A DNA stretch of 32,000 bases from Promethearchaeota archaeon (GTDB taxonomy: Archaea; Asgardarchaeota; Hermodarchaeia; Hermodarchaeales; Hermodarchaeaceae), in NCBI GenBank assembly GCA_048938295.1, contig JBHLMI010000017.1, positions 23,625 to 55,624 of the forward strand, given 5' to 3'. A program made the translations under genes and the position numbers. Shown piece after piece: positions 1 to 32,000 of this stretch; position 1 is the first letter of the stretch, and every line of letters starts with the position of its first letter. Below the pieces are notes generated by a model. It had not been told where the DNA came from. It searched no databases and worked only from the letters and a program-made list of their open reading frames with translations.

Positions 1-74
1 AAATGGGCAATTATGCATGATAAGAGAAATTTACGACCTTATTTACTATTTACTACTCTAACTTTTGATAATCG

Positions 75-1079
75 ATGTCAGACCAATCAATAGTAAATTA
101 TGTAACGAAGTTGATTAGGGGTCTAGAAACACGGGGTATTGATTTTGTAGTTTCAGAAGGTGCTCTAGGGTGTAACGTTACTGAAATTTTTGTTACAGAA
201 GCTCATGAACTTATCATATTCCCTTTGGATTCACTCGATACGGTTTCGATTCAGTGGATATTACAAGTGCGAACTCCATTAAATATTCGAATCACACTTT
301 TTTCCTCAGAGGTACCAAAATTAAAAATCCAAGTGTGTAACGCAATAAAAAAACTCACACAAGATGGTGTAGAAATTCCTCAAACTCAGCAATCTCTCTC
401 AATCCAAGATTTAACAGAAACTAACATTAACCGATTCCTTGGCTCCCTTGAAAACTGGGCAAATATAAAAACGAATGGAAGACCCCTCCCGGATGTAAAA
501 ATATCAAAATCTTTACCTGAGTCCGAAGAGGAATATAGCAGTTCAAATGAGCAAAACCGAGAAGACTTGCACGTTCATCTAAGAAATGCCATCAAGACCT
601 ATTGGACAGAGCGATATTTTGCCAGATATATGAGTATTCCCCTACAGAAGGTTAAAGAATTAGCTGAAAAAATTGGAATACAACGCGAAGTATGCGGGCA
701 TGAAACCTTGTATTTCTTCAACAGAAAAAGAGCACTAGAGACTTACTTCGCACATATTATCAAATGCATTCTGAATGAATTAAATCTGAAATACCAGGAG
801 ACATCTATGCACGACTTTTCTCTCCCGGACTTGCATCTCAGAATTCATTTCTTTGAAGGAGAGAAAGAACAGCTAAAGATCCTGGCTAGTGAATACGTTC
901 AAAATCGTGATCTGATTGTTATAACGCCCGAATCATTACGTAAGGCGATTGGGCTGATTCAGGATGATATCTTTCAGGTGATGCCCCTAGACCAAGATAA
1001 GATTAAGGCTACTCTAATTAAAATCGTACGCCAAAGGATTGATTATATACCTGCATACTCATCAGGAATAATTCAATAG
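75..1079 (+). CDS. hypothetical protein (334 aa), possible internal helix-turn-helix
   Basis: Long ATG-started ORF with no competing ORF. No family recognised; the segment WTERYFARYMSIPLQKVKELAEKIGI looks HTH-like. Confidence 0.7.
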   Translation: MSDQSIVNYVTKLIRGLETRGIDFVVSEGALGCNVTEIFVTEAHELIIFPLDSLDTVSIQWILQVRTPLNIRITLFSSEVPKLKIQVCNAIKKLTQDGVEIPQTQQSLSIQDLTETNINRFLGSLENWANIKTNGRPLPDVKISKSLPESEEEYSSSNEQNREDLHVHLRNAIKTYWTERYFARYMSIPLQKVKELAEKIGIQREVCGHETLYFFNRKRALETYFAHIIKCILNELNLKYQETSMHDFSLPDLHLRIHFFEGEKEQLKILASEYVQNRDLIVITPESLRKAIGLIQDDIFQVMPLDQDKIKATLIKIVRQRIDYIPAYSSGIIQ

Positions 1080-1168
1080 AAAACAGTCATTTACGCGGCA
1101 AGATTGATGAAGGACATAAAGTTTAAATCTCATCTTCCTGATGCCTAGAACCCCGGTGGGGACTAAAC

Positions 1169-1942
1169 ATGATCGAGATAATCTGGCTAAAAGAGGTCAA
1201 GGATCTTCGAGATCCAATAGCACTTGTTGGCATGCCAGGCATTGCTAGTGTGGGAAAATTGGCCATTGAAGTTCTTATCCGGAGTCTAAAAGCCGAACCC
1301 ATAGTTCAGGTTCTTTCTGATGATTTCCCCCCCCATGTAATGATTAACGAAGAAGGCATGATGAAAATCCCTGAATGTCAAATTTACCTGCATAAAAATT
1401 CTAATGCAAATCATGATATTTTACTCGTTTCAGGTGATTTTCAGCCATCAACCTCACAGGGCATATATGAGTTCTCGGACAGAATTGCGGAAACATTCAA
1501 GAAGCTTAATGTGAGTAAAGTTGCTGCAACGGGTGCATATGTTCCTGGCGAATACCCCGAAAATCCAAAGGTCTTTGTCTCATCTACAGGAACGAAATTT
1601 CAGGAATTTTTCACCGGGCTTGACTATATCGAACCAATGTCTGACGGAGTCATAAACGGGGCTAATGGGGTAATCCCTGCTTGGGCTAATCTAAAGTACG
1701 GCATCGAAGGTGTATGCCTATTGGCAGAAACAGTGCCTTTATTGCGCTTGGACCCGAGAGCCTCCAAATTAATTGTGAAGGTTCTCAATGACCGATTCAA
1801 TATCAACGCCGATGTATCGGAGCTGGACCAAAAGATAGAGGAAATGAAAGGCATTTTCGCTCAAGTAAAATATCATCTTCTTCAACAAAGAGAACGCCAA
1901 GAACCACGCGATGAATCAGAAAGTGCCAGTTACATTGGCTAG
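1169..1942 (+). CDS. proteasome assembly chaperone family protein (PAC2 / PbaA-PbaB-like)
   Basis: GMPGIASVGKLA motif, LVSGDFQP, GANGVIP, CLLAET, DPRAS and the C-terminal YIG typical of archaeal PAC2-family proteins. A BRE/TATA-like AAAGTTTAAAT lies upstream. Confidence 0.92.
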   Translation: MIEIIWLKEVKDLRDPIALVGMPGIASVGKLAIEVLIRSLKAEPIVQVLSDDFPPHVMINEEGMMKIPECQIYLHKNSNANHDILLVSGDFQPSTSQGIYEFSDRIAETFKKLNVSKVAATGAYVPGEYPENPKVFVSSTGTKFQEFFTGLDYIEPMSDGVINGANGVIPAWANLKYGIEGVCLLAETVPLLRLDPRASKLIVKVLNDRFNINADVSELDQKIEEMKGIFAQVKYHLLQQRERQEPRDESESASYIG

Positions 1943-1972
1943 GACAGGGTTGTCTTAATCTGAGGGTAAATT

Positions 1973-2578
1973 ATGGGATTGCTATCCGCACTCATGAAAA
2001 TAATATTGACCTTTCTCGGAATAGCAGTCGTATTGCTAATAATCGATTTCTTCCTTTTTCAATCACAAAATATCACTGCGCTCTTGACCGCAATACAACT
2101 CGCGTTTACATTAAATCAACTCGCTAGCTGGGGCATACTGATACTCATTATCTCAATCATTGCTCTCATAGGAGGATTACTCTTCTACAGACGGAGACTT
2201 TTCATACGAAATCTAAAAAATGAGCTCAACGAGGCAGAACGAATTACTCTAATCGAACTTGCACAAAGATTAGAGGAAAAACCCGCAAGAATCGAAGTGG
2301 AACTGAATCGAATGGCTAATTCCAAAGTTACACGGTTCCAAGGTCTCCTGATTATTTCCCAAGGCAAGCATGTCTATATCGGAGAGAAACTACTTAAAGA
2401 AATAGTAGAGTCTTACAACGAGGGCCAGCCACGTGGAGAAATCGCGAATGCTCTTCAAATAAGCCGATCGGAACTAGACAAAACAATTGAACTCCTCATC
2501 GATAAAGAAGAGATTGAGGAACGCGAAGAAAAAGTAACGCGAAAAGTCCGTCCAAGCTATCGACGTGGTACCCGGTAA
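1973..2578 (+). CDS. membrane protein with two N-terminal TM helices and tandem winged-helix (PCI/DDRGK-like) domains
   Basis: Hydrophobic stretches at aa ~8-29 and ~53-72 followed by RRR. Then ITLIELAQRL..PARIEVELNRM..GLLIISQGKHVYI and a second HTH, RGEIANALQISRSELDKTIELLI. Confidence 0.7.
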   Translation: MGLLSALMKIILTFLGIAVVLLIIDFFLFQSQNITALLTAIQLAFTLNQLASWGILILIISIIALIGGLLFYRRRLFIRNLKNELNEAERITLIELAQRLEEKPARIEVELNRMANSKVTRFQGLLIISQGKHVYIGEKLLKEIVESYNEGQPRGEIANALQISRSELDKTIELLIDKEEIEEREEKVTRKVRPSYRRGTR

Positions 2579-2606
2579 ATACCCCTGACAACAAGAAGGG
2601 AAATGG

Positions 2607-3446
2607 ATGAAGAAATGGCAGTCGGCTAATCGACCAGAAACATCCGATAGAATCCAATATCACATCGGGCTAAGACCTGAGGACATCACATCATCTGTTC
2701 TCTTACCCGGTGATCCTGCTCGTGCTACATTAATTTCTAACCTATGGGATTCAGCGAAACAGATGGCTAACAAACGGAATTACGTAACCTATACGGGTCT
2801 TTACAAAAAAACCCCAATTACCACAACATCCACGGGAATCGGTTGTCCTGCAACGGCAATTGCCATCGAAGAACTAGCCTCAATTGGCGCCAAAACCCTA
2901 ATTCGGGTAGGTAGCTCCGGGGCTATCCAAGAAAATATCAGCTGCGGTGACTTAATAATTACCACAGGCGCAGTCCGGTATGATGGTACAAGTTCGCAAT
3001 ACGTCAACCCACAATATCCCGCTTTTGCCAACCATCAAGTTATCCTTGCCCTCATTGAAGCTGCTGAAAACTTTGGGTACCCTTATCATGTTGGAATAAC
3101 CTGCAGTACGGATAGCTTTTACACTGGCCAAGGACGACCGGGATTCAATAATTACTGGCAATCACACATGGACAACATAATCCCCGATTTGAGGGCAGCT
3201 CAGGTGTTAAACTTCGAGATGGAATGCTCAATACTGTTGACACTTACAAATCTTTTCGGATTACGAGGTGGAGCCGTCTGTGCAGTGTTTGCTAACCGAG
3301 TGACTGATGAGTTTGCGGTATTAGGCGAAACAGAGGTCAGCAAAACCGCTTGCGAAGCTGTAAAAATCCTCGCGGAATGGGATGATCAATTAGATAAAAC
3401 AGACAAAAAGACTTGGTTTCCAAGCCTGAGAACTGGGCCCAAATGA
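2607..3446 (+). CDS. udp: uridine phosphorylase / nucleoside phosphorylase (PNP_UDP_1 family)
   Basis: QYHIGL, LLPGDPAR, STGIGCPATAIAIEEL, IRVGSSG, DSFYTGQGR and NFEME motifs. Confidence 0.9.
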   Translation: MKKWQSANRPETSDRIQYHIGLRPEDITSSVLLPGDPARATLISNLWDSAKQMANKRNYVTYTGLYKKTPITTTSTGIGCPATAIAIEELASIGAKTLIRVGSSGAIQENISCGDLIITTGAVRYDGTSSQYVNPQYPAFANHQVILALIEAAENFGYPYHVGITCSTDSFYTGQGRPGFNNYWQSHMDNIIPDLRAAQVLNFEMECSILLTLTNLFGLRGGAVCAVFANRVTDEFAVLGETEVSKTACEAVKILAEWDDQLDKTDKKTWFPSLRTGPK

Positions 3447-3448
3447 AG

Positions 3449-3577
3449 TGGTAGCTCGGCGCGGATTCGAACCGCGGTCCCGGGGTATCTTCACTGTTTT
3501 TGAAAATTATAGTTCCAAAGCCCCGGATGATTGACCAATGTACATACTCATCAATGAGTAATCTACACTACCGAGCT
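3449..3577 (-). tRNA. tRNA-Gln(UUG) with two introns (D-loop 3537-3561, 25 nt; canonical 37/38 3487-3514, 28 nt), CCA encoded
   Basis: Minus strand reads AGCTCGG TA GTGT AGA[intron]GGTCAA TCAT C CGGGG CT TTG G[intron]A CCCCG GGAC CGCGG TTCGAAT CCGCG CCGAGCT A CCA. Removing both introns gives a 76-nt cloverleaf. The canonical intron forms a BHB (CTTT/GAAG helix). Confidence 0.92.
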
Positions 3578-3643
3578 TATGAATTCACTGAGGCGATTCT
3601 TTTCTTTAGTGCTTCTTGAGTCTTTCGGCTTTTGAAGGACTTG

Positions 3644-5383
3644 CTATTCCGCAATTTCCTCTCGCAAAGATAACAGGATTCTATCCATTCGTCCTACGGC
3701 TTTATCCCGGCGTTTCTCCAAGTCTTTCTGGAGCTTCTGGTAGACGGAAGCTGTAATCCGCTTTTGCCTGTAACGCTGTTCAAGGGCATGAAGTGCTTCA
3801 ATTGCACTGACTCTTTCTGCTTCCATCAGCTCAAGTTGACGAACACTGGATTCATACTTTCCACCAGCGTCAATTAACGATTGGCTTCTGCTTGCTAATT
3901 CCTGGTCAAGTGCACGAAGTTTCTTTTCGAAGCTCTTTTTCTCCTTTCGGTATCTCGGTTTAGAAATCTTTCCTTGAAGCATGGTCTTTTCTAGCCTTTC
4001 TGACTGCAGTAAGAGGGCAATTTTTTCACCATATAACGCACAAAATTCGCTAAGAATTGCTGGATCAACTTCTGCAGCTACTACGATCTCTTCCTCCTCC
4101 TCACGGAAAAAGGGTACATGTCTAACTATAACATAACCGAGACAGAAAATCCCCACAAGAAGGAAGAGGACTACCGGTCGAATAAAAGCTTGTGAAAGCG
4201 GATACACATAGTTAAGTCTAACTTCACTCTGGGTGATGGAAGTGACATTATTAGCTCTAATGGAAACCAGGTATTGCCCTGTCGGAGAAATCGATGTCAT
4301 AGCCCCAAGAGGAACACCTTGAAGCCAGCTTCCGATTGGAAGCAAGAATTCTGTTGTCTGTTGCTCAATTAGGAAGGGATATTCAAGATACAGGTCTAAA
4401 AATAACAATTGACCAGTTTGTAACACTAATTGGTTATGATCGAGAGGAATCCGGTATTCAAAATAGAAAGTGTAGGTATCTCCCTTTTCTAAGTGATATT
4501 GAAAGTTAACATTGATTATCCCTGGATCAAAAATACTGGCGGGAGTTTCGATTTGGCTAGATAAGTTTGTTACACTATCATAAACTCTAAGAAATTGGCT
4601 ACCTGGAGGCAACAGAAGTTGGATTGACTGCCAGACTCTATCAACATTTGAGAAACGGGGGTTATCACTATTCACTTGAAGCGTGTGTTCTTCATGAGCA
4701 AAGAGATATCCCCACGGATCGATCGAAAACTGTCGATGGAGTTCTGAATACGTAATTAAAGGAAAGAACTCAGCAGAATCGAACTCAAGATTAGATATTC
4801 CCCACTCAAATGAAAAAGGATGAAGATCACTCCCGGACCATAGAGTGCGAGTAGGCGCTGTAAAAACTTCGACATAAGTAAATCTTGTCTCATAGCTCTG
4901 GATGAAGTAAGGGCTAGTGGGTTTTACAGGAACTGCAATTTTAGCCTTCTCTCCTGTCTGGGAAGTCAGACCAGTTATTGCCATCTGAGCTTTTATTGTG
5001 GTATTCTGGCTAGGCATAACCGGGGTGTGTAAAAAGATCTGCCATCCTGTACAGTTGGGGCCAATAATTGGAACACGTTGGAAAAGCAGTGAGGTGCCAT
5101 TCAAAGTTTCAGCTCGAAACTCCTTGACACTATTAATTTCAGAGAGGGGGTATGCTGTCAAGAATGAAAAAGCTGGTTCTGGTCCAGGATTATAGATCGT
5201 AATAGTGTCAGTCACGAGTGTCATTCCATAGGTCTCATAATAGACATCTCGGTCTATGTCTGTAATTATTAACTGCGAACCACTTCCACCTACAGGCAGC
5301 CCAAGAGCTAGAATCATAGGCAAACAGATGAGAATAAGTAGAAACGCGACTCTAGTCTTCAAAGACACACGCACCGATGCCAA
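3644..5383 (-). CDS. ribophorin I (OST1/RPN1)-like oligosaccharyltransferase accessory subunit
   Basis: Signal peptide, two beta-rich repeats (IDRDVYYETYGMTLVTDTITIYN; LHRQFSIDPWGYLFAHEEHTL, compare the RPN1 REIEVSHWG motif), a single TM helix near aa 402-422 and a charged helical cytosolic tail. Several N-x-S/T sequons. Confidence 0.8.
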   Translation of the reverse strand: MASVRVSLKTRVAFLLILICLPMILALGLPVGGSGSQLIITDIDRDVYYETYGMTLVTDTITIYNPGPEPAFSFLTAYPLSEINSVKEFRAETLNGTSLLFQRVPIIGPNCTGWQIFLHTPVMPSQNTTIKAQMAITGLTSQTGEKAKIAVPVKPTSPYFIQSYETRFTYVEVFTAPTRTLWSGSDLHPFSFEWGISNLEFDSAEFFPLITYSELHRQFSIDPWGYLFAHEEHTLQVNSDNPRFSNVDRVWQSIQLLLPPGSQFLRVYDSVTNLSSQIETPASIFDPGIINVNFQYHLEKGDTYTFYFEYRIPLDHNQLVLQTGQLLFLDLYLEYPFLIEQQTTEFLLPIGSWLQGVPLGAMTSISPTGQYLVSIRANNVTSITQSEVRLNYVYPLSQAFIRPVVLFLLVGIFCLGYVIVRHVPFFREEEEEIVVAAEVDPAILSEFCALYGEKIALLLQSERLEKTMLQGKISKPRYRKEKKSFEKKLRALDQELASRSQSLIDAGGKYESSVRQLELMEAERVSAIEALHALEQRYRQKRITASVYQKLQKDLEKRRDKAVGRMDRILLSLREEIAE

Positions 5384-5571
5384 GTTTCGATTTGTCGATT
5401 CCGTTCACGTATTTAACTTTGTCGTTGTGTGCCCTGCCTGTGGGCTGGGAAAAATCGTTAGATTTCTTATCTAAGCCTTCACTCTGTGGTTTTTTGATAA
5501 AAAAAGCGCAACAACAAATCGTTCTACTAAAACCACCCAATTTCGTGTCTGCACCATTTTCTTAACGAAGT

Positions 5572-6339
5572 CTATTCTAAGGGCTTTTTCCATGAGTTGG
5601 GTATTTTATCTTGTATCTTTGCAGGTACCCCAAATACAATGGCTTTAGGAGGCACGTTCTTGGTTACGACGGCTCCAGCTCCTACAACAGCTTCTGCTCC
5701 AATTTCGATATTTGGCATAATTACAGCTCCTGCTCCAACGCTTACACCTTCTCGTAATATCGGGCCATGAAGGTCGTATCGTGTTCTCATAACATATTTA
5801 TCGTTGGTAAGAATGCAGCTAGGTCCAAGGAAGACATGGTTTTCAATATGGGTATTCCATGGAATGTATGCATTGGATTGGATTGATACCTTGCTTCCTA
5901 TGGATGAGTTGCCATCGATTATCACACCAGTTCCGACAGTAGTGCCCTCGCCAATGGTGACTTTTTCACGTATTAACACATTATGTCCTAAACGCACATT
6001 ATTTCCCACTTGAGAACCTGCGTATATCATTGATCCCGATCGAATTATACATTCATGGCCAATTCTAGTGGACTCCAAGCCAATCCAAGGGGATTCAATT
6101 TTTCCTTGCTGAAAATCTCGGATTAAGCTCTGGGGAGGAAACCCGATTGTTGTCCTTTCACCAATAAAGGCTTGGTTTCCAATCAGAGCGGGTCCTTGAA
6201 TAAAACAACCTGGTCCGAAGTAGCATCTCTCTCCACTTTCAACAGTCCCTCTTACTTGAACAAAGGCCTCTATTAGACAGCCTGGCCCAAGATTTATTTC
6301 TCCTTCAAGAACTGCGCTAGGATGTATTCTTTCTTTCAA
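5572..6339 (-). CDS. hexapeptide-repeat (LbH) sugar N-acetyltransferase, WbpD/WlbB-like
   Basis: IHPSA start, hexapeptide repeats, VFLGPSCILTND and VGAGAVVTKNVP..GVPAK. TTG start overlaps the upstream TGA by 4 bp. Confidence 0.85.
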   Translation of the reverse strand: MKERIHPSAVLEGEINLGPGCLIEAFVQVRGTVESGERCYFGPGCFIQGPALIGNQAFIGERTTIGFPPQSLIRDFQQGKIESPWIGLESTRIGHECIIRSGSMIYAGSQVGNNVRLGHNVLIREKVTIGEGTTVGTGVIIDGNSSIGSKVSIQSNAYIPWNTHIENHVFLGPSCILTNDKYVMRTRYDLHGPILREGVSVGAGAVIMPNIEIGAEAVVGAGAVVTKNVPPKAIVFGVPAKIQDKIPNSWKKPLE

Positions 6340-7298
6340 TGGGCATGAAACTCCTCAAGATAGATAATTTTCTTTCTTCGAGCACTTTCAAGGGCTGCTT
6401 CTGCAATGCGAAGGGCTTCTAGCCCATCAGTGCCAGAAGTAAAGGGGGGTTGGTGTTCTGTAATACTTTTCACAAAGTGGCTAAGTTCTCGTTTTAATGG
6501 TTCATCCCATGCAGAATTGGATTTTTGTTCCCATTGACTAGTACCGATTGTAACTTCTTGTGAAATGTAATCTAACGAGATGACGCCTTCGGAGCCTGTA
6601 ATGTTTAATCCGCGAAGCTTTCGGGGGGTTAGCCAGTTGCATTCTAGGAAAAATGTTGGTTTATCGTTGAAACGAATCACGATGTTGGCATGATCTTCAT
6701 ATTTGTGATACAAGTTCCCGGCGATTGCGTACACTGCTGTCGCCTCCTGCTTGACTAAGAATCGAGAGATGTCGATATCATGAATGGCCATGTCTTTGAT
6801 TATTCCAATGTCTGCTACTCGACCAGGGACGAATGGACCTAGCCTGCGGGATGATCCCAACACAAGTTCACCGATTTTTCCTTGGTCAATGAATTCAGCT
6901 GCGGTCTTCACAGAGGGGTTGAAGCGTTCCACAAAACCTACCATTAACAGTATATTCGCTGCTTTTGCTCCATCTATGACCCGTTGGGCTTGACCTACTG
7001 TATCCGTCATTGGTTTCTCAAGTAATACATGCTTTCCTGAAGCAATTGCCTCTAAGGCAAGGTCTGCATGCGTAACCGTTGGTGTGCAGATGGTTACCGC
7101 GTCAATATCCTTGTTTCGGAACAGGTCACTCGGTTGCGTATAATGAATTACTTTGAATTTTTTCGCGAATGATTTAGCCTTATCCGCATCTCGATCTGCG
7201 ATGGCAACTAGGTTCGCTTCTTCTAATTCTGAGAAAACCCGTACGTGGTGTTTACCCCAAGCACCAACACCGATTACGCCAATTCCTAGAGGATCCAT
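6336..7298 (-). CDS. Gfo/Idh/MocA oxidoreductase, WbpB-like (UDP-GlcNAc(A) 3-dehydrogenase)
   Basis: GVIGVGAWG Rossmann motif, LLEKP, GFVERFNP and DMAIHDID. ATG at 7298 preferred over the ORF-track start at 7310. Confidence 0.85.
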   Translation of the reverse strand: MDPLGIGVIGVGAWGKHHVRVFSELEEANLVAIADRDADKAKSFAKKFKVIHYTQPSDLFRNKDIDAVTICTPTVTHADLALEAIASGKHVLLEKPMTDTVGQAQRVIDGAKAANILLMVGFVERFNPSVKTAAEFIDQGKIGELVLGSSRRLGPFVPGRVADIGIIKDMAIHDIDISRFLVKQEATAVYAIAGNLYHKYEDHANIVIRFNDKPTFFLECNWLTPRKLRGLNITGSEGVISLDYISQEVTIGTSQWEQKSNSAWDEPLKRELSHFVKSITEHQPPFTSGTDGLEALRIAEAALESARRKKIIYLEEFHAH

Positions 7299-7403
7299 TG
7301 TTGGCACCAAAGCTACAGGACAGGATAGCCCTAAAAAAGTTACCGATGTTACGTTTAAACCAGTTTAATCGAAACGATAATTTAGGAGAATTCCAACAGG
7401 AAC

Positions 7404-8234
7404 TTGATGATTATGTCCCTCTCTGAACCGATGGCGAAACTCCGTCAACTAGGTCTTACAGAGTACGAAACACAAGCCTATTTGGTCTTGATTCAAGGAA
7501 CACAGTTGAATGCTGAAGAAGTAGCTCGTAACGCGAATATTCCTATCCCACGTGTATACGGAGTTTTAGAAAGCCTTAGAGATTTAGGTCTAATTGTAAT
7601 ACTCGAAGGACGCCCCAAGAAGTACGAAATAATCAGCCCTGAGGAGGGCTTTCAAAACCTAATAGAACTAAGAAAACGTGCTGCAGACGAATCCTTGCGC
7701 CAGCTTGAAGAAACAACTCAAGAAGTTAAAGAAGTGCTATCTCCAATCTTTTGGCGAGAACGACTTCGAATAAAGCCAGAAGATCTCCTTGAGTCATTAG
7801 AAAATCTAGCCATAACCGAAAAACAAACAAAGAAATTAATCAAGGAGGCGAAGAATACAATTGATATTTTCACCGATGTCTTCAGTTGGTTTGAAGGCGT
7901 CGAAAAGCATCTCAGTAGGGCTATAGAGCAGGGAGTGAAAATCCGTGTGCTCATGAATATGGAGCATCCAATTACACTATCAACGGTTCAAAAACTCAAA
8001 TCCATGAAAATCAGTGTTCGTCAGCCATCCGATCTGAAATTTCCGGTCAGGGGAACCCTTGCCGACTCCTCAAGGGTTGTTTTTCTTATTTGGGCATCTC
8101 CAAAGAAAAATCGTCGTTCTCCTCGATACGTTTATCGACCAAGTTTTTCGGCCAATGAAGGAATAGTAGAGATCTTTCAACAAAGTTTTGAATACCGCTG
8201 GCAAATGGCTAAGTCTAAGAGTTTACCGGCTTAA
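7404..8234 (+). CDS. TrmB-family transcriptional regulator
   Basis: LRQLGLTEYETQAYLVL..EVARNANIPIPRVYGVLESL..GRPKKY N-terminal wHTH, followed by a C-terminal effector domain. Confidence 0.9.
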   Translation: MMIMSLSEPMAKLRQLGLTEYETQAYLVLIQGTQLNAEEVARNANIPIPRVYGVLESLRDLGLIVILEGRPKKYEIISPEEGFQNLIELRKRAADESLRQLEETTQEVKEVLSPIFWRERLRIKPEDLLESLENLAITEKQTKKLIKEAKNTIDIFTDVFSWFEGVEKHLSRAIEQGVKIRVLMNMEHPITLSTVQKLKSMKISVRQPSDLKFPVRGTLADSSRVVFLIWASPKKNRRSPRYVYRPSFSANEGIVEIFQQSFEYRWQMAKSKSLPA

Positions 8235-9615
8235 AATAAGTGAATCTTTTCATTTCATAGCGGAAATATAGCCGTGTCGAAAAGTGCCACAAAGCAAACC
8301 AGCCTGAAATGAATAAAATCCCTGCAATAGGCCAGAAAATACTCTGATAAACATTAATCAAGAAATCTAAGATGGCAAATCCTACCATTCCAAGTCCCCA
8401 AACCCCAACCATGATGGCAATTAATCCTGCCAAGCGTAAACCAAGGTGGTCAATTTTCCGTAATGTAAAATATACCCCTAATATGAGAAGCAATGGAGCA
8501 ATCAACAGCAGTAATGAAAACGGCCAAGAAATAATGACACCGGGAATGAACGGAATCAGAAAGAGGGTAAGAATTGCTAAGACACTGCTTGCCAGCGTTA
8601 GGAACGCCACTGAGACTGTTATACGTTGTTCCGTCAACGGACCCCTAGCAACGATTAATCGAGTTAATGTGAGTGGAGCCTTAGGATTACCAGAAGCAGC
8701 GATGGTTTGATTCTCATTTAAAATCGTCGGTCGCACTCTTATCTGACGCCTTTCTAACAGGCCTCCAATACTAACTAGGCTATAGAATGCATTCATTATC
8801 GCCGGCATAAGGGCAACTATTGCCACGATTTCAAGGCGCCCAATAATCGCAACTGCACCAATTGCTGCACCTACCACAAGTGATCCGGTGTCACCAGCAA
8901 ATACTCTGGCGGGGTAGCGATTATAGATGAAGTAGGCCAATAGTGCTCCAATCATGATACTTGAGAAAAGGAGACCCAAACTTGCTTCCAAAATTCCGAG
9001 TGCCATCATAAATAGTGAGGTAATTAGGAGCGCAACAAAAATGATGATGGCTGTTAAGGGCATTACTCCGTTGAACACATCGATCATGTTAACAGAATTG
9101 GATGTAACGGCGATAGCTAACGGAACCAGTATCAAGGGATACACAATTGATAGTCGGGCTTCACCCAAAAACGGCAAAAAAGGAGTAGGAACATATGCAG
9201 GTGGAAGGACAGGAATTAAACCTGCCCACATTAGAGCCCAAGTATAAAGGAGGATAGGAAGGCACGCCAAGGCAGTTAGGAGCGGTTTTACCTTCGGACC
9301 AAGAGGTTTCAAGTCATCGATGACGCCAATTAATCCTGCAATTAGAAGCACAGCCAGAAAAATCAAAATTCTAAAATCAAAAATCCCCAACCCGATTAGC
9401 CCTGAACCCAGAAAAATCACCAAACAAGCAACAGTAGCACCGAAGAGAATCCCCACACCACCCATTTCTGCGACTTCAGGTTTGTCCAATTTATGAGCAT
9501 CGATACCAACAACACCCCTATGCTTCATCGCTCGAATCACATAGGGCATAACGAAGACCGTCACAATGAAGGCTATCAAAAGTCCAATTAGTGCGAGAAT
9601 AATGACTGGTATCAC
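8215..9615 (-). CDS. UDP-GlcNAc:polyprenyl-phosphate GlcNAc-1-phosphotransferase (AglH/DPAGT1/MraY family) with C-terminal TM extension
   Basis: HKLDKPEVAEMGG, GLIGVIDD, NSVNMIDVFNG and YNRYPARVFAGDTG motifs. GTG start. Confidence 0.9.
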   Translation of the reverse strand: MIPVIILALIGLLIAFIVTVFVMPYVIRAMKHRGVVGIDAHKLDKPEVAEMGGVGILFGATVACLVIFLGSGLIGLGIFDFRILIFLAVLLIAGLIGVIDDLKPLGPKVKPLLTALACLPILLYTWALMWAGLIPVLPPAYVPTPFLPFLGEARLSIVYPLILVPLAIAVTSNSVNMIDVFNGVMPLTAIIIFVALLITSLFMMALGILEASLGLLFSSIMIGALLAYFIYNRYPARVFAGDTGSLVVGAAIGAVAIIGRLEIVAIVALMPAIMNAFYSLVSIGGLLERRQIRVRPTILNENQTIAASGNPKAPLTLTRLIVARGPLTEQRITVSVAFLTLASSVLAILTLFLIPFIPGVIISWPFSLLLLIAPLLLILGVYFTLRKIDHLGLRLAGLIAIMVGVWGLGMVGFAILDFLINVYQSIFWPIAGILFISGWFALWHFSTRLYFRYEMKRFTYFKPVNS

Positions 9616-9756
9616 TGTTCATTAGCCTCTTATTCGATTGAGGGTAAGCTCAGTCAAGCTCTACCATGCCTTAAAAAGTCATTCATACACTTCTACGAAG
9701 GGGGGTAGAAATTAAATACACTATCCTAAAATGCTCTGTATCAGGGAGGAAACTGT

Positions 9757-11949
9757 TTGTCAGATCTCGAACGACTCGATCAAATACCAGGCGTAGGACC
9801 ACGTTTGGTACAGAAACTCATTGATGTATTCGGTTCAGAAGAAGCAGCCCTAAGCATAATAACAAATGCACAGGTTGCTACCCTTGCAGCTATTCCGGGT
9901 GTTGGAAATAAAAAAGCCCTCGATATCGTGCAGGAAGCCTATGCCCTCCGCGAAGGAATTAGTCCCTTTGAGGTATTGAAAACCGAAGACATCAAAGAGC
10001 TTTATTCACAAATTCTTGCAATAATCCAAACATACGCAAATAGTATTTTTGCAAAAGACAAGCTGTCACTCTATTACCCATTGCCTTCGGTTAAAATCGA
10101 TATCATCAACCAACGGCTAAGTTGGTTTCAGCAAGCAGAAGAGCTGGTGAAAAAATGTAATCAAGATCAACTCAATCAACTAGGAAGCCTTCTGGCAAAT
10201 GCGAGGCCCCTTAGACGTGGAACGAACCTTTCCCTAGCAACTTGGAGAGTGATAGTAACAGATAACGAAGCTGCCTATCAACAATTGAAAGAATTCAAGG
10301 CAGAAAAGACTTCAAGAGTTATCCAACTAAAACCTGGCGAACGACTAGACGAGTACCTGAAATCATATGATTATGTAATCGCATCACTTGAAATGGGTAG
10401 CATGAGTGGGGCCGCAGAACATGCGGGAAACCTAGACCTTCTAAAAAGTGAATTTACCCTTGTTGATGTTTCTCCTGAATCTATTATCTCCTTTTATGCA
10501 ACCAATCATGAAACAATCCTTGCCATTTGCGCTGCAGCTGAAGCAATGGCCAAACTCCCCTCAACACCTGCTCTACAAAGATTCACAGAACGAATTGACC
10601 TTCCAACCCTAACTACCCTTGTTGCACTCGTTGACAAGATTACTAGCTCCGGAGACCTATCTGTTGGTGCGAATGCGGACTATGACCGATTACGGGCAGC
10701 AGCACAAACATTTGAGACCAAGCTAAGTGAGACAGAAATTTGGGCGAACAACAAAATTCGCGAAGAAATATCTAGTAGCCAAGTAGTGCTTGAGGGAGAC
10801 CAAATCATCAACATCTTAGAAGCAACCACCTCAGAGGCCATAGGCGCAGAACAGCTTCGTCAGTATCTTCCTCCTCAAGTTTTCGAAATTCTTATCTCAG
10901 CATTACAGGAATCAGAAGACCACTTAGCCAAAATACTTCAACTCACCCGTAATGAACTAGAGTGGGTAGATGGTATCTTTTCACAAAGTGTTGTACTTCC
11001 GATTCAGGCGAATCGACAACAAGCCAATAATTTGCAAAACAATATTCGGAGAGCAATGCATGCACGGGAACACAAGCTAAAAACAGAAATAGCAATGAAG
11101 CTCGTTCAATTTGAACAGCCTATCAAAGATGCCGTACAAACGCTATTAGATTTTGATGTGTTCCAAGCCATCGGACAGTTTGCCCGGGATTATCAACTCT
11201 CAGTGCCTATAATTAATCCTAACGGCGTAGGCATCGCATTTCAAGAAGGACGCAATATTTTCCTTACTCACGAGGCACTAAAAGAAAAACTCGAAGTAGT
11301 CCCAATATCCTATGTAATTGGCAAGAACGGTTGGAATCCTACAGATACGAGTGGAGAACGTGTAGTACTCTTGTCAGGAGCGAATAGTGGAGGAAAAAGC
11401 TGTTTACTTCAAAACGTGGCACAGATCGCGATTCTTGCCCAAATGGGAATGCTCGTACCTGCAGCAAAAGCAGAAGTAGGCATTTTCGATGAGTTGTACT
11501 ATTATGCCAAAGCAACTGGAATGTTATCGGCAGGTGCATTTGAGTCCTCATTGAATAATCTGGCAAATATTGTACTCAGCGACGCATCAAAACTGGCTTG
11601 TTTCGATGAATGGGAGGCAAGTACTGAACCCGGTGCTGCAGCAAAGGTTGTTGCTGCTGTTCTTGAGCTCTTTTCTGAGAACCCCAACTCCTGTGTGATA
11701 TTTATCTCCCATTTAGCAGAAGACATCACCCAACTAGCCCGTGTACCAATTCGCGTTGATGGTATTGAAGCAACCGGATTAGATCCTCAACTAAATTTGA
11801 TAGTGAACCGCTCCCCACAGTTCGGAAAAATCGCCAAATCAACACCTGAACTCATTGTCGAACGCCTCTACAGGTCTGCTAAAGACCGAAAACAAAAGAT
11901 ATTCCAGCGAATCCTCGAACTTGTACGAGGATCTGATACTAATCACTGA
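9757..11949 (+). CDS. archaeal MutS5-type ATPase with N-terminal helix-hairpin-helix motifs
   Basis: IPGVGPRL and IPGVGNKKA HhH motifs, Walker A GANSGGKS, Walker B CFDEWEASTEP and ISH. No mismatch-binding domain is evident. Confidence 0.88.
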   Translation: MSDLERLDQIPGVGPRLVQKLIDVFGSEEAALSIITNAQVATLAAIPGVGNKKALDIVQEAYALREGISPFEVLKTEDIKELYSQILAIIQTYANSIFAKDKLSLYYPLPSVKIDIINQRLSWFQQAEELVKKCNQDQLNQLGSLLANARPLRRGTNLSLATWRVIVTDNEAAYQQLKEFKAEKTSRVIQLKPGERLDEYLKSYDYVIASLEMGSMSGAAEHAGNLDLLKSEFTLVDVSPESIISFYATNHETILAICAAAEAMAKLPSTPALQRFTERIDLPTLTTLVALVDKITSSGDLSVGANADYDRLRAAAQTFETKLSETEIWANNKIREEISSSQVVLEGDQIINILEATTSEAIGAEQLRQYLPPQVFEILISALQESEDHLAKILQLTRNELEWVDGIFSQSVVLPIQANRQQANNLQNNIRRAMHAREHKLKTEIAMKLVQFEQPIKDAVQTLLDFDVFQAIGQFARDYQLSVPIINPNGVGIAFQEGRNIFLTHEALKEKLEVVPISYVIGKNGWNPTDTSGERVVLLSGANSGGKSCLLQNVAQIAILAQMGMLVPAAKAEVGIFDELYYYAKATGMLSAGAFESSLNNLANIVLSDASKLACFDEWEASTEPGAAAKVVAAVLELFSENPNSCVIFISHLAEDITQLARVPIRVDGIEATGLDPQLNLIVNRSPQFGKIAKSTPELIVERLYRSAKDRKQKIFQRILELVRGSDTNH

Positions 11950-12451
11950 GAGATTTCAACCGTTTTTCTCCATCGAATTCATCAATTAATTCTGCCACAA
12001 CCTTGGGCACTAATGATCTCCACTTTTCCCCTTCAAGAATTCTACGTCGAACTTCTGTTCCGGAGTAACTCTCCTTCCTGTATAATGTGAGTTTGGTTAC
12101 AGGGATATTTTGAGCTGAAAAAAGAGTGGCACCGGTTTTGGAACCAGTGTAAACAATTCCAAATCGGGGCACATATCGTCGAATATGATCAACCCACAAT
12201 GTGTAGTTATGCGCGTCTGGAACTGGGATAATTAGATAACGCGTGCAGGGAATCTCCAATCCATTCAAAACGTGCTGAACCATTATTATCCGTTCTGCAG
12301 CTGTGAATGGATTTGACGGCATATAACTGGCTTGGGCACTGCCAACGACAATAAACACCTTTTCTTCTTTGGCAAGGACCTCTTTCAAGGCGTGGAGATG
12401 ACCATTATGAAATGGTTGAAATCTACCAATGAAAAGCGCCGGATCCCCCAT
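11939..12451 (-). CDS. nicotinamide-nucleotide adenylyltransferase (archaeal NadM)
   Basis: FIGRFQPFHNGH, VGSAQ..NPFTAAER and SGTEVRRRI motifs. Confidence 0.93.
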   Translation of the reverse strand: MGDPALFIGRFQPFHNGHLHALKEVLAKEEKVFIVVGSAQASYMPSNPFTAAERIIMVQHVLNGLEIPCTRYLIIPVPDAHNYTLWVDHIRRYVPRFGIVYTGSKTGATLFSAQNIPVTKLTLYRKESYSGTEVRRRILEGEKWRSLVPKVVAELIDEFDGEKRLKSLSD

Positions 12452-12466
12452 ATTACAACACCACTA

Positions 12467-13048
12467 CTACTTAACAAACGACTTCAGATTCACTGTTCCA
12501 TCACTGTTAAAGAGCACTCCTTCCGCTCGTAAAATCCTTGCTTTCTCTTTCGTTCCACTTACAGTTCCACCAAGTTTTCCTAATCTACCATCAGAATGAA
12601 TCACTCGGTGACAAGGAACTGCCCACGGAACCGGATTGCTCCTCATGACAGATCCCACCCCTCGGGGTGAAGAATTGCAGCGTTGAGCTAGACCACCATA
12701 CGATACTACTCTTCCTCGTGGAACCTGAAGTAACCGTTTCGAAACAGTCAATCGCGCAGAAGACCAATTCTTAACGGAGATTTCATCCAGAGAAAACGAG
12801 TCGCCCTTACCTTTAAAAAGCGCCGTAAGACGAGTGCCAATTTGTGGAGCGGCTAACGATTTTAACGTCTCATCAACCTCACTTAAACGCTTTAAGCGAT
12901 GAAGAGCGCCCATGAGACTTCTCTTAGCCTCCTCTTCAGAGTGCTCTGATGAAGTACAGGCTACAAGTTTTTCACTACCAGCTTCCATTGCATATACTAT
13001 CCATCGACTCGGCGCTACTCGGATAGAACCAATACTAACTGAGTTCAT
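12467..13048 (-). CDS. ogt: methylated-DNA--protein-cysteine methyltransferase
   Basis: VPRGRVVSYGGLA..RGVGSVMRSNP..VPCHRV active-site motif. Confidence 0.93.
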   Translation of the reverse strand: MNSVSIGSIRVAPSRWIVYAMEAGSEKLVACTSSEHSEEEAKRSLMGALHRLKRLSEVDETLKSLAAPQIGTRLTALFKGKGDSFSLDEISVKNWSSARLTVSKRLLQVPRGRVVSYGGLAQRCNSSPRGVGSVMRSNPVPWAVPCHRVIHSDGRLGKLGGTVSGTKEKARILRAEGVLFNSDGTVNLKSFVK

Positions 13049-13098
13049 TAGATAAGCACTTTAACTCAACCTCTATAAAGGAATTTCAGTGAAGGAAA

Positions 13099-14166
13099 AT
13101 GGTTGTCGAAATTGATGGATCCGTCTTAGAAGGAGGAGGGCAAATGGTTCGCTCTGCAATCGCTTTTGCGGCTGTTTTGGGTGAACCTGTCATTGTCAAG
13201 AAAATCCGAGCGAAGCGAAAAACACAAGGATTACGCCCACAACACCTCCATGGAATTCTGGCAGTAAAGAACCTAACCAACGCTGAAGTAAAAGGCACCC
13301 ACGTTGGTTCTGATCGGATCGAGTTTATCCCCCATAAACGCCAAGGAGGAGAAATTTCCGTAGACATCGGGACTGCTGGAGCAATCACTCTCGTTCTTCA
13401 AACAATCATGATTGTTGCACCCTTTTGCGAACGCCCAGTCTCCGCAACCCTTAAAGGAGGAACGAATGTGGCCTGGAGCCCTCCAATTGATTACCTCCAC
13501 ACAGTTCTCCTCCCAAGACTGGAACAAATGGGATGTAGAGCTTTTATCGACACTAAAAAGCGAGGATATTACCCCCGCGGAGGGGGACGGGTAAATGCTA
13601 CCTTATCACTTGTCCATGGACTGAAACCATTAACACTAGACATCGTCAGAGAAACTCCCGTTATTACCGGTATTTCACACTGTGGTGCACTTCCTCGACA
13701 CATAGCAGAAAGGCAAGCTCAGGCTGCATACAATACTCTCACAGAAAACAAATATCGGGTCCAAAAAATCGAGATTGAACACGACGAAAAAACTCGCTCT
13801 CCAGGAAGTGGAATTTCCCTCAAGGCTGCAAACAATGGTGTCCGTCTCATAGGATCTGATGCAATAGGACGTCAGGGACTGAAAGCTGAAAAAGTAGGAC
13901 AAAACGCTGCCTTCTCTCTTCTTAAGGAACTAGATACCGGTGCATCTGTTGACCGATATCAGGCTGATATGTTAATTCCTTACTTGGCCCTCGCAAAAGG
14001 GTTCTCATCAATTTCGGTTACGGCTCTTACAATGCATGTAGTAACAAACATCCATGTAGCTGAACAGCTTTCAGAAGCCAAATTTGATGTTAAGGGAAAA
14101 TTAGATTCTCCAGCCGTAATTTCAGTTACAGGGATTGGGCTGGAAAGCCACGCAACTTCTTGTTAA
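13099..14166 (+). CDS. rtcA: RNA 3'-terminal phosphate cyclase
   Basis: IDGSVLEGGGQMVR, GLRPQH, GGTNVAWSPP, GYYPRGGG, and the catalytic His in MHVVTN. Confidence 0.95.
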   Translation: MVVEIDGSVLEGGGQMVRSAIAFAAVLGEPVIVKKIRAKRKTQGLRPQHLHGILAVKNLTNAEVKGTHVGSDRIEFIPHKRQGGEISVDIGTAGAITLVLQTIMIVAPFCERPVSATLKGGTNVAWSPPIDYLHTVLLPRLEQMGCRAFIDTKKRGYYPRGGGRVNATLSLVHGLKPLTLDIVRETPVITGISHCGALPRHIAERQAQAAYNTLTENKYRVQKIEIEHDEKTRSPGSGISLKAANNGVRLIGSDAIGRQGLKAEKVGQNAAFSLLKELDTGASVDRYQADMLIPYLALAKGFSSISVTALTMHVVTNIHVAEQLSEAKFDVKGKLDSPAVISVTGIGLESHATSC

Positions 14167-15163
14167 TGCTCTCTGCTTCCTTAACAATGCCTTGAAAAAC
14201 TTGAGCTACCCCCTCCTTGGTTAGAGTGCTGATAACCGGAATTTCTACAATATTTATCAAATTCTTTGTGCGTTGGATCTCATTGGTTGAGGCGATATCC
14301 ATCTTATTGATAACTGGGAAGATTTCTATTTCTGGAAATGTCTTACTGATTTCTTTGTACAACGCCACCTGGCCTGAAAGTTCATACCCACAGGTCAAGG
14401 TGGGATCTATTAGGAATATAATTACATCTGCTAGGTACTGAATCGCCGCAATTGCGCGTTGTTCAATTGGGTTTCGATCCTTCATAGGTCGATCAAGGAG
14501 ACCAGGCACATCCAGAATTTGACCTTCAGTAGAATCCAATTGAATGTGACCAACACTAATTTTCTTGGTTGTAAAAGGATATTCGGCAATTTCAGGTCTA
14601 GCTGAAGAAAGAACAGCTACGAGCGAGCTTTTTCCTACATTGGGAAATCCAGCAATTACCACCACAGGAAGCCTAAGATCGATTGATGGAAACCGGCGAT
14701 ATTCCAAAGCGGCTTTTCGGATAACCATCAGACGAGAATCGATTCTTCGAATTACTGATGAAATCCGACCATAGGCTGCGACTCGTATACTGCGTGCCTC
14801 AGTAGGGGTTTGGGCTTTTCGCAGATTACGGTTTGCCTCCTTGATAATGCCCCGGATGACTCGGACCGCTGAAGTAGCGGAGGCTAGAGCCTGGCGGATT
14901 TCATCAATGGTCACAACAGTGTCTGCGAGAGTGCGATAGAAGGGATGGATATTATCAAAATTTGGAAATCGCTTGACGACTTCTTCGAGCCGGGTAGTGA
15001 GGATATCATCGACCTTATTCAACTTAGCAATTTCTTTTTCTCGTGCTCGAACCTTGGGGGGCTTTTTTGATTTAGGAAGGGTAATTTTTGATGCACGAGC
15101 GAAAGCAACATCGAGTAACTCTTTGGTGTTTGGAATATACTTTAAACCGGTGAACGGGTTCAC
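14126..15163 (-). CDS. Nog1-family GTPase (large-subunit biogenesis)
   Basis: GFPNVGKSS, YPFTTK, DVPGLLDRP..RNPIE and NKMD motifs. GTG at 15163 (NPF..ELLDVAF) matches the family N-terminus; the ORF-track extension to 15274 overlaps psmB. Confidence 0.92.
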   Translation of the reverse strand: MNPFTGLKYIPNTKELLDVAFARASKITLPKSKKPPKVRAREKEIAKLNKVDDILTTRLEEVVKRFPNFDNIHPFYRTLADTVVTIDEIRQALASATSAVRVIRGIIKEANRNLRKAQTPTEARSIRVAAYGRISSVIRRIDSRLMVIRKAALEYRRFPSIDLRLPVVVIAGFPNVGKSSLVAVLSSARPEIAEYPFTTKKISVGHIQLDSTEGQILDVPGLLDRPMKDRNPIEQRAIAAIQYLADVIIFLIDPTLTCGYELSGQVALYKEISKTFPEIEIFPVINKMDIASTNEIQRTKNLINIVEIPVISTLTKEGVAQVFQGIVKEAESINKKLRGFPAQSL

Positions 15164-15243
15164 TGAACTCACAACTCTAACGTGAAGCAAGTCACAAAGA
15201 TTTTTTAACTGCTTCCCTACGTTAGCTGAGAAGGTAATGAAAT

Positions 15244-15864
15244 ATGAGCGGTCAATCTGACGATTTAACTCCATTCTTCGGTGCAGCCACCGTTGGCATC
15301 ACATTTGATAATGGTGTAGTAATTGGAGCTGAAAAACGGGTCCTTTGGGGTTATACCGTAGTAAGCAAAACAGGAAAGAAGGTCTTCCCCATAACTGACA
15401 CTATAATCGTAGGCAGTGCGGGTGTCAGTGGCGACTACCAAATGCTTTCATCTTTCTTAACGGCTGAATCTAGCCTTTTTGAACTTGAAAATCGGCGACC
15501 AATCACAGTAGGCGCGGCAGCCCAGCTCCTTTCAAACATTCTTTTCAGTCGTAAATACATGCCCTATCTCACCCAGACCCTCATCGGCGGGGTCGATCAA
15601 ACAGGATCTCATCTCTACAGTCTCGATCTTGCTGGTTCACTCATCGAAGAAAAATACGCCGCCGTTGGTACAGCCACATCGCTTGTACTTGGCGTTCTTG
15701 AAGCCAATTATGAAGAAAATCTTTCTAAAGATGAAGCCATGGACCTTGCTGTCAAAGCAATCCGTTCAGCGGCACGTCGGGATGCGATGTCTGGCGACGG
15801 AATTGACCTGCTCGTAGTCACGACTGATGGCATGGAATCAAAACACATCCCTTTAGCCGAATAA
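15244..15864 (+). CDS. psmB: proteasome beta subunit, predicted catalytically inactive (Thr1 replaced by Ala)
   Basis: Propeptide ending in G, then AATVG, AEKR, SKTGKK, GGVD and RDAMSG. The nucleophile position is a GCA codon (15283-15285). Confidence 0.92.
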   Translation: MSGQSDDLTPFFGAATVGITFDNGVVIGAEKRVLWGYTVVSKTGKKVFPITDTIIVGSAGVSGDYQMLSSFLTAESSLFELENRRPITVGAAAQLLSNILFSRKYMPYLTQTLIGGVDQTGSHLYSLDLAGSLIEEKYAAVGTATSLVLGVLEANYEENLSKDEAMDLAVKAIRSAARRDAMSGDGIDLLVVTTDGMESKHIPLAE

Positions 15865-15873
15865 CATAGCACT

Positions 15874-16830
15874 TCACTTTCTTGAGAGGAGAACCACTCG
15901 ACTAACTGTATCCTCATTCGTAACCGCATAATCAGTCTGATTAGCTAATTCTTCAGCAAAAGCCCGGATTTCTTTCATACTCGGCATATTATCCCGGGAG
16001 AGTCGCTGCATACTACCGCCCACGTGCATATAGGCCTTGCACTCAATGAAATCGGATTGTGTTGAATTGAGTATTGTTGCATATTTAGGTATGCTATGCA
16101 TGTTTCGCTTCGCGACGAGGGTCATTCGAACAACGGTTGGACAAGAATATGACGAAAGAAGGCTAAGCGACTTCTGCAACTGCTCCCAAGCATTGGGTAT
16201 CAAAGGTCGGCATAATTGTTGGTGGGTTTTCTTATCTGGGGCAACGAATGAGATGTATAACTGAGTCGGTTCTTCAATAGACTCGAGCACATGTGGATTG
16301 GTGCCATTACTCACAAGATAACTCGTCCAGTCACGATGTCGGCATTCTTCTATTAATTCGGAAAGGCGTTCATAGACCGTTGGCTCCCCAACTAAGCTGA
16401 TTGCTACATGCCGGGGATTGCGAGCTTCTTCGTACATCTTTGGGATGACCTTGGGATGGCACACGGGATTGTACCCATCGAGGATCTTTCGCTGCTCAAT
16501 GACCGCATTATCCAGTATCTCCGAAGGCTCATCGGGTATCTCCCTTTGCTGTTGACCTGAGAATCCTTCATCTCCTGGCATCGTTCGCCAGCAGAATTGA
16601 CATGACTGTGTGCATTGTAAAGTTGGAGAAAGCTGCATACACCGATGTGTAATTATTGAACCATAGAAGGTCTGTTTATAACAGGGTCGTTGCTGGGTCA
16701 ACGCTTTGTGAAGGTGATAACATTTCTTCAAAACACTATTCCTACCAATGAAACGATAACGCTGTTGACGGTAAATTTTCGCTAAATCAGTAGAAACCAC
16801 AAGATCAACCGAGGATTCACTCAGAGCCAA
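15874..16830 (-). CDS. taw1: 4-demethylwyosine synthase TYW1/Taw1 (radical SAM)
   Basis: CYKQTFYG..HRCMQLSP, CTQSCQFCWR, AISLVGEP and VSNGT motifs. Confidence 0.93.
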   Translation of the reverse strand: MALSESSVDLVVSTDLAKIYRQQRYRFIGRNSVLKKCYHLHKALTQQRPCYKQTFYGSIITHRCMQLSPTLQCTQSCQFCWRTMPGDEGFSGQQQREIPDEPSEILDNAVIEQRKILDGYNPVCHPKVIPKMYEEARNPRHVAISLVGEPTVYERLSELIEECRHRDWTSYLVSNGTNPHVLESIEEPTQLYISFVAPDKKTHQQLCRPLIPNAWEQLQKSLSLLSSYSCPTVVRMTLVAKRNMHSIPKYATILNSTQSDFIECKAYMHVGGSMQRLSRDNMPSMKEIRAFAEELANQTDYAVTNEDTVSRVVLLSRK

Positions 16831-16896
16831 TCATTTAAGTATTCTGATTTCGCAGCACCCACACACGACCACACCAGAGCTTAGGAGCAGTCAAGT

Positions 16897-17526
16897 ATGA
16901 GCCTCAAAGAAATAACCGATGCAATCTATGCAAATTTAGCTACCCAAAATGAATCCCGTGATCTTCTCATTAATGAGATGCATAAGGTGTTGAAGGTCAC
17001 ACGTGAAGCGATTTCTGCACTTCACCAAGAAGAAATTTCAAAGGCTAGGAAATCAATTAAAACGGCCAAGTCCCTCTTAAGGTCAGCTCAAACGCATCTT
17101 AAGAAGCTCAGCCAGCTTCCTGTCGTTGGGCTAGTACAGGACGCTGAAGCTGAAGTCGCTGAAGCTACACTATTCTTTGCATTTCGTCTCAAAGAGGAGA
17201 TTCCTGGTCCGGAAAAAATTGGTGTAACGGATATCGGTTATCTTCAAGGGCTGGGAGATTATGTTGGTGAACTCCGAAGGTATTCGATCGATTCCTTAAC
17301 AAATGATAATCTGGATGAGGCCAAACGAGCATTTGCACAAATGGAGGAGGTCTATGCAACCTTAATCACGTTCGATTTTCCACGCGGATTAACACCAGGG
17401 ATTCGAAGAAAAACAGATGTGGCTCGAGGACTTCTTGAACGGACTCGCGCTGATCTAAGTACAGCCATTGAAAACCGTCGTCTGCTTGAAGGAATTACCA
17501 CTTTACAAAATTCGCTTGAAAAATAA
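16897..17526 (+). CDS. translin/TRAX-family protein
   Basis: All-helical protein with EVAEA and YLQGLGDYVGELRR motifs plus LRRKTDVAR-like IRRKTDVAR. AGGAG Shine-Dalgarno upstream. Confidence 0.88.
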   Translation: MSLKEITDAIYANLATQNESRDLLINEMHKVLKVTREAISALHQEEISKARKSIKTAKSLLRSAQTHLKKLSQLPVVGLVQDAEAEVAEATLFFAFRLKEEIPGPEKIGVTDIGYLQGLGDYVGELRRYSIDSLTNDNLDEAKRAFAQMEEVYATLITFDFPRGLTPGIRRKTDVARGLLERTRADLSTAIENRRLLEGITTLQNSLEK

Positions 17527-17530
17527 GGAA

Positions 17531-18199
17531 GTGACGCCCCTTTTGCCAACCAAATTCCCAACTTTAAGGGCACAGCAGATCCAGCGAATTTTGGTAGACC
17601 GCCTTATTGAAGAAGATGTATTCACCAATCCACCACGAACCGTGTGTGGCTTAGATGTCTCCTATTATAATCAAACGGCGATCGGAGTAGCCGTTTTGCT
17701 GAATTTTCCGGACTTGGTACCAATTGAGCATCAAATAGTGTACACAAAGTCCACTGTTCCCTATATCCCTACATTTCTCTCTTTTCGAGAATATCCTCCC
17801 CTTTCCTTGGCCTATACTGCCCTCTCCACAAAACCCGACCTGTGTTTCGTTGATGCACATGGTCGGGCACATCCACGAAAACTTGGTGCCGCAAGTCATT
17901 TCGGAATCTTAAGGAATGTGCCCACCATTGGAGTAGCAAAAAGTCTTCTATGTGGGACTATTCAATATGGTTCTTTACCGTTTGAAACCCTTATCCTCGA
18001 TGACGAAGTAATTGGTGTAAGGATAGTTACGAGACCTGGTTGTCATCCTATCTATATCAGTGTTGGCCATCGCATTTCACTCGCAACCGCTATCGAAATG
18101 ACGCAGCAATGCGTTACCCGGTATCGACTTCCTGAGCCGACGCGACTAGCACATCAGATGGCAACCAAAGCGCGCCTGAAACTAAAGAATAAGGTATGA
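17531..18199 (+). CDS. nfi: endonuclease V
   Basis: GLDVSY, PYIPTFLSFRE, FVDAHGRAHPRKLGAASH, TIGVAK and RLPEPTRLAH motifs. GTG at 17531, just after the translin stop, is preferred as start. Confidence 0.93.
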   Translation: MTPLLPTKFPTLRAQQIQRILVDRLIEEDVFTNPPRTVCGLDVSYYNQTAIGVAVLLNFPDLVPIEHQIVYTKSTVPYIPTFLSFREYPPLSLAYTALSTKPDLCFVDAHGRAHPRKLGAASHFGILRNVPTIGVAKSLLCGTIQYGSLPFETLILDDEVIGVRIVTRPGCHPIYISVGHRISLATAIEMTQQCVTRYRLPEPTRLAHQMATKARLKLKNKV

Positions 18200-18894
18200 T
18201 TCTCTTGAAGGAAGAACTCTGGTTTACTCTCTTAACACTAGCACAACTCGGAGCGGTCACCACAAATATCCATACATCAACTTCGCGCCTAGCAAGCCTC
18301 ATGAAGATTAGTCAACAGACAGCTTCGCGAAGATTATCCACCCTTGAAAGAATGGGATTGATCAGCCGGGTTCTCAATAAACGGGGGCAATTAATTCGCG
18401 TAGAAGAAATGGGAATTGTGGAGTTAGCCAAGGTCCAATCTGTCCTTGAAATGGTTTTGACCAAAAAGCGATTTAGGAGCTTCCGAGGGCGAGTCCTTAC
18501 TGGGCTAGGGGAAGGCGCCTATTATGTTCAATTGGAGGGTTATCGAAAGCAGTTTCGAAAGGTTCTTGGCTACAATCCTTTTCCAGGAACCCTTAACATC
18601 CAATTACTCTCCGAGGCAGATGTAAACGAATTTCGATTACTCAAAGCTACCATTGGTATACATATTCAGGGCTTTTCAAACGAGGGTCGAAGCTTTGGAC
18701 CAGTTACCTGTTACCCTGCAACGATAAATGGTGAACAAAAAGTCGCCATTTTGTTAATTGAGCGTACTCATCATCATCCCAATGTCGTTGAAATCATCGC
18801 TCCTACACATCTTCGTGAAAAACTCAAGGTCGATGATGAGGATATCATCACTGTGAAATTCGATCTTTCTGATTTGCCAATGCCTTCTCAATAA
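18196..18894 (+). CDS. ribK: CTP-dependent riboflavin kinase with N-terminal MarR-like HTH (RbkR type)
   Basis: SQQTASRRL HTH, GRVLTGLGEGAYYV, PFPGTLN and RTHH..EIIAP motifs. ATGA overlap with nfi. Confidence 0.93.
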   Translation: MILLKEELWFTLLTLAQLGAVTTNIHTSTSRLASLMKISQQTASRRLSTLERMGLISRVLNKRGQLIRVEEMGIVELAKVQSVLEMVLTKKRFRSFRGRVLTGLGEGAYYVQLEGYRKQFRKVLGYNPFPGTLNIQLLSEADVNEFRLLKATIGIHIQGFSNEGRSFGPVTCYPATINGEQKVAILLIERTHHHPNVVEIIAPTHLREKLKVDDEDIITVKFDLSDLPMPSQ

Positions 18895-19297
18895 TCCGGG
18901 AAGTACTGCTCAAGGGAAATTCATCAAACAACTCTTTTAATCGAATCACACGAGTTGCCAACCCTTTCTCTCTTAACCGATTTTGCACCTGATTCATGGA
19001 TATATCTTGATTAGGACCAAGCATAAGAACATCGGGTTTCAACTCCTCAATGATACTCACAAAATCTGACCCAGGATTTCCTAAAACCGCCTTCGAGACA
19101 CCCTTCAAAGCCTCAACCATGAAAAGACGTTGCTGTTCAGGGATAATGACCGGATGCCCCTTGGTATGGACGACATTTTCATCACGGGCAATAACGACCG
19201 TAACTTCACCAAGCTTCGCTGCTTCTCTTATAAGAAAAACATGGCCGGGGTGAAGAATATCAAAAGTACCAGTAATAACAATCTGTTTTTTCGTCAT
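18848..19297 (-). CDS. ribL: FAD synthase (cytidylyltransferase family)
   Basis: GTFDILHPGH, VVIARD, PEQQR and LGPNQ..SSTSRI motifs. ATG at 19297 preferred. Confidence 0.85.
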   Translation of the reverse strand: MTKKQIVITGTFDILHPGHVFLIREAAKLGEVTVVIARDENVVHTKGHPVIIPEQQRLFMVEALKGVSKAVLGNPGSDFVSIIEELKPDVLMLGPNQDISMNQVQNRLREKGLATRVIRLKELFDEFPLSSTSRIIEKALANQKDRISQ

Positions 19298-19353
19298 CCT
19301 GTTCGCCTTTGTATACATCGAAGTATAAAATATTAAGGCTCGATACTTTTTCA

Positions 19354-19370
19354 GAAAGTTTTAATATAGT
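19354..19370 (+). promoter_or_regulatory. BRE/TATA box for tRNA-Lys
   Basis: CAGAAAG followed by TTTTAATATA, ending about 22 nt before the tRNA 5' end. Confidence 0.55.
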
Positions 19371-19392
19371 TGTAGAAAAACAGCCAATTTGT

Positions 19393-19493
19393 GGGCTCGT
19401 AGCTTAGTCAGGCAGAGCGTCGGGCTCTTAACCCGATTGTCGGGGGTTCGAAAGGAGACTTACATGTACCCGAAAATCCCCCCGAGCCCGCCA
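19393..19493 (+). tRNA. tRNA-Lys(CUU) with a 24-nt T-loop intron (59/60; 19453-19476), CCA encoded
   Basis: GGGCTCG TA GCTT AGTCAGGCA GAGC G TCGGG CT CTT AA CCCGA TTGTC GGGGG TTCGAA[intron]T CCCCC CGAGCCC G CCA. BHB with TTCG/CGAA helix and AAA and AAT bulges. Confidence 0.93.
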
Positions 19494-19495
19494 TT

Positions 19496-20497
19496 TCAAC
19501 GCCTCTTAAAATGCTCATACCCCTTCATTTCAACGGTTCTTTCTTCTCCATCAAATCTCAAGCTCTTCTCAGGCTCTTCCACAATTTCACCAATTCGGGT
19601 AAGTGATCCACCGACCTGTTGTACACTTCTAGATGCCTTTTCCCAGTGTTTAGGCGGCAAAGCGACAACGAGTTCGAATTCTTCTCCACCATATAACACA
19701 AAATCGACAGCATCCAATTCATTCGCTACTGCAAACTCTGCGCAGATTTGTGGAATGGGTAAGTTATCTAGCTGGAATCCAACTCGGCTAGCGGTAGAGA
19801 GTTCGTGCAACGCCCATGCCAGACCATCGCTACTATCGATAGAAGCCGAGATAACACCAGCTTCTGCTAGAGCCTTTCCTTCCTTAACGCGCGCTCGAGG
19901 GCGAAGGGCTTTTTCCCGTATCTGACTAACTAGCTCCGCAGGCTCTGAATATCCTCCTAATAAAGCCTCGAATAAAGCACCGGTGTACCCGAATTCACCC
20001 GTAATAGCAATTAAATCCCCTGGCTTCGCGCCTTTTCTTCGCATTAGCCGATTCTGCAGAACCCTACCAATCGCAGTACAATCAATTACAAGCTCTAAAC
20101 ACTGGTTTGTATCCCCTCCAAGATAATAGGTTTCATGTTCACGACATACGCAATTTAATCCTCCAACAAGAGCTGCTGCAAAATTTGCCTCCGTCTCAGC
20201 GGGGAGACCCAATGAGATTATTACTCCTAGCGGGGTTGCTCCTTTTGCAGCTAAATCACTTAATCCCATTACCCCCGCCTTCCACGCTATTTCGCTGGCA
20301 GTCATACCAGGTAAAACATCTGTTGATTCGACGAGCATGTCACTATTTACAACAAGAGCCTCTTCATTAAAAGGAACAGCGACAGCATCTTCTAAGCCTG
20401 GAAGTAAAGCTTTATCATATGGCGTGATTAAATCCTGAAACCAACGAATCAAGCCTCTTTCTCCAATATCGCGAAGTGTATTTGCCTTTTGTGGCAT
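19496..20497 (-). CDS. thiL: thiamine-monophosphate kinase
   Basis: IGERGLI, GLEDA, DMLVESTD, LSDLAAKGA, GGDT, DSSDGL and GGEEFEL motifs. Confidence 0.93.
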   Translation of the reverse strand: MPQKANTLRDIGERGLIRWFQDLITPYDKALLPGLEDAVAVPFNEEALVVNSDMLVESTDVLPGMTASEIAWKAGVMGLSDLAAKGATPLGVIISLGLPAETEANFAAALVGGLNCVCREHETYYLGGDTNQCLELVIDCTAIGRVLQNRLMRRKGAKPGDLIAITGEFGYTGALFEALLGGYSEPAELVSQIREKALRPRARVKEGKALAEAGVISASIDSSDGLAWALHELSTASRVGFQLDNLPIPQICAEFAVANELDAVDFVLYGGEEFELVVALPPKHWEKASRSVQQVGGSLTRIGEIVEEPEKSLRFDGEERTVEMKGYEHFKRR

Positions 20498-20575
20498 GAA
20501 TAATCCCTTCAGAACTTACTATTGATAGCAGTGTCGAAATCTTTTTGGGTTTTGCCTAATCAACACATGTATAGT

Positions 20576-20675
20576 GCCTCGGTAGCTCAGTGGTAGAGCG
20601 ACAGCCTCGTAGACGACCTTTGAATATTGTCGAGAAAGCTGCTGGTCGCGGGTTCAATCCCCGCCCGAGGCTCCA
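20576..20675 (+). tRNA. tRNA-Thr(CGU) with canonical 37/38 intron (20612-20636, 25 nt), CCA encoded
   Basis: GCCTCGG TA GCTC AGTGGTA GAGC G ACAGC CT CGT A[intron]A GCTGC TGGTC GCGGG TTCAATC CCCGC CCGAGGC T CCA. BHB helix CTCG/CGAG. Confidence 0.92.
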
Positions 20676-20692
20676 TTTTGACTTATCTGAAG

Positions 20693-22288
20693 CTACGCTG
20701 GTTTCACACGTGAATCTACGATTTCTTGAAACTTCAGACCGCCAGCTTGCTCTAAAAGGGTGTCTAAATCCATGAAACGAATTTCAGGTGTGATCTCCGT
20801 TTCAGTTTTTGTTAATTTTTGGATCGTTCGCTGTGCTTGCGTTTGATTAGCTCCAGCTTTCAGCACAATATTTAGTGAAAGAACATCCATGGAATAGGGA
20901 TCATCTGGCTTTGATTTACTTATAATGATTTGTGCTTCATGAACCTCATTCATTGCTAGCAATGATTCGCGTAAGGCCGTGAGGTTCACAGTCGCCCCTT
21001 TGATTTTCTCCTCAGCGAATCCCATTATCTGCAATTGAGCACCTATCTCTGCTTCCCTTGATATATTGAAGAAACAAGGCATATCAATGCCACAATGTGG
21101 ACATTTACCGGTGGTGACCTTATCAACATGGTCGCCCATCAAATAGCCTTCGAACATTGAAGAACGCCCATCGACATGAAAGATGCTTATGTAGCCTCCT
21201 TCCTCTGGGCTGGTAAACTCGTATCCACCTGCATCGTCAGTAAACTTGACAAATCGAACGGCAAAGGCTAAAGGCGATAGGTTATGATATCCGCCTTTCT
21301 CTTGGCATTGGCATGCGACACCAATCTTTGTTTCGCTTGCAGCCCAGCCTCCAATTACTCTGGTTTCAGTCATCCCTACTTCCGCGAAATATTCTTTGAT
21401 GTTATCAATCACAGCATCATAGATGCGTTCGCCTGCCAGTAGAATAATACCTCGTTTTTCTAACTTCGGCTTCTGGTTAATGAGTTCTCGACAGAAGATA
21501 TTTCGTAAATAACCTGGCATGGCTGCAAATCCAGTTACCTTAAACAATTCAGCGAGCTGAACGAGCTTATCTGTGGAAATCGCTCCCCCAGCAGTAGAGC
21601 GAACCACAAAATCAGCCATCTGCAGTAACCCTCCATCAACGCCAAAGAATCCTAAGTGTGGGGCGGAAGGAAACAGGTTCATGGCACGGAGTTCAAACCC
21701 GTCTTTAACGAAGGGATCAATGGCCATTTTACCTGATTTTGCCATATTATTCAACATCAACTCATTATCATAATGTGTAAGAAATACTGGCGAGGGAAGT
21801 CCCGAAGCACGACCTGAGGAGAACCAAAAGAAGCGTGGTGAATATTGATACTTCACATGATCGAGGAGTTCTTGGGTAGCTTTTTCTTTACCTATCCCAA
21901 GTTTGACTCGTAGTCCTCGGCGAAAGACGAATTTATGTTCATCCTTGTAGCCAGCTTCTTTATAATAATCGAGAATATTTCTGATGGCTTCTGCTTGGTC
22001 TCGGTCTTGTCCATCAACCTGCTGAGGATTTAATACAAATTCTCGGAGATTACCTTTATAATCTGCCTTCTTCACGAGTGGCAGTTCATACTTCGCCCAA
22101 TCGGTTGGTGCCTTAAGAGCGAAAGGATCCACTCCATACTCTTTGAATAGACGACGATAAAATGGATGATTAGGATAAATCTGATATCGGATAAACGCGC
22201 GGAATTTTCGGTTCTGCATAGTTTCGATTTCTTCATAACTTAGCGATTTGAGTTCATCAAAGGTTAGGAAACGTTTCATCTGTAACAC
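20693..22288 (-). CDS. phenylacetate-CoA ligase-like adenylate-forming enzyme (ANL superfamily)
   Basis: LPLVKKADY, SSGRASG P-loop variant, AGERI, ASET, GYLMGD, KCPHCG and KIKGATVN motifs. Confidence 0.7.
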   Translation of the reverse strand: MLQMKRFLTFDELKSLSYEEIETMQNRKFRAFIRYQIYPNHPFYRRLFKEYGVDPFALKAPTDWAKYELPLVKKADYKGNLREFVLNPQQVDGQDRDQAEAIRNILDYYKEAGYKDEHKFVFRRGLRVKLGIGKEKATQELLDHVKYQYSPRFFWFSSGRASGLPSPVFLTHYDNELMLNNMAKSGKMAIDPFVKDGFELRAMNLFPSAPHLGFFGVDGGLLQMADFVVRSTAGGAISTDKLVQLAELFKVTGFAAMPGYLRNIFCRELINQKPKLEKRGIILLAGERIYDAVIDNIKEYFAEVGMTETRVIGGWAASETKIGVACQCQEKGGYHNLSPLAFAVRFVKFTDDAGGYEFTSPEEGGYISIFHVDGRSSMFEGYLMGDHVDKVTTGKCPHCGIDMPCFFNISREAEIGAQLQIMGFAEEKIKGATVNLTALRESLLAMNEVHEAQIIISKSKPDDPYSMDVLSLNIVLKAGANQTQAQRTIQKLTKTETEITPEIRFMDLDTLLEQAGGLKFQEIVDSRVKPA

Positions 22289-22441
22289 TTAAGGGAAATC
22301 AATCTATGGCGAATAACAAAACCACTCTTCTTTGGATGGCAAAAGCGTTTCGATAGTTTCAAACAAAAGTCCGCTTGTTAATCGTTTGGTAATCTTAGAT
22401 TGACTGCTCCCATAAAGAGGAAAAAGGGAGAACGGAGTGGG

Positions 22442-22690
22442 CTAGTCGACAAGGTCAACTAGTGCAACGTCTTCGAATGCCCCGGAAGGCAATTTCCGTC
22501 TTATTGTAATGGGAAGTACTCTTTTTTCTAATTCTAACTCCGCAATTCGAATCGGATCGTGGAGATCGGAAGAAATTCGGGTCAAAATTGGTGCACCCAT
22601 CGATATTTGGAGGGCGCGCGCTCCCACTACTCGGGATTTTTCATATCGGGTCATTCGTTTAGGACCGATTTCAGGTCCTTTTTTAGACAC
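22442..22690 (-). CDS. rpoK: DNA-directed RNA polymerase subunit K (Rpo6)
   Basis: MTRYEKSRVVGARALQISMGAP..LPITIRR motif. Confidence 0.96.
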   Translation of the reverse strand: MSKKGPEIGPKRMTRYEKSRVVGARALQISMGAPILTRISSDLHDPIRIAELELEKRVLPITIRRKLPSGAFEDVALVDLVD

Positions 22691-22716
22691 ATTCTCCGCC
22701 TCGTTTTGTACTGGAT

Positions 22717-24342
22717 TTAGTCTTCAAAGTCTTCGCCGCCAGGTGGGCCACCAGGACCACCACCCGCTTGCATGCCCTTAGAGGCAATGACGTCATCAAT
22801 ACGAAGAAGCATTTGTGCAACCTCGCTAGCGGACTTCACGGCTTGGCGTTTTACTACTAGTGGCTCCCAGACATTAGCCTTTGCCAGATCGCCTACTTTA
22901 CCTTTGATTCCATCAACACCTACTGTGACTTCACCTTTTTCATGTTGGGCCTTGAGGTCAGCGATGATATCAATGGGATCGAGACCTGCATTCTCAGCTA
23001 ATGTCTTCGGAATGATTTCCATGGCCTCAGCGAAGGCAATGACAGCGAGCTGTTCGCGACCGGGAAGACTTTCGGCGTATTCTTGAAGGTTTCGAGAAAC
23101 CTGTATCTCTGGTGCACCGCCACCGGCAACGACTCGTCCATCCTCAACAACGTTTCGAATCACACAGAGTGCATCGTGTAAAGCCCGTTCTGCCTCATCG
23201 ACGACAAGGTCCGTGCTTCCCCGAAGCAGAATACTGACAGCCTTCGGGTTCTTGCACCCTTCTACGAAGACCATCTTGTCATCAGCGATCTTTCGTTCTT
23301 CGAGAAGATGGGCTGTTCCTAAATCTTTCTTTGTAAGGTCATCAAGGTTCGAAATGAGTTTTGCACCAGTAGCACGAGCTAGTTTCTCCATGTCACTTTC
23401 TTTGATTCGTCGCACAGCTACTATACCTTCTTGAGCCATAAAGTGCTGAGCCACATCATCAATACCTTTCTGGCAAAGAACAACATTCGCACCGGCTTTC
23501 TTTACCTTGACCACCATTTCGCGCAGCATTCGCTCTTCTTCGTCAAGAAAAGCTTGCATTTGGGAGACTTCACGAATGTCGATTTTAGCTGTGAATTCGG
23601 TTTTTTCTACTTCAAATGCACTTTGAATGAGTGCAATTTTGGGATCTGTGAGCGTCTTTGCCATTCCAGGATGGACAATTTCTTTGTCAAGCACGATGCC
23701 TTCGATAAACATGGTATCGCGCACTGTACCACCCTGTTTCTTTTCAACCTTAACGTTATCAATATCCGCCTGCTTTGTCCCATCCACAGTGTCTGTGACG
23801 CGCTTAATGGCCAATACGGCTAAATCTGCTAAGAACTTCCGAAACTCAGATACGACCTTTGATTGCATGGAGGTCATGGCGACTTTCTTGAGCATTGTAT
23901 CGCTGTCATCATCGACAGCAATGGAATCTAGGCTCTCAAGAGCCTTCTCAGTCGCCTTCCGATATCCTTCTACAATAACGGTGGGATGGATCTTTTGGTC
24001 GGTAAGCAATTCAGCTTGTTTAAGTAACTCACCTGCCAGCACGACAGCGGAGGTAGTTCCATCGCCCACCTCATCATCTTGGGTCTTCGCTACTTCCACG
24101 ATCATTTTTGCTGCAGGGTGTTCAACATCGATTTCTTTTAGGATTGTAGCACCATCATTAGTAATTGTAACATCTCCGAAGCTATCCACCAGCATCTTGT
24201 CTTGTCCTTTAGGACCTAGAGCTGTTCGAATCGCCTCTGCTATTGCTACGGCTGCCATTATGTTATTATGTTGGGCATCTTGGCCACGTTCACGCTTTGT
24301 TCCTTCTTTGAGCAACAGTATGGGGGTTCCACCCAATGACAT
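22717..24342 (-). CDS. ths: thermosome (group II chaperonin) subunit
   Basis: LGPKGQDKML, TNDGATIL, GDGTTS and GGGAPE motifs. GAGGTGA Shine-Dalgarno at 24349-24355. Confidence 0.97.
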   Translation of the reverse strand: MSLGGTPILLLKEGTKRERGQDAQHNNIMAAVAIAEAIRTALGPKGQDKMLVDSFGDVTITNDGATILKEIDVEHPAAKMIVEVAKTQDDEVGDGTTSAVVLAGELLKQAELLTDQKIHPTVIVEGYRKATEKALESLDSIAVDDDSDTMLKKVAMTSMQSKVVSEFRKFLADLAVLAIKRVTDTVDGTKQADIDNVKVEKKQGGTVRDTMFIEGIVLDKEIVHPGMAKTLTDPKIALIQSAFEVEKTEFTAKIDIREVSQMQAFLDEEERMLREMVVKVKKAGANVVLCQKGIDDVAQHFMAQEGIVAVRRIKESDMEKLARATGAKLISNLDDLTKKDLGTAHLLEERKIADDKMVFVEGCKNPKAVSILLRGSTDLVVDEAERALHDALCVIRNVVEDGRVVAGGGAPEIQVSRNLQEYAESLPGREQLAVIAFAEAMEIIPKTLAENAGLDPIDIIADLKAQHEKGEVTVGVDGIKGKVGDLAKANVWEPLVVKRQAVKSASEVAQMLLRIDDVIASKGMQAGGGPGGPPGGEDFED

Positions 24343-24391
24343 GGTGGGTCACCTCTTTGATTAAAAGTAAGGTTGTTGCACTTTGCGCTTC

Positions 24392-24407
24392 AATATAAGC
24401 GTTTCTC
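24392..24407 (-). promoter_or_regulatory. thermosome promoter BRE-TATA (GAGAAACG-CTTATATT)
   Basis: Purine-rich BRE followed by TTATAT about 50 nt upstream of the ths ATG. Confidence 0.7.
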
Positions 24408-24560
24408 TAGTCCGTTGCCCGAAACCTACCCAGCCAGGACCTTTGGCTTGTGTTCGGTTCCTGCATCATCGACGAGCACCGACCCAACGGGCCTGTAACC
24501 TCTCGCCTCAAGACAGGCGTTTTTTGTCTCCGTCCAACTGGCGGCGACTAATTCCAAGTT
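24392..24560 (-). ncRNA. putative TnpB omegaRNA (scaffold overlapping the tnpB 3' end plus a ~20-nt flank-derived guide)
   Basis: Position expected for TnpB reRNA. Hairpin CGCCT-GTCTTG-AGGCG and CAGGAACCGAACAC segment precede the right end. The 5' boundary is approximate. Confidence 0.5.
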
Positions 24561-25711
24561 ATAACTTGCATTCACATCACGGTCTGCGGTGAACCCACAC
24601 CGTTCACACACATAACTCCGAACTGACAATCCCAAGTCGCGTTTCACATGTCCACATCTCGAACACTGCTTCGATGAGGGAAAAAATCGAGGTGCTACCA
24701 CCAACCTTGATCCATACCATAGCGTCTTATATTCTAGCTGTCTACGAAACTCAAAAAAGCTCGCATCCGACACCGCTTTAGCCACCCGACGATTCTGCAC
24801 AAGCCCCCGCACATGGAGGTCTTCAATCCCTACTACTGACTTGTTTTTCGCCAGCACGGTCGTCGCCTTGTGCACGGCATCCTTGCGTATATTCGCAATC
24901 CGCATATGGAGTTTCTGAAACATGAAAAGGACTTTGCGATGATTCCGGCTACCCCGCTTCTTATGAGCAAGCTTTCGCTGGACCCGTTTGAGCTTCCGTT
25001 CATACTGACTTAACGACTTGGGGTTTCGACGGTTGTACCATCGGAGACCGTAGCCAACCGACGAAGCCCCACATCCACACCTACAACAGGACCAGTCTGC
25101 TTAACCACCTCAATCTCTTCTTGAACATTAATCGACACAAACCAGCGACCTGCCTTCGAGGATACCGTAGCCGAGAGAATATGGATGTGGTCGGACTCCG
25201 CGGGCAAGTAACCGTGTTCTTTCAAACGGAGGTGGCCCAGACGCGGTAATTGGATAGCATCATTGAAGACGCGGATAGTTTCCGTTAACCGGAATGATCC
25301 ATAGCCCTTTTTCCGTGACTTGAATTTGGGAAACCCCGGGGTTCCACCTTTCCGGACCTGGCGAAAAAAATGACGAAAGGCCTTATCCAAATTACGGAGG
25401 GCTTCTTGAGGGGCACACTTTGAGACTTCATACATCCAACCAAATTCGGTCTTCTTGAGGCGATTCAGTTCGCGATGCAAGTCTATAGAGGTGGGTACCT
25501 TCCCAGTTTTTGAATATTCATCGATTTTCCCTGAAGGCCCCAGTTATAGGCGAAGCGAGCGCAGCCGGCGTGTTTGCGACAGAGGATCTGCTGGGACTTG
25601 TTCAGTTTCAACTCGGTTTTATAGCCCCGATGAATCCGTAGCTTAGTGGTGGTGGTCAAAGAACCGTTATCTCCTTAGCATTATTGGGGTGAGGGAGTTT
25701 AAAGGAAGACC
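24412..25711 (-). mobile_element. non-autonomous IS607-like element (tnpB only, no tnpA)
   Basis: Contains only tnpB. Left junction TGGG|TCTTCC and right end ...GTAGGTTTCGGGCAACGG, with GG at both junctions as expected for IS607-type elements. Boundaries are inferred from family knowledge. Confidence 0.65.
24426..25659 (-). pseudogene. tnpB: TnpB RNA-guided endonuclease, interrupted by two single-base deletions (near 25528 and 25023)
   Basis: TTG start with AAGGAG upstream. YKTELKLN..HAGCARFAYNWGL, then CAPQEALRNLDKAF, VGVDVG, IEDLHV, FPSSKQCSRCG, CERCG and DRDVNAS spread over three reading frames. Confidence 0.9.
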
Positions 25712-25834
25712 CAGGCTGCCAAAAAAGTGAAGTGAAAGGAGAACGGTAGTAATTCATCGGGAGGATTCTTGACCTAAAGTTTCCCAAAATGGGAGTAAAC
25801 CCACAAACAGTTGATAACATACGTGTTTAATACT

Positions 25835-26956
25835 CTACAACTGAAGTCTGCCTCTTAATAGCCACAAATTCCCGACGTGCGGTGGTTTACCCAACTCACG
25901 CTTGACAGCATCGTAACAGCGTTGAACTTGATCTAACGGAGTAATGGGCAAATCCCGCATAAGATGACGCGGATGAAAAACCAAGAGGCTATACTCAATA
26001 GAAGGCTGGTTAAGGCCTTTTAGAAAACGAGCGATTTTAGTAACCTCAAACTCATCGACATAATAAGGAACTAACAGTGTAGTCGCCATCAGTGGAGGAT
26101 ACTCCCGATCATCAAAAGGAAGGGAATCAGCTAGCATCGTGAAATTATCAAAAGTTGCCCTCTTCGGAATCCCGCACAAAGCCTGATAAATTGCATCCGA
26201 ATAAGCCTTTAAATCGAACTTAATGATACCACCACTCTCTTCAACCAATTGACCCGTTCTTTTCACCAGCCTAGGATTTCCTTGCCCATTCATTTCGAAG
26301 CACTGTCGGAGCACCCGGTTTTCAAATCGCGTCTTACAGGCCTCCATAACACGAATAGCAAACGGCAATTGGGGTTCAGGTGATCCGCCAAAATAGCATA
26401 TACATGATATTTTCGGATTCTGTTCGATTACACTGAGAAAATCATCTAAATGAACACCTATCCCTTGGGTGATTTGCTTATGGGATACATTCTGGCAAAA
26501 CAGGCAGTCGAGGTTGCAACCATAGAAAAACACAGCAAGATTCGAATACCCATATTCTGGCTGCGCCTTCTTCGCCCATTTTGGATAGCCCGCACCAGTT
26601 CCACCAGGACAGAAATACGACCCACAACAATTGGTTATATGCGGATCTAAATAATAATGCATTAACCCCATAGAAGCCGAGACCTTCTGTACTAACTGTC
26701 CATTCTGGTTTTTTCGTAAACCGCAATAGCCAATACCATTAGTTGGAACACGGCACTCGTTTGCACACACCTTGCATTGAATACCCTTTTCATCTTGAGG
26801 AATAGTCTCTGGTAACTCAAATAGGTCTGAACGCCACTTATGCGCATTCTGAACGATTTCTGCAACTCCGTCTAGCTTAGCTCGTAGACACGAAGGGCAG
26901 ATAGGAAGAACTTCGGCTAAACCTGTTTCCTCGTGACAAACAAGGCAACGAGTCAT
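25835..26956 (-). CDS. radical SAM protein (PFL-activating-enzyme / AmmeMemoRadiSam-like) with Cys-rich N-terminus
   Basis: GCNLDCLFCQN cluster motif, GGSPEP and KFDLKA. N-terminal CxxC pairs. Confidence 0.85.
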   Translation of the reverse strand: MTRCLVCHEETGLAEVLPICPSCLRAKLDGVAEIVQNAHKWRSDLFELPETIPQDEKGIQCKVCANECRVPTNGIGYCGLRKNQNGQLVQKVSASMGLMHYYLDPHITNCCGSYFCPGGTGAGYPKWAKKAQPEYGYSNLAVFFYGCNLDCLFCQNVSHKQITQGIGVHLDDFLSVIEQNPKISCICYFGGSPEPQLPFAIRVMEACKTRFENRVLRQCFEMNGQGNPRLVKRTGQLVEESGGIIKFDLKAYSDAIYQALCGIPKRATFDNFTMLADSLPFDDREYPPLMATTLLVPYYVDEFEVTKIARFLKGLNQPSIEYSLLVFHPRHLMRDLPITPLDQVQRCYDAVKRELGKPPHVGNLWLLRGRLQL

Positions 26957-27065
26957 CGTCTACTCAGATAAAGCGCGAACAGGCATAAGAGTTCCGTTGG
27001 TACTGGCAAGCGTTTTTTGAGTACCTTTTTGGCTGATTACGTAGTTGAAATATTGGCGAGTAAAG

Positions 27066-28841
27066 TTGCTATATCGCGAGATTTGTAAATATTACAACCA
27101 GCTTGAAAGTACTACCAAACGGTTAGAAATGACAGACATTCTAGCGAAGCTGCTATCACGTCTAGCGCAAACTACAGATGCCGAAACCATGGGTTGGGTG
27201 GTTTATCTTACCCAAGGTAAACTCTATCCCGACTGGACCGGGAAACCTGAAATTGGAATAGCAGAAAAGATGGCTATCAATGCAATCGCCATCGCCTTAG
27301 GGATTAATACCTCACAGGTCACGGCTAAGGTAAACAGTTACGGTGATATCGGCATAGCCTGTGAACAACTGTTAACCTTGAAACGACAAACCGCGCTTTT
27401 TCAAACCCCTCTCACGATTCAGGAGGTGTATGAATCCCTTGTTAAAATTGCATCAGCACAGGGAAGTGGGAGTGCTGACTTCAAGATTCGCACCCTTGCT
27501 GGTCTAATCAATGCTTCTACGCCCATCGAGGCGCGATATCTGCTTAGAACTGTAACCAGTAGTCTGAGGCTTGGGATCGCGGAGATGACGGTCATTGATG
27601 CATTGGCTGTATCCTTTGCTGGTGGGAAAGAGCATCGGGCTTCAATTGAACGAGGTTACAACATAACCAGCGATTTAGGTTATATTGCGGGAATTGTTGC
27701 TTTTGACGGTCTTGAAAGTGTTGAGAATGTAAGCGTTACTCTTGGGAAACCTATCCGCATGATGGCGGCTCAAAAACTGTCGACCGCAGAGGAAATTGTT
27801 GTGAAGTTAGGGGGAAACTTAGCAAGTGAATGGAAACTCGATGGAGAACGTATGCAGATCCATAAAGATCATGATAATATCACAATTTTCTCTCGTCGTC
27901 TCGAACAGATTACAGAGATGTATCCCGATATTGTACGCTTATCAAAGTTGCAGTTAAACGCTAAAAGATGTATTGTGGAAGGAGAGGCAGTTGCTGTTGA
28001 TAAGGAGGATCCCCAAAAACTACTCCCCTTTCAAGTTCTGATGCGACGACGACGCAAATACAAAATTGATGAGATGGTTCAACAGATACCCGTTGCAATC
28101 TATTTCTTTGACTGTCTCTTCGTAAATGAAAATGACCTTACCCAACAACCATACCCGATTCGTCGAAAACAACTGGAACAGATTGTTAATCGAAGCGAAT
28201 ACTATCGGCTGGTTCCTGCCCAAAAGCATTCAACCGGCTCTGACATTGAAACCATGTTCCGAGAGTCTATCGAGCATGGAGGTGAAGGGCTTATTGTCAA
28301 ATCCACCAGTGCTGAGTCGATATATCGTGCAGGAGCTCGGAGCTGGCTCTGGGTCAAACTCAAAGAATCCTATCAAGCTCAAGCAATTGGCCCAGTTGAC
28401 CTCGTTGTCGTGGGAGCTTTTTGGGGACGGGGACGCCGTGCAAAAACGTATGGTGCTCTCTTAGCCGCCGTCCGTGATGAAGAAAGTGGAGAGTTCAAGA
28501 CTGTATGTAAAGTGGGGACAGGCTTTAGTGATGAAGAACTTGAACAATTACCTGAACGTCTAAAACCCCACCTACTCACACACAAGGATGTTTTGGTTGA
28601 TTCTAAAATGAAGGCCGATCTCTGGTTCAAACCAGCCTTAATTCTTCAAGTGGTCGGGGATGAAATCACACGGAGTCCTATACACACTTGCGCTTTCGAT
28701 CAAATAACACCAAACGAAGGATTAGCCATTCGCTTCCCACGATTTGATGGAAATTGGCGCTATGATAAATCCCCTGAGGAGGCAACCACAACCCGAGAAA
28801 TCATTGACGCGTATGAGGCACAGATTAAAGTTACAAAATAA
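27066..28841 (+). CDS. lig: ATP-dependent DNA ligase
   Basis: EWKLDGERMQIH (KxDG), VEGE, EGLIVK, WVKLK, GRGRR and RFPRF motifs. TTG at 27066 preferred over 27045. Confidence 0.96.
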   Translation: MLYREICKYYNQLESTTKRLEMTDILAKLLSRLAQTTDAETMGWVVYLTQGKLYPDWTGKPEIGIAEKMAINAIAIALGINTSQVTAKVNSYGDIGIACEQLLTLKRQTALFQTPLTIQEVYESLVKIASAQGSGSADFKIRTLAGLINASTPIEARYLLRTVTSSLRLGIAEMTVIDALAVSFAGGKEHRASIERGYNITSDLGYIAGIVAFDGLESVENVSVTLGKPIRMMAAQKLSTAEEIVVKLGGNLASEWKLDGERMQIHKDHDNITIFSRRLEQITEMYPDIVRLSKLQLNAKRCIVEGEAVAVDKEDPQKLLPFQVLMRRRRKYKIDEMVQQIPVAIYFFDCLFVNENDLTQQPYPIRRKQLEQIVNRSEYYRLVPAQKHSTGSDIETMFRESIEHGGEGLIVKSTSAESIYRAGARSWLWVKLKESYQAQAIGPVDLVVVGAFWGRGRRAKTYGALLAAVRDEESGEFKTVCKVGTGFSDEELEQLPERLKPHLLTHKDVLVDSKMKADLWFKPALILQVVGDEITRSPIHTCAFDQITPNEGLAIRFPRFDGNWRYDKSPEEATTTREIIDAYEAQIKVTK

Positions 28842-28846
28842 GCCGA

Positions 28847-29128
28847 TCATGTTTTAAACGCCGTCATTACTGACTCCGGAGTCATATTTTCAATTAACAG
28901 AACTTTGTGTGAAGCCTTTTCTCCAGAAATTATTCGAACACGATTAGCTTGGATGCCTAACTTCTTCGCAATAAATTTAACAACAGCCAAGTTAGCCTGA
29001 CCCCGTGTTGGTGGCGCTTTGACATGAACTTCGCATAACTGGTTTTCAGTGAGTGTGATTCCCTCTTTTTTCGATCGAGGTTTTACATATATTCTAAGTA
29101 AGGTTCCCTTATTATGCAACTCAATCAT
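28847..29128 (-). CDS. DUF167 (YggU/UPF0235) family protein
   Basis: IYVKPRSKK..VKAPPTRGQAN..ISGEKASHK motif. Confidence 0.9.
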   Translation of the reverse strand: MIELHNKGTLLRIYVKPRSKKEGITLTENQLCEVHVKAPPTRGQANLAVVKFIAKKLGIQANRVRIISGEKASHKVLLIENMTPESVMTAFKT

Positions 29129-29216
29129 TGGCTTCCAACAGAACCTTTTAGTACCGATTTCAAAAATGTATCATTACTCGAAATCCAATCTGGCAGTGAG
29201 AGGTGTAGGCACAAAA

Positions 29217-29588
29217 ATGTCTGAAAATATACAAGCATGGGTCAACTACATGCAACAAGTCGACAATACAATCATGGCTGTATCGGTCATCAGAAAGGAC
29301 GGAACTGTTCTATTTACGACTCCAAACTGGACAGTCACAGGCACAGAAATTCTTTCCGCCGTTCAAAATAAACCACCTAGTATTACAATCCAGGGTGTGA
29401 AGTATAGTACAATCCAAGCAACAGATCATCACCTAGTTGCCACAAATGTTCGTGGACAAGGTTCGATTGTAATCGCTGCTGCGCGAGATAAGGGCTATGT
29501 CATAGCTTATGTATCTCCTCAGGGGGATGTCCAAGGCGCCTACGTTGAAATTGCCAAGGCGTCAGCAAACATTGGAGGATTTATGTAA
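29217..29588 (+). CDS. Asgard profilin
   Basis: VIRKDGTVLFTTPNW, SITIQGVKYSTI, VATNVRGQG and YVSPQG match the Asgard profilin pattern. ATG at 29217 with GAGGTG upstream; the ORF-track N-terminal extension overlaps the DUF167 gene. Confidence 0.88.
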   Translation: MSENIQAWVNYMQQVDNTIMAVSVIRKDGTVLFTTPNWTVTGTEILSAVQNKPPSITIQGVKYSTIQATDHHLVATNVRGQGSIVIAAARDKGYVIAYVSPQGDVQGAYVEIAKASANIGGFM

Positions 29589-29655
29589 TCATCTCCTTTT
29601 TCTCACATGTGTATTCGTTAAGTGTGGTCATGAAACTATTCTAGCTCCAAATGGG

Positions 29656-30102
29656 GTGTGTATTTCCATCGATCCATCTTCACGTTCAAAGAAATCCTCT
29701 TCGGACTCGGAAATACGCGAAGAAAAGCAAAACGAGCAGTGGATGCACGATCTCCGACGAAAACGCAACCTCCAAGTGACAGGAAAACCAAAACCGACAC
29801 AAACACGTAACCTCGAAAGATTGAAACAAATCCTTCAATCCGAGGGCTTCGTAATACGCGCTAATCGACTTGTCATCCGGCGGGATGAGGCGACATTCGA
29901 AGTCGACCTAAAAATGGGGCACATATACGCTTTGAACGAAGGTCGACAGCCCATCATTTTGTGTGTAACACTCGAATCAACACCCTGGGCTAATATTGAC
30001 GACCTTTCAGATTTCGATTTGTTCTTGCTTTCGGTTATCTATCTTCTTGCCCGTGAGCCTCTCCCTGAGAGTATCACAGAACAACTTGACAACGAACCTT
30101 AA
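29656..30102 (+). CDS. hypothetical protein (start uncertain: GTG at 29656 or a later ATG)
   Basis: Protein-like C-terminal 120 aa (beta-hairpins, LCV, terminal helix LLSVIYLLA). The track start at 29509 overlaps profilin. Confidence 0.6.
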   Translation: MCISIDPSSRSKKSSSDSEIREEKQNEQWMHDLRRKRNLQVTGKPKPTQTRNLERLKQILQSEGFVIRANRLVIRRDEATFEVDLKMGHIYALNEGRQPIILCVTLESTPWANIDDLSDFDLFLLSVIYLLAREPLPESITEQLDNEP

Positions 30103-30210
30103 CCGTTGTCTCTGTTATATCAGCCTAATCATCAGTGTCTTACTCTGATAATTGCGGAAAAACTTATAGCCATAAGGTATCGATTCGGTACTTTTGTGGA
30201 GGAATACCTT

Positions 30211-31215
30211 ATGACCGTAAAAGTTGCAATCAACGGACTTGGAAGAATTGGACGGAATTTTCTCCGTGGTGCGATGAAAGTCAAAGATTTTCAAATTGTT
30301 GCAGCAAATGACTTAGGAGATACCAATATCCTCGCCCATCTGCTGCGTTATGACTCAATTTATGGGCAATATCCTGGAATCATCAAAGCCGAAAAGGAAG
30401 AAATTCTCATCGACAAGCATCCAATCAAACTATTTCAGGAACGGGACCCTGCTAAGCTTCCTTGGAAACAACTAGATGTTGATATTGCAATCGAAGCTAC
30501 AGGCATTTTTCGAGATCGCGATAAAGCTGCGCTCCATCAAAAAGCAGGCGCACAGAAGGTTATCATTTCGGCACCTGGAAAAGGTGAAGATGCCATGTTT
30601 GTACTTGGCGTCAATGACCACACCTACGATCCCGATAACCATCACATCATCTCGAATGCTTCATGTACCACCAACTGCTTTGCTCCTGTTATCAAAATAC
30701 TCACGGAAACCTATGGCATCAAACGCGGTTTCATGTCCACCATACACGGTTATACACTCGACCAATGTATGCTCGATGCCATCCACACGGATTATCGACG
30801 CGCTCGAGCCGCACCCATTAACATCATACCTACAACCACCGGTGCTGCCAAGGCCATTATTCGGCTCTTCCCAGAGCTCAAAGGTAAAATCGCCGCTATG
30901 GCCTATCGTGTCCCAGTTCCCGACGGATCGATAATTGATTTCAGCGTTGAACTCGAGAAAAACACAACAAAAGAAGGACTCAACCAAACCTTCCGTAAAG
31001 CCGCTCAAACTGACCTTAAGGGCATTTTGCAATATATCGAAGATCCTATCGTATCAACCGATATTATCGGTAACCATCACTCTTCCATTTTTGATAGCCA
31101 ACTCACGGAGATTCTCGATGATAACTACGCTCATGTTGTTTCCTGGTATGACAATGAGGCTGGGTTCAGTACACGCTTGGTTGAACTAACGCAACTGGTC
31201 GCTTCAAAGTTATAA
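30211..31215 (+). CDS. gap: class I (bacterial-type) glyceraldehyde-3-phosphate dehydrogenase
   Basis: VAINGLGRIGR, EATG, SNASCTTNC, RRARAA, PTTTGAA, RVPVPDGS and WYDNE motifs. GGAGGA Shine-Dalgarno before the ATG at 30211. Confidence 0.95.
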   Translation: MTVKVAINGLGRIGRNFLRGAMKVKDFQIVAANDLGDTNILAHLLRYDSIYGQYPGIIKAEKEEILIDKHPIKLFQERDPAKLPWKQLDVDIAIEATGIFRDRDKAALHQKAGAQKVIISAPGKGEDAMFVLGVNDHTYDPDNHHIISNASCTTNCFAPVIKILTETYGIKRGFMSTIHGYTLDQCMLDAIHTDYRRARAAPINIIPTTTGAAKAIIRLFPELKGKIAAMAYRVPVPDGSIIDFSVELEKNTTKEGLNQTFRKAAQTDLKGILQYIEDPIVSTDIIGNHHSSIFDSQLTEILDDNYAHVVSWYDNEAGFSTRLVELTQLVASKL

Positions 31216-31250
31216 AAAAAGAAACCCATGAGGGAGTCTCCCCCCTCATG
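31214..31250 (-). terminator. hairpin plus U-tract intrinsic terminator-like element
   Basis: Minus strand CATGAGGGGG-GAGA-CTCCCTCATG (10 bp with one G.U, GNRA loop), followed by GGTTTCTTTTTTT. Confidence 0.6.
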
Positions 31251-31276
31251 ATATACTTCTTGAGTACTGCTTACTC

Positions 31277-31642
31277 CTAATCTGGTTCCGGAAGAAGCTG
31301 CGTGAGCAGTTGACCACCATATGAAAGACAAATCCTGGTTCCTCGGCTGTTCGACGATCTTATCTCTAACAATCCAGCATTTCTGAGAATGTTCAAATTG
31401 AACTTTGTTGTACTCAATGGAAACTTGAATTTCCGGGCTAAGAAATCTGCAAGGGCTGTAGGAGAAAGATTTGGATGGAAACGTAATGCCCGATGTGCCG
31501 CAAACAATAGAAATCGTTGTTTTTCTGTTAACCGTGTCTTAGCTAGCTGCTTGAGAGTGCTAGCCAATTGTAGAAATAGTCCCTCGAAGTCCCAGGTTGA
31601 ACCAAATTCAAAGTTGTCTTTCATGGAGGATTTCGCAGTCAA
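31277..31642 (-). CDS. winged-helix (ArsR/MarR-like) DNA-binding protein
   Basis: LSPTALADFLARKFKFPLSTTKFNLNILRNAGLLEI..ICLSYGG wHTH pattern. Alternative ATG at 31624. Confidence 0.7.
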   Translation of the reverse strand: MTAKSSMKDNFEFGSTWDFEGLFLQLASTLKQLAKTRLTEKQRFLLFAAHRALRFHPNLSPTALADFLARKFKFPLSTTKFNLNILRNAGLLEIRSSNSRGTRICLSYGGQLLTQLLPEPD

Positions 31643-31833
31643 CCCCGTCTTGATCAGTTGTCATGCATAACACCTCCAAGTTTATTGGGTTTCGAGTGGA
31701 AGATAACAGGCAATTGCCTTGTATTAAGATTTTGGTCAATTTTTTTTACCCAAAGTAACGGCAAACCAGGGCAGGTAACCGCTGCTAATCCTTTTATTCT
31801 CTTTTTTCTCAGGACTTCATAGGTGAAATCCTC

Positions 31834-32000
31834 ATGAAAGATTTCGACTTCGAATATGTATGTGTGCAAGTTAACCATCACAAAAATATCGCAAAGACAA
31901 TTGCTGAATACCAGAAAGAGGGCTGGCGGCTCCATACCTATCAAGCTACAGGTGATCCCAACTTTATTAATCACTACCTTCTCTTCCAACGAGAAATATC
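31834..32000 (+). CDS. small DUF4177-like protein, runs off the window end (absent from the ORF track)
   Basis: AGGTGA Shine-Dalgarno at 31821-31826, then ATG. Translation MKDFDFEYVCVQV..IAEYQKEGWRLHTY..HYLLFQRE follows the 'EY..V..GW.L..F.R' pattern. Confidence 0.65.
   Translation, partial: MKDFDFEYVCVQVNHHKNIAKTIAEYQKEGWRLHTYQATGDPNFINHYLLFQREI

Follow-up and report, generated by a model that had tools for sequence, protein, structure and literature searches.

A tnpB-omegaRNA element inserted flush with a predicted thermosome core promoter in an Asgard archaeon

The thermosome locus and the inserted element

The window considered here, i.e., the whole 32,000-nucleotide stretch of DNA that was analysed, comes from an Asgard genome assembled to 2.52 Mb in 66 contigs (91.6% complete). 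Its profilin gene, which scores above the cut-off of the Pfam family Profilin, agrees with the Asgard assignment. Read along the minus strand, the window presents a radical SAM gene, an inserted element (approximately 25799 to 24412), a thermosome gene and an RpoK-like gene, in this order. The radical SAM gene (25835–26956, minus strand; Pfam Radical_SAM) lies upstream of the element, and its synteny is kept in 11 congeners. The thermosome gene (22717–24342, minus strand) is intact; it codes for a group II chaperonin of 541 aa and matches Pfam Cpn60_TCP1 with an E value of 4e-191 over profile positions 1–489 of 490. A second thermosome paralogue is located on contig C61 of the same genome. Our genus sample comprised 15 genomes, namely the host (labelled G000) and 14 congeners (the other G numbers), with L numbers denoting individual element copies or loci; the thermosome locus was compared in 12 genomes, the host and 11 congeners.

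The original prediction placed the right end of the element at position 24412 (...CAACGG|), and two independent lines of evidence agree with it. Firstly, 15 copies of the 3' module found elsewhere in the host and its congeners all finish with ...TTTCGGRCAACGG and diverge directly after it. Secondly, the site is empty in 11 congeners, where the radical SAM gene is directly followed by the thermosome promoter and homology restarts exactly at ACTAGAG. In the closest genome, G001, the empty allele reads TAG-AGCATAAGCGGTGTCGGG|ACTAGAGAAACGCTTATATT; its identity to the host amounts to 94–97% in the flanks, with 94% for the 5' part of the thermosome gene and 97% for the promoter. Homology with the empty alleles is lost near 25830 on the left side and returns at 24413/24411 on the right, delimiting an inserted block of approximately 1.39–1.42 kb, and the block missing from G001 starts no further left than 25829. 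Among the 12 genomes in which the locus was compared, the host is thus the only one with the insertion. The most similar element in the genus reaches just 75% identity; the last ~140–160 nt of the element recur at five further host sites and at many sites in 12 of the 14 congeners. As for a target duplication, the longest repeat shared by the two flanks is 6 nt, which is at chance level, as against 13 nt at L002, another host copy of the element (see below).

Most of the element is taken up by a tnpB pseudogene (24426–25659, minus strand), which is spread over three reading frames by two 1-nt deletions, at 25526/25525 and 25026/25025. These were placed by DNA alignment with two intact homologues, L028 and L002. 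That tnpB is inactivated, as had been proposed, is thus borne out, with the proviso that both frameshifts come from one MAG assembly and that tnpB would be intact if they were assembly errors. The three fragments match the Pfam families HTH_OrfB_IS605, OrfB_IS605 and Cas12f1-like_TNB, and in a tblastn comparison they cover the intact 412-aa paralogue L002 end to end, in three frames, at 62–65% identity. The broken gene keeps the D (VGVDVG), E (GIEDL) and D (DRDVNA) motifs of RuvC, as well as the zinc ribbon. For the intact paralogue, the closest natural homologue with a solved structure is the ISDra2 TnpB (8h1j, 8bf8), matched over its full length with an E value of ~1e-66.

The omegaRNA scaffold and the right end, finishing with ...TTTCGGGCAACGG, occupy 137 nt (24412–24548, minus strand) and overlap the last codons of tnpB. 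An alignment of 16 copies yielded 38 predicted pairs, 95.4% paired, 15 of them with compensatory changes; none of 500 shuffles reached the observed values, and slid controls were 32–48% paired. No Rfam family was matched in a scan of 24200–25900 with E values up to 1. As judged from this alignment, the scaffold at the thermosome locus is essentially intact and structurally conserved despite the broken tnpB.

The left part of the element is less sharply defined. The left-end region (25660–25799, minus strand) contains a likely tnpB promoter, TTTAAA at 25703–25698, which precedes the tnpB start by about 45 nt. Two candidates for the boundary were found: a TGGG at 25803–25800, favoured by the comparison with the empty sites, and a TGGG at 25713–25710, fitting the layout of NGG and TATA near the tnpB start of other copies. 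When the upstream regions of 10 full copies, and those of the two closest copies, were aligned, no conserved left end was seen beyond a loose succession of NGG, a T/C-rich stretch and TATA, and copies of 75% identity or less showed no left-end homology. In the closest relative of the thermosome-locus element, L028 (positions 600–850; contig C49 of G011), two such left-end-like modules are separated by approximately 95 nt. The outer module is homologous with the left end of L029, and the inner module with 25713–25690 of the window, which may be a sign that elements were nested or replaced there.

The junctions themselves follow a common pattern. On the left they end in GG, usually as NGGG: TGTGGG| or CCTGGG| in the window, TCGGG| in the empty site, GAAGAGG| at the eL22 locus and GGGG| or GTGG| for the insertion of G006 at the uL22 locus. 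On the right, the element ends with ...ACGG| (...GAACGG| at the eL22 locus), and GG is accordingly present at both junctions. An IS607-family element with a strict GG core, in which TGGG is both the target motif and the TAM, has been described (10.1101/2023.11.20.567912); GG at both junctions together with (T/C)GGG or RGG on the left matches that core and that motif. A search for a cognate transposase was negative. Resolvase (PF00239) is absent from the host (91.6% complete) and from the 14 congeners, with control genomes positive. The Y1 transposase (PF01797) is absent from the host and has a single match in the genus, in G013, where it adjoins an unrelated TnpB of 20–32% identity. A search for Cas1, confined to the host genome, returned nothing. 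At the same time, tnpB genes are plentiful: there are 12 TNB-domain matches in the host, many tnpB genes in the 15 genus genomes and many insertion polymorphisms of tnpB elements between the species. Lacking a cognate transposase in any of the 15 genomes searched, the element is therefore taken to be non-autonomous and IS1341-like.

The predicted core promoter as guide

The guide position of the omegaRNA is taken by the 20 nt that adjoin the right end (24392–24411, minus strand; ACTAGAGAAACGCTTATATT as the reverse complement). The original prediction had read in them the BRE and TATA box of the chaperonin gene, and the sequence agrees: the predicted BRE AGAGAAAC (24408–24401) and TATA box TTATATT (24398–24392) both lie within the guide position, the latter some 50 nt before the ATG at 24342, and are followed by the Shine-Dalgarno sequence GAGGTGA (24355–24349), all on the minus strand. 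In the alignment of 12 genomes, A(C/G)(T/C)AG(A/C)GAAA(C/T)(G/T)(C/T)TTATAT is invariant or nearly so, and the DNA upstream of this block is unconserved. The element thus abuts the conserved core promoter precisely at its 5' limit, with 5 nt left before the BRE. In this way, the insertion would locate, with single-base precision, where the functional part of an Asgard thermosome promoter starts on its 5' side. The block resembles the promoter of the uL22 operon, TAGCAGAATTCTTATATAGGG.

It had also been supposed that the element cut off heat-shock elements lying upstream of the promoter. We found no trace of them: in the empty alleles, the spacer from the radical SAM stop codon to the insertion point or the BRE holds only ~10–30 nt, which are unconserved, so no conserved upstream element was cut off. 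Archaeal TATA boxes are centred approximately 26 nt upstream of the transcription start, which puts the expected start of the thermosome transcript near 24368. Between the TATA box and this position there is a box, AAAGTGCAACA (24374–24384, minus strand), nearly invariant in 11 of the 12 genomes, and the second thermosome paralogue (C61, ~17505–17535) carries a related one, TATGTCAGTGCAAGG / TATGTCAGTG.AAGG, directly after its own TATA. The former may represent an operator or an initiator region that the insertion left intact, and the pair may form a shared operator for the stress regulation of both thermosome genes. Since the sole box common to the two promoters lies downstream of the TATA, a stress operator, if there is any, is likelier there.

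With core promoter, box, Shine-Dalgarno sequence and gene all untouched, the thermosome gene is most likely still expressed from its own TATA box. An influence in cis might nonetheless be imagined, in which transcription of tnpB and the omegaRNA crosses the right end into the BRE and TATA, either occluding the pre-initiation complex or adding read-through thermosome transcripts; conversely, bound TBP and TFB might block this transcription and thereby define the 3' end of the omegaRNA. The arrangement would permit it: tnpB, omegaRNA and thermosome gene are co-oriented, the TATA-like TTTAAA precedes the tnpB start, and no oligo-T run is met within 45 nt beyond the right end, a CTTTTAA appearing at about +46. 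On the other hand, the native promoter is fully kept and conserved, and an insertion seen in one of 12 genomes gives no sign that selection has kept it. We therefore hold such effects, blocking included, to be possible but rather unlikely. They could coexist with the explanation that we prefer (see below).

What the guide could do is governed by the general design of TnpB elements. The guide of a TnpB is transcribed from the sequence that borders the right end; together with the TAM, this sequence makes up the empty donor joint, which is what the RNP recognises, and homing on the empty allele is standard for all TnpB elements (PMC8612924; 10.1101/2023.03.14.532601). The original prediction that a functional RNP would target the empty allele agrees with this, as a common property of TnpB homing and not a locus-specific one. 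The target is preceded by CGGG and matches the guide with 0 mismatches in the empty alleles of G001 and G012; four more congeners have guide matches with 0–1 mismatch and other flanks. Within the host genome, a search at up to 3 mismatches returned the element's own flank as the sole match. At this site, i.e., in the filled allele, the four nucleotides before the target are ACGG and not the TGGG-type TAM, deduced for this family from its junctions, that would be needed. An RNP loaded with the thermosome guide would thus find targets in empty alleles only, and with ACGG before the filled target and no second genomic copy, neither self-targeting nor RNA-guided repression is expected. The guide is set by the landing site; it spells BRE and TATA for this reason, and no regulatory adaptation needs to be invoked.

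The same observations bear on a comparison drawn in the original prediction with TldRs, nuclease-dead TnpB-like repressors whose guides overlap core promoter elements (10.1101/2023.11.30.569447). Applied to this locus, it would mean that the omegaRNA of the dead copy is loaded in trans by the intact TnpB of L002, L003 or L006 and tunes the chaperonin promoter. The scaffold is ~80% identical to the scaffolds of the intact paralogues, intact TnpB genes do exist in the host genome, and promoters are what the TldR precedents target. Yet the ACGG before the filled-allele target differs from the (T/C)GGG or RGG of the left junctions, the paralogues keep D/E/D and would cut rather than repress, and neither the arrangement is conserved in any relative nor are the features of TldRs seen in it. 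Such control strikes us as scarcely credible, and the analogy does not hold: the broken tnpB itself retains its RuvC motifs, the insertion is absent from the relatives, and the filled site has no TAM.

Sister copies and promoter edges

The thermosome case does not stand alone. L002 (host contig C15), with an intact tnpB at 403–1641 of the locus, adjoins the BRE and TATA of the uL22-uS3 ribosomal operon, a locus that is empty in eight congeners (...CACAGAC|TAGCAGAATTCTTATATAGGG). This copy is flanked by an exact direct repeat of 13 nt, TAGCAGAATCCTT (357–369 and 1656–1668 of L002), which is the BRE part of the uL22-uS3 promoter; such a duplication is longer than IS607 or IS200/IS605 chemistry predicts. 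In another species, G006, a gene-less omegaRNA/right-end module (L052/L076; contig C30, ~64020–64163) is found at the uL22 promoter as well, with the junction RE|CACAGAC TAGCAG..., in the same orientation and 7 nt upstream of the L002 position, i.e., as an independent insertion. Finally, L003 (host contig C33), whose tnpB at 1487–2722 of the locus is intact too, adjoins TTTTTAAGG, 62 nt before the ATG of eL22. Eleven congeners are empty at the eL22 locus, and G002 is filled.

The eL22 locus has a history of its own. An element with the same junction is present in the host, with tnpB intact, and in the distant congener G002 (L102, contig C7), with tnpB internally deleted, and closer relatives are empty. 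As the identity of the two elements (~66%) equals that of their flanks, either an old insertion was precisely lost several times or the site was hit repeatedly. At the loci filled in two genomes we saw no sign of recent horizontal homing, element identity (66–72%) being equal to flank identity.

L002 and L003 also help to judge another suggestion of the original prediction, according to which the harm done by an active RNP that has an essential core promoter as its target may have led selection to inactivate tnpB. The broken tnpB at the thermosome locus and the CGGG-flanked target in the empty alleles of close relatives would fit such a scenario. It is countered by these two host copies, whose guides cover the promoters of the uL22 operon and eL22, i.e., of essential ribosomal protein genes, while their tnpB genes are intact: a promoter guide does not force tnpB to decay. 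Moreover, the filled allele offers no TAM to an RNP, and at ordinary loci, too, the family often shows decayed tnpB copies and right ends without a gene. Selection of this kind is, in our opinion, very unlikely to have been at work.

A further question is whether the family prefers promoters. Three of the six host copies adjoin the TATA boxes of very highly expressed genes (thermosome, uL22 operon, eL22), and the uL22 promoter was hit twice independently, in G000 and G006, at positions 7 nt apart. Furthermore, a TATA-like motif lies within +0 to +16 of the right end in 5–6 of ~31 copies, as compared with 2.7% of non-ORF positions in the host, an approximately six-fold enrichment, so that placement beside promoters may amount to more than passive filtering. 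It is tempting to suppose that the elements actively integrate at the upstream edge of strong promoters, guided, e.g., by NGGG motifs, melted DNA or negative supercoiling. Nevertheless, the numbers are small, the gene categories were picked after the fact, and the loci are in part common by descent. About half of 28 copies lie no more than 120 nt upstream of a co-oriented ORF, which is what random orientation in short spacers predicts, and purifying selection in such spacers would produce an equal pattern. For these reasons, active preference is a tentative idea, to which we give less than even credence by some way. The notion that downstream genes are generally highly expressed housekeeping genes was discarded, since in the congeners they are ordinary ones (enoyl-CoA hydratase, NIF3, DinB, OsmC, Nnr, glycosyltransferase).

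A bolder extension would be that, genus-wide, transposase-less tnpB/omegaRNA elements sit systematically flush with the upstream edges of strong core promoters and take BRE and TATA as guides, as a strategy in its own right. We deem it distinctly unlikely. If it were true, elements could home, guided by RNA, from one lineage to a related one by way of conserved promoter targets, the bound pre-initiation complex might define the 3' end of the guide, and a trans-loaded TnpB might touch promoter activity.

Solo modules of ~140–160 nt, made of the last ~20–48 codons of tnpB and the omegaRNA scaffold, deserve a separate comment. They include L004 and L005 in the host and L043–L046, L052 and L053 in congeners, being numerous in G005 and G006. 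They are ~80% identical to the window and often better conserved than full copies. Such modules could be remnants or miniature non-autonomous elements.

Overall, we regard it as probable that the configuration at the thermosome locus results from passive landing: a tnpB-only element came to rest at the promoter edge, received BRE and TATA as its guide by virtue of the landing site, and its tnpB subsequently decayed. In such a scenario, a non-autonomous, IS1341-like element of ~1.39 kb, related to IS607 and IS200/IS605, would have inserted between the radical SAM and thermosome genes after the split from the closest sampled relative. Its landing site would have been an NGGG located 5 nt before the BRE, and its orientation that of the thermosome gene; in so short a spacer, only insertions at the promoter edge would presumably be tolerated. 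Then, tnpB would have decayed through the two 1-nt deletions, the omegaRNA scaffold staying intact. As the BRE is preceded by only ~18–30 nt of spare intergenic DNA, every insertion that is tolerated and points the same way will have the promoter inside or close to the 20 nt next to its right end. That guide and promoter coincide is hence real, yet not improbable.

The value added by this case is modest and consists of precise junctions, a promoter footprint and a family-wide context. Thanks to a clean pair of filled and empty alleles, a subfamily of Asgard TnpB/omegaRNA elements can be assigned its right end, its guide and a target motif of the NGGG type. Taken together, the thermosome, uL22 and eL22 cases show that a genome can harbour intact TnpB copies even though essential promoters serve as guides. 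This is of relevance to the avoidance of self-harm, and also to the question of how elements that consist of tnpB only survive and spread in genomes in which a transposase was not detected.

Relation to known TnpB systems

The element presents the features of TnpB/omegaRNA systems, namely HTH, RuvC (D/E/D) and zinc-ribbon TNB parts and a structured RNA that overlaps the 3' end of tnpB and stops at the element boundary. With the ISDra2 TnpB of Deinococcus radiodurans (IS200/IS605; 8h1j, 8bf8, 8exa), it shares the domain order and the D/E/D RuvC motifs, an omegaRNA scaffold of ~140 nt and the homing logic (PMC8612924). Unlike ISDra2, it has no cognate Y1 in the genus as far as our search went, its junctions are NGGG/ACGG instead of TTGAT, and its tnpB is frameshifted.

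The IS607 family, e.g., the IStron of C. botulinum (10.1101/2023.11.20.567912), is closer with respect to the junctions: GG on both sides (...GGG|LE, RE...ACGG|) and a TGGG-like motif on the left, TGGG being reported as both the target of TnpA_S and the TAM of TnpB. The lack of a target duplication at the thermosome-locus copy agrees as well, as do tnpB at the right end, the overlapping omegaRNA and a guide taken from the right flank. However, no serine recombinase was found in the host and the 14 congeners, so the element is at best a non-autonomous derivative; it carries no group I intron, in contrast to the IStron, and its host is archaeal. The 13-bp direct duplication of the sister copy L002 likewise departs from the family.

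TldRs (10.1101/2023.11.30.569447) resemble the thermosome case in that a guide RNA of the TnpB family overlaps core promoter elements. The differences weigh more heavily. In TldRs, RuvC sites are degraded in an intact ORF, while here the motifs are kept and the ORF is frameshifted. TldRs reside outside transposons and are conserved with partner genes, whereas here we see a fresh insertion in one genome; and the TldR target is flanked by a TAM, the sole match here being the element's own flank without one. The thermosome-locus element is an ordinary insertion, whose guide is its flank as in every TnpB element, and not a TldR-like regulator.

The best counterpart is provided by the IS1341-type solo tnpB elements of archaea, from which nothing essential sets it apart, apart from its belonging to an Asgard-lineage subfamily with a scaffold of its own, not matched in Rfam. 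These, too, are tnpB-only, occur in many copies per genome and lack a transposase, and they have a structured 3' RNA, an omegaRNA overlapping in the sense direction and gene-less right-end remnants. Judging from its junctions, gene content and RNA, we class it as a tnpB-omegaRNA element of the IS607-type/IS1341-like kind that is non-autonomous.
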